Positions 1-64,000 of a stretch of 64,000 bases of DNA are shown in pieces (positions within the stretch are counted from its first letter, which is position 1; every line of letters begins with the position of its first letter). Made by a program: the position numbers and the translations under genes. This DNA comes from Candidatus Xenobia bacterium (GTDB lineage: Bacteria; Vulcanimicrobiota; Xenobia; Xenobiales; QWHO01). Where the stretch lies: NCBI GenBank assembly GCA_045863235.1, contig BTUM01000014.1:32001-96000 (forward strand). Direction: 5' to 3'. Under the pieces are notes generated by a model. The model was not told where the DNA came from. It did no database searches and saw only the letters and a program-made list of their open reading frames with translations.

Positions 1-182
1 GCGGCCACGTACTCGTCGTAGGCCTGGGCCAGGAAGAGGCGGATCTTGTCCTGCTCGACCTGCAGGCAGAAGTTGTCGCGGTCGAGGCGGATGGGACGCT
101 CGTCGCCGGCTCGCCGGATGGCGTTGAGCAGGCTGGTTGCGAACGTCTCGCGATTGGGGGCTCCGAACAGGTTGCCGTACAT
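1..182 (-). CDS. Hypothetical protein, 5' part (runs off the window start)
   Basis: Not in the ORF track. Read manually as MYGNLFGAPNRETFATSLLNAIRRAGDERPIRLDRDNF..., open to position 1, with SD AAGGAGG just upstream of the ATG. Confidence 0.7.
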   Translation of the reverse strand, partial: MYGNLFGAPNRETFATSLLNAIRRAGDERPIRLDRDNFCLQVEQDKIRLFLAQAYDEYVA

Positions 183-322
183 CAGTTCCTCCTTGGGGGG
201 CAGGGCAATTCTCCCCCCGGGCCCCAGATCCTCCGGTCGGAACGCACAGTGAGCGACCAGTTCGCCGTACTGCAGTTAAAGTGCACTCTACAACGTGCCA
301 AAACTACGCTCCGGCGCGCACA

Positions 323-1471
323 TTAGCGCGGCTTGAGCACGATGGGAGGGACTTCGGCCGTCAGCGGATCACCCTTGAGAGGGATCTCCTTGAGATGCTC
401 CTCGCGATAACCTGGCATGCTGGCGGTGATCTCCACCCGAGCCGGCAGGCGAGAGCTCTGGAAGTTCATTTCGACCTGAAAATCGCCCTCCTGGCTGAGC
501 TTGAGCTGCTCGCCCTGGCGGGTTACATCCAGAGGGATCTGGGGCAGGTGGATGGTCAGCCGTGCGTCTCGTGGGGCTCCGCTGACATCCCCGAGGCGCA
601 GACGGCCCCGCACCAGCACTTTGACGTCGTGTAACTTGAGCTGAGCCGTCTGAGATGTGCTCGAGGGCGAGTTGGACCGGCTCTGATAGACCCAGACCAC
701 CAGGCCCACCAGGATCAGAGCCCCGATGGCCAGGAAACGCCAGGATGAAGTCGGGGTGTGGGTCGGGTAGGAGCGACGAGGCTCGGGGGCCGTTCGCGGC
801 CCTGACCCGGCATCTCTGCCCGGCCGGGAAAGGGAACCCGAGGGCGGACCAGCAGCCTCCCGGCCCGGCGGGGGCCGAGAAGAGACGCCCGAGGGAGAGC
901 CAGCGGCCTCCCGGCCCGGTGGCGGCCGAGAAGAGACGCCCGAGGGCGGGCCAGAGGCCTCCCTGCCTGGCTGCGGCCGAGACAAGGCGCCCGAGGGCGG
1001 GCCAGCACCCGGCCGAGAGGAGACGCCCGAGGGCGGGCCGGCTCCCGGCCGAGAAGAGACGCCCGATGGCGGGCCACCGGCCTGTGGCGGCCGAGAAGAG
1101 ACGCCCGAGGGCGGGCCACCGGCCTCCCTGCCCGGCGGTCGAGAGAAGGTGCCCGAAGGCGGCCCCGACGCGGAGGGCCTGGTAGGCTTCAGCGCCTCCT
1201 CCAGAGCCTGATCGAGCTGCGGTCGGGCCGACTTGGACCCGGGATCGGGTGCGGGGGGAGACTTCTTCTCGAAGACCTCGCTGAAGTCCACCATGGCGGG
1301 CGGCCGTGGAAGAGGCTGGGCGGGAGCAGCCGGGTCGGCCGGTGCCAGAGTCTCGATCTTCCAGCCAGCGGCCACCAGGTCCTCGCGGGCCAGGCGATGG
1401 TCGAGCGCCTCCAGAACTCCGGTCTTGAGCCCACCGTGTTGGTCACGAAGTCGGTAGGAGAACTTGGGCAC
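323..1471 (-). CDS. Membrane protein: PilC/GspF-like N-terminal segment, Pro/Gly/Ser repeat linker, one TM helix, C-terminal beta-rich domain
   Basis: GTG start gives (M)PKFSYRLRDQHGGLKTGVLEA, resembling PilC/GspF N-termini. TM is FLAIGALILVGLVVWVY. The longer ORF start overlaps the permease. Confidence 0.65.
   Translation of the reverse strand: MPKFSYRLRDQHGGLKTGVLEALDHRLAREDLVAAGWKIETLAPADPAAPAQPLPRPPAMVDFSEVFEKKSPPAPDPGSKSARPQLDQALEEALKPTRPSASGPPSGTFSRPPGREAGGPPSGVSSRPPQAGGPPSGVSSRPGAGPPSGVSSRPGAGPPSGALSRPQPGREASGPPSGVSSRPPPGREAAGSPSGVSSRPPPGREAAGPPSGSLSRPGRDAGSGPRTAPEPRRSYPTHTPTSSWRFLAIGALILVGLVVWVYQSRSNSPSSTSQTAQLKLHDVKVLVRGRLRLGDVSGAPRDARLTIHLPQIPLDVTRQGEQLKLSQEGDFQVEMNFQSSRLPARVEITASMPGYREEHLKEIPLKGDPLTAEVPPIVLKPR
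820..1166 (-). repeat. Coding tandem repeat, 8 copies of GPPSGVSSRP-like unit
   Basis: Counted in the translation. The DNA unit (ggccgagaagagacgcccgagggcggg-like) recurs. Confidence 0.9.
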
Positions 1472-1506
1472 GTCGGCTGATTCTTCGTGGAGGAGAAGGA
1501 GCAGTC

Positions 1507-2841
1507 CTATGGATGCCAGAGGATGCTGATCACGAAGAGGATCGCCATCACCCAGGTGGTGGCCATGATCTCCCGGACCCGCCCGGTGCAGATCTTCAAG
1601 ATCACGTAGCTCAGGATCCCCCAGATCAAGCCGTGGGCGATGCTGAAGGTGAACGGCATCATGACCATGGTCAAGAAAGCGGGCAGGGCCTCGGTCATGT
1701 CCTCCAGGTCCAGGTCGCGGATCGGCTCGAGCATGAGGAAACCGACCAGGATGAGAATGGGAGCGGTCGCCGCGGCGGGGATCACGGAGGCCAGGGGCGA
1801 GAGCACGGTGGCTGCCAGGAAGCACAGACCGGTGCACACCGCCGCCAGGCCGGTGCGCCCCCCTTCGGCGATGCCCGTAGCGCTCTCGATGTAGACCGTG
1901 GTGGTGGAGGTGCCCACGGCCGATCCGAACACGATCGAGCTGGCATCGGCCACCAGGGCCCGGGAAAGCCCGGGGAAGGTCTGGCGCTCGCGGTCGATCC
2001 AGCCCAGCTTGGTGGTCAGACCGACCAGGGTGCCGGCGGTATCGAAGATGGACACGAACGTGAAGGTGAACACGATGAAGAGAAGGCCGCGATTCCAGGC
2101 TCCCGAGAGATCCAGCTGGAAGGCCACCTTGCCCAGCACCTGCGGATCAGGCCAGGCGAACAGCCTTCCGTCCGCGGGTAAGTTGGCCACGTGGCCCTCT
2201 CCACTGGGAACGAGCAGGGCCACCAGGGTGGCCGCCATGATCCCCAGAAAGAGCGCCCCTTTGACCTTGCGGGCCAGCAGAAAGGCGGTCAGCAAGAGTC
2301 CGAAGATGGCCACCAGCGCCGTGGGCGAGGTCAGGCTGGCCATGGTCACCAGCGTGGCCGGGTGGGGCACGACGATGCCGGCGTTCTTCAGCCCGATGAA
2401 GGCGACGAACATGCCGATCCCGACCGAAGTGGCCACCTTGATGTTGAACGGGATCTCCTTGAAGATGCGCTCGCGGATCGGCAGGAAGCTGAGCACCAGA
2501 AAGATGCAGCCGTCGATCAGGGTGGCTCCCAGGGCCTGTTGCCAGGTGAGACCGAGTTGCTTGACGGCGGTGTAGGTGAAGAGGGCGTTCATCCCCATGC
2601 CGGGGGCCAGGCCGAAGGGCAGGTTGGCCAGCAACCCCATCAAGATCGAGCCGAAGGCGCAGGCCAGGGCCGTGGCCATCAAGAGCGCCTGTCGGTCCAT
2701 CCCGGCGTCGCCGAGCACGGCCGGGTTGACGAACAGAATGTAAGACATCGTGATGAAGGTGGTCAGCCCGGCCAGGACCTCGATGCGGGCGCTCGAGCCC
2801 CGCTCGCTCACCTTGAAGGTGCGCTCCAGCCACGCGTTCAC
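1507..2841 (-). CDS. NCS2/AzgA-family purine permease
   Basis: EVLAGLTTFITMSYILFVNP, LAPGMGMNA and YIESATGIAEGGRTGL motifs; polytopic membrane protein. Confidence 0.92.
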   Translation of the reverse strand: MNAWLERTFKVSERGSSARIEVLAGLTTFITMSYILFVNPAVLGDAGMDRQALLMATALACAFGSILMGLLANLPFGLAPGMGMNALFTYTAVKQLGLTWQQALGATLIDGCIFLVLSFLPIRERIFKEIPFNIKVATSVGIGMFVAFIGLKNAGIVVPHPATLVTMASLTSPTALVAIFGLLLTAFLLARKVKGALFLGIMAATLVALLVPSGEGHVANLPADGRLFAWPDPQVLGKVAFQLDLSGAWNRGLLFIVFTFTFVSIFDTAGTLVGLTTKLGWIDRERQTFPGLSRALVADASSIVFGSAVGTSTTTVYIESATGIAEGGRTGLAAVCTGLCFLAATVLSPLASVIPAAATAPILILVGFLMLEPIRDLDLEDMTEALPAFLTMVMMPFTFSIAHGLIWGILSYVILKICTGRVREIMATTWVMAILFVISILWHP

Positions 2842-3662
2842 GCGGGGCGGCTCCGCAAGGTCAGGTGGCTCAGCTCCGGGGGGCAGCCCAGCCGGATGGG
2901 CGGGGATACCACCCCCAGCCCCACGTTGGTGTAAACCTGGGTGCCGCTCGCCAGGCGGTAGAGACCCATAGGATACTTGCGTCCGTGGGGAGGCAGCACC
3001 ACCGGGCCCAGCAGGGGCAGACGGACCTGTCCCCCGTGGGAGTGCCCGCTGAGCTGGAGCGGCACCCCGAAGCTGGCGGCCAGATCGGCGAAATCAGGCT
3101 CGTGGGCCAGCAGCAACCGGAACTGGTCGGCTGGAACATCCCTCAAGGCCAGAGCCAGATCGGGCCGACCGGCCCAGCAGTCGTCCACCCCCACCACCCA
3201 GAAGGCTGCCCCGCGGTGGCGCAGTTGCACGGCCCGATTGATCAGCAACTGGATGCCGTGGCGGGCAAAGCCACGCGCCAGGGGCTCTCGACCTCGCACC
3301 CACAGGTCGTGGTTGCCCAGCACCGCGTAGACGCCCAGAGGCGCTCGCAGCTCGCTGACCAGGGCCACCAGGCTGGGAGCATAGCTGGCCGACACGCTGA
3401 GAAAGTCGCCCGTGAGCACGATCATGTCGGCGCCCAAATTCCGGGCCGCCTCCAGGCCGTTGCGCAGCAGCGCCTCGGGCACCCAGGGTCCGCGATGCAG
3501 GTCGGACAACTGGGCGATGGTGATACCGTCGAGCTCGGGCGGCAGGCTGTCGAGCTCGATGGTGACGCGCCGTGTCTCGAGCCACCAGGGCTCCAGGGTC
3601 ACCCGGGCCAGGCCCAGGCCGGCCGCGGCCGCTCCCAGCTTGAAGAAGTTGCGCCGTTTCAT
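2838..3662 (-). CDS. Metallophosphoesterase (YkuE-like) with Tat-like signal
   Basis: MKRRNFFKLG start; DLH, GD, GNHD, HEPD and GHSHGGQ motifs. Confidence 0.9.
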   Translation of the reverse strand: MKRRNFFKLGAAAAGLGLARVTLEPWWLETRRVTIELDSLPPELDGITIAQLSDLHRGPWVPEALLRNGLEAARNLGADMIVLTGDFLSVSASYAPSLVALVSELRAPLGVYAVLGNHDLWVRGREPLARGFARHGIQLLINRAVQLRHRGAAFWVVGVDDCWAGRPDLALALRDVPADQFRLLLAHEPDFADLAASFGVPLQLSGHSHGGQVRLPLLGPVVLPPHGRKYPMGLYRLASGTQVYTNVGLGVVSPPIRLGCPPELSHLTLRSRPA

Positions 3663-4402
3663 GCCCCGAGCACCTGGCAAGCGATCCGGTAGTCGGCCTC
3701 TTCGTCGATGTCCACGGCCACCTCGGGATAGGACATCAGGATTCCTACCATCCGGGTGTGGAAGCGCCTGGACAGCGCGGCCGTGAACTGCTCCAGGCCC
3801 AGCTTGTGAAAGTAGTGCACTCCCAGCACGTAAGTCAGCCCCAGCTTGAGCCCCAGCGCCAGGGCCGAGCCCACCGGGCTGGTCCGGTTTCGATAGATGT
3901 TGTTGACCCGCTCCATGGCGAGCCGGTTCTGGAGCAATGAAGGGCGTACCAGAGCCAGGTTGCCGTGACAGACCGAGCCGTCGGAGAAGTGGCTGAAGTG
4001 CTTGCGCGTGGTGGCGAAAACGCCCGTGAAGCGCTCTCGGGGCACCAGGGCGAGATAGAAGTCGCCACCAGGCCTGGCCCGGCACAGGGTCAGGAACTGC
4101 TCCACCATCACCGCCCGAAGCAGCGGCTGGTCGGCGGGGGCGATCAGCACGTACTCCTCCTCGGGAAAGGCCAGCAGGGCCGCCTCGAAGCTCTGCAGGG
4201 GCTGATCCCCACCGGGCACACTTCGGTAGCCCGGGAGGGCCAGCTCACCGACGATGGCGATCTCGTCCATCCCGGACAGGGCCTCGAGCACGTAGTCGAT
4301 CAGCCGGCGCCCCCCGATCTCGAGGGTCGCCTTGGGCCCTGGCTGGTAACCGGGATAAAGAGACCGGGTATTGATCCCTCCGGCCAGGACGATGGCCCGC
4401 AT
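3659..4402 (-). CDS. NTP-transferase domain protein (MobA-like)
   Basis: AIVLAGG...KA.L.IGGRRLIDYV N-terminus and C-terminal DID motif. Confidence 0.75.
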   Translation of the reverse strand: MRAIVLAGGINTRSLYPGYQPGPKATLEIGGRRLIDYVLEALSGMDEIAIVGELALPGYRSVPGGDQPLQSFEAALLAFPEEEYVLIAPADQPLLRAVMVEQFLTLCRARPGGDFYLALVPRERFTGVFATTRKHFSHFSDGSVCHGNLALVRPSLLQNRLAMERVNNIYRNRTSPVGSALALGLKLGLTYVLGVHYFHKLGLEQFTAALSRRFHTRMVGILMSYPEVAVDIDEEADYRIACQVLGA

Positions 4403-5004
4403 CAGCGCAGGTTGGCCTTCAGCTCCAAGGCAATGGCCTTCAGGTCGGCCGCAATCATGGCGGCATCGGCCCGATCCACGCCGCTGGAAACCAGGATCGC
4501 CTGGGCCGAGGCGATGACCGCCTGCAACTCGGATGGAGGGATGTTGGCGCTGTTGAGCACGGCGTTGATGTCGTTCATGAGCTGGTACATCTCCTTCTGG
4601 GAGATGGTCGAGTCCACCATGGCCTCGCTGAGATGGTTGGCCAGCGTTTGCACGCTCTGCTGGGAAGGTCTCGTGGTCCCCTCGGCCAGGGTCATCAGGT
4701 CAGAGGCCAGTTGCTGCTTCTGGGCCGGGGTGACCTGCGAGCCCGCTTTCAGGGCCATCAGGTCGCTCTGCAGCTTGGCCACGTTCTGCTGCTGGGTGGC
4801 CGACATCTCGGGGCGCTTGAGCTCGCCGGCCGTCGGGCGGGCGGTTGGGGTAGCCGTGGGGCGAGTCGTGGGCATCGCCGTGGGAGTCGTCGTGGGACGA
4901 GCCGTAGGGGTCGTCGCAGGGCGGTCGGGGCGGTCGGGACGATCCGGTCGCGCCCACGCCAGGCCCGCCAGGATCAGGCAGATCATCAGCACCCATCGCA
5001 GCAT
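4402..5004 (-). CDS. Secreted hypothetical protein with Thr/Pro-rich linker
   Basis: Signal peptide MLRWVLMICLILAGLAWA, then TTPTARPT repeats and a helical domain. Confidence 0.65.
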   Translation of the reverse strand: MLRWVLMICLILAGLAWARPDRPDRPDRPATTPTARPTTTPTAMPTTRPTATPTARPTAGELKRPEMSATQQQNVAKLQSDLMALKAGSQVTPAQKQQLASDLMTLAEGTTRPSQQSVQTLANHLSEAMVDSTISQKEMYQLMNDINAVLNSANIPPSELQAVIASAQAILVSSGVDRADAAMIAADLKAIALELKANLR

Positions 5005-5203
5005 GACCTGGGGTTCGCAAACCCTCGGGCGGGCTCCTCTGGCGTGCGGCGCAAATGACTTCGCGCTCAATTCTCAACCGGGTTGAGCTTCACCCACAAC
5101 ACCTTGGAAGCTGTTCGTGGCACCGTCCATGCGCGAAGTTGGAGGGAGCGGAACCAGCCCGGCTCGAAGGCGCTCACGACCCCAGCGACAGGAGGCACAT
5201 GCC

Positions 5204-6646
5204 ATGGCGGAGACAGCCTTGAAGCACCACCAGATGTTCATCGACGGCCAGTGGGCCGACTCGGCAGGAGGCGCCAGCGAGGAGGTCCTCAACCCGGCCA
5301 CCGAGCAGGGCCTGGCCCAGGTTTTCAAGGGCACCTCCCAGGACGTGGAGCGGGCCGTCCAGGCCGCCGGCAAGGCCTTCGAGAAATGGTCCCAGTTCAC
5401 CCCGGCCGACCGGGCCACGGCCCTCTTGAAGCTGGCCGACCGGATCGACGAGCACGCCGAGGAGCTGGCCCAGCTCGAATCGGCCAACGTGGGCAAGCCG
5501 ATCAGCTACTCCCGGGGCGAAGTGCCCTTCATGAGCGACAACCTGCGCTTTTTTGCGGGAGCCGCCAGGCTGATGGAAGGGCGGGCCGCGGGCGAGTACA
5601 TGGCCGACCACACCAGCTGGATCCGCCGCGAGCCGGTGGGCGTGGTGGCCTCCATCGCCCCCTGGAACTATCCCCTGATGATGGCCGTTTGGAAGATCGC
5701 GCCCGCCCTGGCGGCCGGGAACACGGTGGTGCTCAAACCGTCCGAGCAGACCCCCCTGACCACCCTGCGCCTGGCCGAGCTGGCCGCCGACCTCTTCCCC
5801 CCGGGCGTGCTCAACGTGATCACGGGCCACGGCGACGTGGGGGCGGCCATGGTGGCCCATCCTCGGGTGGCCATGGTGTCGTTGACCGGGGATACCTCCA
5901 CCGGCAAGAAGGTGGCCCGGGCCGCGGCCGACAACCTCAAGCGGGTCCACCTCGAGCTGGGCGGCAAGGCCCCGGTGCTGGTCTTCGATGACGCCGACCT
6001 CGAGTATGTAGCCGGCACCCTGCGCACGGCCGGTTTCTACAACACCGGGCAAGACTGCACCGCGGCCACTCGCATCTACGCCTCGGGCAAGGTCTACGAC
6101 AAGCTGCTCGAACAGTTGATTCCCAAAGTGTCCACCTTGAAGGTCGGGGACGTTGGCTCGGAAGACTCCGAGATGGGTCCGCTCATCTCGCGCTCCCAGC
6201 AAGAGCGCGTGAATGGCTTTGTGGAGCGGGCCCGAGAGCAAAAGCACGTGGATGTTCTGCTGGGTGGCAGCATTCCCGACGGGCGCGGCTACTACTTCCA
6301 GCCGACCATCCTGGGCGGAGTGGAGCAAAAGGACGAGGTCGTGCAGCGGGAGATCTTCGGGCCCGTGCTGACGGTGACCCGCTTTGCCTCCGACGAGGAA
6401 GCCATCGCCCATGCCAACGATACCGATTACGGCCTGGCCTCCTCGGTCTGGACGCGGGACGTCAACCGGGCCTTGCGGGCCTCGAGAGCCCTTCGCTTTG
6501 GATGCGTGTGGATCAACACCCACATGTCGCTGGTCAGCGAGATGCCTCACGGCGGCTTCAAGCAGTCCGGCTACGGCAAGGACCTCTCGATGTACGGGCT
6601 GGAAGATTACACCGTCGTCAAGCACGTGATGGCGCGGTTCGGCTGA
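5204..6646 (+). CDS. patD: Gamma-aminobutyraldehyde dehydrogenase (aldehyde dehydrogenase family)
   Basis: [27 protein letters not shown] and [17 protein letters not shown] motifs; GGAGG SD. Confidence 0.85.
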
Positions 6647-7959
6647 TGGGCGCCATCTCGCTCAGGACCGAGGTGCCGGGGCCGGTCAGCCGGGCACTCT
6701 ACGAAAGGCTGCAGGCGGCCACTCCCCGCTCGGTGGGGCACACCACCCCGATCGCAGTGGCCCACGCCGAGGGCGCCCGCATCACCGACGTGGACGGGAA
6801 CGTGCTGCTCGACTTCGGAGGCGGCATCGGCGTGGTCAATGTAGGCCACCGGGCCAAGCGCGTGGTGGCCGCCCTGCACGATCAGGCCGACCGCTACCTG
6901 CACCAATGCTTTCAGGTCATGGTGTACGAGCCTTACATCGAGCTGTGTGAGCGGCTCAACCGCCTCACCCCCGGCTCGTTCGCCAAGAAGAGCGTGCTCT
7001 TCAACAGCGGGGCCGAGGCCGTCGAGAACGCGGTCAAGGTCGCCCGCTCAGCCACCGGTCGACGGGCCGTGCTGGCCTTCGACCGCGCCTTCCACGGGCG
7101 AACGCTGCTGGCCCTGGGACTGACCGGCCAGGTCCAGCCCTACAAGGCCGGCTTCGGGCCTTTCCCGGCCGACATCGTGCGCTTGCCAGTCCCCTATTGC
7201 TATCGCTGCCCCCACCAGCGCACTCCGTGCTGTCAACTCGAGCTCTCCGCCCTGGAAGACCTGGTCCGCTCCCACGTGGCGCCGGACGAGGTAGCGGCCC
7301 TGATCGTGGAGCCGGTGCTGGGCGAGGGGGGATTCATCGTGCCGCCCGAGGGCTATTTGACCAACCTGCAAGCCTTCTGTCGCAAGCACGGCATCGTGTT
7401 CATCGCCGACGAGGTGCAGAGCGGCTTCGGGCGCACCGGTCGCTGGTTTGCCTCCGAGCACTTCGGAATCGAGCCCGATCTGGTCACCATGGCCAAGTCG
7501 CTGGCCGGAGGCACGGTGCTGAGCGCGGTCACCGGGCGCGCCGAACTGCTGGACGCGCCCGGCCCGGGCGGCCTGGGAGGCACCTACGGGGGCTCACCGA
7601 TGGCCTGCCGGGCGGCCCTGGCCACCCTGGCCACCCTGGAGCAGGACGGGCTGCTGCCGCGAGCCGAGGAGATCGGCCGCCGCCTCGTCGAGCGGGGACG
7701 CACCTGGCAGCAACGCTTTCCCTTCATCGGAGAGGTGCGCGGGCTGGGGGCCATGGTGGCCCTGGAGCTGGTGGAGGCCGACAAGGCCCCGGCCAGCGAC
7801 CGTGCCGCCCGGGTGCTCAAGCGCTGCTACGAGCGAGGGCTGATCCTCCTCAAAGCGGGGGCCGGCGCCAACGTGCTGCGCTTCTTGATGCCGCTCTCCA
7901 TCGCATGGGAGGAACTCGATGAGGGCCTGGATGTGCTCGAGGCCGTGCTCAGCGAATGA
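6646..7959 (+). CDS. gabT: 4-aminobutyrate aminotransferase (class III PLP)
   Basis: NSGAEAVENAVK, FHGRT, DEVQSGFGRTG, AKSLAGG and GGTYGG motifs; start overlaps the upstream stop (TGATG). Confidence 0.88.
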   Translation: MGAISLRTEVPGPVSRALYERLQAATPRSVGHTTPIAVAHAEGARITDVDGNVLLDFGGGIGVVNVGHRAKRVVAALHDQADRYLHQCFQVMVYEPYIELCERLNRLTPGSFAKKSVLFNSGAEAVENAVKVARSATGRRAVLAFDRAFHGRTLLALGLTGQVQPYKAGFGPFPADIVRLPVPYCYRCPHQRTPCCQLELSALEDLVRSHVAPDEVAALIVEPVLGEGGFIVPPEGYLTNLQAFCRKHGIVFIADEVQSGFGRTGRWFASEHFGIEPDLVTMAKSLAGGTVLSAVTGRAELLDAPGPGGLGGTYGGSPMACRAALATLATLEQDGLLPRAEEIGRRLVERGRTWQQRFPFIGEVRGLGAMVALELVEADKAPASDRAARVLKRCYERGLILLKAGAGANVLRFLMPLSIAWEELDEGLDVLEAVLSE

Positions 7960-8584
7960 AGTAGGGCCCCGGTTGCAGCACCGGCCGCACGATGGGCGGA
8001 CTGACCGTGTTGAAGACCGGGTAGCCGGTGATGGCCGGTGGACCGCTGGGCAGGCCGGGCATGAAGCCTGGATAGGTGTTGGGATAGACCGCCCGCACCC
8101 CGGGCACCACCCGGGCCCCGGCCGGGTAGAATGGGCCATAGTTGTTGCAGTTGCCATACCAGGGCTGGCCATAGCCGTAACCCCAACCCCAGTAGGGTGC
8201 GGTTGGCAGCACCGTGGAGGCGAAGGCTCCCCCGCCCCCGCCCGGGCTCATGGTCTTGTTGGGACCAGGAGAGTACGTCTGGCTGTAAGTTTGCACGCGC
8301 TGCACAGGCTGGCGAGCGGTCTCCATCGGCTGGGGGGCGTAATTTTGCATCACCGGCTGGGCGGAGGGAGCCGGGCTGGAGTACTCTACGTTCGACTGGC
8401 CCAGATCGTATTCTTTGAAGGCTGGCTGTCGCTTCAGGGGCCGCTTCTTCTTGGGCCGGAAGTCCTTGATGACGATGGTCTTGTTGCCCTGAGCATCGGT
8501 GCGGGTCTGGGTCACGAGGCCCTTCTCGGCCCAGGCGCCCGCGCTCAAGGTGCAGATCATGAGGGCGGTCACGAAGCGCTTCAT
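7949..8584 (-). CDS. Secreted low-complexity (P/G/Y-rich) hypothetical protein
   Basis: Signal peptide MKRFVTALMICTLSAGAWA; ATGA-coupled to the upstream gene. Confidence 0.65.
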   Translation of the reverse strand: MKRFVTALMICTLSAGAWAEKGLVTQTRTDAQGNKTIVIKDFRPKKKRPLKRQPAFKEYDLGQSNVEYSSPAPSAQPVMQNYAPQPMETARQPVQRVQTYSQTYSPGPNKTMSPGGGGGAFASTVLPTAPYWGWGYGYGQPWYGNCNNYGPFYPAGARVVPGVRAVYPNTYPGFMPGLPSGPPAITGYPVFNTVSPPIVRPVLQPGPYFIR

Positions 8585-9564
8585 GCTGATAGTGTACTAC
8601 TTCCGTAGCGAAGTCGCAACTCTTGAACGATCTCCTCCAGCACCGCCGGCATGGGGGCCGTAAAATCGAGCGTCTGGCCGGTGATCGGGTGCTGCAGCTC
8701 CAACCGACAGCAGTGGAGCGCCTGGCCTTCCAGTCCGAATGGATTGGGCCGCTTGCCGTAGGTCGGGTCGCCGACCAGGGGATGGCCCAGCCAGGTCAGG
8801 TGGACCCGGATCTGGTGGGTTCGTCCCGTGTGCAGATGGCACTCCAGCAACGCATACTGGCTGGCGAAGCTTTCCTTGACGTCATAATCGGTGCGCGCGT
8901 CGCGCCCGCCGGCCACCACCGCCATGCGCTTACGGTCAATGCGATGACGGGCGATCGGCTGCTCGATCCGTCCCCGCGCAGGGGAAGGAGCCCCGTGCAC
9001 CAGGGCCTGGTAGACTTTGATCACGCTGCGATCCTGAAACTGCTGCTGGAGGCGAAAGTGGGCCTGGTCGTGCTTGGCGACGACCATCAGACCCGAGGTG
9101 TTCTTGTCCAGGCGGTGCACGATGCCCGGCCGCTCCACACCCCGAATGCCAGACAAATCGCGGCAGTGGGCCAGCAAAGCGTTGACCAGGGTGCCGCCGG
9201 GGGCCCCCGAGCCGGGATGGACGGTGAGTCCCCGCTGCTTGTTGAGCACCAGGATGTGCCCGTCCTCGTACACGATGTCGAGCGGGATGCCCTCTTCTGG
9301 CTCGGGCTCGGCCGGGACCGTGGGAGGAATCTCCACCAGCACCTGCCAGCCGGCCTTGAGCCGGGTGGAGGACCTGGGATGCTGATTGGCCAGAATCACG
9401 CGGCCCGACTCGATCCAATCTTGAATCTGCGAGCGCGAGCACTCCAGCCGGCTCACCAGAAAGTGATCCAGCCGCGCGCCGACGTCCTCGGGCCCGACCT
9501 GGAAGCTGCACACGCTGGGCTCGGGCTTGATGTCCTCAGGGCGGGTGAAGAAATCGTCCGTCAT
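8581..9564 (-). CDS. rluD: RluA/RluD-family pseudouridine synthase
   Basis: S4 domain (RLDHFL), RPGIVHRLDKNTSG, TGRTHQIRVH and GDPTYG motifs. Confidence 0.9.
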   Translation of the reverse strand: MTDDFFTRPEDIKPEPSVCSFQVGPEDVGARLDHFLVSRLECSRSQIQDWIESGRVILANQHPRSSTRLKAGWQVLVEIPPTVPAEPEPEEGIPLDIVYEDGHILVLNKQRGLTVHPGSGAPGGTLVNALLAHCRDLSGIRGVERPGIVHRLDKNTSGLMVVAKHDQAHFRLQQQFQDRSVIKVYQALVHGAPSPARGRIEQPIARHRIDRKRMAVVAGGRDARTDYDVKESFASQYALLECHLHTGRTHQIRVHLTWLGHPLVGDPTYGKRPNPFGLEGQALHCCRLELQHPITGQTLDFTAPMPAVLEEIVQELRLRYGSSTLSA

Positions 9565-10925
9565 ATCCAGCTGCGAATGAAGAAGAGGCGACGGAAGTAG
9601 CCTTCCGGGATGCTCAACCCGGTCAGCAGGGGAAAGAAGACCGCAAACGAGATCAGGATGCAAACGAAATAACCGATCAACGCCCGGCGCCAGAAGGGCG
9701 TGTCGGTCCACTCCAGCAGGGCCATCCCGGAGATCAGGGCCATGATGGGGATGCAGGGCAGCATGTAGTAGATGAACCCGCCCGTGGTGGCCGAGGCCCA
9801 CAGCAGCACCTGAGGGAAGTAGGTCAGAACCAGGAAGGCCCGGGCCCGGTCGCGCCGGGTCCAGGCCAGAATGCTGGCCTCCAGCAAGAACATCAAGAAG
9901 GGCAGCCAGAACAGGGGATTGCCGATGGTCACCACGCCTCGAACGGTCTTGTTCTCGGCCAACGGGTCGTCCTTGGGCTCTTCCTCGTAGACGTACCATA
10001 CGGGCTTGTAGTCGACTGGCCAGGAGTAGAACGGGGACAGGTAGCGGTGGTCGAACTCCTTCTTGTTGTAGCGAAAGCGCACCATGCGCTGGTGATAGCC
10101 TTTGATGGTCTCGAGTTGCTTGGGACCGATGGCCCCTTCACGCACAAAGAGAGGGGTGTAGGAGAGCAGGTAGACGGCCGGGATCACCAGTGAAAAGAGC
10201 ACGATCAGTGCGACCAGACGCCTGAAGTTGAACCCGGCCGGCCAGAGCAAGACCATGGCCAGAAAGGCGCCCACGGCCGCGAACAGGCCGCTCCACTTGC
10301 AGGCGGTAGCCAGACCGAACATGATGGCCGCCGTCAGGGCCCAGAGAGAGGACCGACGGCCGGCCTCGAGGTACTTCCAGGCCGCCACCAGGCCGAGCAT
10401 GATCCAGAAGGCCTGGTACATGTCCAGCATGGCGATGCGCGACTGCACCAGGTGCATGAAGTCGAAACTCACCAGGCCAGCGGCTGTGAAGGCCACGAAA
10501 CGGCCCCCCCCGGGGATGATCCAGCCCAGGTAGAAGGTGAGCGGAATGATGGCCACCCCCAGCACCAGGCTGCCCAGTCGCCACCCCACCGTCTCGTTGA
10601 GGGGAACGCCCCGAAAGCGCAGGAAGTCCACCAGCTCGATACCCAGGCCGAGTTGGAGCTTGCCCAGCAGAGGATGCACGCTGTTCGGGTCCTCCTGGCC
10701 GGCATAGATCTTCTGGGCCGCATCCACGTAGTAGATCTCGTCGAAGTACTCGCGGGAGGGGAAGTCGATGCGGTAGGCCCTGCTTGCGAAGGCGAAGAGG
10801 ACGAGCAACAGCAACCAGACCAGGTCTCGGCGCGTGAAGGAGGGTGGGCGAGGGCCCCCCTCCCGGTGCTCCTCGGGCCCGGCCGAAGCGGAATGGGGTT
10901 GGCTGTCGGGCGGATGCTCGGACAT
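9561..10925 (-). CDS. Protein O-mannosyltransferase-like membrane glycosyltransferase (PMT/GT39)
   Basis: FDEIYY, HPLLGK, GWRL, SRIAMLD, CKWSG and H.Y.S..Y.WP motifs; many TM segments. Confidence 0.82.
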   Translation of the reverse strand: MSEHPPDSQPHSASAGPEEHREGGPRPPSFTRRDLVWLLLLVLFAFASRAYRIDFPSREYFDEIYYVDAAQKIYAGQEDPNSVHPLLGKLQLGLGIELVDFLRFRGVPLNETVGWRLGSLVLGVAIIPLTFYLGWIIPGGGRFVAFTAAGLVSFDFMHLVQSRIAMLDMYQAFWIMLGLVAAWKYLEAGRRSSLWALTAAIMFGLATACKWSGLFAAVGAFLAMVLLWPAGFNFRRLVALIVLFSLVIPAVYLLSYTPLFVREGAIGPKQLETIKGYHQRMVRFRYNKKEFDHRYLSPFYSWPVDYKPVWYVYEEEPKDDPLAENKTVRGVVTIGNPLFWLPFLMFLLEASILAWTRRDRARAFLVLTYFPQVLLWASATTGGFIYYMLPCIPIMALISGMALLEWTDTPFWRRALIGYFVCILISFAVFFPLLTGLSIPEGYFRRLFFIRSWI

Positions 10926-10937
10926 CGGGAAATGCAA

Positions 10938-11013
10938 TGGCCTCCACGGACGGACTCGAACCGTCGACCTACCGCTTAGGAGGCGGTCGCTCTATCCCCT
11001 GAGCTACGCGGAG
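10938..11013 (-). tRNA. tRNA-Arg (anticodon CCT)
   Basis: 76-nt cloverleaf: acceptor CTCCGCG/CGTGGAG, anticodon arm ACCGC-CTCCTAA-GCGGT, T arm GACGG-TTCGAGT-CCGTC, encoded CCA. Confidence 0.95.
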
Positions 11014-11058
11014 ACGCAGGTTGAGTCTAAACCATGTCGGCCCGGGGAGCAAGGCCCG

Positions 11059-11514
11059 TCAGCGCAACTTGCTGTCCTCGACCTTGCCGTAGAGGGAGCG
11101 GTAATAAGGCTCGTCCTTCTTGAGCCCGGCCTCGCTGTGATAGGTCCCCGCGCACCGCAGCGTGAAGACCGGGATGCCACCCTGCTTGAACTGATAGCCG
11201 TTGGGCTGCTCGTAGGTCAACTTCCCGGAGGCCGGACAGAGCGGGAGCTTGGGGAGCACCGGCTCCTTGCCGTCGGTCAGAGCGCTCAGACGAGCAGGCA
11301 AGCTTCCCCCGTTCTTCTTCTGGTAATCCTCCAGGGCTTTGCTGATGGTCATCAAGTTCTGACGGCAGCCCTCCAGATCGGAGACCAGCTTCTTGGAAGC
11401 ATTGACTGCCGCCAGACCCGGCAAGATCACCGCGATCAACACTCCGGCCAGAAAGAGCAGCGAGCAGAGCTCGACATAGTTTGCCCCCCCTGACTTGTTG
11501 CGCTCGCCACTCAT
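11059..11514 (-). CDS. Pilin/pseudopilin-like protein
   Basis: G-ANYVE followed by a hydrophobic helix, a C-x-x-N-L...ALEDY segment and further Cys residues. Confidence 0.55.
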   Translation of the reverse strand: MSGERNKSGGANYVELCSLLFLAGVLIAVILPGLAAVNASKKLVSDLEGCRQNLMTISKALEDYQKKNGGSLPARLSALTDGKEPVLPKLPLCPASGKLTYEQPNGYQFKQGGIPVFTLRCAGTYHSEAGLKKDEPYYRSLYGKVEDSKLR

Positions 11515-12170
11515 TTTAGCGTCTTCACCCTCTCCTGGGCTCGCTCGATGTACTTGGCCATCTTCTGGCCCGGGGCCATGTCGCTCTGGGCGATCTCCAA
11601 GAACGCTTTGTAAGCATCCAGGGCTTTGTCCTTCTCGCCCGTCAGCTCATAGGCCTGGGCCAGGATGAAATGGGCCTCACTGAAGTCTGGTTTGAGCTGG
11701 ATGGTCCGGCGGAACTCGGAGATGGCCTCGAAGATCTTCTGCTCATTGAGATAGACCGTGCCCAGGGCATAGTGGGCCCGGAAACTATCCTTCTTGATGT
11801 CCAGCGCCTCGACCAGGGCTCGTCGAGCCTTCTCATAATCTCGCTCGAGACTGTAGAGCTCGCCTCGGGCGACTCGCACCTCGAAGCAGCCATGATCGAG
11901 CTTGAGGGCCTCGCTGAGCTTGTTGCCGGCCGCATGCATCTGGCCCTTCTCCATCAGCTCGCGCGCCTCGCCCACCAGCGACAGGGCACCCTGCTTCTTT
12001 TGCACCTGGACATCCCACAGATTGGCCACCAGCAAGCCCCACGAGAGCAGGGCCGATAGAAAGAAGGTTCCCGAGTCGATGGCCTTATGGGCAAAGAGCC
12101 AGAAGAGCGGACCCGGCAGGAGCAGCAGCCCCAGCATCAAGAGGATCTTCTTGGCGTTCAGCACCTTCAT
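11511..12170 (-). CDS. Membrane-anchored TPR protein
   Basis: Two N-terminal TMs followed by TPR repeats (AHYALGTVY, PDFSEAHFILAQAY). Confidence 0.85.
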   Translation of the reverse strand: MKVLNAKKILLMLGLLLLPGPLFWLFAHKAIDSGTFFLSALLSWGLLVANLWDVQVQKKQGALSLVGEARELMEKGQMHAAGNKLSEALKLDHGCFEVRVARGELYSLERDYEKARRALVEALDIKKDSFRAHYALGTVYLNEQKIFEAISEFRRTIQLKPDFSEAHFILAQAYELTGEKDKALDAYKAFLEIAQSDMAPGQKMAKYIERAQERVKTLK

Positions 12171-12389
12171 GGTTTCGGGGATTTCGGACTTGTTTCATGG
12201 GTTCCCTGTAATTTCAGCAACGACAGGAGCGCTCGACCGAACACGGGCGGTCGAGTTTGTAACAAGATTGTTAACTTCTGGACACGCCCCCGGGTCCCGC
12301 CCCCCGTCGGGTTGCACCCAAAGATGGGCTTGACTATATTGGTAACTGACGACCCGTGCGTGCGAGCGCGGGCGCGAAAGGTGGAACAG

Positions 12390-14183
12390 ATGTCGATCGG
12401 CAATGTGAATGTCCCTCCGGGTGGGGCCAATGCCCATGTAAACAACGCCACCCACACCGGGGCAGCCCAGCGACAGAGCGCGGCGGCCCGAGGGGATGTC
12501 ACGGGGACCCGCGAGCAAACCCAGCGCGAGCAAGTCGGCGATACCGCCACGGTGAGCTCGACTCCCGATCCGCAGGCTCAGCAGCAGCAGGCGCCTCCGC
12601 CCGAGCAAGAAAGCGTCGAATTCAAGTCGCTCGGAAAGCGGAACGGGGTCGAGCGCTTCGGAGTGGAAGGCGACCCGAACATCCAGCTTTACGTTTCTGA
12701 CTCAGGAGTTCAGTTGCAGCGGATGCCCGGCCAGATGATCGTGGGCATGCCCGACGGCAACATCCTGATGCGCGACATGAACTCGGGCAAGGTTTCCGGA
12801 CATTCGGCCGACGGCAAGAAGCTCGAGGTGACCTCGGACGAGGTCAACAAGACGCTCAGCTACGTCGACGCCGAGGGCAACCGCATCACGGTGAAGCCCG
12901 AGAACCTGACGGTGGTCGTCAATGACGAGGCGCGCATCCACCCCGACAAGTCGGTGGAGAACTTGAAGGGGCAGCAGTTCGTCCAGCAACCGGCTCCCCA
13001 GCCGAGCGGCATTCTCAACCCCGATCTCGGCATGGGCGCCGATCAGGTCAACCTGGGAGGGGCCGGCGCGGGCGCTGCCGGGGTCTACGGACCTCAGGGC
13101 GGCCTGCAGGGCGCCCGTCAGGAGCAGACTCCCTCGGGCTTGATGCGCACCATCACCCCCGATGGCATGATGGTCATCGGCTTGCCCAACGGAGTGGCCA
13201 TCAGCCACGGTCCCGCCGGGGCCATGGCCATGGACTCGCGCTCGCAGCAGCCCATCCCCGTGCAGGTGGCCATGCACCGCCGACCCGATGGCGGCGAGGA
13301 GTATCGCTATCAGTTCAACGATGCGGGCGGAAACCTGTACACGCTGTTCTCGCAGAGCATGGACTTTACCGTGGAATCTCCCGACCGCCGCGTGGCCCAG
13401 ATGGTCCTGCCGCAAGGCAACGTGATGACGGCCGTGCGGGGCGACAACGGGCAGTACTCCCACGAGGTTCTGCCCGACGGCAGCCAGATCAACCGGGGCG
13501 GGGCACAGTTCGCGGGCGACCGGGTGATCATGCCGCAGGGCGAGTTCTCCCAGATGAGCGCCCTGCCGTTCCCCGTCTCGGGCTTCATGGCTCCCGCCTT
13601 CCAGGAGCAGGCAGCCCGCCAGGCCCAGGCCCGGGCCACCGGCCAGGCCGGCCAGCAGGCAGCCCAGAACGCCAACGGCCAGTTCCAGACCCAGGGTGTC
13701 CCCGGCGGAGGGGTCAATCCCGGGGGCGGCATTCCCGGGACACCCGACAATCCGCTGGGGAACGCTGGCAATGTGGCCAACGGCGAGTTCTCGCCCCACC
13801 CCAGCATCCATCACCGCCCCAACTTTCCTCAGGCCGAGGTTCGCCCCAGCCTGTGGCAACGCTTCAAGAACTTCCTGTCCGGACGGCCCTCCAACTACGT
13901 TCCGCCGGATCAACACCAGCAGCAGTGGGGGCCGCAGGGTCCCCAGCAGACACAGGGTCCCTGGGGTCCGCCGCCCTATGCGCAGTACAATCCTGGCGGG
14001 GTGATGCCCAGCCCCTGGCCGGGCCAGCAGTTCCCGCCCCAACAGTCCAACAACTGGATCAACTGGGTGATGGGCGCCACCATGCTGACCAGCGTGCTGT
14101 CCAGCGTGACGCTGCTGGGCACGGTGATGAGCGCCAGCCCCTGGAACATCGGGTTCTTTCCGCCCATGATGGGTTTCCCCTGA
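12390..14183 (+). CDS. Hypothetical Q/G/P-rich protein with duplicated beta-rich domain and C-terminal hydrophobic helix
   Basis: Long ORF with GC3-rich codons; ATG follows aaggtgga. Confidence 0.7.
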   Translation: MSIGNVNVPPGGANAHVNNATHTGAAQRQSAAARGDVTGTREQTQREQVGDTATVSSTPDPQAQQQQAPPPEQESVEFKSLGKRNGVERFGVEGDPNIQLYVSDSGVQLQRMPGQMIVGMPDGNILMRDMNSGKVSGHSADGKKLEVTSDEVNKTLSYVDAEGNRITVKPENLTVVVNDEARIHPDKSVENLKGQQFVQQPAPQPSGILNPDLGMGADQVNLGGAGAGAAGVYGPQGGLQGARQEQTPSGLMRTITPDGMMVIGLPNGVAISHGPAGAMAMDSRSQQPIPVQVAMHRRPDGGEEYRYQFNDAGGNLYTLFSQSMDFTVESPDRRVAQMVLPQGNVMTAVRGDNGQYSHEVLPDGSQINRGGAQFAGDRVIMPQGEFSQMSALPFPVSGFMAPAFQEQAARQAQARATGQAGQQAAQNANGQFQTQGVPGGGVNPGGGIPGTPDNPLGNAGNVANGEFSPHPSIHHRPNFPQAEVRPSLWQRFKNFLSGRPSNYVPPDQHQQQWGPQGPQQTQGPWGPPPYAQYNPGGVMPSPWPGQQFPPQQSNNWINWVMGATMLTSVLSSVTLLGTVMSASPWNIGFFPPMMGFP

Positions 14184-14195
14184 TAAGTAGCCGTC

Positions 14196-14726
14196 TTGTC
14201 TGAGACCACCCTGTCGAGCTCGATCTGCTTTGAGGGTCGCATCGTGCGCCTGGAGCTGCTCGAGGTGGAGCTGGCTGATGGCAGCCGTGCCCCTCGCGAG
14301 ATCGTGCGCCACGATGATGCAGTCTGCGCGGCGGTTTTGACCCGCTCGGGCTCGGTCGTCTTGGTGCGCCAGTATCGCAAAGCCGTGGAACGGGCTTTAC
14401 TGGAGATCCCCGCCGGACTCATCAATCGCGAAGAAGCACCCGATGACGCAGTGCGGCGCGAGCTGGCCGAAGAGATCGGCATGTTGGAGGGGACCGTGGA
14501 ATACCAGCTGGCCTGCCTGGCCTCTCCCGGCTTCTGTGATGAGACCATGCACCTCTATTTGGTGACCGACGCCGTGCTGGGCCCCAATCAGCCCGACCCG
14601 GGGGAGTTGCTCGAAGTGGTCGAGCTCGAGCCCGCTGAGGCGTTGCGTCGAGCCCTGGCTGGCGAGCTGGGAGACGCCAAGTCGGCCCTGGGCGTGCTGC
14701 TGCTGGCCCGCAAGATGGGATGGTAG
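14196..14726 (+). CDS. NUDIX hydrolase (ADP-ribose pyrophosphatase-like)
   Basis: VRQYR...LEIPAG, Nudix box RRELAEEIG, SPGFCDE. Confidence 0.88.
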   Translation: MSETTLSSSICFEGRIVRLELLEVELADGSRAPREIVRHDDAVCAAVLTRSGSVVLVRQYRKAVERALLEIPAGLINREEAPDDAVRRELAEEIGMLEGTVEYQLACLASPGFCDETMHLYLVTDAVLGPNQPDPGELLEVVELEPAEALRRALAGELGDAKSALGVLLLARKMGW

Positions 14727-15868
14727 TCGGTCTTTACCTGCACTTTGCCTACTGCCGCACCCGCTGCACGTACTGCGACTTCAACGCTTACAGCGAGCCC
14801 GATGCGGTCGACGAGCAGCGCGCCTACTTCGAGGCCTTGCTCGAGGACGTGCGCCGAACCGGGGCCGAGCGAGCCTACACGGTCCGCACGCTGTTTTGCG
14901 GGGGGGGAACCCCCAGCCTCACCCCCGCGGCCTGGATGGGCGAGCTTCTGGAGGCCTGCAGAACCAGCTTCCAGCTCGATCCTCAGGCCGAGGTCACCCT
15001 GGAGGCGAACCCTGGCACCGTCGATCTGGCATATCTGACCGCTCTGCGTCAAGCCGGCTTCAATCGCCTCTCCCTGGGCGTTCAGAGCTTCCAGGACGAG
15101 CTCTTGCAGCGAATCGGTCGCATTCACAGCTCTGCTCAGGCGGCCCAGGCGCTGGCTGACGCCCGGACGGCCGGCTTCGACAACGTGAGTCTGGACTTGA
15201 TCTACGGGCTGCCCGGCCAGAGCCTGGCCGACTTCCAGGCTGACCTGGAGCGGGTCGGTGAGCTGCGACCCGAGCACCTCTCAGCCTATGCCCTGACGGT
15301 CGAGCCCAACACCCGCCTGGAGGCCCAGATTCGCCTGGGGGAGATCGCCCCCCCCGATCCCGACCTGCAGGCCGACATGGCCGACCTGCTCCCCCCCTTC
15401 CTGCGACCGCTGGGCTACCGGCGCTACGAGATCTCCAACTGGGCTCGAAGCGGGAGGGCCTGCCGGCACAACCTGATTTACTGGCGCAATCGCCCCTACC
15501 TGGGTCTGGGTTGCGGCGCGACCAGCTACATCGACGGCTGGCGCACCCGCCGCATCCTCCACCCCCGCTACTATGCGACGGCCCTGGCCCAGGGACGCAC
15601 ACCCGTCATCGAGCACGAGCGGCTCGGGCTAGAGGGAACGCTGAAGGACGTCATCACCCTGGCGCTGCGCACCCGGCGCGGCCTCGACCTGGATCGGTTG
15701 TATCGTCGCTATCCGGTCCTGCCGGAACGCGTGGAGGGCTTTCTGGATGGGCTTCCCACGGGGTTGGTCCGCCGGCAGGGGTCCCGCATCCGCCTCACGG
15801 GCCGGGGGCGCAACCTGGCCAATGTGGTCTTCGTCGAGTTGCTCGACACGCTGCTGACGTCTGGGTGA
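14720..15868 (+). CDS. hemW: Radical SAM heme chaperone HemW
   Basis: LYLHFAYCRTRCTYCDFN, GGGTPS, EANP, RLSLGVQSF, YEISNW and HNLIYW motifs. Confidence 0.88.
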   Translation: MVVGLYLHFAYCRTRCTYCDFNAYSEPDAVDEQRAYFEALLEDVRRTGAERAYTVRTLFCGGGTPSLTPAAWMGELLEACRTSFQLDPQAEVTLEANPGTVDLAYLTALRQAGFNRLSLGVQSFQDELLQRIGRIHSSAQAAQALADARTAGFDNVSLDLIYGLPGQSLADFQADLERVGELRPEHLSAYALTVEPNTRLEAQIRLGEIAPPDPDLQADMADLLPPFLRPLGYRRYEISNWARSGRACRHNLIYWRNRPYLGLGCGATSYIDGWRTRRILHPRYYATALAQGRTPVIEHERLGLEGTLKDVITLALRTRRGLDLDRLYRRYPVLPERVEGFLDGLPTGLVRRQGSRIRLTGRGRNLANVVFVELLDTLLTSG

Positions 15869-15950
15869 CCGATGCAGGACCTGCCCTTCTTGTTGCGTAT
15901 TCTTGGCCAACCGGTGAAGCCGGAATCTTCGACCCGGGGGTGACTGACCT

Positions 15951-16166
15951 GTGGCCCTGTCCCGACGCGAATTTCAGATCCTGCAAGAGCGAGTGGCCAA
16001 ACTGGAGATGCAGGTGCGTGCCCTGGATAACCGGCTCAAAGCCAGTGAGAGCATGATGAAACCCTCCAACCTGGCCCGCCGGGTGCGCGAAGGCGACGAG
16101 GAGATCAAGCGCGCGGCCGAACGGGGCGAGATGTTCGACGCCCTGAGGCCTGAGTCCGAGCCCTGA
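15951..16166 (+). CDS. Small coiled-coil hypothetical protein
   Basis: 71-aa ORF with a heptad pattern that fills the intergenic gap. Confidence 0.6.
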   Translation: MALSRREFQILQERVAKLEMQVRALDNRLKASESMMKPSNLARRVREGDEEIKRAAERGEMFDALRPESEP

Positions 16167-16222
16167 AGGGGGCGAGGAATCCGCGCCGCGTAAGCGGCTA
16201 ACAATGGTCCCCTCCAATCCCT

Positions 16223-16321
16223 GCTAAAGTGCAAGGCCTTTGGTCCTGCACTTTACAACGCGCTGGAACCGCGTTCGTCAGATTGTGCTAATGTGCAAAA
16301 CCTAAGTGCGAGCACATTAGC
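16223..16321. repeat. Cluster of palindromic REP-like hairpins (family 1)
   Basis: TAAAGTGCA(16225)/TGCACTTTA(16247) and GCTAATGTGC(16287)/GCACATTAGC(16312); related copies at 277-327 and 22760-22822. Confidence 0.75.
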
Positions 16322-16712
16322 GCTTCCAGAACTGCCACGAGGGCGGCTCAGGCGCGGCCGGACCCGGCACCACCCGGTTCAAGAACCACCACCAGTAAGA
16401 CAGCGGGGGGTCGTTGACGATCTGGTATTGCTTGAAGTTGGCGTGACCGATCTCGGCCACGATCTCGGACGCTCGGGCCCGAACGGCATTGTCCAGAGCC
16501 ACAACCTCGAGCCAGACCTCCCGAGGGTCGACCCCCCGGACGCGGAGCTCGTCCAGGCTCTCTTGCACTTCGTCGCGATAATAGAGCAAGTTGGGGGCCG
16601 CCAGCCCCAGACGGCCGATGTCCTTGACATAACGGCGATAGTCCTCGAGAACCTCAAGCAGATACTTGTACTCTTCGCGAGCCTCCTCGTCCAGCCCCTC
16701 GGGAACTTCCAC
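16317..16712 (-). CDS. Hypothetical protein
   Basis: Co-oriented 131-aa ORF directly after ispD, with a WWWFL motif. Confidence 0.7.
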   Translation of the reverse strand: MEVPEGLDEEAREEYKYLLEVLEDYRRYVKDIGRLGLAAPNLLYYRDEVQESLDELRVRGVDPREVWLEVVALDNAVRARASEIVAEIGHANFKQYQIVNDPPLSYWWWFLNRVVPGPAAPEPPSWQFWKR

Positions 16713-16713
16713 T

Positions 16714-17412
16714 TCACACCCCGGCGCTCTCGCTCAACAGCCTCTCGGCTACGGCCAGGTCCTCGGGGGTGGTGATTTTCAGGTTGCGGTAGTCGCCCTC
16801 CACCACCCCCACGCGCCCGCCGCGCCACTCGATCAAGGAGCAGTCGTCGGTTCCAAGAAATCCCGCTCGGGCTGCGCTGCGGTGCGCTTCCAGGATGGTC
16901 TGGAACGGAAAGAGCTGTGGCGTCTGGGCGGCAAACAGCTCCTGTCTGGGCAAGGTGCGAGCCACCCGCCCCTCCTTGACGATCTTGACCGTGTCCTTGA
17001 CGGCCACCATCGGCAGAACGCCATCCAGGTCGCCCAAACCCTGCACCAGCCGGTGCAACATCTCGTGGCTGAGGAAAGGACGGGCTGCGTCGTGAATGGC
17101 CACCACGTCCTCGGGGCCGGCCCGACGAACAGCCAGGGCCTCCAGAGCATAGCCGATCGATTCCTGCCGCTCGGCGCCTCCGGTCACCACGCAGGTCACC
17201 TTGGTCAGACCAGCCTGAGCGAAGAGAGCTCGATACTCGTCCTCATCCCCTTCAGCGGCCGAGACCACCATCCGGGCCAGGGGGTCGAAGCTCTGCAGTG
17301 TTCGCAAGCTGTGCAACAGCAACGGGCTGCCCCCCAGGGACATGAGCAACTTGTTCGTGCCGCCCATGCGCCGGCTCTTGCCGGCTGCGGTCACCACTGC
17401 CAGAAGGGCCAA
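16714..17412 (-). CDS. ispD: 2-C-methyl-D-erythritol 4-phosphate cytidylyltransferase
   Basis: AAGKSRRMG, GGAERQES, IHDAARP, QTPQ, TDD and NLKITTPEDL motifs. Confidence 0.93.
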   Translation of the reverse strand: MALLAVVTAAGKSRRMGGTNKLLMSLGGSPLLLHSLRTLQSFDPLARMVVSAAEGDEDEYRALFAQAGLTKVTCVVTGGAERQESIGYALEALAVRRAGPEDVVAIHDAARPFLSHEMLHRLVQGLGDLDGVLPMVAVKDTVKIVKEGRVARTLPRQELFAAQTPQLFPFQTILEAHRSAARAGFLGTDDCSLIEWRGGRVGVVEGDYRNLKITTPEDLAVAERLLSESAGV

Positions 17413-17413
17413 G

Positions 17414-18646
17414 TCAGGTGCTCCGCTTGGGGGTGCTCTCCTCGGCCAGAAGCTTGGTGATGTCGCGCGAGGCGCTGCCGTTGGAGCCGTTGGAATCGTA
17501 GTCGGCCAGGCTGGACGAGGGCTCGTCCACCGCTTCGGTAGACGAGGTCACGGGCCCACGAATTCCCCCGACCAGACCTTTGAAGCGGCCGAAAATCATC
17601 TTGCCGGCATTGTTCTGGACGATGGAGGTCACCTCGACAAAGACCCGCTCACCCACGTGCCGCCGACCTTTCTCGACCACCACCATAGTGCCATCCTCCA
17701 GGAACCCCACCCCCTGGCCGGCCTCCTTGCCGTCGCGGATCAGCTTGACGGGAATCTCCTCGCCGGGAAGCACGACCGGCTTCATGGCGCTGGCAAGCTC
17801 GTTGATGTTGAGCACCCGAATGTTCTGCAAACTGGCCACTTTGTGCAGATTGTAGTCCGTGGTCAGAAGGGGGAGCTTGAGATCCTGAGCGAGCCGGATC
17901 AACTTGGAATCGACGGCTGTCTCCTCGAAGTCTTTCTTCTCGATGTGAAGACCCGGGTGCTGGCGAAGCTTGTGGAGAATGTCCAGGCCCCGCCGACCGC
18001 GATTGCGCTTCTGCGCATCTTCCGAGTCGGCCACCCTCTGCAACTCATTGAGCACGAACTGGGGCACCACCAGCGTGCCCTCCAGGAAGCCCGCCTCGCA
18101 AACGTCGCAGATGCGACCGTCGATGATGACGCTGGTATCCAGAATGAAGTAGCTGCGGCCCCAGGGCGCGGCCGTTCCGGTCTCGAGCAGATTGCGGAAG
18201 CTGTGGATGAACACCAGCCGGCTGCCGAAGAAGGCCCCCAGGAAGCTGAAGAAGACGGTTGTCAGGACGATCAAGAACGGCCCGAGGTAGTCGCCAACGA
18301 AGGGGATCTTGGAGAAATTGATGGCCTGCAGGGCCAGATTGATGAAAAAGGCTACGATCAGGCCAAAGAGGAGTCCCGCCGAGCCCATCAACACTTCTTG
18401 CAGGGAGAGTTTCTGCAGACCAACGGCCACCGCGTCGACCGAACGAACCATCAGGTTGGCCAGCAGTGGAGCCAGGATGATGCCCACCAGAATTCCAAGG
18501 AGAATCAGGGCTGCGAAGTTGGTATAGAGCGGCACCCCGCTCAGAGCGGAGTAGAACTTCTGACTCTGGAGGGCAACGTTATAGCCGCACAGTCCACCAA
18601 AGACTGCGAAGATGCAGTAGAACATGCCCCGAATCAGTTTGGCCAA
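17414..18646 (-). CDS. PIN/TRAM domain membrane protein (YacL-like)
   Basis: Four TMs, LDTSVIIDGRI, RGRRGLDIL and GKEAGQGVGFLEDGTMVVVE; adjacent to ispD as in Firmicutes. Confidence 0.92.
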   Translation of the reverse strand: MAKLIRGMFYCIFAVFGGLCGYNVALQSQKFYSALSGVPLYTNFAALILLGILVGIILAPLLANLMVRSVDAVAVGLQKLSLQEVLMGSAGLLFGLIVAFFINLALQAINFSKIPFVGDYLGPFLIVLTTVFFSFLGAFFGSRLVFIHSFRNLLETGTAAPWGRSYFILDTSVIIDGRICDVCEAGFLEGTLVVPQFVLNELQRVADSEDAQKRNRGRRGLDILHKLRQHPGLHIEKKDFEETAVDSKLIRLAQDLKLPLLTTDYNLHKVASLQNIRVLNINELASAMKPVVLPGEEIPVKLIRDGKEAGQGVGFLEDGTMVVVEKGRRHVGERVFVEVTSIVQNNAGKMIFGRFKGLVGGIRGPVTSSTEAVDEPSSSLADYDSNGSNGSASRDITKLLAEESTPKRST

Positions 18647-18735
18647 TTGTCACCAACCTTCGCAAGGTTGCGATCTCGCAGCCCACACTGGCATCTAAAG
18701 GAGACACTGCGCCTGGTTCGATCTCTTAACTCTTA

Positions 18736-18793
18736 AGCGTTACGTCCTGAAGGTCTTGCCTATCCTACCGACAGACAAATCTATCGGCGCAAA
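18736..18793. repeat. Dispersed intergenic repeat, family 2 copy
   Basis: AGCGTTACGTCCTGAAGGTCTTGCCTATCC is 27/30 identical to 51984-52013. ACAAATCTATCGGCGCAA resembles 27082-27099. Confidence 0.7.
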
Positions 18794-18830
18794 TAACTCC
18801 AAAACCCCTGGGACCTCACTCTAGAAAAGT

Positions 18831-19337
18831 TCAGTCTCCTGGCCGATTCTCCTCCCCCTCGCCCAGGCCCAGGTCGAGCAAAGCTTGTCGCACGCTGGGA
18901 AAGGCCAGTTCCTTCCAGGGGATGTCTCCGGGCAAGAACCAGCGAGCCTCCGAGCACTCCGGACCAGGGTTGGCACTACCGGAGAGCACCTCCGCCTCGT
19001 AGACGATGACCACCACGATGCTGGTCGGATAGCTGTAGACACCCAGCAACCGCCGGCAAGAGACCTCCAGTCCGGTCTCCTCGAAAACCTCGCGAGCGGC
19101 CGCTGAGGGAGCGGTTTCGCCGCGATCCATGTAGCCCCCGGGGTAGGACCACAAACCCCGGCCAGGCTCGATGTCACGCCGAATCAGCAAGATACCCTCA
19201 GGACCTTGCACAACCGCGCAGCAGGCGACCTTGGGGTCGAGAAAGTGCACCCTGTCGCAAGCCCGGCAGTAATGGCGGTCCTTGCGATCCACCAGGCGCA
19301 TGCTCAGCTCGGCCGAACACTCGCTACAGTATCTCAA
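18831..19337 (-). CDS. Zinc-ribbon NUDIX hydrolase
   Basis: TTG start, RYCSEC...CRAC zinc ribbon, Nudix box PGGYMDRGET...AAREVFEETG. Confidence 0.85.
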   Translation of the reverse strand: MRYCSECSAELSMRLVDRKDRHYCRACDRVHFLDPKVACCAVVQGPEGILLIRRDIEPGRGLWSYPGGYMDRGETAPSAAAREVFEETGLEVSCRRLLGVYSYPTSIVVVIVYEAEVLSGSANPGPECSEARWFLPGDIPWKELAFPSVRQALLDLGLGEGEENRPGD

Positions 19338-19382
19338 GGGGTTGCCCCCGGCTGGCAGGATTCGTACAATACTTGCAGCCTC

Positions 19383-19955
19383 ATGCGTCACTATCGCTTT
19401 CGTATCGACCTTCGCGTCCTCAAGCGCGGCGGACCTGCCGGCCCCCCCCGAGAGCGGGTCGACTTCTCGCCCGAGGAGGAGCCCGAGGAAGAAAGGCTCT
19501 TCCCGCTCGAGGAAACCGGCGATCCTCAGGTGCGCGCTTACAATGCCAGCCTGAGCTGGGCTTGCAGCCATTTGCCGGGCCGTTTCGTCACCGGGACCCT
19601 CGAATTTAACGTCTTCAAGGGTCCCGAGCAAACCTTCCACGTCATCACGCGACCGCGCAATAGTAAGAGCGAGCGCGTCTCGGAGGTGGTCGTCTTCCCG
19701 GACGGACAACTCTTGAGCCGGAGCCTGAGCCTCCAGGAAGGCGAGCCACAAGATCTGGAGGAGCTCTTCAAGGAAGGGCTGGAGTGGCTCGATCAGGACG
19801 ACCAGGCCCTGGCTGACCTGCCCGGCTACGAACTCCAGGCCACCTGGTATCAGCGAGAGGGCAGCCACCTTGTGGGCGTGGAACGCTGGCAACGCTACTG
19901 GGACCTGGAAACAGACAGCCTGGTCCATCACCAGGCCGGCGGCGCCCGCGCCTGA
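19383..19955 (+). CDS. Hypothetical acidic protein
   Basis: MRHYRFRIDL start; divergent from the NUDIX gene and abuts the convergent ORF. Confidence 0.6.
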   Translation: MRHYRFRIDLRVLKRGGPAGPPRERVDFSPEEEPEEERLFPLEETGDPQVRAYNASLSWACSHLPGRFVTGTLEFNVFKGPEQTFHVITRPRNSKSERVSEVVVFPDGQLLSRSLSLQEGEPQDLEELFKEGLEWLDQDDQALADLPGYELQATWYQREGSHLVGVERWQRYWDLETDSLVHHQAGGARA

Positions 19956-20393
19956 TCACTCGCCCGGCCCGTCGCTCGTAGGCGCTTCCCGGCGAACCTC
20001 CAGGCCAGCCCGATGCACCTCTCGCCCATCCACCTCGAAAGCCAGGGCGTAGAGCCCGAAGCGCGGAAAGACCACCTCTTCCAGGCCGATGATCAGTCGC
20101 ACGGTCGGCTCACCCGCATAGTTGACCTGGTTGAAACTGAGCGAGCCCTGCATCTCGTATTCGGCCTGGCCATCCGCATTCATCATCCGCAGTCTGAAAG
20201 GCCGCTCCAGCGGCGTTCCTGGCTCGGCGCGCAGCTGCAGCACGTAAAACATGCCATCCAGGCTGCAGGGTACCCCGGGAACGTTGAGCCGATCAAAACC
20301 GATTCCGCGAGCGTAGAGTTTGCCAGCGTCCTGCTGGGCAAAGTGGCACAGGAAGCCAAAATCCATCATGGGCATGGGGGCGCCTTCGGTCAC
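19956..20393 (-). CDS. Hypothetical small beta-sandwich-like protein
   Basis: Coupled to the radA stop; FLCHFAQ..GKLY..GIGFD...FPRFGLY pattern. Confidence 0.65.
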   Translation of the reverse strand: MTEGAPMPMMDFGFLCHFAQQDAGKLYARGIGFDRLNVPGVPCSLDGMFYVLQLRAEPGTPLERPFRLRMMNADGQAEYEMQGSLSFNQVNYAGEPTVRLIIGLEEVVFPRFGLYALAFEVDGREVHRAGLEVRREAPTSDGPGE

Positions 20394-21844
20394 CCGGCTG
20401 GAATTCTCCTCCCCGGTCGAGGACCCGAAGGGGCGCCACCCGAAGGCCCGGGACTGGCCTCCAGGCCGGCGACCTGAAGTGCCTCCACCAGCCAGGAGAT
20501 GCCGACCAGCTGCAAGGGTCGATAGTCTCCGGGCTCCAGGCCCTCCAGGTTGCGAGCCGGCACCAGACAGCGCCTGAAACCCATCTTGGCCAGCTCCTTG
20601 AGCCGGGTCTCGAGTTGAGTGACCGCCCGCACCTCGCCCCCGAGCCCGAGTTCGCCCACGGCGGCAAGTTCCGCGTCGAGGCTTACGTTCTGCCGGCTGG
20701 AGACGACAGCCAGGGCCAGGGGCAGGTCCAGGGCGGGCTCGAGCAGGCGCAGCCCGCCGGCCACGTTCACGTAGACGTCCGAGCGGGCCAGGTTCAGGTT
20801 GCTGGCGCGTTTATGGACCACGGCCAGCAACAGGCTGACCCGATTGGGATCGACCCCGACCGACCGCCGCGTGGGCGGCACCCCGTTGTCGCTGACGGGG
20901 TTCGTGCTGACAAGCGCCTGGATCTCCACCAGCAAGGGGCGAGTGCCTTCCAGGGAGGGAAACACGATCGAGCCCGGACCGCCCCCGGCGCGCTGGGACA
21001 GAAAGAAGGCCGAGGCATCGGGAATTGACTCCAGCCCCCGGGCGCCCATCCGAAACAACCCGATCTCCTGGGTGCTTCCGAAACGGTTCTTGACCGAGCG
21101 CAGAGCCCGCACGTTGTGCATTCCGTCGCCCTCAAAATACAAAACCGTGTCCACCAGGTGCTCGAGCACGCGCGGGCCGGCCAGCTCGCCCCCCTTGGTC
21201 ACGTGACCCACCAGCAGGACCGGAATGTTCTCGGCCTTGGCCAGACGCATCAGGCTTGCCGCACACTCGCGTACCTGAGTGACGCTCCCGGGAGCCGGCG
21301 CAAGATCGGAGCGGAACAGCGTTTGAATGCTATCGATGAAGACCAGGCCAGGCCGGGTAGAGCGAATGTGTCCTTCGATGGCTTCCAGTCGGGTCTCGGA
21401 GACCATGAGGATGCCAGGAGCCAGCGCGTTCAAACGCTCGGCCCGCATGCGAATCTGGCGGGCCGACTCCTCGCCGCTCACATACAAGATCGGCGCCCTG
21501 GTCTGAGCCAACTGGCGGGCAATCTGCAGCAAGAGTGTAGACTTTCCGATGCCGGGGGGGCCGCCAAGCAGCACCAGGGAGCCCGGCACCACTCCGCCCC
21601 CCAGGACCCGGTCGAGCTCTTCCACGCCGGTGTTGAAGCGCGGCTCGTCATCGAGGGCGACCTGATCGAGGGCCACCGGGGCCTGACCCGGATCGAGCGA
21701 GAGGGCGGCACCTAGAGAGGCGCGCTGGACAGCCTCTTCCTGGAAGGTATTCCACTGGCCACAGTCAGGGCAGCGCCCCTGCCACTTGGCCGACTGGCCT
21801 CCACATTCCTGACAGACGTAGTGGGTCTTGCCGCGAGCCTTCAC
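20390..21844 (-). CDS. radA: DNA repair protein RadA/Sms
   Basis: CQECG...CPDC zinc finger, GPPGIGKST, KNRFG, Lon-like C-terminus; GTG start after GGGAGG. Confidence 0.96.
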   Translation of the reverse strand: MKARGKTHYVCQECGGQSAKWQGRCPDCGQWNTFQEEAVQRASLGAALSLDPGQAPVALDQVALDDEPRFNTGVEELDRVLGGGVVPGSLVLLGGPPGIGKSTLLLQIARQLAQTRAPILYVSGEESARQIRMRAERLNALAPGILMVSETRLEAIEGHIRSTRPGLVFIDSIQTLFRSDLAPAPGSVTQVRECAASLMRLAKAENIPVLLVGHVTKGGELAGPRVLEHLVDTVLYFEGDGMHNVRALRSVKNRFGSTQEIGLFRMGARGLESIPDASAFFLSQRAGGGPGSIVFPSLEGTRPLLVEIQALVSTNPVSDNGVPPTRRSVGVDPNRVSLLLAVVHKRASNLNLARSDVYVNVAGGLRLLEPALDLPLALAVVSSRQNVSLDAELAAVGELGLGGEVRAVTQLETRLKELAKMGFRRCLVPARNLEGLEPGDYRPLQLVGISWLVEALQVAGLEASPGPSGGAPSGPRPGRRIPAG

Positions 21845-21856
21845 AAGGACCTCCCG

Positions 21857-22610
21857 AAAAAAAAAGAGCAAGACCCCGGGAACTCTTCCTGGTCACCCTG
21901 GCTCGCCCCGTAGGGCGGCTGACATCGCTGACACTCTGACCGTAGCGCTTGGCGGCGAGTGGGACCGTTTCCGGTCCAGTGATACCCTCTGCTGGCCAGT
22001 CATTTCTGGCGGACCTTCTCAGGTCTGGCCTGGGAGAACTCCCCGGCCCGGTGCTTGCTTCCGTGGAAGCAGCCTTGAGGTCGACACGAGTTGCCTTTTG
22101 AGCAATTCGTTCCGGGCAACCCCCGTGGGGGTTGGATACCGCCCCGAGGGGCGGTTCGCGCCATCTCGACTCGCAGGCCGGAGCCTGTTGTTCGAGTCGT
22201 GCTCGGAAGCACTTGGCTTCCAGAGCAAGAACGTGAATCGCAAGGTTCAACGTTCATTCGGGCGGGCGATGCGAGGCTCCTGAGCCTCTGCCATCCGGTC
22301 TTGCCGGGCCACTTCGGTTTCTTGCACTGGCAGTTCGCCGTCGCGATGGACCTCAGGGGGTCTCTCTGCAGGGCGGTTGAAGTAGCTTCGCCGCTCGGAT
22401 TCCGTCAGGGCGTACCCCGTCGGATGATGGCGCCCTCGTTACGGACACACCTTTCGGTGCGGTCGCCTTCTTCGTCCGGAGGCGGTTCGCGCCACCGGAA
22501 GCGTCCTCAGTTCTCTGCAGAGGTCGCAGAGGCTTTACTGGAGACGAGAGGGTTCGATTCAGCTTTGATGTCTTCGGGTGCCTGGTTCCTCCGTTCGCTC
22601 GGGGTCTTGC
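21857..22610 (-). ncRNA. Candidate large structured non-coding RNA (~750 nt), family unassigned
   Basis: 11-bp terminal helix (22600-22610/21868-21878), four more nested long-range helices, many local hairpins including GAAA/GAGA/UACG loops, promoter directly upstream, U9 tail, no credible ORF. Confidence 0.72.
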
Positions 22611-22616
22611 AGGCGG

Positions 22617-22645
22617 AATATACCATCCGGGGGTGGTTCACACAA
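22617..22645 (-). promoter_or_regulatory. Sigma70-type promoter for the candidate ncRNA/radA leader
   Basis: TTGTGT (22645-22640), 17-bp spacer, extended TGn-TATATT (22622-22617); predicted +1 near 22610. Confidence 0.65.
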
Positions 22646-22759
22646 GCCAACAAGTGTTCGATTTTTAGAGTCTCATTCAAGTGGCGCCAGAGCGCCATTC
22701 AATCGAATGAAGACCCGAGAACCCCGTCAGGATGCCGATCTGTCAACGAACACAGGAAC

Positions 22760-22822
22760 GCTAAAGTGCAAGACCAAGGCCTTGCACTTACAACGCGCCA
22801 GATGGGGCTAATGTGCAAGACC
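22760..22822. repeat. Palindromic REP-like element (family 1)
   Basis: GCTAAAGTGCAAGACCAAGGCCTTGCACTTACAACGCG...GCTAATGTGCAA matches 16223-16298. Confidence 0.75.
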
Positions 22823-22825
22823 AGA

Positions 22826-24205
22826 TCAGTTCCTCTCGGCCTCCTGAGTGCGCCAGTAGTTCTGGCCGGCTTCGCCCAGGGTGTAGACCGGGTCAAAATA
22901 CTCATAGCGCCGGTTGACCGCCTCGGGATCATCTCCCTCGATGCTGGTCCGGTAGTTCTTGGTCCAATACGAGATGCCACGCTCGCGATCATAGTCGGCG
23001 ATCTGATGCACCCAGCGCTTGCCCACGTAGGGGACGTCGCAGATGATGCGGGGAGTGGCGTAGCCGGGCAGATAGCCCATGATGTCGTGCTGCAAGCGTT
23101 GGGCCTCGTGCACCGCCAGTCGCCAGTGCTCTGAATTGGGAATCATGTCGCACATGTAGAAGTAGTAGGGCATGATATTGGCCCGGTCGAGCAAGGTGAA
23201 GCAGAGATCGAGCAAATCTTTGGAGGTCCCGTTGACCCCCCGCAGCAAGACGCCCTGATTGCGCACGTCACGGAAACCGGCTTCGTCGAGCAGATGCCGA
23301 GCCGCTCGAGCGACCAGCGGGGTCAGTTGCTGGACGTGATTCACGTGAGTGTGCAGGGCCAGGTCCACGTCGTGCTGACGGGCCTTCAAGCCCAGCCGCT
23401 CCATGGCATAGCGCACCTCGTCTTGCAGAAAGTGTTGAGGCAGGCCCATCAGGCCCTTGGAAGCCAGGCGGATGTCCCGGATGTGGGGGATCTCGATCAG
23501 GGCCGACACGAACGACTCGAGCGAGCTGATGGGCAGGTTGGCCACGTCTCCCCCCGACACGACCACGTCGCGAATGGTGGTGGTGCGGCGCAAGTAGTCC
23601 AGAATCTGCTGGTGACGCTCGGTCTGCTTGACCAGGAAGCGGTGCTTTTTGACCTGGGGAACGTCCCGCCCGACCAGGTCCATCCGGGTACAGTGACCGC
23701 AGTATTGGGGACAGGTCGAGAGCAATTCGGCCAGGACCTTTGTGGGGTAACGGTGGGTCAGGCCCTCGACCACCCACATCTCGGACTCGTGAAGGCTGTC
23801 ACGACTGGCCCGGGGGTGGTTGGGCCAGTCCGGGTTGCGGTCCTGGATGGCAGGCAACATGTAACGGCGCACCGGGTCGTTCTCGAGGTCGTCCAGGTTC
23901 ATGGTGTTCAGCATCTGGGGGGGGACCAGCATGGACATGGTGGCGCGCTCTTCCAGGTCACGGGCCATCCCTTCGGCCAGGCTGTCGCTGAGGTGCGAGC
24001 CCAGGGTCTCCTTCAGCTCAGCCAGGTTCTTGACCGTGTGCTTGCGCTGCCAGGTGGCGTCCTCCCATTCCTTCTCGGTCACACGAGCATAGCCGGGAAT
24101 GCGCCGCCAGTCGGGCTCGACGAACTCGCGCTGGGGAGGATAGGCGTATGGTTGCTCGGAGGCCTCAATGCTCCGCGCTTTGGGTTCATTGGAGATGATT
24201 GTCAT
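22826..24205 (-). CDS. kamA: KamA-family radical SAM protein (lysine 2,3-aminomutase-like)
   Basis: GLTHRYPTK, CPQYCGHCTR, VVVSGGD, NQGVLLRGVN, PYYFY and VGKRWV motifs. Confidence 0.88.
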   Translation of the reverse strand: MTIISNEPKARSIEASEQPYAYPPQREFVEPDWRRIPGYARVTEKEWEDATWQRKHTVKNLAELKETLGSHLSDSLAEGMARDLEERATMSMLVPPQMLNTMNLDDLENDPVRRYMLPAIQDRNPDWPNHPRASRDSLHESEMWVVEGLTHRYPTKVLAELLSTCPQYCGHCTRMDLVGRDVPQVKKHRFLVKQTERHQQILDYLRRTTTIRDVVVSGGDVANLPISSLESFVSALIEIPHIRDIRLASKGLMGLPQHFLQDEVRYAMERLGLKARQHDVDLALHTHVNHVQQLTPLVARAARHLLDEAGFRDVRNQGVLLRGVNGTSKDLLDLCFTLLDRANIMPYYFYMCDMIPNSEHWRLAVHEAQRLQHDIMGYLPGYATPRIICDVPYVGKRWVHQIADYDRERGISYWTKNYRTSIEGDDPEAVNRRYEYFDPVYTLGEAGQNYWRTQEAERN

Positions 24206-24265
24206 GACGCCGTTTCCTTTCCATGGGCACTGCCGGGCTCAGTGTAGCCGGCCGAGACGGGTTTT

Positions 24266-24562
24266 TCAAGCGGTGCGACGGATGAGGTGGTAGCCGAACT
24301 TGGTCTGCACGGGCTCAGAGAGCTCTCCCACCGACAACTGGAAGGCGACCTTGTCAAAAGCCGGTACCATGGCTCCGCGATGAAACTCTCCGAGGTCGCC
24401 GCCGCTCTGCTTGCCGCTCGGGCACTGGGAGTGCTCTCGCGCCAGGGCAGCAAAATCTGCCCCGGCCTGAATCTGCTCTCGCAGCCTGGCAGCGGTCGCC
24501 TGATCGCTCACCAGGATATGTGAGCAACGGCACTTCTCTTTGGGCTTGAAGAGGCTCCCCAT
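24266..24562 (-). CDS. ppiC: Parvulin-type peptidyl-prolyl isomerase
   Basis: [31 protein letters not shown] and TKFGYHLI motifs. Confidence 0.9.
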
Positions 24563-24765
24563 CGCTCGACATTTGGGCAAACGCGCACGGAACTCCTCTG
24601 CGCAAGCTCCATGCGAGGAATAATCAGGGTTCCCTCTCACCCCTGGCCGCTGTCGAGTTGTCAATAGGTTGGAAATATCTTCCCCGGCCGAGTGGCATAC
24701 ACTGCCCCCGATGACCCGCCAAACATACGGGACGCGCTTCAAACAACAGGGAGGATCTAGATAAC

Positions 24766-25602
24766 ATGCTCAGCACCATCGCCCCCAGCTTTAACAGCCC
24801 GGTGTCCGCCACCAGCCTGCGGCCCAAGAACGAGGAGCCGCCGGCTCCCCCCACCCCGCCCGCTCCCCCGCCGGACCAGGTCGACTTCAGCGTGATCGAC
24901 ACGGCCGCCAAGGCTGCCGCCCTTCCGGCCATGGACCCGGCCGTTCAGCTCGGCCTGGCTGCCGGCATCGCCGCCGTCATCATGGCCGGCATGGGTGGCG
25001 GTTCGATTCCGCTGATCACCCTGGACGTGGCCACCAAGACCGCTGGCCAGGACGGCAACCTCAGCTTCGGCCTCGACATGCAGAACGAGCAGAGCCCGGT
25101 TACGGTTTCCGGTGACTTCGCCGGCCAGGCCGTCAACGGCGGCCTCGTGGTCAACGAAGAGACTCAGGAGATCGGCTGGGCCGGCACCATCGGCGGCAAC
25201 GAGGAGCGCATCAGCTTCCTCGGCGTCAACGAAGAGACCATGACCGCCCAGGTGGGCGTGCAGTTCGGCAGCGTAGCCGGCACCCTGAACCTCAAGCCCA
25301 TCATGGACGAGAGCGGCGAGACCCCCCTGGGTTACAACGTTTCCGGCGACCTGGGCGGCGAGGCCTACGACGTCACCACCACCTGGAAGCTGCCGGAAGG
25401 CCTCCAGAACGGCGACGAGCCCCCGCAGAAGCTGGAGGCCACCATCTCTTCCACCGGCAGCCTCGGCGGCCAGGCCATCCAGAAGGACTACAAGGTTGAG
25501 GCTCAGATGACCGGCGGCGGCCTGATGGTCAACGTGACCGGCGGCGGCAACGTGGCCGGCATCGCCCAGGAAGTCAACGGCACTCTGGCTATCGTTCCCT
25601 GA
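24766..25602 (+). CDS. Hypothetical Gly-rich beta-strand protein
   Basis: GGGAGG SD, strong codon bias, terminator downstream. Confidence 0.75.
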
Positions 25603-25693
25603 TAGAGCGAAAGCGCAGAAGTCGGGCCCTTCCGTGCCCGACTCCTGCCGACGATATGCGCGCACCGTAACGCGCGCGATCTGCGCCCAATCC

Positions 25694-25718
25694 AAGAGCC
25701 CCTCACGGGGCTCTTTTT
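25694..25718 (+). terminator. Intrinsic terminator
   Basis: AAGAGCCCC-TCAC-GGGGCTCTT hairpin running into a T tract. Confidence 0.75.
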
Positions 25719-25807
25719 CTATCTCCCCAAGGGAAGGTCGTAAGCGGCTCGAAACGGCCCGAAAATGCGCGCGAGCGCGATCGGTCCGAGGCGAGGAAGG
25801 AATCGAA

Positions 25808-27031
25808 GTGCTTTTGCTGGCTGCCACCCAGGGCGATGGGTCCTTGCACAGCCCCGTCGTGGTCATCGTCCTGGCCTCCGTGCTGGCTCCGCTCCTGGTC
25901 GAGTGGCTCAAGTGGCTGCGCATCCCTCTGGTCGTTTTCGAGCTCCTGCTCGGAATCGCCATCGGCCCTCACGCGCTGAACCTCGTCCAGCCCAGCGGCG
26001 TGCTCGACTTTCTGAGCAAGATCGGGCTCTGCTTCCTCTTCTTCATGGCCGGCCTCGAGCTCGATCTCTTCAAACTCAAGGGACCACCCCTCAGGCTGGC
26101 GGCCCGAGCCTGGGTCGCGTCCTTGACCCTGGCCCTGGCCGCCAGCGCGCTTCTGGCCTGGGCAGGCCTGGTCAAGAGCCCGCTCATGATCTCGGTCGCA
26201 CTGTGCAGCACCGCTCTGGGAACCCTGATGCCGGTCCTGCGCGAGCGCGGCGAGCTCAAGTCTCGCTTCGGAAGCTTTCTGCTCGCGGCTGGGGGGCTGG
26301 GCGAATTCGGGCCCGTCTTGCTGATCTCGGTGCTTTTCTCTGGCTCCGCCAACGGCTGGGTGGAAGGATTGGTCTTCCTGGGTTACTCGGCAACCATCGC
26401 CGGGGCCGGTTGGCTGGCCCTCCAACTACGGCCGCCCGCTCTGGTCGCTCTCCTCGGCCGAACCCTGGACACAAGCTCGCAGCTTCCTATCCGGGTCTGC
26501 CTCCTGCTGATCGTGGTACTGGCTTATGCGGCCCACAAGTTCGGCCTGGATCTCATTCTGGGCGCATTCGGAGCCGGCCTGATGGTAGGTCTGGCAACCC
26601 GCGACACCGCGACCAGCGGCACCCTGCGCCAGAAGCTGGATAGCCTGAGCTTCGGGCTCTTCGTTCCCACTTTCTTCATCTACAGCGGAGCCAATTTCGA
26701 CCTGGGAATGCTCAGCCAGCCTCAGACCCAGGCCCAGGTCCTCCTCTTCCTCGCTCTGTTCTTGCTGGTGCGAGGGCTACCCACTCTTCTCTACCGGGAC
26801 GAGTTGACCGCGCGAGAGCGCTGGGGACTGGCCTTCTACTCGGCCACCTGCCTGCCGATCGTGCTGGCGATCGCTCAGATCGGCGCGTCCTCCGGCCGAA
26901 TGCTTCACCAGAACGCGGTCGCCCTGGTGGGAGCCGCCGTCCTCAGCGTGCTGATCTTTCCCATCCTGGCCGATCGCATCAAAGGAGCCGGCCCGGCAGC
27001 CTCCTCGTTGCCGTCACATCGCTCCTCTTAG
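25808..27031 (+). CDS. Cation:proton antiporter (CPA2 family)
   Basis: About 12 TMs; FLFFMAGLELD, STALG, LGAFGAG and FVPTFFI motifs. Confidence 0.85.
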   Translation: MLLLAATQGDGSLHSPVVVIVLASVLAPLLVEWLKWLRIPLVVFELLLGIAIGPHALNLVQPSGVLDFLSKIGLCFLFFMAGLELDLFKLKGPPLRLAARAWVASLTLALAASALLAWAGLVKSPLMISVALCSTALGTLMPVLRERGELKSRFGSFLLAAGGLGEFGPVLLISVLFSGSANGWVEGLVFLGYSATIAGAGWLALQLRPPALVALLGRTLDTSSQLPIRVCLLLIVVLAYAAHKFGLDLILGAFGAGLMVGLATRDTATSGTLRQKLDSLSFGLFVPTFFIYSGANFDLGMLSQPQTQAQVLLFLALFLLVRGLPTLLYRDELTARERWGLAFYSATCLPIVLAIAQIGASSGRMLHQNAVALVGAAVLSVLIFPILADRIKGAGPAASSLPSHRSS

Positions 27032-27054
27032 ACCGCGGACCGAGCGTGAGGTGC

Positions 27055-27125
27055 TTGCCTATCCTTCGGGGACGCCTCCACACAAGTCTGTCGGCGCAAG
27101 TTCCCAGCAAGCACGCACTTTACAA
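27055..27125. repeat. Dispersed intergenic repeat, family 2 copy with an adjacent family 1 half-site
   Basis: 27055-27091 is 34/37 identical to 52004-52040; GCACTTTACAA at 27115-27125. Confidence 0.75.
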
Positions 27126-27168
27126 GCCGGCAACCTCGGCGAGCCCGGTGGTATGGCATTCTCAGTGT

Positions 27169-27777
27169 ATGGTCATCTCCGAAGCAGCAGTCCAATGGCA
27201 GCCCCGTCAGCCTTCCAGGCCGTGCACAGCCAGCAGCGGCTGGGGAGTGGACCGGGTCGAGCTTTCAGGCTGGCAGGGTTGGGCACCAGACCCGGATCGG
27301 CAACGCCAGATCGAGGTGGTGAAAGCCGAGATCGAACGCCTGAGGGCCAGCATCGGCAACCTGGACGCCAAGAAGCGAGATGTCGATCAGCGGCTCTATT
27401 CGCTGGCCAACGAGATCTACGGCCTGAGAAACGGGATGGACCAGATCAACTACGAGATCGAGAGCCTTCGTTACACCATCCAGACCATCCAGGACCGGAA
27501 GGAGACCGTGCGCTGGCAGCTGGAGAGCGCCCGAGACCCTCAAGAGAAGGCTGCCCTGCGGTATCAGCTCGACCAGCTCAACGAGGAAATCCAAAACAAT
27601 CGCTACCGACTCGACGATCTTCGCTACAAGAAGAGCGACCTCGAGTCTCGGATCCGCGACCGGCACTCCCAGAGGGACTCACTCTTGCGCGAGCAGCAGT
27701 ACTATGAGGACCAACTCCAGCGCGAGCGCTACCAACTGGTGAGCCAGCAAGAGTTGTTACGACAGCTGCAGCGCTGA
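27169..27777 (+). CDS. Long coiled-coil hypothetical protein
   Basis: About 150 aa of heptads after an N-terminal low-complexity segment containing DRVELS. Confidence 0.7.
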   Translation: MVISEAAVQWQPRQPSRPCTASSGWGVDRVELSGWQGWAPDPDRQRQIEVVKAEIERLRASIGNLDAKKRDVDQRLYSLANEIYGLRNGMDQINYEIESLRYTIQTIQDRKETVRWQLESARDPQEKAALRYQLDQLNEEIQNNRYRLDDLRYKKSDLESRIRDRHSQRDSLLREQQYYEDQLQRERYQLVSQQELLRQLQR

Positions 27778-27813
27778 CCCCCCTGACCCTGCGAAGAAGG
27801 GTCTGCAATAGGC

Positions 27814-27843
27814 AAAGAGGACCGCCCGATGGGCGGCCCTCTT
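27814..27843. terminator. Hairpin between convergent genes (probable clpC terminator)
   Basis: AAGAGGACCGCCC-GAT-GGGCGGCCCTCTT. Confidence 0.6.
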
Positions 27844-27850
27844 CAGCTTC

Positions 27851-30364
<2,514 letters not shown>

Positions 30365-30442
30365 AGATTCTCCTCCTTAGTGTCCTGTCAGACAGGCCCC
30401 GAGGGAAACACTTCGCAATCTTCGCCCGAATCCTTCTCGAAG

Positions 30443-31975
30443 CTACGTCGGTTTGGGACGCAAACGTACGTTCACCTTCGCCTCGCGCGGATAGTGGGAA
30501 ACGTCGGAGGCGGACTGAAAGCCTGAAATGGGCTCAAGCTCAAAACGCTGCAGGAACCGGCCCAGGAAGACGGTCGACTCCAGCCGGGCCAGGTTCTGGC
30601 CCAGGCAGAGCCGGGTCCCACCGCCGAAGCCAAACATCTTGGCTGCCTGACCCCGAAAGCGCTCGGGACGAAACTGCTCTACGTCCTCCCCCCAGGCCTG
30701 CCGGTCTCGATGCGACTCGAGGGGGCTCATGACCAGGGTGGTGCCCCGCGGGACGAAAGTCTGGCCCAGGTAGGTATCCTCCTCGGCGACCCGCGCCAGC
30801 AGGTAGGCCGGGGAGTGGAGCCGCATCGTTTCCAGCAAGACCGCCTTGATCTCGCCCGACTGCCCGGGGCGAGGCAGACCGTCGTCCAGCGAGCCCCGAA
30901 GCTGCTGCTGGACTTGCGGGTGATGAGCCAGCTCCAGCAGGGCCCAGCTGAGCAGGCTGGCGGTCGTTTCATGGCCGGCCAGCATCAAAGTCAGCACCTC
31001 ATTGCGAAGCCGCTCCTGGCTCAGCGGCGGATCAGCCGCCAGCAACGCCCCCAGTGCATCCTGGCGCTGCTCTCCCGCGTCGCGCCGGTCAACGATCAAC
31101 CGGTCGGCCAGAGAACGCAGGCGCTGATGAGCGTCTGCCAGGGAGGAGGCCCCCAGGTGGGCCAGGCTCAAGCCGGTCGGATTGAGCGTCTCGGCGGCCA
31201 GCGTCTTACGGACCACCGCAAAGTCCTCCAGGGTGCCGTCCAGCTCGGCATCCGAGAGCCTGGCTCCAAACAGCATCTGGAAGGCCGCATCCAGGGTGGC
31301 CCGCTGGGTCAGGCGGCGAAGGTCGAGCTCCCCCTCCCCCACCGGATCGAAGTGGCGGTCGAAGACCCCGGCCAGGTGCTCGATGTTGGCCTGAGTATGG
31401 ATCTGGCTGCCACGCAGGACGGGCTCGAGCAGCTCCCGGCTGGTGCGCCAGGCCTCGCCAGTGCCGGAGAACACGTTCTCGGTGCCGAACAGATGACGAA
31501 AGCCGTGGGCCAGCTCGGGCGTCTTCTCCCAAACGCCCTGACCCTTCTTGTTGCGGGTGCCGGCCAGGGCCTGGTGCATCACCTCGGGGCGCGAATCAAA
31601 CAAGAGCAAGGGCTTGCCCGGCAGCCTGACCTGGAAGTGGCTGCCGTGGCGCTGGTGCAGTTCGCCCAGCACCTGGCGAGGATCGTCCAGGTGGCGCACC
31701 ACGCTGCCGATCAGCTCCAATCCGCTGGCTCGCGGAGTGGCCGCCAGGTAGGGACAGTTGCCCCCCGTAGCGCGAGCGAAAAGACCGAGTAACGGCGCCG
31801 CGGCCTCAGCTGCCGTGCGGCGGCCTTCCCCGGCCAGTCGCTGACTGGAGGGGCCCGACAGCTCGACCCCAGACAGGTCAACCGACTCGACTGGCTCGGA
31901 TCCGTGCGCCGCGAAAGCCCGGCTGGGCTGATACGTCGGGGCGGGCATGAACGGGCTGGCCGCATAGAGCTGCAT
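30443..31975 (-). CDS. Cytochrome P450 with N-terminal extension
   Basis: AGHETT I-helix, ETMR (ExxR), FRPERF and FGGGTRLCLG heme motif. Confidence 0.92.
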   Translation of the reverse strand: MQLYAASPFMPAPTYQPSRAFAAHGSEPVESVDLSGVELSGPSSQRLAGEGRRTAAEAAAPLLGLFARATGGNCPYLAATPRASGLELIGSVVRHLDDPRQVLGELHQRHGSHFQVRLPGKPLLLFDSRPEVMHQALAGTRNKKGQGVWEKTPELAHGFRHLFGTENVFSGTGEAWRTSRELLEPVLRGSQIHTQANIEHLAGVFDRHFDPVGEGELDLRRLTQRATLDAAFQMLFGARLSDAELDGTLEDFAVVRKTLAAETLNPTGLSLAHLGASSLADAHQRLRSLADRLIVDRRDAGEQRQDALGALLAADPPLSQERLRNEVLTLMLAGHETTASLLSWALLELAHHPQVQQQLRGSLDDGLPRPGQSGEIKAVLLETMRLHSPAYLLARVAEEDTYLGQTFVPRGTTLVMSPLESHRDRQAWGEDVEQFRPERFRGQAAKMFGFGGGTRLCLGQNLARLESTVFLGRFLQRFELEPISGFQSASDVSHYPREAKVNVRLRPKPT

Positions 31976-32017
31976 AGCCTCAGTCTACCTACCAGCCTGG
32001 AACAAAGCCTGAAAGGC

Positions 32018-33070
32018 CTACCCTCCCAGCTGCTGGCGAAGCAACGCGGCCCGGGCCGTGTCCCGCTCGTGGGCCTCCAGCGGCCGGCCCACCTCTTCTT
32101 GCAGGTTGGCCGGCCGGATGGCCACGATCAGGCGATTGAGAACCGTGCGCGAGACCGGCGGAAGAATCCACAGCTCGATGCCCAGTCGCACCATGGAGAG
32201 GTGCTCGAGGGCCTCAGCCGTTGTCATCAGACGAGCGTGACGCGCCACGCCCAGGCTACGCCAGGCCCGATCCTCGAGCAGGGCGCCCAGGTGCTGGCGC
32301 AGCTCCTCGCGGGCCTTCAGCTCGTAGCTCACGAGCTGCTCGGTCACCATCTGCACCCTCCCCACGATCTCTTCCTCGCTGCTGCCCAGCGTCACCTGGT
32401 TGGAGATCTGAAAAAGGTTTCCGGAAGCTTGCGTGCCTTCGCCATAGAGCCCCCGCACGGTCAGGCCCATCTGGGCGATCTGGCCCACGATGCGCTGCAT
32501 GGCGCCGGTCTTCCAGACATCCCAGTTCAGGGCCGGCAAGTGCAGCATCGCCGAAGCTCGCAAACCGGTGCCGACGTTGGTGGCGCAGGTGGTCAGATAA
32601 CCCAGGCGATCGTCGAAAGCGTAGTCGAGGTGACACTCCAGGCGGTTGTCGGCCTGGTCGACCAGTCGCCAGGCCTCCTCGAAGGCCGAGCCGGGCAGAA
32701 GGGCCTGGATGCGCAGGTGGTCCTCCTCGTTGACCATCACGCTCAGGGTGCCGTCGTTGCGAAAACCCAGGGCCCGTGCCTGAAAGTGGGCCAGCAGCGC
32801 CGGACTGACCAGGTGACGCTCGAGCAAGAGATGATGCTGCAGCTCGTTGAGCTTGTCGAGCCGCATCAGCCGAAGGCCCAACCTGGGCCCCTCGGCCTTC
32901 AAGGCCGAGCTGACGCGCCCGAGCACCGCCTCCAGCCAGGGGAGGTCGGCCCGATTGGGAAAGGGGTGGCCCTCCAGGTTGCGCGCGAGCCGAATTCGGG
33001 TGGACAGAATGATGCCGTCCGAGGCTCCGCTGTCGGTCAGCCAGGCCAGGTCTTCGAGCTTCTGGCTCAT
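32018..33070 (-). CDS. mcsB: Protein arginine kinase
   Basis: STRIRLARN, NEEDHLRIQ, GYLTTC.TNVGTGLRAS, RGLYGEG and QISNQVTLG motifs. Confidence 0.93.
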   Translation of the reverse strand: MSQKLEDLAWLTDSGASDGIILSTRIRLARNLEGHPFPNRADLPWLEAVLGRVSSALKAEGPRLGLRLMRLDKLNELQHHLLLERHLVSPALLAHFQARALGFRNDGTLSVMVNEEDHLRIQALLPGSAFEEAWRLVDQADNRLECHLDYAFDDRLGYLTTCATNVGTGLRASAMLHLPALNWDVWKTGAMQRIVGQIAQMGLTVRGLYGEGTQASGNLFQISNQVTLGSSEEEIVGRVQMVTEQLVSYELKAREELRQHLGALLEDRAWRSLGVARHARLMTTAEALEHLSMVRLGIELWILPPVSRTVLNRLIVAIRPANLQEEVGRPLEAHERDTARAALLRQQLGG

Positions 33071-33528
33071 CCGCTCGAAAGCTCCTGAATCTTGTCGCGC
33101 AAACGGGCCGCCTCTTCATAGCTCTCAGCCTCGATGGCCTGCTGCAGACGCTCCTTCAGCTCTCGAATCACCTGGCGGTCACGCTCGCTGCGACCCTTGC
33201 GCACGGGCACTTTGCCTCGATGCAGGTCGTTGCCCTGCACCCGCTGCAGCAGCGTCTCGAGATGGGCCCGGTAGAAGGTGTAGCAGTGACTGCAACCGAG
33301 CGTGGTGCTGTGACAGATGGACTGGAAGGCTACCCCGCAGCGGGGACAGGTTTGCACGGCGGGGAGCTGCACCTGGAACATGGTCAGGGCGGTGGTGACC
33401 GGATCGGCGGCCACCGGCAGGTCCTGAGCGCAAAAGTCGCAAAGCCGCAGGGGCAGGCTGTAGCCCATCTGGGGATGGGCGATCACCCGGGTGGCCGGAC
33501 GCTGGCCGCAGCGGTCGCATGGCAGCAC
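33067..33528 (-). CDS. mcsA: McsB activator with CxxC motifs and UVR domain
   Basis: Four CxxC motifs, H.GKVP and YEEAARLRDKI; coupled to mcsB. Confidence 0.88.
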   Translation of the reverse strand: MLPCDRCGQRPATRVIAHPQMGYSLPLRLCDFCAQDLPVAADPVTTALTMFQVQLPAVQTCPRCGVAFQSICHSTTLGCSHCYTFYRAHLETLLQRVQGNDLHRGKVPVRKGRSERDRQVIRELKERLQQAIEAESYEEAARLRDKIQELSSG

Positions 33529-33541
33529 CAGGCGATTTTCT

Positions 33542-34480
33542 CTACTGCCGCGTCGGAGCCTCTCGCGGCTGGAAGGTGCGCAACACCCGGCCGCCCCTGA
33601 CCTCTACCCGGCCTACCGTGGCCGGCAGGACGCGGGCCTCGCCTTCGGCCAGGCGCTCGCCGCCGGAGCGACTGACCAGCTCGGCCTCGCCCTCGAAGGC
33701 GGTCAGTATCTCGAAGCGCTCCGGGGTCCAGGCGTGCTGTCCGGTCAGCTCCTCGACCACGAAATAGGGCGTGTTGACCCGCACCGCGCCTACCGTGCCC
33801 TCGGGCACGGGCGGAGCCAGGTAGGGGGGAACCCGGCGCAGAACCGCCAGAGCTTCCTCCCAGTGCAGGGGGCGAGGCTTCCCATCCAGACCGGGTCGAT
33901 CCCAGTCGTAGAGCCGGTAAGTCAGGTCCGAGCTCTGTTGGATCTCGTACAGGAGCAGGCCCGGCCCCAGAGCGTGCACAGTGCCGGCGGGGGTCAGGAA
34001 GACGTCTCCCGCGCGGGCCGGGCGATAGTCCAGATGCTCGATCATGCTCGGGTCGCAAGACAGGTCCTCGGGCCGCGTCCCGGCGACCAGCCCGTGCACG
34101 AGGCGAGCCTCGGGCTCGGCCGAGCGCACGAACCAGCACTCGGTCTTGCCCCGCTGGCGCGGATCGCCGCTCAGCTCACGGGCCAGCTGGTCGTCAGGGT
34201 GCACCTGAACGCTCAGCCAATCCTGACAATCGAGCCACTTGGCCAGCAGCGGGAAGCTGTCGCTCTCGCACCCCGGACCTAGCAGGGCCGAGCCCAGCTC
34301 TCGCACCAGCTCGTCCAGGGTCCGGCCGGCCCACTCCCCGCTGGCCACCATCAGCTCTCCGTGCACTTCCCACGATTCGCCCACGGGACCGGGAGGCAGC
34401 TCGCGACCCAGCTTCTCCAGGCCCCTGCCTCCCCAGACGCGGCTCTCTGGCCGGGGTTTGAGGGTGATCGGCGCCAGCAT
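33542..34480 (-). CDS. manA: Mannose-6-phosphate isomerase, class I
   Basis: VWGG, GESWE, LSVQVHPDD, GKTECW, AGTVHA and EIQQSSDLTYRLYDWDR motifs. Confidence 0.9.
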   Translation of the reverse strand: MLAPITLKPRPESRVWGGRGLEKLGRELPPGPVGESWEVHGELMVASGEWAGRTLDELVRELGSALLGPGCESDSFPLLAKWLDCQDWLSVQVHPDDQLARELSGDPRQRGKTECWFVRSAEPEARLVHGLVAGTRPEDLSCDPSMIEHLDYRPARAGDVFLTPAGTVHALGPGLLLYEIQQSSDLTYRLYDWDRPGLDGKPRPLHWEEALAVLRRVPPYLAPPVPEGTVGAVRVNTPYFVVEELTGQHAWTPERFEILTAFEGEAELVSRSGGERLAEGEARVLPATVGRVEVRGGRVLRTFQPREAPTRQ

Positions 34481-34538
34481 GGGCGGCAAGTTCGGCCCGG
34501 GGGAGGTTGGCCCTTCCCAGGGCGAGAACTCCTCTGGC

Positions 34539-35126
34539 ATGCGACGTGGATTCTCGCTGATCGAGATCGCTGTAGCCGTGGCCATCCTGGCCCTGCTTCT
34601 GGGCATCGGTTTGCCCTATCTGGCTGGCCTTCGCGAGAGCAATCGGATCGAGGCGGCCTATCAGCTGATCCACGGAACTCTCGAGTTCGCCCAGCAAGAG
34701 GCGCGCACCCAGGGATTGCCCCCCCTGGGTCTCACCGGCGCCGGCGCAGTGCCCCCGTTTCCCGACACCGACCTCTACTGCCGGGTGGTTCGCAAGGAGC
34801 TCGGCCAGCCCGCCCGGATCCTCAAGGAGTATCCGATAGGACGTGGCTTCAGTTACCTGGTCAACGGCGACGTGGTCTCGCTGGACGCAGACGGAGGGGC
34901 CACTCAGGGCATCATCTTCCAGATCGCCCCCAAGCTGCTCTTCACCTCCGGCACATGCATCGTGTTCGGCCAGAACGGCCAGCCCGTGACCATGCCTGCC
35001 GGCGCTCCGGTGGTGGCCGTCAATGCTCCCACGGTGATCTTCGGCACCAAACGCCGGGCGGTGGAGATCAAGATGCTTCCCACCGGGGCACTGCAATCGA
35101 CCACCATGGCGGCCAACCCGCTCTGA
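34539..35126 (+). CDS. Prepilin-type (FimT/GspH-like) protein
   Basis: MRRG^FSLIE followed by a hydrophobic helix. Confidence 0.8.
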   Translation: MRRGFSLIEIAVAVAILALLLGIGLPYLAGLRESNRIEAAYQLIHGTLEFAQQEARTQGLPPLGLTGAGAVPPFPDTDLYCRVVRKELGQPARILKEYPIGRGFSYLVNGDVVSLDADGGATQGIIFQIAPKLLFTSGTCIVFGQNGQPVTMPAGAPVVAVNAPTVIFGTKRRAVEIKMLPTGALQSTTMAANPL

Positions 35127-35707
35127 CCATCGAGACCGTCGTGGGGTCCGAGCTCGCGCCCTACCTGCCCGAGGTGGCTCGCCTGCGGATCGAGGTCTTC
35201 CGGGCCTGGCCCTATCTCTATGCCGGCACCCTGGAGTACGAAGCCGACTACCTCAAGACCTACCTCAACTCACCCGAGAGCCTGACCGTTCTGGTTCGCG
35301 ACGGCGAGCAGGTGGTGGGCGCCTCGACCGCGCTGCCTCTCGACCACGAGACCGAGCCTTTCACCCGGCCTTTTCGGCAGGCTGGCTACCGCCCCGAAGA
35401 GTTCCTCTACTTTGGCGAGTCGGTGCTCCTGCCCGCCTATCGCGGTCGCGGTCTGGGGGGTCGCTTCTTCCAGGAGCGCGAAGACCACGCCCGCCGACTC
35501 GGTCGCTTCCAGCAGACCTGCTTTGCAGCCGTGGAGCGCCCCCCCACCCACCCGCTCCGCCCGGCCGATTACCTCCCCCTCAATTCTTTCTGGGAGCGGC
35601 GCGGATACAAGCGTCAACCCGAGTTGGCGATGGAGCTTGCCTGGCAGGACGTAGACCAACCCCAGGAGACCGAAAAACGTCTCGTGTTCTGGCTGAAGCC
35701 GCTTTGA
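35123..35707 (+). CDS. GNAT N-acetyltransferase
   Basis: ARLRIEVFRAWPYLY and YFGESVLLPAYRGRGLG; start uncertain (CTG overlapping the upstream TGA). Confidence 0.85.
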   Translation: MTIETVVGSELAPYLPEVARLRIEVFRAWPYLYAGTLEYEADYLKTYLNSPESLTVLVRDGEQVVGASTALPLDHETEPFTRPFRQAGYRPEEFLYFGESVLLPAYRGRGLGGRFFQEREDHARRLGRFQQTCFAAVERPPTHPLRPADYLPLNSFWERRGYKRQPELAMELAWQDVDQPQETEKRLVFWLKPL

Positions 35708-36570
35708 GGATCGCCGCGGCCCAGTACGCCCTGGCTCGACCCGGCAGTTGGGACGAGTATGCCACAGGCCTGCGAGAGCGGCTGCAGGGCGTCCAGGCCG
35801 AGGTGATCTTGTTCCCCGAGTACGCCGGTCTCGAAGTCCTGGCCTTCCTGGCTCCCGGCGCCCCCCTGGAGGCCCAGCTGAGAGCCCTGGACCTGGAGCG
35901 CTATCGCGGGGTGATGTCCGAACTGGCCCGCGAGCGCGGTGCAGTGGTGGTAGCCGGCTCGGTGCCCGCCCCCGAAGGAGGCAGCTATCGCAACCGGGCC
36001 TACCTGTTCTGGCCGGACGGCTCCTCCGGCTATCAAGACAAGCTGGTTCTGACCCCCTGGGAGCGCTCCACCGGCCTGCTCTCTCCTGGTGAAAGGTTGC
36101 ACGTCTTTGCAACTCCCTTCGGATGCCTGGCCATCAACGTTTGCTACGACTGCGAGTTCCCCATGCTGGCCTGGCAGCAAGCCCGGGCCGGCGCCGAGGT
36201 TCTGCTCGTGCCCAGCTGCACCGAGGGCCGCACCGGGTATCATCGAGTGCGTCTGGCCTGCCGGGCTCGAGCTCTGGAGAACCAGATGCTGGTGGTCCAA
36301 TCCAGCGTGGTGGGGCGCTTTCCCCAGTGCGAGTTCATCGACCGCAACACGGGCGCGGCGGCATTCTTCGTGCCGCCCGACATCGGGTTTCCCGATGATG
36401 GGGTGCTGGCCCGAGGCAAGTTGAATCGGGCCGCGTTCGTCACCTGTCAGGCCCCGCTTCAGCGCCTCGAGCTGCTGCGTCGAGAAGGCGGCGAGGTTGC
36501 CACGGTTCGCGATTGGACAGAAGCTCGCGGGCCAGTGGAACGAATAGCAGGCTCCCACGCTGCCGGGTGA
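35704..36570 (+). CDS. Carbon-nitrogen hydrolase (nitrilase family)
   Basis: Catalytic E-K-C contexts (FPEY, QDK, CYDCEFP) and ARALENQ. Confidence 0.9.
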   Translation: MRIAAAQYALARPGSWDEYATGLRERLQGVQAEVILFPEYAGLEVLAFLAPGAPLEAQLRALDLERYRGVMSELARERGAVVVAGSVPAPEGGSYRNRAYLFWPDGSSGYQDKLVLTPWERSTGLLSPGERLHVFATPFGCLAINVCYDCEFPMLAWQQARAGAEVLLVPSCTEGRTGYHRVRLACRARALENQMLVVQSSVVGRFPQCEFIDRNTGAAAFFVPPDIGFPDDGVLARGKLNRAAFVTCQAPLQRLELLRREGGEVATVRDWTEARGPVERIAGSHAAG

Positions 36571-36582
36571 GAAAGCAGCCTC

Positions 36583-38319
36583 GTGTCTGAGAGTCCGATT
36601 CGAAACCCTTATGCATGCGGTCATCCGGTTCAGGGCTGGGAGTTTTACGGTCGCCAGGACGAGCTCAGCCGGCTCTTCACCCAGATCGCCCGGGGAGGCC
36701 ACTACTCGGTGGTGGGCGGTCCGCGCACGGGCAAGACGTCTCTGCTTCAGCACATGGCCGTGGAGGGCGTGGCTGAGCGCTATGGAGTCAGCGGCCAGGA
36801 CAGGCTGTTTGCCTACTGCAACCTCAACGCCCTGCCCGCCGGCAAGTCCATGGGCGAGAGCCTCTCGCGGGCACTCCAGGAAGCCCTGAAACGACGCCTG
36901 GCCGGCCAGGGGCACCAGAGCGGACTGGACAACCTGCTGGAAAGCCTGGAGCAGTATGACCCCACCGGGCACCTGAGGCGAGGCGTGGAATCGGCCGGCC
37001 AGCTGGCCGGCAAAGCTTTCTCGGCCGTGTTCAAGAACGTAAAAGAGCACCTGTCCCTGCCAACTCCTCCGCCCGACCCGGACGGTCTGCTCCAGTTGAG
37101 CAAAGCCTTCGACCAGCTGCAGGCCAGGAATCTCAAGCCCGTCTTGCTCTTGGACGATGCCGAGCCCCTGTTCTCCATCGCCAGCGACCTGCGCAAGCTA
37201 TTTGCGCACTCCGGAGTCAGCTTCGTCCTGGCCACCTCCCGCAGCCTCAAGCAGCTCGTCACGGGTGAGCCGCCTCTGGAGGCTCTGCGCCTGAGATTGG
37301 GGGCCATGGACGCAGACGACGCCCGCACGCTTCTGGTGCAGCCAGCCCGAGGGGCCAAGGTGGAGTACCCGGCCGATTGGGTCGAGCGCACGGTGGCGTT
37401 CACAGGGAGCCACCCCTATTTGCTGCAGCTCTACGCCTTCCATCTCTTCCCAGCTCTGCGCGACGGCAAGAGCCCTGACCGACAACGGCTGGAAGCAGAC
37501 GTGCTGGACGAAGCCCGCACGGTTCTGGAGGAGCAACTGGCGGGCCTGAGCCCGGAGGAGCAGCAACGCCTGCACCAGCGAATGCAGGGACCTGTCAGCG
37601 ACGACCACGAGGCCGACGGGCGCCTGCGAGTCGAGGGGATCCTCACCCCCGAGGGGGAGATCGCCCTGCTTTATCGCCGCTTGGGCCCTGGTCGGCCGGC
37701 CCCGATCCTCGCCCCGGCTCCCACCGCGACGCCCGTGCCTGCGAGCGCCGAGGAACGGTCTCTGCTGGAGGTCATCGAAGAGCGCATTCGCCTGGATACC
37801 TATCTGCGGGAACGGTTCACCCAGGTCGGGACCTTTGTGGACATCGACGTGGCCGGATCGACCGCCCTCAAGTCGGGAGAGGACGACTACGACATCATCT
37901 ACTCATTCGAGGAGTTCCATCGCTTCCAGCGCGAGACGATCGAGTCGTTCAAGGGGCGGGTGCTGAACGCCATCGGGGACGAAACCATGAGCCTCTTCGC
38001 GGAGCCCGAGGAGGCCATCTCCTGCCTCAAAGGGCTGATGGGTGCCTTGCCCGAGTTCAACCGCACCCGCAACCGGCTCAAGAATCCCTTCCAGGTGCGG
38101 GCCGGCGTCCACCTGGGCGAGCTGATCCGAGACAACAAAGAGGAACGGGCTTACTCTCGGGTGCTCGATGTGGCCGGCCACTTGCAAAAGCTGGCCGAGG
38201 ACGGAGCGGTGGTGGTGTCGCAGCAGGTTTACGAGGCCCTGGGACAGCCGGCTTACCTGACGCCGTTCAAGTACTCCGAGCGGGACGGAGTGATGACCTT
38301 CGTGCTGCAGCTTGGATAA
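36583..38319 (+). CDS. STAND-like P-loop ATPase fused to a class III nucleotidyl cyclase domain
   Basis: NPY...FYGRQDEL, GGPRTGKTS, LLLDD and TGSHPYLLQ; C-terminal DIDVAGST, IGDE and VRAGVHLGE. Confidence 0.8.
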   Translation: MSESPIRNPYACGHPVQGWEFYGRQDELSRLFTQIARGGHYSVVGGPRTGKTSLLQHMAVEGVAERYGVSGQDRLFAYCNLNALPAGKSMGESLSRALQEALKRRLAGQGHQSGLDNLLESLEQYDPTGHLRRGVESAGQLAGKAFSAVFKNVKEHLSLPTPPPDPDGLLQLSKAFDQLQARNLKPVLLLDDAEPLFSIASDLRKLFAHSGVSFVLATSRSLKQLVTGEPPLEALRLRLGAMDADDARTLLVQPARGAKVEYPADWVERTVAFTGSHPYLLQLYAFHLFPALRDGKSPDRQRLEADVLDEARTVLEEQLAGLSPEEQQRLHQRMQGPVSDDHEADGRLRVEGILTPEGEIALLYRRLGPGRPAPILAPAPTATPVPASAEERSLLEVIEERIRLDTYLRERFTQVGTFVDIDVAGSTALKSGEDDYDIIYSFEEFHRFQRETIESFKGRVLNAIGDETMSLFAEPEEAISCLKGLMGALPEFNRTRNRLKNPFQVRAGVHLGELIRDNKEERAYSRVLDVAGHLQKLAEDGAVVVSQQVYEALGQPAYLTPFKYSERDGVMTFVLQLG

Positions 38320-38479
38320 CGCGCCAACCGGGAGGGTGATATCTTACGTTCCCCGCCCTCCCGTTGGAGTCTCACCCAACTTTTCTCGGCGGTTCTGCCT
38401 CCGCCCGAAGCGGCCCGAAGCCGCATGGACACGTAAAGTGGGTTCGCTCCGTAGTTGGCGCGTTCAGGAGCCATTATAC

Positions 38480-38836
38480 CTATTCGTGTGAGTTTGACAA
38501 CCCCTCGCCAAGCTCGGTGTACTTCAGGTTTCGTCCCCGGCTCAGCGAAACCGGGTATTTCTCCTCGTTGTGGGCCATCTTCTGGTCCAGGGCCCGCACC
38601 AGATCGACCCCCGCTTCGTGGGCCAGCAGCAACACGAAGTAGAGCACGTCGGCCAGTTCGTCCGGTAGCCCCTCCAGCCTGGCCTCCTCCACGCTCTTGA
38701 AGCGGAAAAGCTCCAGGACCTCCGCGGCCTCCACGCTCAAGGCGATAGCCAGGTCCTTGGGATTGTGGAACTGACGCCAATCGCGCCGATCGCGAAACTC
38801 CAGAATGCGCTCGGTCAGCTCGCGCAGCTCGCTCAT
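38480..38836 (-). CDS. MazG-like nucleotide pyrophosphohydrolase
   Basis: RDWRQFHNPKDLA..EAAE...DELADV...NEEKYP. Confidence 0.9.
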   Translation of the reverse strand: MSELRELTERILEFRDRRDWRQFHNPKDLAIALSVEAAEVLELFRFKSVEEARLEGLPDELADVLYFVLLLAHEAGVDLVRALDQKMAHNEEKYPVSLSRGRNLKYTELGEGLSNSHE

Positions 38837-39945
38837 GGGTCGTGGGGCGGCGTGGCCGACGGTTGAGGGCGAATTGGCTCTTCTTTGCTGCCCTTGACGT
38901 TCTCGGGGACGGTCTCCGGCTCGTCTCCTCCCCGGAGCGGCTGCTGGAGCGAGGGCTGTATTGGCGACGGCGAGGGCTGCGTGGGCGACGCCTCAGGCTG
39001 GGGGGATGGCGAGGGCTCGGGCCCCAGCCGCGCCAGGGCTTTGCGAGCCTCTTCCAGGTTGGGATCGGACTCCAGCGCTTTGGCGTAGGCCGCTCGGGCT
39101 TCAGATGGCTTGCTCATCTTCTCGTGCAGCTTGCCTTCCAGCATCATCATCTGGGTCAGCTCATCGTTTTTGGCCAGGGCCATCCGGGCCAGTTTTACGG
39201 CCTTGTCGTTCTCGTTGGCCAGATAGGCCATGTAGGCGGCCGCGGCTAGAGCCAGGTCGGCGCGCTGGTTCTGCTGCATGACGTCGTTGAGATAGCGCCT
39301 GGCTTCGCCGGAGCGGTTCATCTCCACCAGCTGAATGCCCAGATTCAGCTTGTAGCTGGGAGACTCGGGCTGCAGGCGCACCGCGTCTTGAAACTCGGAC
39401 AGGGCCAGCGGCTGATTGCCGGCCAGCTGGTGCAAGATTCCCAGATTGTTGTGGGCGGCGGCCATGCCCGGATTGGACAAGATGGCCTGCTTCCAACGTT
39501 TCTGCGCTTCCGCCAGGTCTTGCTGGGCATAGGCCACCACGCCCAGCGAGTATTCCGCCGTGGCCTGCCCCCCCGGCACCATCAGGAGCTTGGAGAAATG
39601 CTTCTTGGCCTCCTCGTAATTCTTCTCAGCCACGTAGCTGTAGCCGACTTGCTGATAGGCGGGCATGAACTGAGGCTCGAGGCTGATCACGAGATTGAGA
39701 GACTCGCGAGCTTTGGGATAATCCTTCAGGCCCAGGTAGCACAGGCCCTGGAGATAGAGGGCATCCGCATGGCGCGGGTCTTGCTTGAGCATGGCCTGGG
39801 TCACCTTGAGCGCCTCGTCCCACTTGCCCGCCTCCGCGAAAACCTGGGCTCGCTTGAGGTCGGCCTTGGACACGACCGACCCTTGAGCCACCACACCGGC
39901 CCCCAGCAGGACCAGCGCTGCCAGGAGGAGCGAGAAGCGTTTCAT
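38833..39945 (-). CDS. Secreted TPR protein with Pro-rich tail
   Basis: Signal peptide and multiple TPRs (AHNNLG). Confidence 0.85.
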   Translation of the reverse strand: MKRFSLLLAALVLLGAGVVAQGSVVSKADLKRAQVFAEAGKWDEALKVTQAMLKQDPRHADALYLQGLCYLGLKDYPKARESLNLVISLEPQFMPAYQQVGYSYVAEKNYEEAKKHFSKLLMVPGGQATAEYSLGVVAYAQQDLAEAQKRWKQAILSNPGMAAAHNNLGILHQLAGNQPLALSEFQDAVRLQPESPSYKLNLGIQLVEMNRSGEARRYLNDVMQQNQRADLALAAAAYMAYLANENDKAVKLARMALAKNDELTQMMMLEGKLHEKMSKPSEARAAYAKALESDPNLEEARKALARLGPEPSPSPQPEASPTQPSPSPIQPSLQQPLRGGDEPETVPENVKGSKEEPIRPQPSATPPHDP

Positions 39946-40226
39946 GGACCAGCCTCCGACAACGACAAATTGGGATGGCCGACGAATTTCACTTGAAAGT
40001 GCTGAGCAGCTTGCCGCTCGGGGAGGTCAGCATTGGGAAAGATGGAGAAGAGGGAGGGCGCGCTCAGGCCCCGGGTGGTCAGCTCCAGCCGAATCAGCTC
40101 CGAGCCCCGGTCGAAGTGGTAGATCAGCGCCACCTCGCCCTTGACCCTCCGGCCCGACAGTGATACCAGCCGTGCTCCCTGCTCGCGCAGGGAGTGGGCT
40201 TCTCGCAAGAACCGCTCTTCGGTCAT
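39942..40226 (-). CDS. Small NuoC/EchD-like domain protein
   Basis: ARLVSLSG...LIYHF...PSLFSIFPNADLPER...F.GHP pattern of complex I 30-kDa subunit domains. Confidence 0.65.
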   Translation of the reverse strand: MTEERFLREAHSLREQGARLVSLSGRRVKGEVALIYHFDRGSELIRLELTTRGLSAPSLFSIFPNADLPERQAAQHFQVKFVGHPNLSLSEAGP

Positions 40227-41035
40227 CCGACCCGTGCCTCTCGCAGGGCCTGCAGCGCCAGCTCCGGAAGCCGCATCTGGCCGAGCTCGGCTGAGCCTCC
40301 CGGCCCGTGAAAGTCGGAGCCCCCGGTGGTCAGCAGGCCGTGACGCCGAGCCAGAGAGAGAAAGTGGGCGATCTGCTCGCTCGAGTGCGCCGGGTAATAG
40401 ACCTCCAATCCGCGCAAACCACCCTGGACGTAACCGGCCAGGAACTCGTCGGTGCCGATCAAACCGGGATGGGCCAACACCGGCAACCCGCCGGCCGCGG
40501 TGATGACCTCGATAGCCTCCTGGGGTCGCAGGCTGTAGCGAGGCACGTAAGCCGGTTGTCCCTGGGCCAGGTAGCGGTCGAAGGCCTGGTTGACGTCCGC
40601 CGCCAACCCGCGGGCCACGAGCGCGCGGGCCAGATGGGGCCGGCCCATGCTGGGGCCCCGCGCGAAGGCCCGCACATCCTCCATCCCGAGACCCAGGCCC
40701 AGGCTCTGCAGCCGCTCCACCATCTGGGCGACCCGACCCTCGCGAGCGGTGCGAATCCGGGCCAGGACCGCCTGCATGGCGGCGTGGTTGGGGTCGATGA
40801 AATAGCCGAGCACGTGCACTTCGTAAGGCCCGGGCTCAGAGCAGTTCATCTCGATGGCCGGCCACAGCTCGAGGCGGCCCGCGGCCGCCTGGCGGGCTGG
40901 CCCGATGGCGTCCGTGGTATCGTGGTCGGTGATGGCCAACAGCTCGACTCCTTGCGCCAGAGCCCGCTCGACCAGCTCGGCTGGCGAGAGGGTCCCATCG
41001 GAGGCTGTGGTGTGGCAGTGCAGCTCGGTGATCAT
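40223..41035 (-). CDS. PHP-domain phosphoesterase (YciV/TrpH-like)
   Basis: LHCHTTASDG, ITDHDT, GRPHLA, LAHPG and GGSDFHG motifs. Confidence 0.9.
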   Translation of the reverse strand: MITELHCHTTASDGTLSPAELVERALAQGVELLAITDHDTTDAIGPARQAAAGRLELWPAIEMNCSEPGPYEVHVLGYFIDPNHAAMQAVLARIRTAREGRVAQMVERLQSLGLGLGMEDVRAFARGPSMGRPHLARALVARGLAADVNQAFDRYLAQGQPAYVPRYSLRPQEAIEVITAAGGLPVLAHPGLIGTDEFLAGYVQGGLRGLEVYYPAHSSEQIAHFLSLARRHGLLTTGGSDFHGPGGSAELGQMRLPELALQALREARVG

Positions 41036-41844
41036 CCCCGCCCCAAACGACGTACCAGGCGCTGAATCGAATGAGCTCGGCCCTTCGGTCCGACCTCCAC
41101 CAGAGTGGCCATCAAGGCGGCGTCCCCGCCGGCCACCTCGGCCTTGTGGGGCATCCCCGTCAAGAAGCGCTTCAAGGCGATGTCGGCGTTCATCCCGATC
41201 ACCGAGTCGAGGGGCCCGGTCATTCCCACGTCGGTCTGATAGGCCGTCCCCCCCGGAAGCAGGCATTCGTCGGCGGTGGGAACGTGGGTGTGGGTGCCCA
41301 GCACCGCGCTGACGCGTCCATCCACGTAGCGACCGTAGGCGATCTTCTCCGAGGTGGCCTCGGCGTGAAAATCGACCAGCACCGTCGTGCCCGCGGGCAG
41401 GCCCTGCAAGATTTCGTCCCCCACCCGAAAGGGACAATCGAGAAAGTTGGGCATGTAGACCCGTCCCATCAAGTTGAGCACGGCTACCGGCCGCCCTCCC
41501 CGGGCCTGGCCGCGAAAGAGCCCGACTCCCGGTGCACCGGGAGGGTAATTGGCCGGTCGGATCAGGCGCGGCTCCAGGTCGAGGAACTTGCCGATCTCGC
41601 GCCGAGCCCAGGTGTGATTGCCCAGCGTCACGCAGTCGGCCCCGGCCTCGAACAGCTCGGTGGCCATCGGCCTGGTGATGCCGGCCCCCTGGGCGGCATT
41701 CTCGCCGTTCACCACCGTGAAGTCGACCTCCAGCTCGTCCAGCAGGTCGGGCAGTAACTGCGTCACCGCCTCGCGGCCCGGCCGGCCGACCACGTCCCCC
41801 ACCATCAGGATCCGGAGCAGCTCAATCGCCCCCTTCGGAAGCAT
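41032..41844 (-). CDS. ymdB: YmdB-family metallophosphoesterase (start may be ~25 nt downstream)
   Basis: GDVVGRPGR, NGENAA, GNH, DFHAEATSEK, GTHTHV and DVGMTG motifs; linked to rny. Confidence 0.92.
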   Translation of the reverse strand: MLPKGAIELLRILMVGDVVGRPGREAVTQLLPDLLDELEVDFTVVNGENAAQGAGITRPMATELFEAGADCVTLGNHTWARREIGKFLDLEPRLIRPANYPPGAPGVGLFRGQARGGRPVAVLNLMGRVYMPNFLDCPFRVGDEILQGLPAGTTVLVDFHAEATSEKIAYGRYVDGRVSAVLGTHTHVPTADECLLPGGTAYQTDVGMTGPLDSVIGMNADIALKRFLTGMPHKAEVAGGDAALMATLVEVGPKGRAHSIQRLVRRLGRG

Positions 41845-42382
41845 AGATCAACACCCGCATGTCGTCGCGAAAACCGGTCAGGTCGACCTCCTGCGACTGC
41901 CCGCGGACCAGCTCCAGGCTGCGGTGCACCAGATCGTCTTGATACTCCTCGTCGTCTTCTTGCATCTCCTCGTTGATCGCCAGGTCACGGCCGAAGCGAT
42001 CCGAGACCAGGGAAACCACCAGCGAGAGCTCCTCCACGGTCATGCTCTCCACGTCGCGCACGATCTGGATCGAATCCACCTCTTGCGATCCCTCCTCGCC
42101 CGAGTGCTCGAAACTGCCGCGACGCGTATCGGTGCGGCGAAACTGAGTCTCGCGGGCGCGCACCCGCTGGAGTGAGAAGAAAACCTCCCACGACAGGCGC
42201 AAATTCTCTTCGAACTCGCTCAGCTCTGCTTTCTTCAGGCGACGGGTCAGATAGAAGTCGAGCGCCAGCAACTGGCCGTTGTGGGTGAGCGTAGCCGAGC
42301 CGACCTCCGGAAAGCGCACCAGCAGAGCAGTGAGGAAGTTGACTCCCTCGGAGGAGTCACTGCTCGAGCGCCGCTCCATCAC
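41822..42382 (-). CDS. Hypothetical protein
   Basis: Coupled to rny and lies between rny and ymdB; LLVRFPEV motif. Confidence 0.7.
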
Positions 42383-43923
42383 CGGGCGAACTCAAACGAC
42401 CGGGTCTCTCGGATCACGGTCACCTTGATCTGGCCAGGATAGTCCAGGTCTTCCTCGATCTTCTTGGCCACCTCCCGGGCCAGCCGCGTGGCTCCCAGGT
42501 CATCCACCACGTCGGGCTTCACCAGGATGCGCACCTCGCGCCCGGCCTGGATGGCGTAGGTCTGCTCGACACCCTGGAACGACTCGCACAGCTTCTCCAG
42601 CTTCTCCAGCCGCTTGACGTAGGTCTCTACGTTCTCGCGGCGGGCACCGGGACGCGCCGCCGAGATGGCGTCGCAGGCCTGTACCAGCATGGCTTCGATG
42701 GTCCGCTGCTCGACGTCCTCGTGGTGGGCTTCCACCGCGTGCACCACTTCCGGGCTCTCACCATACTTCTGGCAGAAGCGAGCCCCGATGATCGCGTGAG
42801 GGCCCTCGATCTCCGCCGTGAGGGCCTTGCCGATGTCGTGCAGCAACCCGGCTCGCTTGGCGGTCTCGATGTCAGCGCCGAGCTCGGCGGCCATGTGCGA
42901 GCAGAGGAAGCTCACTTCCAACGAGTGGTAGAGGACGTTCTGGCTGTAGGAGGTGCGGAAGCGCAGCCGCCCGAGCAGCTTGACCAGCTCGGGGTGGAGC
43001 CCGGAGACCCCGGCCTCCATCACCGCCTTCTCGCCCTCGGACACGATGCGATCGTCCATCTCCTTGCGCGAGCGCTCCACCATCTCCTCGATCCGCGCGG
43101 GATGGATGCGCCCGTCCTGCACCAGCTTCTCAAGCGCCATGCGGGCGACCTCACGGCGGATGGGATCGAACCCGGACAGGATCACCGCTTCCGGCGTATC
43201 GTCGATGATCAGGTCGACCCCCGTCAGGCTCTCGAGCATGCGGATGTTGCGACCCTCACGGCCGATGATGCGCCCCTTCATCTCGTCGGACGGCAGGTTG
43301 ACCACCGAGACGGTGGATTCGACCACTTGATCGGTCGCCCACTTCTGAATGGCCGTGGTGATGATCCGCCGGGCCCGCCGATCGGCCTCCTCGCGCGCCG
43401 CCTCCTCGCCCTGACGAATGCGCATGCCCAGAGCAAGCTGGTTCTCGCGCTCGACCTGAGCGAACAGCTCCTCCCTGGCCTGGTCGGCGGTCAGCCGGGC
43501 CAGCTCTTCCAGACGCTTGCCAAAGCTCTGCTCTCGGGACTCGAGCTCGAGCTTGAGACGCCCGAGCTCCTCCTCGCGGTCCGTGGTCTTCTGCTCACGC
43601 CGCTCGAGTTGCGCGACCTTGCGGTCCAGACCCTCCTCGCGCTGCACCAGCCGCTTTTCGGCTTGTTGCAGCTCGTTTCGACGCTCTTCACGCTCTCGCT
43701 CGGCTTCCGTGCGCAGCTTCAGAATCTCGTCCTTGGCCTCGATCAAGCGTTCTTTCTTGATCGCTTCGGCCTCGCGACGCGCCTCCTCCAGCAGCTTCTC
43801 GGCATCCTGCTGACCCTCGACCTTTTTGCCCGAGCCACCGCGCAGCGCGAAGGCCTGACCCAGAGCAAACCCCACCGCCAGTCCGAGGAGCAGGGCCATG
43901 GACACAAATACAGGGTTGGGGAT
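42379..43923 (-). CDS. rny: Ribonuclease Y (start uncertain, 43899-43923)
   Basis: N-terminal TM, coiled coil, KH domain ([13 protein letters not shown]) and HD domain (LLHDIGK). Confidence 0.95.
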
Positions 43924-44032
43924 GGCCCTCCACCTCCTATCCGGTTCCCGCAAAGGTTCACCGGTGAACGCCCCGTTTCGCACGGGGCAGGGAATTCTGA
44001 TCCGTCCTTCGCTCGCTGCTCGTCGCGGTCCT

Positions 44033-44491
44033 TTAGTGGAAACGGACGGCTACCAGCTGATCCCAATCCAGAACGGGCGCCTGGGGGCTGGAGCGGTTGA
44101 AACGCTGCTGGAGCTGCTTGGCGAAGACCAGCAACGCGTTAAAGGTCTCGTCGCGAAAGGCGCCCGCCTTGACGCGGTTGTCGGCATACAGCAAACCGAC
44201 GGTCTGGTCGGCTCCGTTCTTGATCGGCACCCCGATGAAGGCTCGAATCTCCGCCAGCATGACGCTGGTTCGCTGGCTCAGGCTGGGGTCGTTGGAGGCG
44301 TCGATGGAGTTGAGCGGCTCGCTGGCCTCGAGTGCCTGACGCAAGATGTGATGGCTGATCGGGGCCGCCAGCCAGAGCTGCTCGGCCTCAAGACCGTGCA
44401 CTCTGCCCGCGGACCCGAGCACGACCAGGGCCCGTTCGGGCTTGAGGTGCTCGAGAAGGTAGTCCATCGCCTCGTCGATCAGTTCCGACAT
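44033..44491 (-). CDS. Standalone GAF domain protein
   Basis: DASNDP...SVM...FIGVPI...GLLYADNR...F pattern. Confidence 0.75.
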
Positions 44492-44530
44492 GAGCTAGGA
44501 CGTTTGAGTCTTCTCCGAGGAATCCCTCCC

Positions 44531-45364
44531 TCAGGCACAGACCGCCCCCAGCACCTCGTCGCAGAGCACCACACTCTGGCCCCCCTCCGCCCCCACCACC
44601 CGGAGATCGCAGTGCAGGGGAGCTCCCCAGCCCCCATCCAGGGAGGTCACCGCATAAAGGATTCGGCTGCCATCGGGAGTCAAGGCGGGGCGCCGATATT
44701 CGGGATAATCGTAGACCCGCTCTTCACCAGCGCTGTGCTTGACCAGTCGATCGCTGCCGGTGTGAAGCTCGAGCACCCGCAGCTGGCAGCCGTGGGCGTC
44801 GGGACGCAGATAGACAAGCTGGGACCCGTCGCGAGAGACGGAGAACTGCTCGAAGGTGCCCCGGGCCAGCTCCACCAACGACCCGTCCGGCTCGAGCCGG
44901 TGCAGAGCGTCACGGTCGGCCATCAACAGCTGGCCCTCGGGCGTGTAGGCGAGGTGGCGAGGCACCCGCTGCCCCAGCTCCTGGCATCGGGGCGAGCGCC
45001 CCGGAGCGACCCGATAGAGCGAATCGTCGGCCACGAAAGCCCACTCTTTCCCGTCTGGCCTGGCTGCAAACTCGTCGATGTCGTTGCGCAGCAGGACGGG
45101 CCTGGCGAGGCCATCCTGGAAGCGATAAAGACCGGCCCGCTCACGCTCGCTGTGATAGCCGACCGAGCCGTCGCTCAAGGCGATGGGATGGCGCTCGTCG
45201 GAGGACGAGTCGACCAGCGCCCGCAGGCGATGGACCCGATCGAGCGCAGGCTCGCTCGCCTGGTAGTACTCGGCCCGGTACAGGTCGGCCGGTCGGCCCT
45301 GGTCGATCAAGGGCTGAGGGACCTCGAGCAAGAGTGGAAAGCGTTTCCCGACGGGTTGAATCAT
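44531..45364 (-). CDS. Hypothetical beta-propeller (TolB-like) protein
   Basis: Repeated PDG/RDGS blade turns (RPDGKEWAFV, SRDGSQLVY, TPDGSRILY). Confidence 0.6.
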   Translation of the reverse strand: MIQPVGKRFPLLLEVPQPLIDQGRPADLYRAEYYQASEPALDRVHRLRALVDSSSDERHPIALSDGSVGYHSERERAGLYRFQDGLARPVLLRNDIDEFAARPDGKEWAFVADDSLYRVAPGRSPRCQELGQRVPRHLAYTPEGQLLMADRDALHRLEPDGSLVELARGTFEQFSVSRDGSQLVYLRPDAHGCQLRVLELHTGSDRLVKHSAGEERVYDYPEYRRPALTPDGSRILYAVTSLDGGWGAPLHCDLRVVGAEGGQSVVLCDEVLGAVCA

Positions 45365-45583
45365 TGTTCACGCACCTCATTGCTGGATGTGGCGGCGCAC
45401 GGGACAAGCCCTGCACCCGGTTCATCATGCAGGCCGGGCAGGTTCGATTTCCGCCTTCGGCGTGATCGGGACGTAAACAGAGGGTGTCCGGAAAGTTAAA
45501 TCCAGATGAACGAGTCCTGGCGGCTCAGCTTTTTTTCAGCCTCCGGCTCTACCCTGATCGGAGTAGTGCTCGGAGGGTATCCC

Positions 45584-47968
45584 ATGGACGTGCAGCTCGT
45601 CAGACCGCGGCCGATCCCCAGCTCCGTCACCCGTAGCAGCGGGGTCGTCAGCCAGGCCGAACCGGAAAAGCTCGACGCCGATGATTATCGGCCTCGCCAC
45701 CTGGGCAAAACACTGGCCCGCGTGGGTGGGTGGACCCTGCCGGTGGCCGGAGGCGTTCTGGCCTATATCGCGGCGAGCTCTGCCAACCCCTGGGCGGGCG
45801 CCGCCGTTGGAGCGCCGGTGGGTCTGGCGGTGGGGCTGGCCATCGGCGGGGCGGCCGACCTGATGAAGTCCTTCGGGGGCAGCAGCCGGGGCGTGGGGCG
45901 AGCCACCGTCCTGGGAACCCTGATCGGAGGAGCCATCACCGGTGGTCTCTCGGCCTGGCTGGTAGGCAGCGGAGTCGGTTGGGGCATTCCCGTGATGGCC
46001 GGGGTGGGCGTGCTGCAGGGCGCCGCATTGGGCGGACTGGTGCATCTGCTCACTCGCCCACGCGAGACCGAGGCCCAGCGCCTGGTCGAGCGCATCAATG
46101 AGGATCCGGCCAAATACAATGCTCCCAAAGCCAAGCCATATCTCGACGCCATCCACGACCTCGAGAAGCGGGGCTGGGACGTGAGCGGGCACACGCTGCT
46201 CGACTATCAGGTCAAGCCTGACCCCAACCTGACCGTCTCGGTCTCGGAGAAGTCCGGCTCCTCCAATGACATCCCCATCGAGCAGCTGCCAACCCTGATC
46301 AAGGTGCTCAACGGCGAGCAGGCCAGCCTGCCGCACTCGGAGCTCTTCCAGCGCCTGAGCGACCGTCCCCTCATCAGCCAGGCCCGAGCGGCCAACCTGC
46401 CTTATGGCGGTGTTCCTCCCGCCGAGAGCAAAGGCTGGTGGCAGGTGGAGCACACCAAGGCCTACCACGACCTCAAGGAAGGCAAGGCGCTCCACTACGC
46501 TCACCGGGAGATCACCTTCACCTACGATCCGGCCGCCCCGCCCCCGCTGGACGAGTTCATCCAGGACGCCAAGGAGACGGCTGAGACGTACGAACGGGCT
46601 TTCCGGCCAGCCATCCAGACCTACAGACTGGATGCCTCGCAAGGTCAGGCTCTGTGCAACACCATGGTCGAGCTGGCCGAAGCGAAGCGCTTTCCCGACC
46701 TGGCCAGCGCCGGCCAGGCCATGGCCCGCTGGGCCAACCAGAGCGAAGGGTCCTCCAGCGAGAACACCAAGGCTTTGCTCTCGCTCCTCTCCCCGGGACG
46801 CCCCCCCGAGACCCTGGCTTTGATGGACAGCCTGGTTCCGGACTTCGGTCTGGTCCAGACCGTTCGGGCGGCCGACTATCTCAGCACCCGCCTGCCCTTG
46901 CTGGGTCCGTCCGAGCAGGCCGGAGCCCGCGACCGCTTTATCCGCCTGGCCGGGTCGCTGGGCGAGGTGGAGCAGGCGGTGCGCATGGATGGTATTCTGG
47001 GCGCGATGAGCGCTCCCGTCTACGACCACTATCTCGGCGTCTGCGAGCAACTGGCCGAGAAAGGAGGCGAGCGCAAGCCAAAGGACCTGTTGCTCGATTT
47101 TGCGATGCTGGGGGCCTACGCCCAGACGCCTCATGACCTGCAGGTCCAGGCCCACGAATTCTCCCGATTGCTCGAGCCCCTGGCTGCCGCCGGTCAGGCC
47201 GACCAGGCGGCCCCCGTGTACGCTTTCCTCAAGAGCCATAAGCTCTCTCCCGATGGCTTCCTGACCACCATGGAGCAGACAAAGGATGCCCGGGCAGCCT
47301 GCCAGCAGCTCTCCGGGTCCCAACCGGGACCGGCCAGCACCCTGGCCATCGACGAGAAAACCTATGAGCCGGTGCTGGGCTACTCGGCCCGCCAGGCCGT
47401 CCAGCATCTCGAGCAAGAGCGAGGCCATCTCGATGCGGCTGGCTTTGAGCGTTACCGCAGGACCTTCGACCGGGTGCTGAACGCTTCCACCGACCTGGAG
47501 GTGGCCAAGCGCGCCAGTGGAGTGCTGCAAAACCTGCCCCCCAACCGGGCCGAGGTCCACCTGGGATTGATGGAGGACCTGACCCGCCGTCGGGGTGAGG
47601 CCAGTCCTTCCGTGCTGATCGACTACCTGTGCACCGTCACCGGCCGATTGCCGGGCCAGACCCTGCAGGACGCCGCCCGCGAGTACGGCGACCTGCTCGG
47701 AGGGTGCGCGGGCGCAGGTCTGGCCGACGAGGCGGCCCCCACCTTCGCCCTGATCCGCGACGGCATCGCCAACGGCAAAGCCGGCAAGGACACCGTGCGC
47801 GACCTGACCGACCGCTACGTGAAGTCGCTCCTGCTCACCAAAGACGGCGAGAAATCGCGCCACCTCATCTTTACCGGGGAGGCCCACAGCTCGGTTCAGG
47901 AGGACCAGTCCGGCGTGACCGTGGGCGGCGTGCGCATTCGTCGACGCCCCGGCGCGAGGGGAGAATGA
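45584..47968 (+). CDS. Large hypothetical protein with glycine-rich TM region and helical internal repeat
   Basis: GGAGGG SD, four Gly-rich hydrophobic helices, long ORF coupled to thrC. Confidence 0.7.
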   Translation: MDVQLVRPRPIPSSVTRSSGVVSQAEPEKLDADDYRPRHLGKTLARVGGWTLPVAGGVLAYIAASSANPWAGAAVGAPVGLAVGLAIGGAADLMKSFGGSSRGVGRATVLGTLIGGAITGGLSAWLVGSGVGWGIPVMAGVGVLQGAALGGLVHLLTRPRETEAQRLVERINEDPAKYNAPKAKPYLDAIHDLEKRGWDVSGHTLLDYQVKPDPNLTVSVSEKSGSSNDIPIEQLPTLIKVLNGEQASLPHSELFQRLSDRPLISQARAANLPYGGVPPAESKGWWQVEHTKAYHDLKEGKALHYAHREITFTYDPAAPPPLDEFIQDAKETAETYERAFRPAIQTYRLDASQGQALCNTMVELAEAKRFPDLASAGQAMARWANQSEGSSSENTKALLSLLSPGRPPETLALMDSLVPDFGLVQTVRAADYLSTRLPLLGPSEQAGARDRFIRLAGSLGEVEQAVRMDGILGAMSAPVYDHYLGVCEQLAEKGGERKPKDLLLDFAMLGAYAQTPHDLQVQAHEFSRLLEPLAAAGQADQAAPVYAFLKSHKLSPDGFLTTMEQTKDARAACQQLSGSQPGPASTLAIDEKTYEPVLGYSARQAVQHLEQERGHLDAAGFERYRRTFDRVLNASTDLEVAKRASGVLQNLPPNRAEVHLGLMEDLTRRRGEASPSVLIDYLCTVTGRLPGQTLQDAAREYGDLLGGCAGAGLADEAAPTFALIRDGIANGKAGKDTVRDLTDRYVKSLLLTKDGEKSRHLIFTGEAHSSVQEDQSGVTVGGVRIRRRPGARGE

Positions 47969-49188
47969 TCCACCTCGAGTGCACCCTGTGCTCGAAACGC
48001 TACCAACCCGGCGAAGTGCGCTACGTGTGCCCGGCCTGCGGTCCGGACGGCCTGCTCGACCCGCTCTACGACTATGAGCGCGCCCGGGGCGACTTCCCGC
48101 GCGCCCATGCGGCGGGAATCGCCCGCTACCTGTCCATCCTGCCGATCAAGAACCCGGCTCACCTTCCCCCCCTGCTGGTGGGGGGAACACCCCTGACGCG
48201 GGGCGACAGGCTGGCGCGGGAACTGGGCCTGCAGCACCTGTTCTTGAAGGAGGACAACCGCAGCCTGACCGGATCGTTCAAGGACCGGGCCAGCGCTGTG
48301 GCCGTCGCGGCCGCCCTGGACGAAGGCGAGCGGCTCATCACCGGCGCCTCCACGGGCAACGCCGCCTCTTCGCTGGCAGGCATGGCGGCGGCGCTGGGCC
48401 TGACCACGGTCATCTTCGTTCCAGCTCGAGCGCCCAGAGCCAAGATCACCCAGTTGCTGGTCTACGGGGCCCACGTCCTGCTCGTGGACGGGAGCTACGA
48501 CGACGCCTGCGACCTTTCGCTCGAGGCCACCCGGCGCTACGGCTGGTACAACCGCAACACCGGCTACAACCCGGTCTGCCTGGAGGGCAAGAAGACCGCC
48601 GCCCTGGAGATCTGGGAAGACCTTGGCCGCGAGGCCCCCGAGGCGGTCTTCGTTCCGGTAGGTGACGGCTGCATCATCGGCGGCATCGGCAAGGGCTTCA
48701 TGGATCTCCGCCGGATGGGCCTGATCGACCGCCTTCCCCGCCTCTACGGTTGCCAGGCCGAAGGCTCGGCGGTGCTGAGCAAGTGCCAGGACGGGCGCAT
48801 CGTGGCCGAGCCCGATGCTTCCACGGTGGCCGACTCGATCTGCGTGGGCTACCCCCGGGCGGCCAGCCAGGCCCTGCGGGCCGTGCGCGAGAGCCAGGGC
48901 AGCTGGCTGGTCGTGACGGACGACGAGATTCTCGAGGCCCAGCAACGGGTGGCCCGGAGCACGGGCGTGTTCGGCGAGCCCGCCTGCTCGGCCGCCGCCG
49001 CCGGGCTCTTCCAGGCCGTGGAGAAGGGCCTGGTGGGCGGCGACGAACGTATCGCCATCATCGTGACCGGCAGCGGGCTCAAGGACGTGGAAGGAGCGAT
49101 GAAGGGCCCCTGCGGCCAGGGCATTCCCGTTCCCCGCAACCCGGAGGGACTGGAGGCCGCCTTGCGGCAGATTCCGGGGCTACTTTAG
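47965..49188 (+). CDS. thrC: Threonine synthase
   Basis: CxxC zinc ribbon, TGSFKDR, ASTGNAA, EGKKT, PVGDG and TGSGLKD motifs. Confidence 0.88.
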   Translation: MIHLECTLCSKRYQPGEVRYVCPACGPDGLLDPLYDYERARGDFPRAHAAGIARYLSILPIKNPAHLPPLLVGGTPLTRGDRLARELGLQHLFLKEDNRSLTGSFKDRASAVAVAAALDEGERLITGASTGNAASSLAGMAAALGLTTVIFVPARAPRAKITQLLVYGAHVLLVDGSYDDACDLSLEATRRYGWYNRNTGYNPVCLEGKKTAALEIWEDLGREAPEAVFVPVGDGCIIGGIGKGFMDLRRMGLIDRLPRLYGCQAEGSAVLSKCQDGRIVAEPDASTVADSICVGYPRAASQALRAVRESQGSWLVVTDDEILEAQQRVARSTGVFGEPACSAAAAGLFQAVEKGLVGGDERIAIIVTGSGLKDVEGAMKGPCGQGIPVPRNPEGLEAALRQIPGLL

Positions 49189-49260
49189 GCCCGTTGCACT
49201 TATGGTGCAGTGCTTTGCGGTCAAGCGGGAACCGCCAGGCGCCGCGCGAATTTTCCCTGG

Positions 49261-49542
49261 ATGCGAGGAGAGTTCCGGGGCAACGAGTTTCCGATCACAG
49301 TCGAGGTGAACCGGCCTCAATTGCTGGGGATTGCAGCCTCGTTTCTGGCCGTGCTGCTCGCCCTGGTCGTCGTGTGGAAATGGCCGGTTCTGGGGCCGCT
49401 GGTGCTGGTCTGGCTTCCCTGCTGCCCGGTACTGGGCGTCTGGTTGGCCGAGCGCTTGACCCGGCGCCAACACGCTAACAAGTTCTGCACGCACGCCTCA
49501 GCCTCACCGTATCGCTGCGATCGGTGCGGACAGCGCCTCTGA
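49261..49542 (+). CDS. Small membrane protein with C-terminal Cys/His cluster
   Basis: Two TMs and C.H....CDRCG. Confidence 0.45.
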   Translation: MRGEFRGNEFPITVEVNRPQLLGIAASFLAVLLALVVVWKWPVLGPLVLVWLPCCPVLGVWLAERLTRRQHANKFCTHASASPYRCDRCGQRL

Positions 49543-49709
49543 TTTGCACAGGTTGGTGACGAAAGTCCGCTCCACCTGATCCGGCGCCGGGGCCCTCGGG
49601 CAACCGACTTGAGGCAGAAGGCCGTTCCCGCCCCACCCATCTGGCTGATGAAAGGAACGGTGTGTCGCGTGAGGAACCCTGTCCGACCAATTGTGGGGAG
49701 GAACCGCCC

Positions 49710-50522
49710 GTGGCCACGATCACACCCGAGATGCGAGCACTCAAGGACAAACTCAAAGCGACCTGGATGTCCGGGGATTTCCATCAGATTGCCCGCACGT
49801 ACGCTCCCGGCGCAGTGGAGTTCGTGGAGCGGCTCGCGATTCACTCCGGTATGAAGGTGCTCGACGTCGCCTGCGGCACGGGCAACCTGAGCCTGCCCGC
49901 GGCTCGCGCTGGCGCAGAGGTGACCGGGGTGGACATCGCGGCCAACCTTCTGCAGAAGGCTACCGAACTGGCGGCGCAGGAGAAGCTCAGCGCGAAGTTC
50001 GAGGAGGGGGACGCCGAGCAACTGCCCTATGCCGAAGGCTCGTTTGACGTGGTGATGACGATGTTCGGCGCCATGTTCGCGCCCCGGGCGCAGCAAACCG
50101 GTCTCGAGCTGGTGCGCGTTTGCCGCCCCGGCGGCCGCATCGCGATGGCCAACTGGACGCCCGCCGGATTCATCGGACAGATGTTCAAGCTGACCGCCTC
50201 GCACGTGGCCCCACCGCCCGGGGTCGACTCGCCGGTGGGCTGGGGCAACCGCGCCCTCGTCCCGGACCGCCTCCCGGGCGTAGCCGATCTGAAAATGACC
50301 GAGCGCCTGATCACGTTCGAGATCCCGCTCTCGCCACCCGAGGTCGTCGAGTTCTTCCGCACCTGGTACGGACCCACGATGCGCGCTTTTGCTGCCCTGG
50401 ATGGCGAGAAACAGGTTGCCCTTCGGCACGATCTCGAGGAGCTTTGGGCGGGACACAACCAGGCCAAGGACGGAACCACGCGCGTGGAATCGGAGTATCT
50501 GGAGGTCATTGCCACGCGTTGA
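49710..50522 (+). CDS. Class I SAM-dependent methyltransferase
   Basis: VLDVACGTG, GDAEQLPY..SFDVV and RVCRPGG motifs; GGAGG SD. Confidence 0.9.
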   Translation: MATITPEMRALKDKLKATWMSGDFHQIARTYAPGAVEFVERLAIHSGMKVLDVACGTGNLSLPAARAGAEVTGVDIAANLLQKATELAAQEKLSAKFEEGDAEQLPYAEGSFDVVMTMFGAMFAPRAQQTGLELVRVCRPGGRIAMANWTPAGFIGQMFKLTASHVAPPPGVDSPVGWGNRALVPDRLPGVADLKMTERLITFEIPLSPPEVVEFFRTWYGPTMRAFAALDGEKQVALRHDLEELWAGHNQAKDGTTRVESEYLEVIATR

Positions 50523-50630
50523 GCTGGGATCTTGTCGCTCACCCGGGAGTAATAGCCAGAACGAGACTCTGTCTCACGGAGAGGACCCGCAAGCTCGTTC
50601 TCGGATGACTTGCCCGCTACGACCGCAGAG

Positions 50631-51953
50631 TCAACCCTCGAACGACAGCAAGAACGGCTGCTCCAGCGCCGAGCACACCCAGCGGAGGAAGCGGGCCGCG
50701 TTGGCCCCGTCGATCAGCCGGTGATCGTAGGACAGGCTGAGCGGCAACATCAGGCGCGGGACAAACGCGTTGCCGTCCCAGACCGGCTCCATCCGAGAGC
50801 GCGAGACGCCCAGGATGGCCGCCTCGGGCGGGTTGACGATGGGCGAGAAAGCGGTGCCGCCGATGCCGCCCAGGTTGGTGATGGTGATGCAGGCCCCCTG
50901 CAGGTCCTCCATGCTGGTCTTGCGATCGCGCGCCTTCTCGGCCAGGGCCTGCAATTCTGCGGCCAGCTCGAGGATGTTCTTGCGCTCGACGTTCTTGACC
51001 ACCGGCACCAGCAGGCCGCTGGGCGTATCCACGGCCACGCCTACATTGAAGAACTTCTTGTAGACGATCTCCTGGCTGTCCAGGTCGATGCTGGCATTGA
51101 AGTCGGGGAAGCGCTTGAGGGCCGAGGCCAGCACCTTGAGCAGGATGGCTGTGACAGTCAGCTTGCCGCCCGCCTTCTCGGCCCGCGGGGAGAGTGAGAC
51201 CCGCAGCTTCTCGAGTTCGGTGATGTCGCACTGGTCATACTGGGTGACCTGGGGGATGGTGGTCCAGGCCAGGGTCATCTGCTCGGCCGTCTTCTTGCGC
51301 ACGCCCTTGAGCGGCTCGCGCGAAGTCTCACCCCAGCGGCTGAAGTCGGGCAGGCTGACGCGCGGCAGGGCGGGCGCGCCGGCGGCCGGCGCGACGGCCA
51401 GCGTCCCGGCCAGCATCTGCTTGGCGGTGCGCTTGACATCCTCGGCCGAAATGCGTCCACCCGGGCCGGTGCCCTGCACCTGGGCGATGTTGACCCCGAT
51501 CTCGCGGGCCAGGCGCCGCACCGAGGGGGCCGCCGGGGCTGAGGGACCGGCGGCCACGGGAGCGGTCTTGGAGCTACCGTTGGTCTTGACCGCCGGGACG
51601 ACCGGCGGGGGGGGCGCCTCGCGGGTCGCCACGGCCGGCGGCTCGCTGCGGGGGGCGGGAGCGGGCTCGCTCCGGGGCGAGGGAGCGGGGGCCTTGCTGC
51701 TGGCAGCCGGCGCCGAGCCTCCGGTTACCGTCAGGATGACCTGGCCCACCCGGGCCCGCTCGCCCGCCTTGACCAGCACCTTCTCGACAGTACCCGCAAC
51801 CTCGGCCGGCACCTCCACGGTGGCCTTGTCGGTCTCCAGTTCGACGACGGCGGTTTGAGCCGTGACGGTGTCGCCCGGTTTGACCAGCACCCGCAGCACG
51901 TCGGCGCCGTCGATGTTATCGCCCAGGTTGGGCAGCTTGACTTCGGTGGCCAT
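50631..51953 (-). CDS. aceF: Pyruvate dehydrogenase E2 dihydrolipoamide acetyltransferase
   Basis: Lipoyl ETDKAT, E3-binding GTGPGGRI, catalytic DHRLIDG. Confidence 0.93.
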   Translation of the reverse strand: MATEVKLPNLGDNIDGADVLRVLVKPGDTVTAQTAVVELETDKATVEVPAEVAGTVEKVLVKAGERARVGQVILTVTGGSAPAASSKAPAPSPRSEPAPAPRSEPPAVATREAPPPPVVPAVKTNGSSKTAPVAAGPSAPAAPSVRRLAREIGVNIAQVQGTGPGGRISAEDVKRTAKQMLAGTLAVAPAAGAPALPRVSLPDFSRWGETSREPLKGVRKKTAEQMTLAWTTIPQVTQYDQCDITELEKLRVSLSPRAEKAGGKLTVTAILLKVLASALKRFPDFNASIDLDSQEIVYKKFFNVGVAVDTPSGLLVPVVKNVERKNILELAAELQALAEKARDRKTSMEDLQGACITITNLGGIGGTAFSPIVNPPEAAILGVSRSRMEPVWDGNAFVPRLMLPLSLSYDHRLIDGANAARFLRWVCSALEQPFLLSFEG

Positions 51954-51983
51954 GTTCTAAACCTTGCTCCGATCACTGTGTTG

Positions 51984-52051
51984 AGCGTTACGTGCTGAAG
52001 GTTTTGCCTACCCTTCGGGGGCGCCCCCACACAAGTCTGTAAACCTTCAGC
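51984..52051. repeat. Dispersed intergenic repeat, family 2 copy with inverted repeat arms
   Basis: GCTGAAGGTTT(51994)/AAACCTTCAGC(52041) bracket the 37-nt core shared with 27055. Confidence 0.75.
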
Positions 52052-52052
52052 C

Positions 52053-54749
52053 TTAGGAAATGAGCGGATTGCGCTTCTCAGGAGAGATCTTCAGCTCCTT
52101 CATCGCCTTCTCCACTTTGGCCGCTTCGAGCTGACCAGCGTCGGCCAGGCCCTTGAGGGTGGCCAGCACGATGTGGCGCGCATCCACCTCGAAGAAGTCG
52201 CGCAGCTCCTCGCGGGTCTCACTGCGCCCGAAGCCGTCGGTGCCGAGTGCGATCAAGCCGGGGATCCATTTTGCCAGGGTCATGGGCACAGCCTTGAGAT
52301 AGTCGGAGGCGGCCACCACCGGACCCTCGGCGCCCTTGAGGGCCTGCACCAGGTAGGGCACGCGAGCCTTCTTGGTGGGATGCAGGCGGTTGTGGCGCTC
52401 GCAGTCCTGGGCCTCGCGATACAGCTCCTTGTAGGAGGTGGCGCTCCAGACATCCGCCGACACGCCGTGCTCGGCCAACATCTCCTGGGCTTTGAGAACC
52501 TGCAGCATGATCGGTCCGCTGCCGAACAGTTGGGCCTTCAGCTTGCCCTTGTCGCCTTTCTTGAACAGGTAGAGGCCTTTGAGGATTCCCTGCTCGGACC
52601 CGGCCGGCATCGCGGGGTGGACGTGATTCTCGTTGGTCACGGTCAGGTAGTAGAAGATCGGCTCCTGCTCGATGTACATCCGGCGGATACCGTCTTGGAT
52701 GATGACGGCCAGCTCATAGGCAAAGGCAGGGTCGTAGGCCATCAGATTGGGCACCGGATAGGCCAGCAGGTGGGAGTTGCCGTCTTGATGCTGCAGGCCC
52801 TCACCGTTCAGGGTCGTGCGCCCCGAGGTTGCCCCCAGCAAGAAGCCGCGGCAGCGCATGTCGGCGGCGGCCCAGATCAGGTCGCCGATGCGCTGGAACC
52901 CGAACATCGAGTAGAAGATGAAGAAGGGAATGGTGGGGATCTGGTGGGTGGCGTAGGCCGTGCCAGCGGCGATGAAGCTTGACATGGAGCCGGCCTCGGT
53001 GATGCCCTCCTCCAGGATCTGCCCGTCGAGAGATTCCTTGTAGTAAAGCAGACTGGCCGCATCCACCGGCTCGTAGAGCTGACCGACGCTGGAGTAGATG
53101 CCTACGGCCCGGAACAGCGATTCCATGCCGAAAGTGCGGGCCTCGTCGGGGACGATGGGCACCAGGTACCTGCCCACGCTGGGATCGCGCAACAGCTTGG
53201 ACAAGAGCCGCACGAAGGCCATGGTGGTGGAGAGCTCGCGGTCGCCCGAGCCGGGGTGGAACTCCTGGAATGTCTCCGGGTCGGGGGGTTGGATGGCCGG
53301 GCAGCGATCCTGTCGGTGCGGCACCGAGCCGCCCAGAGCCTTGCGGCGCTCGAGCATGTACTGCACTTCGGGGCTGTCCGGGGCCGGCCGATAGAAGGGG
53401 GTATGGGAGCACTGCTCGTCGTCGAGCGGAATGCCGAAGCGGCTGCGGAACTCCTTGAGGCTGTCGAGGTCGAGCTTCTTCTGTTGGTGGGTGATGTTGC
53501 GGGCCTCGCCCGAATCGCCCATCCCGTAGCCCTTGATGGTCAGGGCCAGGATCACCGTGGGCGAGCCGCGGTGCTCCACGGCCGACTTGAAGGCGGCGTA
53601 GACCTTCTCGGGGTCGTGACCGCCCCGGCGCATGCGCTCGAGCTGCTCGTCGGAAAGATGCTCGACCATCTTGAGCAGGCGCGGATCGGCCCCGAAAAAG
53701 TGCTCGCGGATGTAGGCCCCGCCCTCGACCACGTACTTCTGGTATTCGCCGTCGACCACCTGGCCGCAGCGCTCGACGAGCACGTGGTCCTTGTCCTTCT
53801 CAAAGAGCGGATCCCAGTCGCCGCCCCAGATCACCTTGATCACGTTCCAGCCGGCGCCCTTGAAGGCCGCCTCCAACTCGCGGATGATGCTGGAGTTGCC
53901 CCGCACCGGGCCGTCCAGCCGCTGCAGGTTGCAGTTGACCACGAAGATCAGGTTGTCGAGCTTCTCGCGCGAGGCCAGCGTGATGGCCCCCAGGCTTTCG
54001 GGCTCATCGGTCTCGCCGTCGCCCAGGAAGGCCCACACCTTCTGGTGGGTGCGCTCTTTCAGGCCCCGGTTGATCAGATACCGGTTGAAGCGAGCCTGAT
54101 AGATGGCCATAATGGGGCCCAGCCCCATGCTGACGGTGGGGAACTCCCAGAAGTTGGGCATGAGCCAGGGGTGAGGATAGGAGCTCAGCCCTCCCCCGTC
54201 GGCCAGCTCGCGGCGGAAGTTCTCCAGGTCTTTCTCGGTCAGTCGGCCCTCCAGGAAGGCTCGGGCGTAGACGCCCGGGGAGGAGTGGCCCTGGAAGTAG
54301 ATGAGATCGCCGTGGCAGGGATGGTCCTTGCCTCGGAAAAAGTGGTTGAAGCCCACTTCCAGCAGGGTTGCGGCCGACTGGTAGGTAGCGATGTGGCCGC
54401 CGATGCCGGGGGTCACCTTGTTGCCCCTCACCACCATGGCCATGGCGTTCCAGCGGATCAGGCTCTTGATGCGCCGTTCGATGTCACGGCTGCCCGGATA
54501 GGGAGGCTGGAAATGAGCCGGAATGGTGTTGATGTAGGGGGTGTTGGCGGTAAAGGGGACGCGTACGCCCTTCTTCCGAGCATGCACCTGCAGGCGGCGC
54601 AAGATCTCTACCACCCGCTCGGGGCCCTGGCTCTCCAGGATGTAGTCGAGCGACTCGAGCCATTCGCGGTCTTCGATCTCGCGAAGCAGGCGGCTTTCTT
54701 CGGATTCTCCTTCGGGGGTGCCCGCGCGGGCAGTGGTCGTGTCAATCAT
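52053..54749 (-). CDS. aceE: Pyruvate dehydrogenase E1, homodimeric type
   Basis: TPYINTIP, SSYPHP, GDGETDEPES (TPP binding), EGLQHQDG and GTDGFGRS motifs. Confidence 0.96.
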   Translation of the reverse strand: MIDTTTARAGTPEGESEESRLLREIEDREWLESLDYILESQGPERVVEILRRLQVHARKKGVRVPFTANTPYINTIPAHFQPPYPGSRDIERRIKSLIRWNAMAMVVRGNKVTPGIGGHIATYQSAATLLEVGFNHFFRGKDHPCHGDLIYFQGHSSPGVYARAFLEGRLTEKDLENFRRELADGGGLSSYPHPWLMPNFWEFPTVSMGLGPIMAIYQARFNRYLINRGLKERTHQKVWAFLGDGETDEPESLGAITLASREKLDNLIFVVNCNLQRLDGPVRGNSSIIRELEAAFKGAGWNVIKVIWGGDWDPLFEKDKDHVLVERCGQVVDGEYQKYVVEGGAYIREHFFGADPRLLKMVEHLSDEQLERMRRGGHDPEKVYAAFKSAVEHRGSPTVILALTIKGYGMGDSGEARNITHQQKKLDLDSLKEFRSRFGIPLDDEQCSHTPFYRPAPDSPEVQYMLERRKALGGSVPHRQDRCPAIQPPDPETFQEFHPGSGDRELSTTMAFVRLLSKLLRDPSVGRYLVPIVPDEARTFGMESLFRAVGIYSSVGQLYEPVDAASLLYYKESLDGQILEEGITEAGSMSSFIAAGTAYATHQIPTIPFFIFYSMFGFQRIGDLIWAAADMRCRGFLLGATSGRTTLNGEGLQHQDGNSHLLAYPVPNLMAYDPAFAYELAVIIQDGIRRMYIEQEPIFYYLTVTNENHVHPAMPAGSEQGILKGLYLFKKGDKGKLKAQLFGSGPIMLQVLKAQEMLAEHGVSADVWSATSYKELYREAQDCERHNRLHPTKKARVPYLVQALKGAEGPVVAASDYLKAVPMTLAKWIPGLIALGTDGFGRSETREELRDFFEVDARHIVLATLKGLADAGQLEAAKVEKAMKELKISPEKRNPLIS

Positions 54750-54793
54750 AGCCCGAGCAGCTTCGCTTCGAGGCGGAAAGTTCCCCCAACTGG

Positions 54794-56293
54794 TCAGGAG
54801 AGAGGGAATCCGGCCCGAACCAGCGTGCCCTCGCCGGGCCGGCTCTCGATCTGCAGCCAGCCGCCCAGCAGCTCGACCCGCTCGCGCATACTCTGCAGCC
54901 CGACGCCCTCGGGAGACTGCTCGGTGTCGAAACCCACGCCCCAGTCCTGAAACTCCAGCCGGATCTCGCCTTCCTCCAGGCTCAGCCTGAGGGCCACCCG
55001 CTCAGCGCGCGAATGGCGCCGGGCATTGCTCAGGCACTCGCCGGCAATGCGATAGAGTCCGGTCTCCAGGGCGCCCGGTATGTTCGTGCCCCCCAGCTCG
55101 TTGCGGAAGGTGACCTCCCAGCCCAGCTCCTGGCGCGCATCCTCGAGCTGGCGGCGCAGGGTTTCCACCAGTCCCAGCTGCTCGAGAGCCGATGGCCGAA
55201 GGTCGTAGATCAGCCGCCGACCCTCCTCCACCGAGCCTTTGAGGAACTCCACCGCCCGAGCCAGGCTCTCCTCTCCCCGCCTTTTCTTGAACATCTGCAA
55301 CTGCAGGTCGGCGGCGATCACATACTGCAGCATTCCGTCGTGAAGGTCGCGGGCCACCGAGCGGCGCTCCTCCTCCTGGGCGGTGATGAGCCGGTCGAGC
55401 AGCTCGCGCAGGCGCGCCTCTTTGACGGCCAGGCGCGACTCGGCCTGCTTGCGGTCGCTGATGTCCTGAGCCACCGTGACCAGGGCTTTGAGCTCACCCG
55501 ACTCCCCCGAGACCAGAGAGCAAGACATGAGCACCGGGATGGGAGAGCCGTCTCGAGCCCGATAGACGGCCTCCAGGTTGCGACAGGAAGCCATCGTGAC
55601 CGGACTGGAGCTGCTTTGCAGGATGGATTTGAAGGGCTGGCCCACCAGCTCTTCCTCGGAGTAGCCCAGAACGTTGCAGGCCACGCCGTTGACCGCCCGC
55701 ACGATTCCATCCGCTCCGACCACCACCAGCAGGTTGCTCAACGAGCGCAACACCCGGTCGGCATAGGGATGGGTAGAGAGGGGCAGGGGCTCGGGAGTGA
55801 GTCGGCGGCCGGGCCAGGAAAGCAGCGCCATCAAGACCAGAGCCCCTGCAGCCAGCAGGGCCCCCTCCCAATCCAGGGCCTGGCGACTGGCATAGACAGG
55901 TGGGTCGGGGGGCAGGGAGCCGGCCAGCTCGCGGGCAGCCGGCTGGATCTTGGACAGCAGGAGCATCTCGGAGCGCTGCTGTTGTCCCGACTGAACCAGC
56001 GCCAGAGCCTCGGCCCCGTACTGGACCAGGCGAGACAAGGCTTCGCGTCCGGAGGGAGCCAGCGGCGCCAGCCTGGTCAACTCGGCCTGAAGAGTGCGAA
56101 TGCGCGACCGATCACCCCCGGACTCGAGAATCAAGGCCGTGTACTCATCCTCGAGTTGAAACGCCAGCAACCTCATCCTCTGCTGGTCGCGCTGACGCTC
56201 GAGCTCGCCGGCCCGGGTCTGCCAGGCCCAGCTCCAGTGCGCTCCTCCCAGGATCAAGGCGGCCAGCAGGCCGTACGTGAGCCTGACTCTCAC
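54794..56293 (-). CDS. PAS-domain sensor histidine kinase (NarX/HisKA_3 type)
   Basis: Two TMs, PAS domain, EERRSVARDLHD, N-box (LSNARRHS), DWGVGF and GVGLQSMRERV. Confidence 0.9.
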   Translation of the reverse strand: MRVRLTYGLLAALILGGAHWSWAWQTRAGELERQRDQQRMRLLAFQLEDEYTALILESGGDRSRIRTLQAELTRLAPLAPSGREALSRLVQYGAEALALVQSGQQQRSEMLLLSKIQPAARELAGSLPPDPPVYASRQALDWEGALLAAGALVLMALLSWPGRRLTPEPLPLSTHPYADRVLRSLSNLLVVVGADGIVRAVNGVACNVLGYSEEELVGQPFKSILQSSSSPVTMASCRNLEAVYRARDGSPIPVLMSCSLVSGESGELKALVTVAQDISDRKQAESRLAVKEARLRELLDRLITAQEEERRSVARDLHDGMLQYVIAADLQLQMFKKRRGEESLARAVEFLKGSVEEGRRLIYDLRPSALEQLGLVETLRRQLEDARQELGWEVTFRNELGGTNIPGALETGLYRIAGECLSNARRHSRAERVALRLSLEEGEIRLEFQDWGVGFDTEQSPEGVGLQSMRERVELLGGWLQIESRPGEGTLVRAGFPLS

Positions 56294-57504
56294 GCTCGCT
56301 CCATGGCGGCCCGCAGAGCGGCGGCTGCCTCGTTGATGTCGCGGTAGCGATCGCGGGGGCTGGCGGCCAGCATGCGGTGCAGGACCCGGCTGAGCTGCGG
56401 CTTGCCCGGCAGCTCGGGGAGGGGCTGATGGCGACGACGCAGCATCTCGACCAGGTCGGCGGCCTGAAAGGGATGCTGGCCGGTCAGCACCTCCCAGGCC
56501 AACACGCCCAGGGAATACTGATCGCCAGCTCGGGTCGGCCGTCCGCCGTGCAGCAGCTCGGGCGCCACGTAGGACGGTGCGGCCGAGGTCTGGCCGGCGC
56601 AGAAATCGATCAGGCGGGGTCGCCCGCGCTCATCCACCAGCACATTCTGAGGACGAAGGTCGCCGTGCACCACTCCGAACTCGTGGGCATGACAGACCAC
56701 TTCCAGCAGTCCGCTCAGGCAAGAAGCCGCCTCCTTTCCGCTCAGGCTGGCCAGGCTGGTACCGCGCACCAGCTCGTAGACGACGAAGAAACGCCCCTGG
56801 AAGGTGCCGTAATCGAGCATCGGGACGAGGCCGGGGTGAACCAGGCGCCCCGCCACCCTGGCCTCGTGGTGCCCCTGAGCCTCGTAACCGGGCCGGAACA
56901 GCTTCAAGACGACCTCCGGGCCGTGGGGAATCAGCTCGTCGGCTACCGCCCGATAGGCAACGCCATGGGCACCCTGGCCCAGACGCTCGAGCAGCCGCCA
57001 GCTCGCCACCCGGGACAGGACGAGCGGATCCTCGCCGGCTGGCCATCCGGCCAGGTACTCCTGGCGTATCCGACGCAGGCTCTTCCGTCGCTCTCGCCGC
57101 GCCAGCCAGATCCCAAGGAATCCAAGCAGCGAGGCTCCGGCCAGTAACGGATAGACGTGCTGGCGCATCCACTCAACGCTGGTGATCGGGGTGAGCCTGA
57201 CGGGGCGACCAGGCGGCCAGACCCGCTCGCTTTCGAAGAAGCCGCTCGGGATCGTCAGGATCTCTTCGCGAAAGCCCTCTTTGTAGCATCGAATGCGCAG
57301 GGTGGAGACCCGGCGCGCCTCGGTCAGATCGAGCCAGAACCACTCACCCGAGCGGCCCAGGTAGGAGCCTGCCGGGCTCGAGCCGGAAACGTCCAGATAG
57401 AGCCGGGCACCGGGGGGCCTGGTCTCGATTCGAACCTGCACCGCGTCCAGGCCGTCGGCCCGGGCAAACAGCAGCAGGGCAACCAGAAAGAGCACGCGCT
57501 TCAA
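56290..57504 (-). CDS. Membrane Ser/Thr kinase-like protein with PEGA-like extracellular domain
   Basis: ETRPPGARLY, TM, LGQGAHG, VVLK, HGDLRPQN, YVAPE and GDQYSLG motifs. Confidence 0.8.
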   Translation of the reverse strand: MKRVLFLVALLLFARADGLDAVQVRIETRPPGARLYLDVSGSSPAGSYLGRSGEWFWLDLTEARRVSTLRIRCYKEGFREEILTIPSGFFESERVWPPGRPVRLTPITSVEWMRQHVYPLLAGASLLGFLGIWLARRERRKSLRRIRQEYLAGWPAGEDPLVLSRVASWRLLERLGQGAHGVAYRAVADELIPHGPEVVLKLFRPGYEAQGHHEARVAGRLVHPGLVPMLDYGTFQGRFFVVYELVRGTSLASLSGKEAASCLSGLLEVVCHAHEFGVVHGDLRPQNVLVDERGRPRLIDFCAGQTSAAPSYVAPELLHGGRPTRAGDQYSLGVLAWEVLTGQHPFQAADLVEMLRRRHQPLPELPGKPQLSRVLHRMLAASPRDRYRDINEAAAALRAAMERA

Positions 57505-57562
57505 GGTCGTCTTTCGGGCCGAGCAACGACCTGACGCAGCGTGGTGGCACAAAGGGCGAACT

Positions 57563-58198
57563 TCAAGGCTCGTTCCTCAAGAATACGTCTCGGCTCAGCT
57601 CGAAGCGTTCGGGGCGGCTGTGCAGGATTGGCTTCTCGAGCACCAGCCGGAGGCTCAGGGGCTGGGCTGGAGTCTCGGCCGAGCCGGCCAGGGAGGCTGC
57701 GAAATCGACCACGCCCGATGCCACGCAAACTTCGCCGTCATCGCGCTCGGAGGCAACCAATCGCATGAGTGGTGCAGGCAGTTTGCTGGGGTGCTTGCGG
57801 GCCAGCTTCAGGGGAGGGCCGTTCCCTTTGGAGGTTCCGCTGGCGGCCCGACTGCGACGCCAAAGCTTGCGCTCGGCCGGGGCCCAGGAGTAGACGATGA
57901 GGCGCTCTTCCCACAACTGCTGGCCATCGGTGCCCACATCCTCGAGCCTGACCAGCGCCAGCGCGGCACCTTCGGCCCCACTGGTCGGCACCAGGCTCAC
58001 CCCGCCGGGGGCCGACAGGCGCGCGTCATCGGCGATTCGACCCAGCGCCATGGCGGCCATCTGCTGCAGCTCCACCCGGGTGGAAAGTCGCGACCACTCG
58101 TGCACCGTGAAGCGATAAAGGGCCAGGAGCAGCCCCAGAATGAGCAGGGACAGGGCGGCCCCCACGAGCAGCTCGATCAGAGTGTATCCTCGTCTCAT
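57563..58198 (-). CDS. Prepilin-type minor pilin (PilW-like)
   Basis: MRRG^YTLIELLVG followed by a hydrophobic helix. Confidence 0.8.
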   Translation of the reverse strand: MRRGYTLIELLVGAALSLLILGLLLALYRFTVHEWSRLSTRVELQQMAAMALGRIADDARLSAPGGVSLVPTSGAEGAALALVRLEDVGTDGQQLWEERLIVYSWAPAERKLWRRSRAASGTSKGNGPPLKLARKHPSKLPAPLMRLVASERDDGEVCVASGVVDFAASLAGSAETPAQPLSLRLVLEKPILHSRPERFELSRDVFLRNEP

Positions 58199-58578
58199 CG
58201 CCCCACCGTCGAAATCCAGAGCTCGCGCGACAACTGCTGGGGGCGGCCCCGCCAGCTCCAGCTCACGCGTACCTCCAGGCCGCGCAGATAGTCCGGATCG
58301 CGACCGCTCACCACGAAGACCTCCACCTGGCGGCGATACTCCAGGCCGTGGCGGGTAACCGCCGGCAGCTCGCGCTGACCCAGGCCGAGAGCCGCAAACG
58401 ATTGTCCCCGCAGCTGGTCGAGGGTGGACTCGGCCAGGCTCTGAGCCTCCAGGCGCTGGCGGCTGGACTCGATCGAGATGCCCGTCATCGGGTAGAGCGT
58501 GCACAGCATCACGATCACCAGGGCCAGCACGGCGATCGTGACCACGCTTTCGAGAGCGGAGAGGCCCCGGCGGCTCAT
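58195..58578 (-). CDS. Prepilin-type minor pilin (PilV-like)
   Basis: MSRRG^LSALE and C-terminal VRVSW. Confidence 0.75.
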   Translation of the reverse strand: MSRRGLSALESVVTIAVLALVIVMLCTLYPMTGISIESSRQRLEAQSLAESTLDQLRGQSFAALGLGQRELPAVTRHGLEYRRQVEVFVVSGRDPDYLRGLEVRVSWSWRGRPQQLSRELWISTVGR

Positions 58579-60137
58579 TCCTGCTGTTGCCTCCAGAGCG
58601 TGATCTTCATCCGCTGCTCGAAGGGCAGGAAGCGGCTCAGGTCGAGCTGCACCGGATCAACCGGGGCCGGCGGGGGAGCTTGCAAGAGCGCCCGCAGGGC
58701 GGCATCCACCTCGTCTCGGGTGGGAACAGCGGCCGCTCCGGCTACCTGCTCGACCACCAGCATCACGCGGCTGATCGCTTCCTCGTGCGTCAGCCCACTC
58801 TGACTCTCCAGAGTGAGCGGATTTTGCACCGTAAAGGTGGGATTGTCAAAGCGCACGGGAATTCGATAGCCGCCCGGGAGAGCAAGCTCGCTCATTCCAC
58901 CCGGAACCAGGTCCAGGGCGGTCGCCTGGGGGGCCTGGATCAGAGTGACCCCGTTGAGGACCACCGAGCCCCGGGCCACCAGACTGCCGAGCACCATGAC
59001 CTGGGTGGCTCGGAAGTCACGGTCGGAGTACAGCATTCCCTGGAAGTGGGAGTTGGGCCCGCCCACAATCTGCACGTCCCCGCCCGAGACCAGGGCCACC
59101 TGGTTGTCGCTGGCCAGGGCGGAGCCACCGTGAAGAACGGTGTCCCCCGTGACGAAGATGGCGCCCACCCCGTGCGCGCCGCCGTCGATACGAAGATTCC
59201 CGTCCACGAACAGCACCCCGTTGTCCAGGGCCAACCCGTCGCGGATGCGCAGGTCGCCCTGACGGCGCACGAAGCCGATCAGGGCCGGATCGGACAGCTC
59301 GTCCACGGCCAGATGGCGAACCTGGCTTCGTCCCTGGGCCACCGGGTCATAGTCCCGAACGTCCAGGCGGGGCAGGCTCACCGGGGCCAGGTTCTGCTTG
59401 ACCTGACCGCCCACCCGACTGCCGCGCGGGTCGACCAGCACCTCGCCCCCGGCCCGCAGGTCCCCGGTCACGCGCGAGTTGGGGCCGAGCACCAGCGAGC
59501 TGGACCCGGGCGCATTGCTGAGCAGGTTACCCGGACCAAGCTCCTCTTCCAGACGCAGGTCCAGGGCCGTCGTGTCCGTTCCCGCGGGAACCGAGCCCAC
59601 CAGCAGGTTTCCGTTCGAGCGCAGGCTGCCTCCGGCGGCGACCGCATAGGGGAAGGCGGGCATCTGCAACAGGATCTCCACGTTGCGCGTGACCCCACCC
59701 ACGGTAGCACAACCGATCAGGTGGGAGCTGGCGGGCGGAACGGCGCGGCCCCAGCCAGGGACAGCCACGTCGCCGGCCAGGTTGTTGGTCGAGCAGGGGA
59801 TGGAGTGTTGCGCGGCCAGGAGCGGGTCGAAGGTCAGAAGGGCCCGACCTGGACCGGTCCGAGGGCGCATTTCGAGCAACCCTCCCCGGTTGGCCGGGGT
59901 GCCAAAGGTGACATCCGTGCGCAGATGGTCGGTCGCCAGCGCGATGACCGATTCGGAAAGAGCGCGCCCCTGCTCGAGCGACTCGAGTCTGGTGGTGAAG
60001 CTCAGATTGCTGACCCCCACCCCCGCCAGGGCAAACGACAAGGTGACCAGCACCGCCACCAGCATTAGAGTGCTGGCCAGGCTGGCTCCACGCCCTCCCG
60101 GACGTCTTCTGGCGGGAGAGAGCAATTTGCTCGACAC
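58575..60137 (-). CDS. PilX-like protein with C-terminal beta-solenoid (start uncertain)
   Basis: RG^ASLASTLML lacking Glu+5; repeated G-x-L-F-V-x-G-N/D strands. Confidence 0.7.
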   Translation of the reverse strand: MSSKLLSPARRRPGGRGASLASTLMLVAVLVTLSFALAGVGVSNLSFTTRLESLEQGRALSESVIALATDHLRTDVTFGTPANRGGLLEMRPRTGPGRALLTFDPLLAAQHSIPCSTNNLAGDVAVPGWGRAVPPASSHLIGCATVGGVTRNVEILLQMPAFPYAVAAGGSLRSNGNLLVGSVPAGTDTTALDLRLEEELGPGNLLSNAPGSSSLVLGPNSRVTGDLRAGGEVLVDPRGSRVGGQVKQNLAPVSLPRLDVRDYDPVAQGRSQVRHLAVDELSDPALIGFVRRQGDLRIRDGLALDNGVLFVDGNLRIDGGAHGVGAIFVTGDTVLHGGSALASDNQVALVSGGDVQIVGGPNSHFQGMLYSDRDFRATQVMVLGSLVARGSVVLNGVTLIQAPQATALDLVPGGMSELALPGGYRIPVRFDNPTFTVQNPLTLESQSGLTHEEAISRVMLVVEQVAGAAAVPTRDEVDAALRALLQAPPPAPVDPVQLDLSRFLPFEQRMKITLWRQQQE

Positions 60138-60314
60138 GGTTGTGATCAGTACGTAGCACACTACCCGAGGATCTTCAACCAGAGAGCCGGTACATTGCAA
60201 AAACGATGCCACCCGGTTGGGTACACCGGGACCCAGCGCCATGCACCGTAAGGTCCCACGACTCTCGCCCCGGGAGGGAAGCGCCGGAAGGCGTTATCGG
60301 GTATACTGATGATC

Positions 60315-60596
60315 GTGCACACTGCAAGTTCGTCCTACCCTCAAGGGTGCGCGGTCGGAAAGCCTTGACACAGTTTCCGGACGCGCGACGCCCCACGTGT
60401 TGTGCTGAAAGTCCGGCCGCCTGCACATCTTGGGGTGGCGGAGGCGGGGGGAAGCCCCCCCGAAAGCCCGAGGACGCACAGGGAGGCGGCCGCCGGACTT
60501 CCAGGAGCGCAGGCGACGTTGGTGGTGGAGGTCTCCTCCGACATCCCAGGGGGGTTGCGGCCGGGCTCCTGGGAACGAGCTTGGCGGACAGTGCAC
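60315..60596 (+). ncRNA. Candidate ~280-nt structured RNA or leader upstream of the response regulator
   Basis: End-to-end pairing plus internal 8-9 bp helices; TATACT at 60302-60307. Confidence 0.4.
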
Positions 60597-60660
60597 CAGA
60601 AGGTCGGATCCTTCACAACCGGATCCGTCCCACGGCCAAACCTGAGGGAGAGAACATCGC

Positions 60661-61329
60661 ATGGTAGAGCTCGAGGTGAACAAGACGACACAAGTTCTGA
60701 TCGTCGACGACCATCGCATGGTTCGCGAGGGTCTGCGGGCTCTGCTCGCCTCCGAGGATGACATCGAGATTGTCGGAGAGGCCTCTAGCGGCGAGGAGGC
60801 GCTCGAACGGGTCCGAGAGCTGATGCCGGACGTCGTGGTGATGGACCTGCAAATGCCTGGCATCGGAGGACTGGAAGCCATTCGCCGGGTCAAGGACCTC
60901 TCCCCGGCCACCTCCATCGTGGTCCTCACCGTTGACAACGCCGAGCTGGTTCTACTGGAAGCGATCCGAGCCGGAGCAGCCGGTTACGTGCTCAAGGATG
61001 CCTCGGCCGAGCTCTTGCTCCAGTCCATCCGGCTGATCAAGGAAGGCGGCACGCTGTTGCCCAACGACCTTCTGGTCAAGGCGCTGCGCGGCGTGACGAT
61101 TCGCGGACCGCGCCAGGACCGGCCCCCGGAGTTCGAGCAGCTGACCCCTCGCGAGCAGGAGGTGCTGCTACTGGTAGCCCGGGGAATGGGCAACCAGGAG
61201 ATCGCCGAGTCGCTCAGCCTCTCCAAGGTCACCGCCAAGAAGTACGTGCACAATATCTTGCGCAAACTGCAAGTTTCCGACCGTACCCAGGCAGCTCTGA
61301 TGGCTGTGCGGCTGGGCTTGACCGACTGA
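60661..61329 (+). CDS. NarL/LuxR-family response regulator
   Basis: VLIVDDH, DVVVMD and GYVLK receiver motifs; LTPREQEVL HTH. Confidence 0.93.
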   Translation: MVELEVNKTTQVLIVDDHRMVREGLRALLASEDDIEIVGEASSGEEALERVRELMPDVVVMDLQMPGIGGLEAIRRVKDLSPATSIVVLTVDNAELVLLEAIRAGAAGYVLKDASAELLLQSIRLIKEGGTLLPNDLLVKALRGVTIRGPRQDRPPEFEQLTPREQEVLLLVARGMGNQEIAESLSLSKVTAKKYVHNILRKLQVSDRTQAALMAVRLGLTD

Positions 61330-61402
61330 ACTTCCAGGGCGAGCTTTCTCCCCCACCGCCACCCATGGATCCCAAGGGTTCCCCTCATTGACCCCAAGGT
61401 GA

Positions 61403-61408
61403 TATAAT
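61403..61408 (+). promoter_or_regulatory. Extended -10 element of the right-hand pilin operon
   Basis: TGa-TATAAT about 30 nt before the ATG; no good -35. Confidence 0.5.
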
Positions 61409-61439
61409 CGGGCTCAACTGAGTAACCCAAGGGGGATCC

Positions 61440-61871
61440 ATGAGAGTCCGAAAGCGCGGATTCAGCCTGATTGAAGTGCTGATCGCCATGGTTGTCCTGG
61501 CCGTCGCCTTCCTGGCGCTGATTCAAATCTTTCCCAGTGCCTACCTGACGGTCTATCGAAGTAAGGACCAGCTGGTGGCCGTGCAACTGGCCCAATGCTA
61601 CATGGACGAGACCCGGGCCATACCCTACGGGCAGATGGCCTCCTCGGCCCAGTACGACATCCCCGTCGAAAGTGTCATGAACGACGTGACCACCAGGGTG
61701 ACCTACCACGTGGTGGTGGATGTGTCGCCCGCCTCGCCCGCCGGAGTCCCCCTGGCCGATTCCGATCTGGCTCGCATCCGGGTTTCGGTGCAGTGGCCCC
61801 AGAAGAGCGCCTCGGGCTTCGTGATGCTGCGCAGTGTGCGGGCCGAGTCGAGCCGGCTGAGAGATTCTTGA
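61440..61871 (+). CDS. Prepilin-type minor pilin (PilV-like)
   Basis: RKRG^FSLIEVLIA and IRVSVQW. Confidence 0.82.
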   Translation: MRVRKRGFSLIEVLIAMVVLAVAFLALIQIFPSAYLTVYRSKDQLVAVQLAQCYMDETRAIPYGQMASSAQYDIPVESVMNDVTTRVTYHVVVDVSPASPAGVPLADSDLARIRVSVQWPQKSASGFVMLRSVRAESSRLRDS

Positions 61872-61872
61872 G

Positions 61873-62616
61873 ATGAGGAAAAGAACCGGTTTCTCGCTCA
61901 TCGAGCTGGCCATCTACAGCTCCCTGGTCCTGATGCTGATGGCCATCATCATCCCGATGTACCTGGCCTGTCGTCGCTACTTCGAGATCTCCAGGGCCTC
62001 CGTCGGGGTTCAACAGGCGGCCAACCTGGCCGCCTACCGACTCAATCTCGAACTGATGGAGAGCAGCCCTTCCTCGGTGGAATTCTATCCTCGGCCCAGC
62101 GACCCGAGCGCGCCTGTAGGGGTGGTGTTCTTGTCGGCGCGGGGCAACGATCGACACTTCACCATCGACCCGACGACCGGAACTCCTTCGTGGCAGCGGG
62201 TGGTGGGCTACTACCTGGATACCGACCCCATGTACCCCACCAACTCGCAGGTGCGAGCGCTCTACCGGGCCGAGCTCGTCCCCAACGGCTTTCCTCGCAG
62301 CGACGGGGTCGCCCCTTCGACGCTCAACCCCAGAGTCACCACCGAAACGCTTCGGACCAATGGTATCAATCGAAGGCTGATCGCCCACGACGTGCTTGCT
62401 CCCGCCGCTGCGGGTGACCACGGTGGCTTCGATATGTTTGCCAGCGACCAGAATCCCTGGACGACGCCCGGATTCGTGCCCAATTATGCCAACTCGGGCC
62501 CGCGCGTCTATCTGCGCATGAGAATGTTCAACAACACCTCGGGAGTGGCCAGCGTGTCCACTCGCCGAGTCGTCAACCAGGTCGAGACGCGCAGCTCGAT
62601 CTTCATTCGCGGCTGA
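61873..62616 (+). CDS. Prepilin-type minor pilin (PilW-like)
   Basis: RKRTG^FSLIELAI. Confidence 0.8.
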   Translation: MRKRTGFSLIELAIYSSLVLMLMAIIIPMYLACRRYFEISRASVGVQQAANLAAYRLNLELMESSPSSVEFYPRPSDPSAPVGVVFLSARGNDRHFTIDPTTGTPSWQRVVGYYLDTDPMYPTNSQVRALYRAELVPNGFPRSDGVAPSTLNPRVTTETLRTNGINRRLIAHDVLAPAAAGDHGGFDMFASDQNPWTTPGFVPNYANSGPRVYLRMRMFNNTSGVASVSTRRVVNQVETRSSIFIRG

Positions 62617-62632
62617 CCGGAGGGCCACAGAA

Positions 62633-63979
62633 ATGACAAGATCGCGTGGAATTGCACTGGCGATGACCCTGGTGGTCATCCTGGTGATCTCGGTGGTGGC
62701 GGGAGCCATCGTGCTGCTCGGCGTGAGCAACCAGGCCCAGATCGGGCAGAACCAGCAGGAGACCTTGCTCCTGCACATCGCCGATGGGGGTGTGCACGAG
62801 GCCATGGCAGCCATCTATGCCAACCCCGCCTACCAGTCGGACGGCTCGGGGCAGTACACCACCAACCTGGTCAACGCCAACTACTGGTGGACGTTTAACA
62901 ACAACGGCACGGGGCCCTGGTGCGTGAACAACATGAACGGGACCACCACAGTGAATGGCCCGAGCCCGGCTGGGGGCACCCCGGTCCAGGTCCCCCCGGG
63001 CACCGCCTTCATCGTGGTGAGCGCCTCAGCCGGTGGAGTTAACGGGCCGGCTCCGGTGCGGGTGGCTTCCATCGTGACCAGCGTCTATCCCTACGGCATG
63101 GCTTCAGACGGAAAGATCCTGATCAACGCCTTCCGGGGCGCAAACGCTCCCGGCTCGATCCGATCCAACCTGGTCGGCGGCAATCCCAACATCGACATTC
63201 GCACCACCCTGAGCGGCACGGCGATCTCGCGCGACGGGGAAGGCAGTATCACCGGCACCGGGGGAACCAAGCTGTTCAACCAGCCCCCGGTCGGCATTCC
63301 CAACATCCCGATCGATCAGATCGTGGCCAGTTGGGGCAGGACCACCGGTCCCTATCCCCACGGCGGGCCAGCCACCTACCGGGTGAACAGCTCGGTCGAC
63401 TTCAGCGGCAACCCGCCCAACCGGATCATCCTCGGGCCGCCGGTCAACCAGACCGTCAACGCTCCCCCTCCCGGACAGGAGGTCACGATTTACGTGGACG
63501 GCAACCTGACCTTGCAACATGCCACCCTCCCTAAAGGGGTGCACCTCTTCGTCAGAGGCGACCTGCGCTCCAACGGCCAGCTCGAAACGGTCAACTCGGC
63601 ACCCGTTCAGCCCCATCCCTCGGCCCAGATCGATCCCAACTCGAACTATGTCTTCGTGGGAGGCAGCACCACCACCAACGGAGCCAGCGGCCCCAACCTG
63701 ATGCTCTTCTCCACGGGAGACATTCGCTACAACGGCAACACCACCGGTCTGACCGGTTTCATGTATGTCCGCAACGGCAACATGACTTTGAACGGTCGGG
63801 GAACCTTTCAAGGAATCGCTCTGGTGAGAACCAATCCCGGCTCGACCAACGGGAACGTCACGGCACGGAACGTCGAAGTGATCTTTGACCCTACCAGACT
63901 GCCCGAGATGGTCCCCTTCGGGGTCAACATCCCCACCCCCATGCGAGCCCTATCGTGGTGGGTGTGGAGCCGGAAGTAG
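62633..63979 (+). CDS. PilX-like protein with Asn/Gly-rich beta-solenoid
   Basis: SRG^IALAMTL lacking Glu+5; IYVDGNL, LFVRGDL and MYVRNGN strands. Confidence 0.75.
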   Translation: MTRSRGIALAMTLVVILVISVVAGAIVLLGVSNQAQIGQNQQETLLLHIADGGVHEAMAAIYANPAYQSDGSGQYTTNLVNANYWWTFNNNGTGPWCVNNMNGTTTVNGPSPAGGTPVQVPPGTAFIVVSASAGGVNGPAPVRVASIVTSVYPYGMASDGKILINAFRGANAPGSIRSNLVGGNPNIDIRTTLSGTAISRDGEGSITGTGGTKLFNQPPVGIPNIPIDQIVASWGRTTGPYPHGGPATYRVNSSVDFSGNPPNRIILGPPVNQTVNAPPPGQEVTIYVDGNLTLQHATLPKGVHLFVRGDLRSNGQLETVNSAPVQPHPSAQIDPNSNYVFVGGSTTTNGASGPNLMLFSTGDIRYNGNTTGLTGFMYVRNGNMTLNGRGTFQGIALVRTNPGSTNGNVTARNVEVIFDPTRLPEMVPFGVNIPTPMRALSWWVWSRK

Positions 63980-64000
63980 CCCCCGAAGGATAAAACAAAA

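What the first reader, a model, noticed from the sequence alone, without database searches (positions are those of the whole stretch)
21857..22645. Candidate large ornate ncRNA (~750 nt) with its own promoter, upstream of radA
Seen: the gap between kamA and radA holds no credible ORF. On the minus strand a TTGTGT-17bp-TGnTATATT promoter puts +1 near 22610, the first base of GCAAGACCCCG. This pairs perfectly with CGGGGUCUUGC (21878-21868), which is followed by UC and U9. Four more helices nest inside in the correct order: 22576-80/21894-98 (5 bp), 22567-72/21921-26 (6 bp), 22559-63/21927-31 (5 bp) and 22547-53/21984-90 (7 bp). The interior is packed with hairpins whose loops read as stable tetraloops on the minus strand: GGACCG-GAAA-CGGUCC, CACC-GAAA-GGUG, AGACCU-GAGA-AGGUCC, CGCCC-UACG-GGGCG, plus CACG/CUCG-looped stems. 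Established: size and complexity resemble OLE, GOLLD, ROOL and MISL RNAs, but I found no RNase P, tmRNA, SRP or group II domain V signatures. Inference: an unassigned, possibly new, large RNA class in the clpC-radA stress locus.
Basis: partly seen in the sequence, partly recalled or inferred. Interest (0 to 1): 0.92.

Follow-up and report, generated by a model that had tools for sequence, protein, structure and literature searches.

The report
New abundant large structured bacterial RNA
The gap upstream of the DNA-repair gene radA encodes a real, very abundant, roughly 750-base folded RNA that matches no known RNA family and has relatives of very different sizes in three related genera, so it looks like a new class of large bacterial RNA.

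Summary
Window 22610-21857 (minus strand) folds far better than shuffles (z -7.9). No Rfam family matches at E up to 10.

Orthologues in three genus-mates keep the fold: 22 pairs carry changes on both sides, against 6.7 +/- 2.3 in shuffles. Substitutions and indels show no codon pattern.

Contigs from three metatranscriptome studies cover only 21865-22641. In one run their depth is thousands-fold above that of radA and kamA. One further RNA run showed no such excess.

I found 16 related loci in 3 genera of an uncultured lineage whose genus-mates are labelled Eremiobacteraeota/Vulcanimicrobiota. All share:
- an invariant promoter-upstream element,
- an invariant 27-nt 5' end,
- a 3' end that pairs with the 5' end to form a three-helix "clamp",
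- a U-tract.

The interiors run from about 230 to 950 nt and cannot be aligned between genera. Seven of the 16 loci sit directly upstream of radA or uvrA, with no room for a separate promoter.

RNase P, tmRNA, SRP RNA and a 6S candidate all lie elsewhere in the genome. Best reading: a new stand-alone stable RNA family whose end clamp is the functional core. Its function is unknown, and a link to DNA damage is possible but unproven.

The parts
22647..22660 (-). Conserved promoter-upstream element CGAACACTTGTTGG, part of the invariant block CGAACnnnTGTTGGCTTG. It is an imperfect palindrome directly abutting the -35.
   Evidence: The block is identical in 16 of 16 family loci from 4 clades, while the spacer and -10 vary. 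As an exact 18-mer it occurs once per genome in g4 and g5, always at the RNA gene, and 0 times in 8 g2 genomes. The promoters of RNase P, SRP RNA and the 6S candidate lack it.
22617..22645 (-). Sigma-70-type promoter: -35 TTGTGT (22645-22640), 17-nt spacer, extended -10 TG-G-TATATT (22625-22617).
   Evidence: Read from the sequence. The same layout is found in all 16 loci. The strict consensus scan does not call it. RNA contigs end 7-25 nt downstream of the -10.
21857..22610 (-). The RNA itself, about 750 nt: 5' G at 22610, U9 tail at 21865-21857.
   Evidence: Fold z -7.89. No Rfam match. Covariation. Non-coding substitution pattern. RNA-seq contigs cover 21883-22599, 21876-22592 and 21865-22641.
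22576..22610 (-). 5' strand of the end clamp: P1 (22610-22600), J, P2 GAAC (22596-22593), invariant GGAGGAA (22592-22586), CC (22585-22584), P3 CACCC (22580-22576).
   Evidence: The first 27 nt are invariant apart from 4 positions in 16 of 16 loci. Pair probabilities are 0.98-1.0.
21866..21898 (-). 3' strand of the clamp: P3 GGGUG (21898-21894), GG (21889-21888), AAGA, P2 GUUC (21883-21880), P1 CGGGGUCUUGC (21878-21868), UC.
   Evidence: P1 covaries between clades at position 2 (C-G to U-A) and position 9 (C-G, U-A, U-G), with no non-canonical pair in the 6 distinct clamp types parsed. P3 differs by clade: CACCC/GGGUG, ACCCG/CGGGU, ACCCA/UGGGU, CCUAC/GUAGG.
21921..21931 (-). 3' strand of P4 (UCAGC-GAUGUC). 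It pairs with 22572-22567 and 22563-22559.
   Evidence: In the MFE with probability 0.87-1.0. Invariant in the four orthologues. g5 has an equivalent helix of different sequence at the same place: GACGC.AACUGAA with UUCAGUU.GCGUC (read).
21932..21961 (-). Conserved 3'-domain hairpin whose 10-nt loop CCAAGCGCUA (21952-21943) contains the palindrome AGCGCU.
   Evidence: A hairpin at the same distance from the 3' end (66-88 nt) exists in g1A and g4. In g4 the loop carries CCUAGG. g5 has CCUAGG or UCUAGA there, but the local folds bury part of it. g1B has no such loop.
21857..21865 (-). U9 tract: end of the RNA.
   Evidence: High-depth RNA contigs reach 21865 and not beyond.
20390..21844 (-). radA (DNA repair protein RadA/Sms). 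GTG start at 21844-21842, 12 nt after the U-tract, preceded by GGGAGG.
   Evidence: NCBIfam TIGR00416, 550.9 bits against a cut-off of 403. Pfam domains. There is no room for a promoter of its own between the U-tract and the start.
22826..24205 (-). Upstream gene: KamA-family radical SAM protein (lysine 2,3-aminomutase-like).
   Evidence: NCBIfam TIGR00238 scores 164.5 bits, below its cut-off of 199. No Pfam hit at E 0.001.

Best explanation
Window 22610-21857 (minus strand) is the gene of a stand-alone, very abundant, highly structured non-coding RNA. It belongs to a previously undescribed family.

Shown:
- A conserved promoter drives it, and it ends at a U-tract.
- The transcript accumulates as a discrete species of about 720-750 nt.
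- Its fold is conserved, with compensatory changes.
- Relatives in three genera share only the promoter block, the 27-nt 5' end and the 3' end. These two ends pair into a three-helix clamp (P1 11 bp, P2 4 bp, CC/GG, P3 5 bp) that encloses a purine-rich internal loop in 14 of the 16 members. The clamp encloses an interior of roughly 230 to 950 nt that is specific to each genus.

Inferred:
- The clamp, with the invariant 5' sequence GCGAACGGAGGAACC, is the functional core. It is most likely a recognition platform for a protein or another RNA, and it also protects both ends, which would explain the high steady-state level.
- The ornate interior is a lineage-specific elaboration. It is under selection within a genus, being 68% identical where neutral intergenic DNA is unalignable.
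- radA here, and uvrA in the other genera, start 8-15 nt after the U-tract. They can therefore only be transcribed by read-through from the RNA's promoter or from a start inside the RNA. The RNA gene thus doubles as the transcriptional entry to a DNA-repair gene.
For: Structure:
- z -7.89.
- 231 consensus pairs, 22 with changes on both sides, against 6.7 +/- 2.3 in 500 shuffles (0 reach it) and 2-5 when partners are slid.
- In the small g4 form, 12 of 85 pairs against 4.3 +/- 1.6.

Not coding: no 3-periodicity, and 16 of 20 indel runs are out of frame.

Not a known RNA:
- Rfam.
- RNase P, tmRNA, SRP RNA and a 6S candidate lie elsewhere.

Expression:
- 14 RNA runs of 6 studies hold 0.41-0.72 of the words of 21400-23000. 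I laid 4 of these 14 RNA runs.
- X6 has contig depths of 2,300-114,000 over 21832-22641, against 3.5-7.2 on radA and 4.0-4.7 on kamA, and 0 over 22642-22857.
- X7 and X9 each have a single 717-nt contig (21883-22599 and 21876-22592) and nothing on the flanks. X9 is a run of only 6,618 contigs.

Family:
- 16 loci.
- A g4 profile matches the other clades only over model positions 1-38 and 268-314.
- Clamp covariation.

Stand-alone nature:
- The second copy in the same genome (C103) is followed by a second terminator-like hairpin and no adjacent repair gene.
- In the 2 of 5 g4 loci tested, the next gene is an alpha/beta-hydrolase.

Read-through layout: radA follows in 4 loci, uvrA in 3.
Against: - No experiment or partner protein is known, so the clamp's role is inferred from conservation alone.
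- In the G004 orthologue the 3' strand is changed so that the purine-rich loop can pair (ACGGAG with CUCCG). An open loop is therefore not universal.
- The invariance of the 5' 27 nt could be partly a DNA-level constraint, such as an operator or the initially transcribed region.
- One of the four laid RNA runs (X4) shows no excess over the flanks and has a hole at 21967-22207.
- All laid runs are assembled contigs. Depths are per-contig figures, and exact ends, strand and read-through cannot be read from them.
- There are only 4-6 sequences per alignment, and 51 of 231 consensus pairs are broken in at least one orthologue, mostly where G004 aligns poorly.
- The family was not found in g2 (0 of 8) or f3 (0 of 19). 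It is therefore not essential to the order.
Confidence: 0.6

Rival explanations
1. A DNA-damage (SOS) RNA. The conserved upstream element would be a LexA operator of the GAAC-N4-GTTC type. The RNA, together with radA or uvrA behind it, would be induced on DNA damage and act in genome maintenance.
For: - The element CGAACACTTGTTGG is one mismatch from GAAC-N4-GTTC. That this is the Gram-positive LexA box is recalled, not tested.
- G000 uvrA has a perfect CGAACAGGCGTTCC about 50 nt before its start.
- The promoter of the lexA orthologue carries a conserved GAACG(A/G)ATTTTC about 97 nt before the start in 4 of 6 genomes examined, and GAATACGTGTTC in a fifth.
- 7 of 16 RNA loci are followed directly by radA or uvrA.
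Against: - recA and the dinB-like gene have no such box.
- G009 lexA has none.
- The element sits upstream of the -35, centred near -43, which is as typical of an activator as of a repressor.
- The RNA is extremely abundant in ordinary community samples, which is unexpected for a repressed gene.
- ORFs next to other GAAC-N4-GTTC palindromes gave no repair annotation: 1 of 14 had any Pfam hit, an HNH domain.
- Many of the 51 palindromes belong to a 64-nt tandem repeat.
Confidence: 0.25
2. A giant cis-acting leader of radA/uvrA. The structure would sense a signal and set termination against read-through at the U-tract, like an oversized riboswitch or attenuator.
For: The start codons of radA (12 nt) and uvrA (8-15 nt) follow the U-tract with no room for a promoter. 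In g4 and g5 a local hairpin (GGGCAAG...CUUGCCC) competes with P1 for the same 3' sequence.
Against: - 9 of 16 loci are not followed directly by a repair gene, and the C103 copy ends in two terminators.
- The interior, where a sensor would sit, is not conserved between genera.
- A terminated leader would not be expected to accumulate thousands-fold over the downstream message.
- Both alternative pairings still place a helix before the U-run, so no obvious anti-terminator exists.
Confidence: 0.12
3. An RNA that self-assembles, as reported for OLE, ROOL and GOLLD, using a palindromic hairpin loop as a kissing contact.
For: - The conserved 3'-domain hairpin has a 9-10-nt loop with a 6-nt palindrome: AGCGCU in 3 of 3 g1A sequences folded, CCUAGG in 4 of 6 g4 sequences in the whole-RNA MFE.
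- Over all hairpin loops, 7 of 137 six-mer windows are palindromic, against 2.1 expected.
- The two g5 species have CCUAGG and UCUAGA at that place, a double change that keeps the palindrome.
Against: - The 7 hits come from only two independent lineages.
- The g1B copies have none.
- In g5 the local folds pair part of the palindrome within the hairpin.
Confidence: 0.12
4. A very divergent member of a described family (RNase P, tmRNA, 6S, group II intron, OLE and the like), or a small known ribozyme split by a large insertion.
For: Covariance models lose sensitivity when a long insertion splits a motif. Only the ends are conserved here.
Against: - No Rfam hit within the RNA better than 11 bits, and none on the 305-nt g4 form better than E 0.5.
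- The housekeeping RNAs are all found elsewhere in the genome.
- No reverse-transcriptase or maturase ORF.
- The RNA contigs span nearly the whole molecule, so it is not cleaved into halves.
Confidence: 0.04

Closest known systems
OLE RNA (Rfam RF01071)
   Same: A large (~600 nt), ornate, highly structured bacterial non-coding RNA. It is abundant and linked to stress adaptation, with no settled biochemical function (abstracts of PMC12054373 and PMC10898510, seen in search listings).
   Different: No sequence or structure match. OLE has a well-conserved core along its whole length and occurs in Bacillota. Here only the ends are conserved, and the host is an Eremiobacteraeota/Vulcanimicrobiota-labelled lineage. 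The Oap partner genes were not looked for.
GOLLD and ROOL RNAs
   Same: Size class (about 580-800 nt), many GNRA- or UNCG-capped hairpins, unknown function. They are reported to form RNA-only homo-oligomers (abstract of PMC12286853, search listing). A palindromic loop here hints at self-association.
   Different: No Rfam match. Not on viral contigs, with 0 matches. The nearest tRNA gene is about 11 kb away. That GOLLD and ROOL typically lie in prophages near tRNAs is recalled. The interior is not conserved between genera.
6S RNA
   Same: A very abundant stable RNA whose 5' and 3' ends pair. In E. coli it is co-transcribed with a downstream gene (recalled).
   Different: 6S is a rod of about 185 nt with a central bubble. 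This RNA is 305-1033 nt and multi-branched. The genome has its own 6S candidate at C34:8852-9026, 35.5 bits, below the cut-off of 46.4.
Y RNAs (Ro/Rsr-bound)
   Same: A conserved stem made by the 5' and 3' ends carries the recognition site, while the rest varies. In Deinococcus they are linked to UV response (recalled).
   Different: Y RNAs are about 100-200 nt and need Rsr. No TROVE domain was found in this 97.6%-complete genome.

Membership tests
Any Rfam 15 family (4227 models) | Match to the family covariance model at or near its gathering score | tested here: not met
   Whole window at gathering score: only a tRNA, at 10941-11013. Region 21700-22900 at E up to 10: three rows. The only one within the RNA is PhotoRC-I at 11.4 bits, against 45 needed. 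Six homologous loci at gathering score: none. L033, L005, L009 and L038 at E up to 1: best E 0.53.
RNase P RNA / tmRNA / SRP RNA / 6S RNA | Being the genome's copy of that housekeeping RNA | tested here: not met
   RNase P at C1:376129-376495, 272.9 bits. tmRNA at C2:159646-160033. SRP RNA at C13:12410-12510, 66.5 bits. 6S candidate at C34, 35.5 bits, below its cut-off.
Group II intron | Domain V/VI and D1-D4 signatures; often an intron-encoded reverse transcriptase | tested here: not met
   No Rfam intron model hit at E up to 10. No Pfam family in the overlapping ORFs.
OLE / GOLLD / ROOL large ornate RNAs | Conserved core sequence and structure of the respective family | tested here: not met
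   No hit. The resemblance is in size and hairpin richness only.
OLE / GOLLD / ROOL large ornate RNAs | Homo-oligomeric assembly | not testable with these tools
   The only hint is a palindromic loop in 2 of 4 clades.
Y RNA | Presence of the Ro/Rsr (TROVE) partner | tested here: not met
   PF05731: 0 matches in G000 (97.6% complete). The control genomes Deinococcus and Bacteroides ring.
Riboswitch or attenuator leader | Always placed in front of the gene it controls, with a conserved sensor domain | tested here: not met
   Followed directly by radA or uvrA in 7 of 16 loci only. The interior is not conserved between genera.
LexA (SOS) regulon | A LexA operator at the promoter, shared with lexA itself and core repair genes | tested here: inconclusive
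   The RNA promoter is one mismatch from GAAC-N4-GTTC. uvrA is perfect. lexA has a conserved near-match in 5 of 6 genomes. recA and the dinB-like gene have none.
The new family itself (working definition) | Promoter block CGAACnnnTGTTGGCTTG; 5' G(C/U)AAGACC(C/U)CG..GCG(A/G)ACGGAGGAACC; 3' GUUC..C(G/A)(A/G)GGUCUU(G/A)C plus a U-run; ends pair | tested here: met
   The window RNA has all of these features.

The most novel reading that the evidence does not exclude
A new class of giant RNA in genome maintenance. The promoter would be controlled by DNA damage. The RNA would be made in very large amounts, held shut by a sequence-specific end clamp, and assembled through a palindromic loop into a multimeric particle. 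It would work with, or gate the expression of, RadA and UvrA. That would make it an RNA component of bacterial DNA repair with no known counterpart.
Probability: 0.08. Interest if true: 0.95.

Novelty: categorically new. Interest (0 to 1): 0.82.

Why it matters
Only a handful of large, highly structured bacterial RNAs of unknown function are known (OLE, GOLLD, ROOL, raiA and a few others). Each has opened new biology.

This candidate comes with unusually complete in-silico support:
- a conserved promoter;
- covariation;
- a non-coding substitution pattern;
- public metatranscriptomes in which it is assembled as a discrete, very deeply covered transcript.

Its architecture is unusual. An invariant end clamp encloses a threefold size range of unrelated interiors. 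This points directly at the roughly 70 nt to mutate or to use as bait.

Its repeated placement as the only transcriptional entry to radA or uvrA gives a testable link to DNA repair, in a phylum with hardly any cultured members.

Tried and rejected
I used an nhmmer profile and pattern or BLAST searches instead, so very divergent relatives may have been missed.
- Collection scans: my pattern allowed 2-3 bases between CG and GCG. The window's own variant has 1. The scans therefore could find only the 'UU' variants. They returned 3 loci in genome contigs (equal to G001 and G004) and 3 in metagenome contigs (all of the second paralogue type). Absence outside the phylum is therefore not shown for the window's variant.
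- Phylum scan with a 17-mer and 1 mismatch: 11 of 401 genomes matched. Six are family members. Five are single-mismatch hits in f15, and there is a second hit in G025. These lack the flanking motifs. The reversed control pattern gave 12 hits. The g4 variant differs at 3 positions, so it would have been missed in other families.
- An 18-mer promoter scan with 2 mismatches equalled its control. Only the exact matches are informative.
- SOS regulon reconstruction from palindromes: of 14 ORFs next to 10 sites, 1 had a Pfam hit (HNH). Dropped.
- Co-occurrence of the g4 upstream methyltransferase: 30% homologues also occur in g2, which lacks the RNA. No signal.
- Neighbour proteins of the two paralogous loci are unrelated, with best E 2.4 and 4.5.
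- Rsr/TROVE absent. Viral contigs: 0.
- g2 uvrA upstream regions have a short intergenic gap and no RNA.
- Run X4 shows no enrichment of the RNA and has an uncovered stretch at 21967-22207. The ten RNA runs I did not lay (shares 0.41-0.44) are not evidence.
- Earlier notes of this scan: nothing found.
- Literature searches returned no paper on such an RNA. I saw listings and abstract starts only.
Full report
**What is at the coordinates**

- A TTGTGT hexamer lies at 22645-22640.
- A 17-nt spacer follows, then TG-G-TATATT at 22625-22617 and a G at 22610.
- From that G the sequence runs GCAAGACCCCG. Its perfect complement CGGGGUCUUGC lies at 21878-21868, followed by UC and nine U (21865-21857).
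- radA starts 12 nt later, with GGGAGG and a GTG at 21844. Its identity rests on TIGR00416, 550.9 bits.
- The upstream gene (24205-22826) is a KamA-family radical-SAM protein, scoring below the curated cut-off.
- clpC (27851-30364) lies about 5 kb further up, with three genes in between.

**Is it more than chance?**

The 756-nt stretch folds to -362.8 kcal/mol, against -292.7 +/- 8.9 for 20 dinucleotide shuffles (z -7.89). The four named tetraloop hairpins are there too.

Two points go against the letter of the finding. The tool's strict promoter scan calls nothing, because the -35 matches only 3 of 6. It also finds no local terminator hairpin, because the helix in front of the U-run is the long-range P1.

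**It is not a known RNA and not a gene for a protein**

Rfam 15 gives:
- only a tRNA elsewhere in the window at gathering score;
- nothing within the RNA better than 11 bits at E up to 10;
- nothing for six related loci at gathering score;
- nothing better than E 0.5 for four more, including the 305-nt form.

The genome has its own RNase P RNA, tmRNA, SRP RNA and a sub-threshold 6S candidate. The overlapping ORFs have no Pfam family.

Between G000 and its 68%-identical orthologue in G004, differences fall 80/65/86 on the three phases, and 16 of 20 gap runs are not multiples of three. The radA control next door gives 89/57/210, with 3 of 3 gaps in frame. The intergenic DNA upstream of the promoter is unalignable, at 37% identity. 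The RNA is therefore under selection, but not as a coding sequence.

**Covariation**

Four orthologues upstream of radA were aligned: G000, G001, G003 and G004 (96%, 96% and 71% identical by BLAST). They give a consensus of 231 pairs.
- 22 pairs carry changes on both sides, against 6.7 +/- 2.3 in 500 shuffles (none reach 22).
- The count is 2-5 when the partners are slid by 1-3 columns.
- 94.8% of cells are paired, against 31-41% when slid.
- 51 pairs are broken in at least one sequence, mostly in columns 490-660, where G004 aligns poorly.

A stricter test took the fold of G000 alone and read it on G004. It gives 23 two-sided kept pairs, against 8-12 when slid, and 60 broken pairs.

Six sequences of the small form give 12 of 85 pairs, against 4.3 +/- 1.6 in shuffles and 1-5 when slid.

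**A family with conserved ends and unrelated interiors**

BLAST with the window region also hit a second locus in the same genome (C103), but only over the promoter and the first 60 nt. Following such hits gave 16 loci:

| Group | Loci | Length (nt) |
|---|---|---|
| Type A, upstream of radA (genus g1) | 4 | 748-755 |
| Second paralogue (g1, including one metagenome contig) | 4 | 986-1033 |
| g5 | 2 | 731 and 973 |
| g4 | 6 | 305-337 |

All 16 share four features:
- the block CGAACnnnTGTTGGCTTG directly upstream of the -35;
- the 5' end G(C/U)AAGACC(C/U)CG-(A/UU)-GCG(A/G)ACGGAGGAACC;
- a 3' end ...GUUC...C(G/A)(A/G)GGUCUU(G/A)C;
- a U-run.

A profile of the g4 RNAs matches the other clades only at model positions 1-38 and 268-314. 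The interiors are not alignable between genera, nor between the two paralogues of one genome.

The ends pair into the same clamp in every clade:
- P1, 11-12 bp;
- a small internal loop;
- P2, G(A/G)AC with GUUC;
- the invariant GGAGGAA opposite AAGA or GCAA;
- CC with GG;
- P3.

The clamp covaries.
- P1 position 2 is C-G or U-A.
- P1 position 9 is C-G, U-A or U-G.
- P3 is CACCC/GGGUG, ACCCG/CGGGU, ACCCA/UGGGU or CCUAC/GUAGG.

Two members depart from this picture. In G004 type A the 3' strand has changed so that the purine loop can pair. In the G004 second paralogue, P1 loses one pair.

**Distribution**

In the genomes searched, the family is in:
- g1: 4 of 5 (the miss is a 65%-complete genome);
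- g4: 6 of 6;
- g5: 2 of 2.

It was not found in g2 (0 of 8), in the small-genome family f3 (0 of 19), or as real hits in the roughly 360 other genomes of the phylum sample.

In g2 the uvrA gene faces the same divergent peptidase gene as in g5, but across a short gap without the RNA. Genus-mates are labelled Candidatus Eremiobacteraeota and Vulcanimicrobiota in their records.

My two collection-wide scans used too narrow a gap and could not match the window's own variant. Wider absence is therefore not shown. Viral contigs: 0.

**Expression**

Fourteen RNA-seq runs from six studies hold 0.41-0.72 of the sampled words of 21400-23000. I laid four of them. All are assembled contigs, so the depths are per-contig figures.

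| Run | What it shows |
|---|---|
| X6 (bioreactor metatranscriptome) | Bin depths of 2,300-114,000 over 21832-22641; 3.5-7.2 on radA; 4.0-4.7 on kamA; nothing over 22642-22857 |
| X7 | One 717-nt contig (21883-22599, depth 8), nothing on the flanks |
| X9 (only 6,618 contigs in the run) | One 717-nt contig (21876-22592, depth 171.6), nothing on the flanks |
| X4 | No excess over the flanks |

Contigs of three studies thus stop within about 20 nt of each other at both ends, and within 20 nt of the predicted start and U-tract, while the DNA continues.

**How it probably works**

Shown:
- a discrete, very abundant, structured, non-coding transcript from a conserved promoter;
- a conserved and covarying end clamp;
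- interiors that are selected within a genus but replaced between genera.

Inferred:
- The clamp with its invariant 5' strand is the functional core. It would be a recognition platform that also seals both ends against exonucleases.
- The interior is lineage-specific elaboration.

The family is a stand-alone gene rather than a dedicated leader. The C103 copy ends in two terminator-like structures with no adjacent repair gene. In the two g4 loci tested, a hydrolase follows.

Yet in 7 of 16 loci the next start codon is radA or uvrA, 8-15 nt after the U-tract: radA in the 4 g1 type A loci, uvrA in both g5 loci and in 1 g4 locus. These repair genes must therefore be fed by read-through or by a start inside the RNA.

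**A link to DNA damage is possible but open**

For:
- The upstream element is one mismatch from GAAC-N4-GTTC.
- G000 uvrA has a perfect copy.
- The lexA promoter keeps a near-copy in 5 of 6 genomes examined.

Against:
- recA and the dinB-like gene have none.
- The position centred near -43 suits an activator as well as a repressor.
- The RNA's abundance in ordinary samples argues against tight repression.

**Other leads**

A conserved hairpin about 85 nt from the 3' end carries a 6-nt palindrome in its loop in g1A (AGCGCU) and g4 (CCUAGG). The two g5 species have CCUAGG and UCUAGA there. This hints at loop-loop self-association, as reported for other ornate RNAs (abstract of PMC12286853). It is missing in the second paralogue and partly buried in the g5 local folds.

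No Ro/Rsr protein is encoded. No neighbouring protein is shared by the two paralogous loci. The methyltransferase next to the g4 genes also occurs where the RNA does not.

**Comparison and verdict**

The RNA shares size, ornateness and unknown function with OLE, GOLLD and ROOL. It shares abundance and paired ends with 6S. It shares the "conserved end-stem, variable body" logic with Y RNAs. It fails the membership test of each.

Four literature searches (listings and abstract starts only) and this scan's own notes returned nothing on it. I file it as a new RNA family. The function is unknown.

Noticed in passing
G000 contig C103:22420-23405 (locus L009 553-1538, minus strand): A second, 986-nt paralogue of the RNA in the same genome. 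It has the same promoter block and ends but an unrelated interior, and it is followed by a second terminator-like hairpin. It lies about 6 kb from uvrA (C103: about 14.5-17.4 kb) on the same contig.
   Followed up: partly
window 21865 / 22112 (run X6): One high-depth RNA contig (depth 15,205; 33 nt on the short side) joins position 21865, the RNA's 3' end, to 22112 ('goes back 248'). It could be a library or assembly chimera of a very abundant RNA, or a rearranged form. No 3'-to-5' (circular) joint was seen.
   Followed up: no
window 22672-22710: Just upstream of the promoter lies a hairpin, GGCGC-UCUG-GCGCC (22696-22683), flanked by direct TTGAAT repeats. It is conserved between G000 and G004 although the rest of that intergenic region is unalignable. 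Rfam's weak RsmY row (20.9 bits against 57, plus strand) lies here.
   Followed up: no
G000 contig ends, e.g. C5:192886-193142, C31:6-133, C88:30372-30500, C131:51-115: Tandem repeats with a 64-nt period that contain GACGAACG(T/C)GCGTTCCGG. They sit at many contig ends, so they break the assembly, and they inflate counts of GAAC-N4-GTTC palindromes.
   Followed up: no
G000 C1:322933-323115 and C85:7938-8117: Two further proteins with a LexA DNA-binding domain (343 and 239 aa frames). The C1 gene is preceded by its own palindrome, GTGGACAAATGTCCAC, and a related half-matching site.
   Followed up: no
locus L006 (G013) RNA positions ~505-600: The 973-nt g5 RNA contains a run of near-identical UUCG-capped hairpins (GUCUUC-UUCG-GAAGAC, GUCCUC-UUCG-GAGGAC, each twice). 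This suggests that interiors grow by tandem duplication of hairpins.
   Followed up: no
window 10941-11013 (minus strand): A tRNA gene (63.4 bits), the only Rfam match in the window.
   Followed up: no
window 19956-20393 and 18831-19931 (minus strand): Directly after radA come a DUF6941 protein, whose start overlaps the radA stop by 4 nt, and a NUDIX hydrolase with an N-terminal zinc ribbon. They may form one operon with radA behind the RNA.
   Followed up: no
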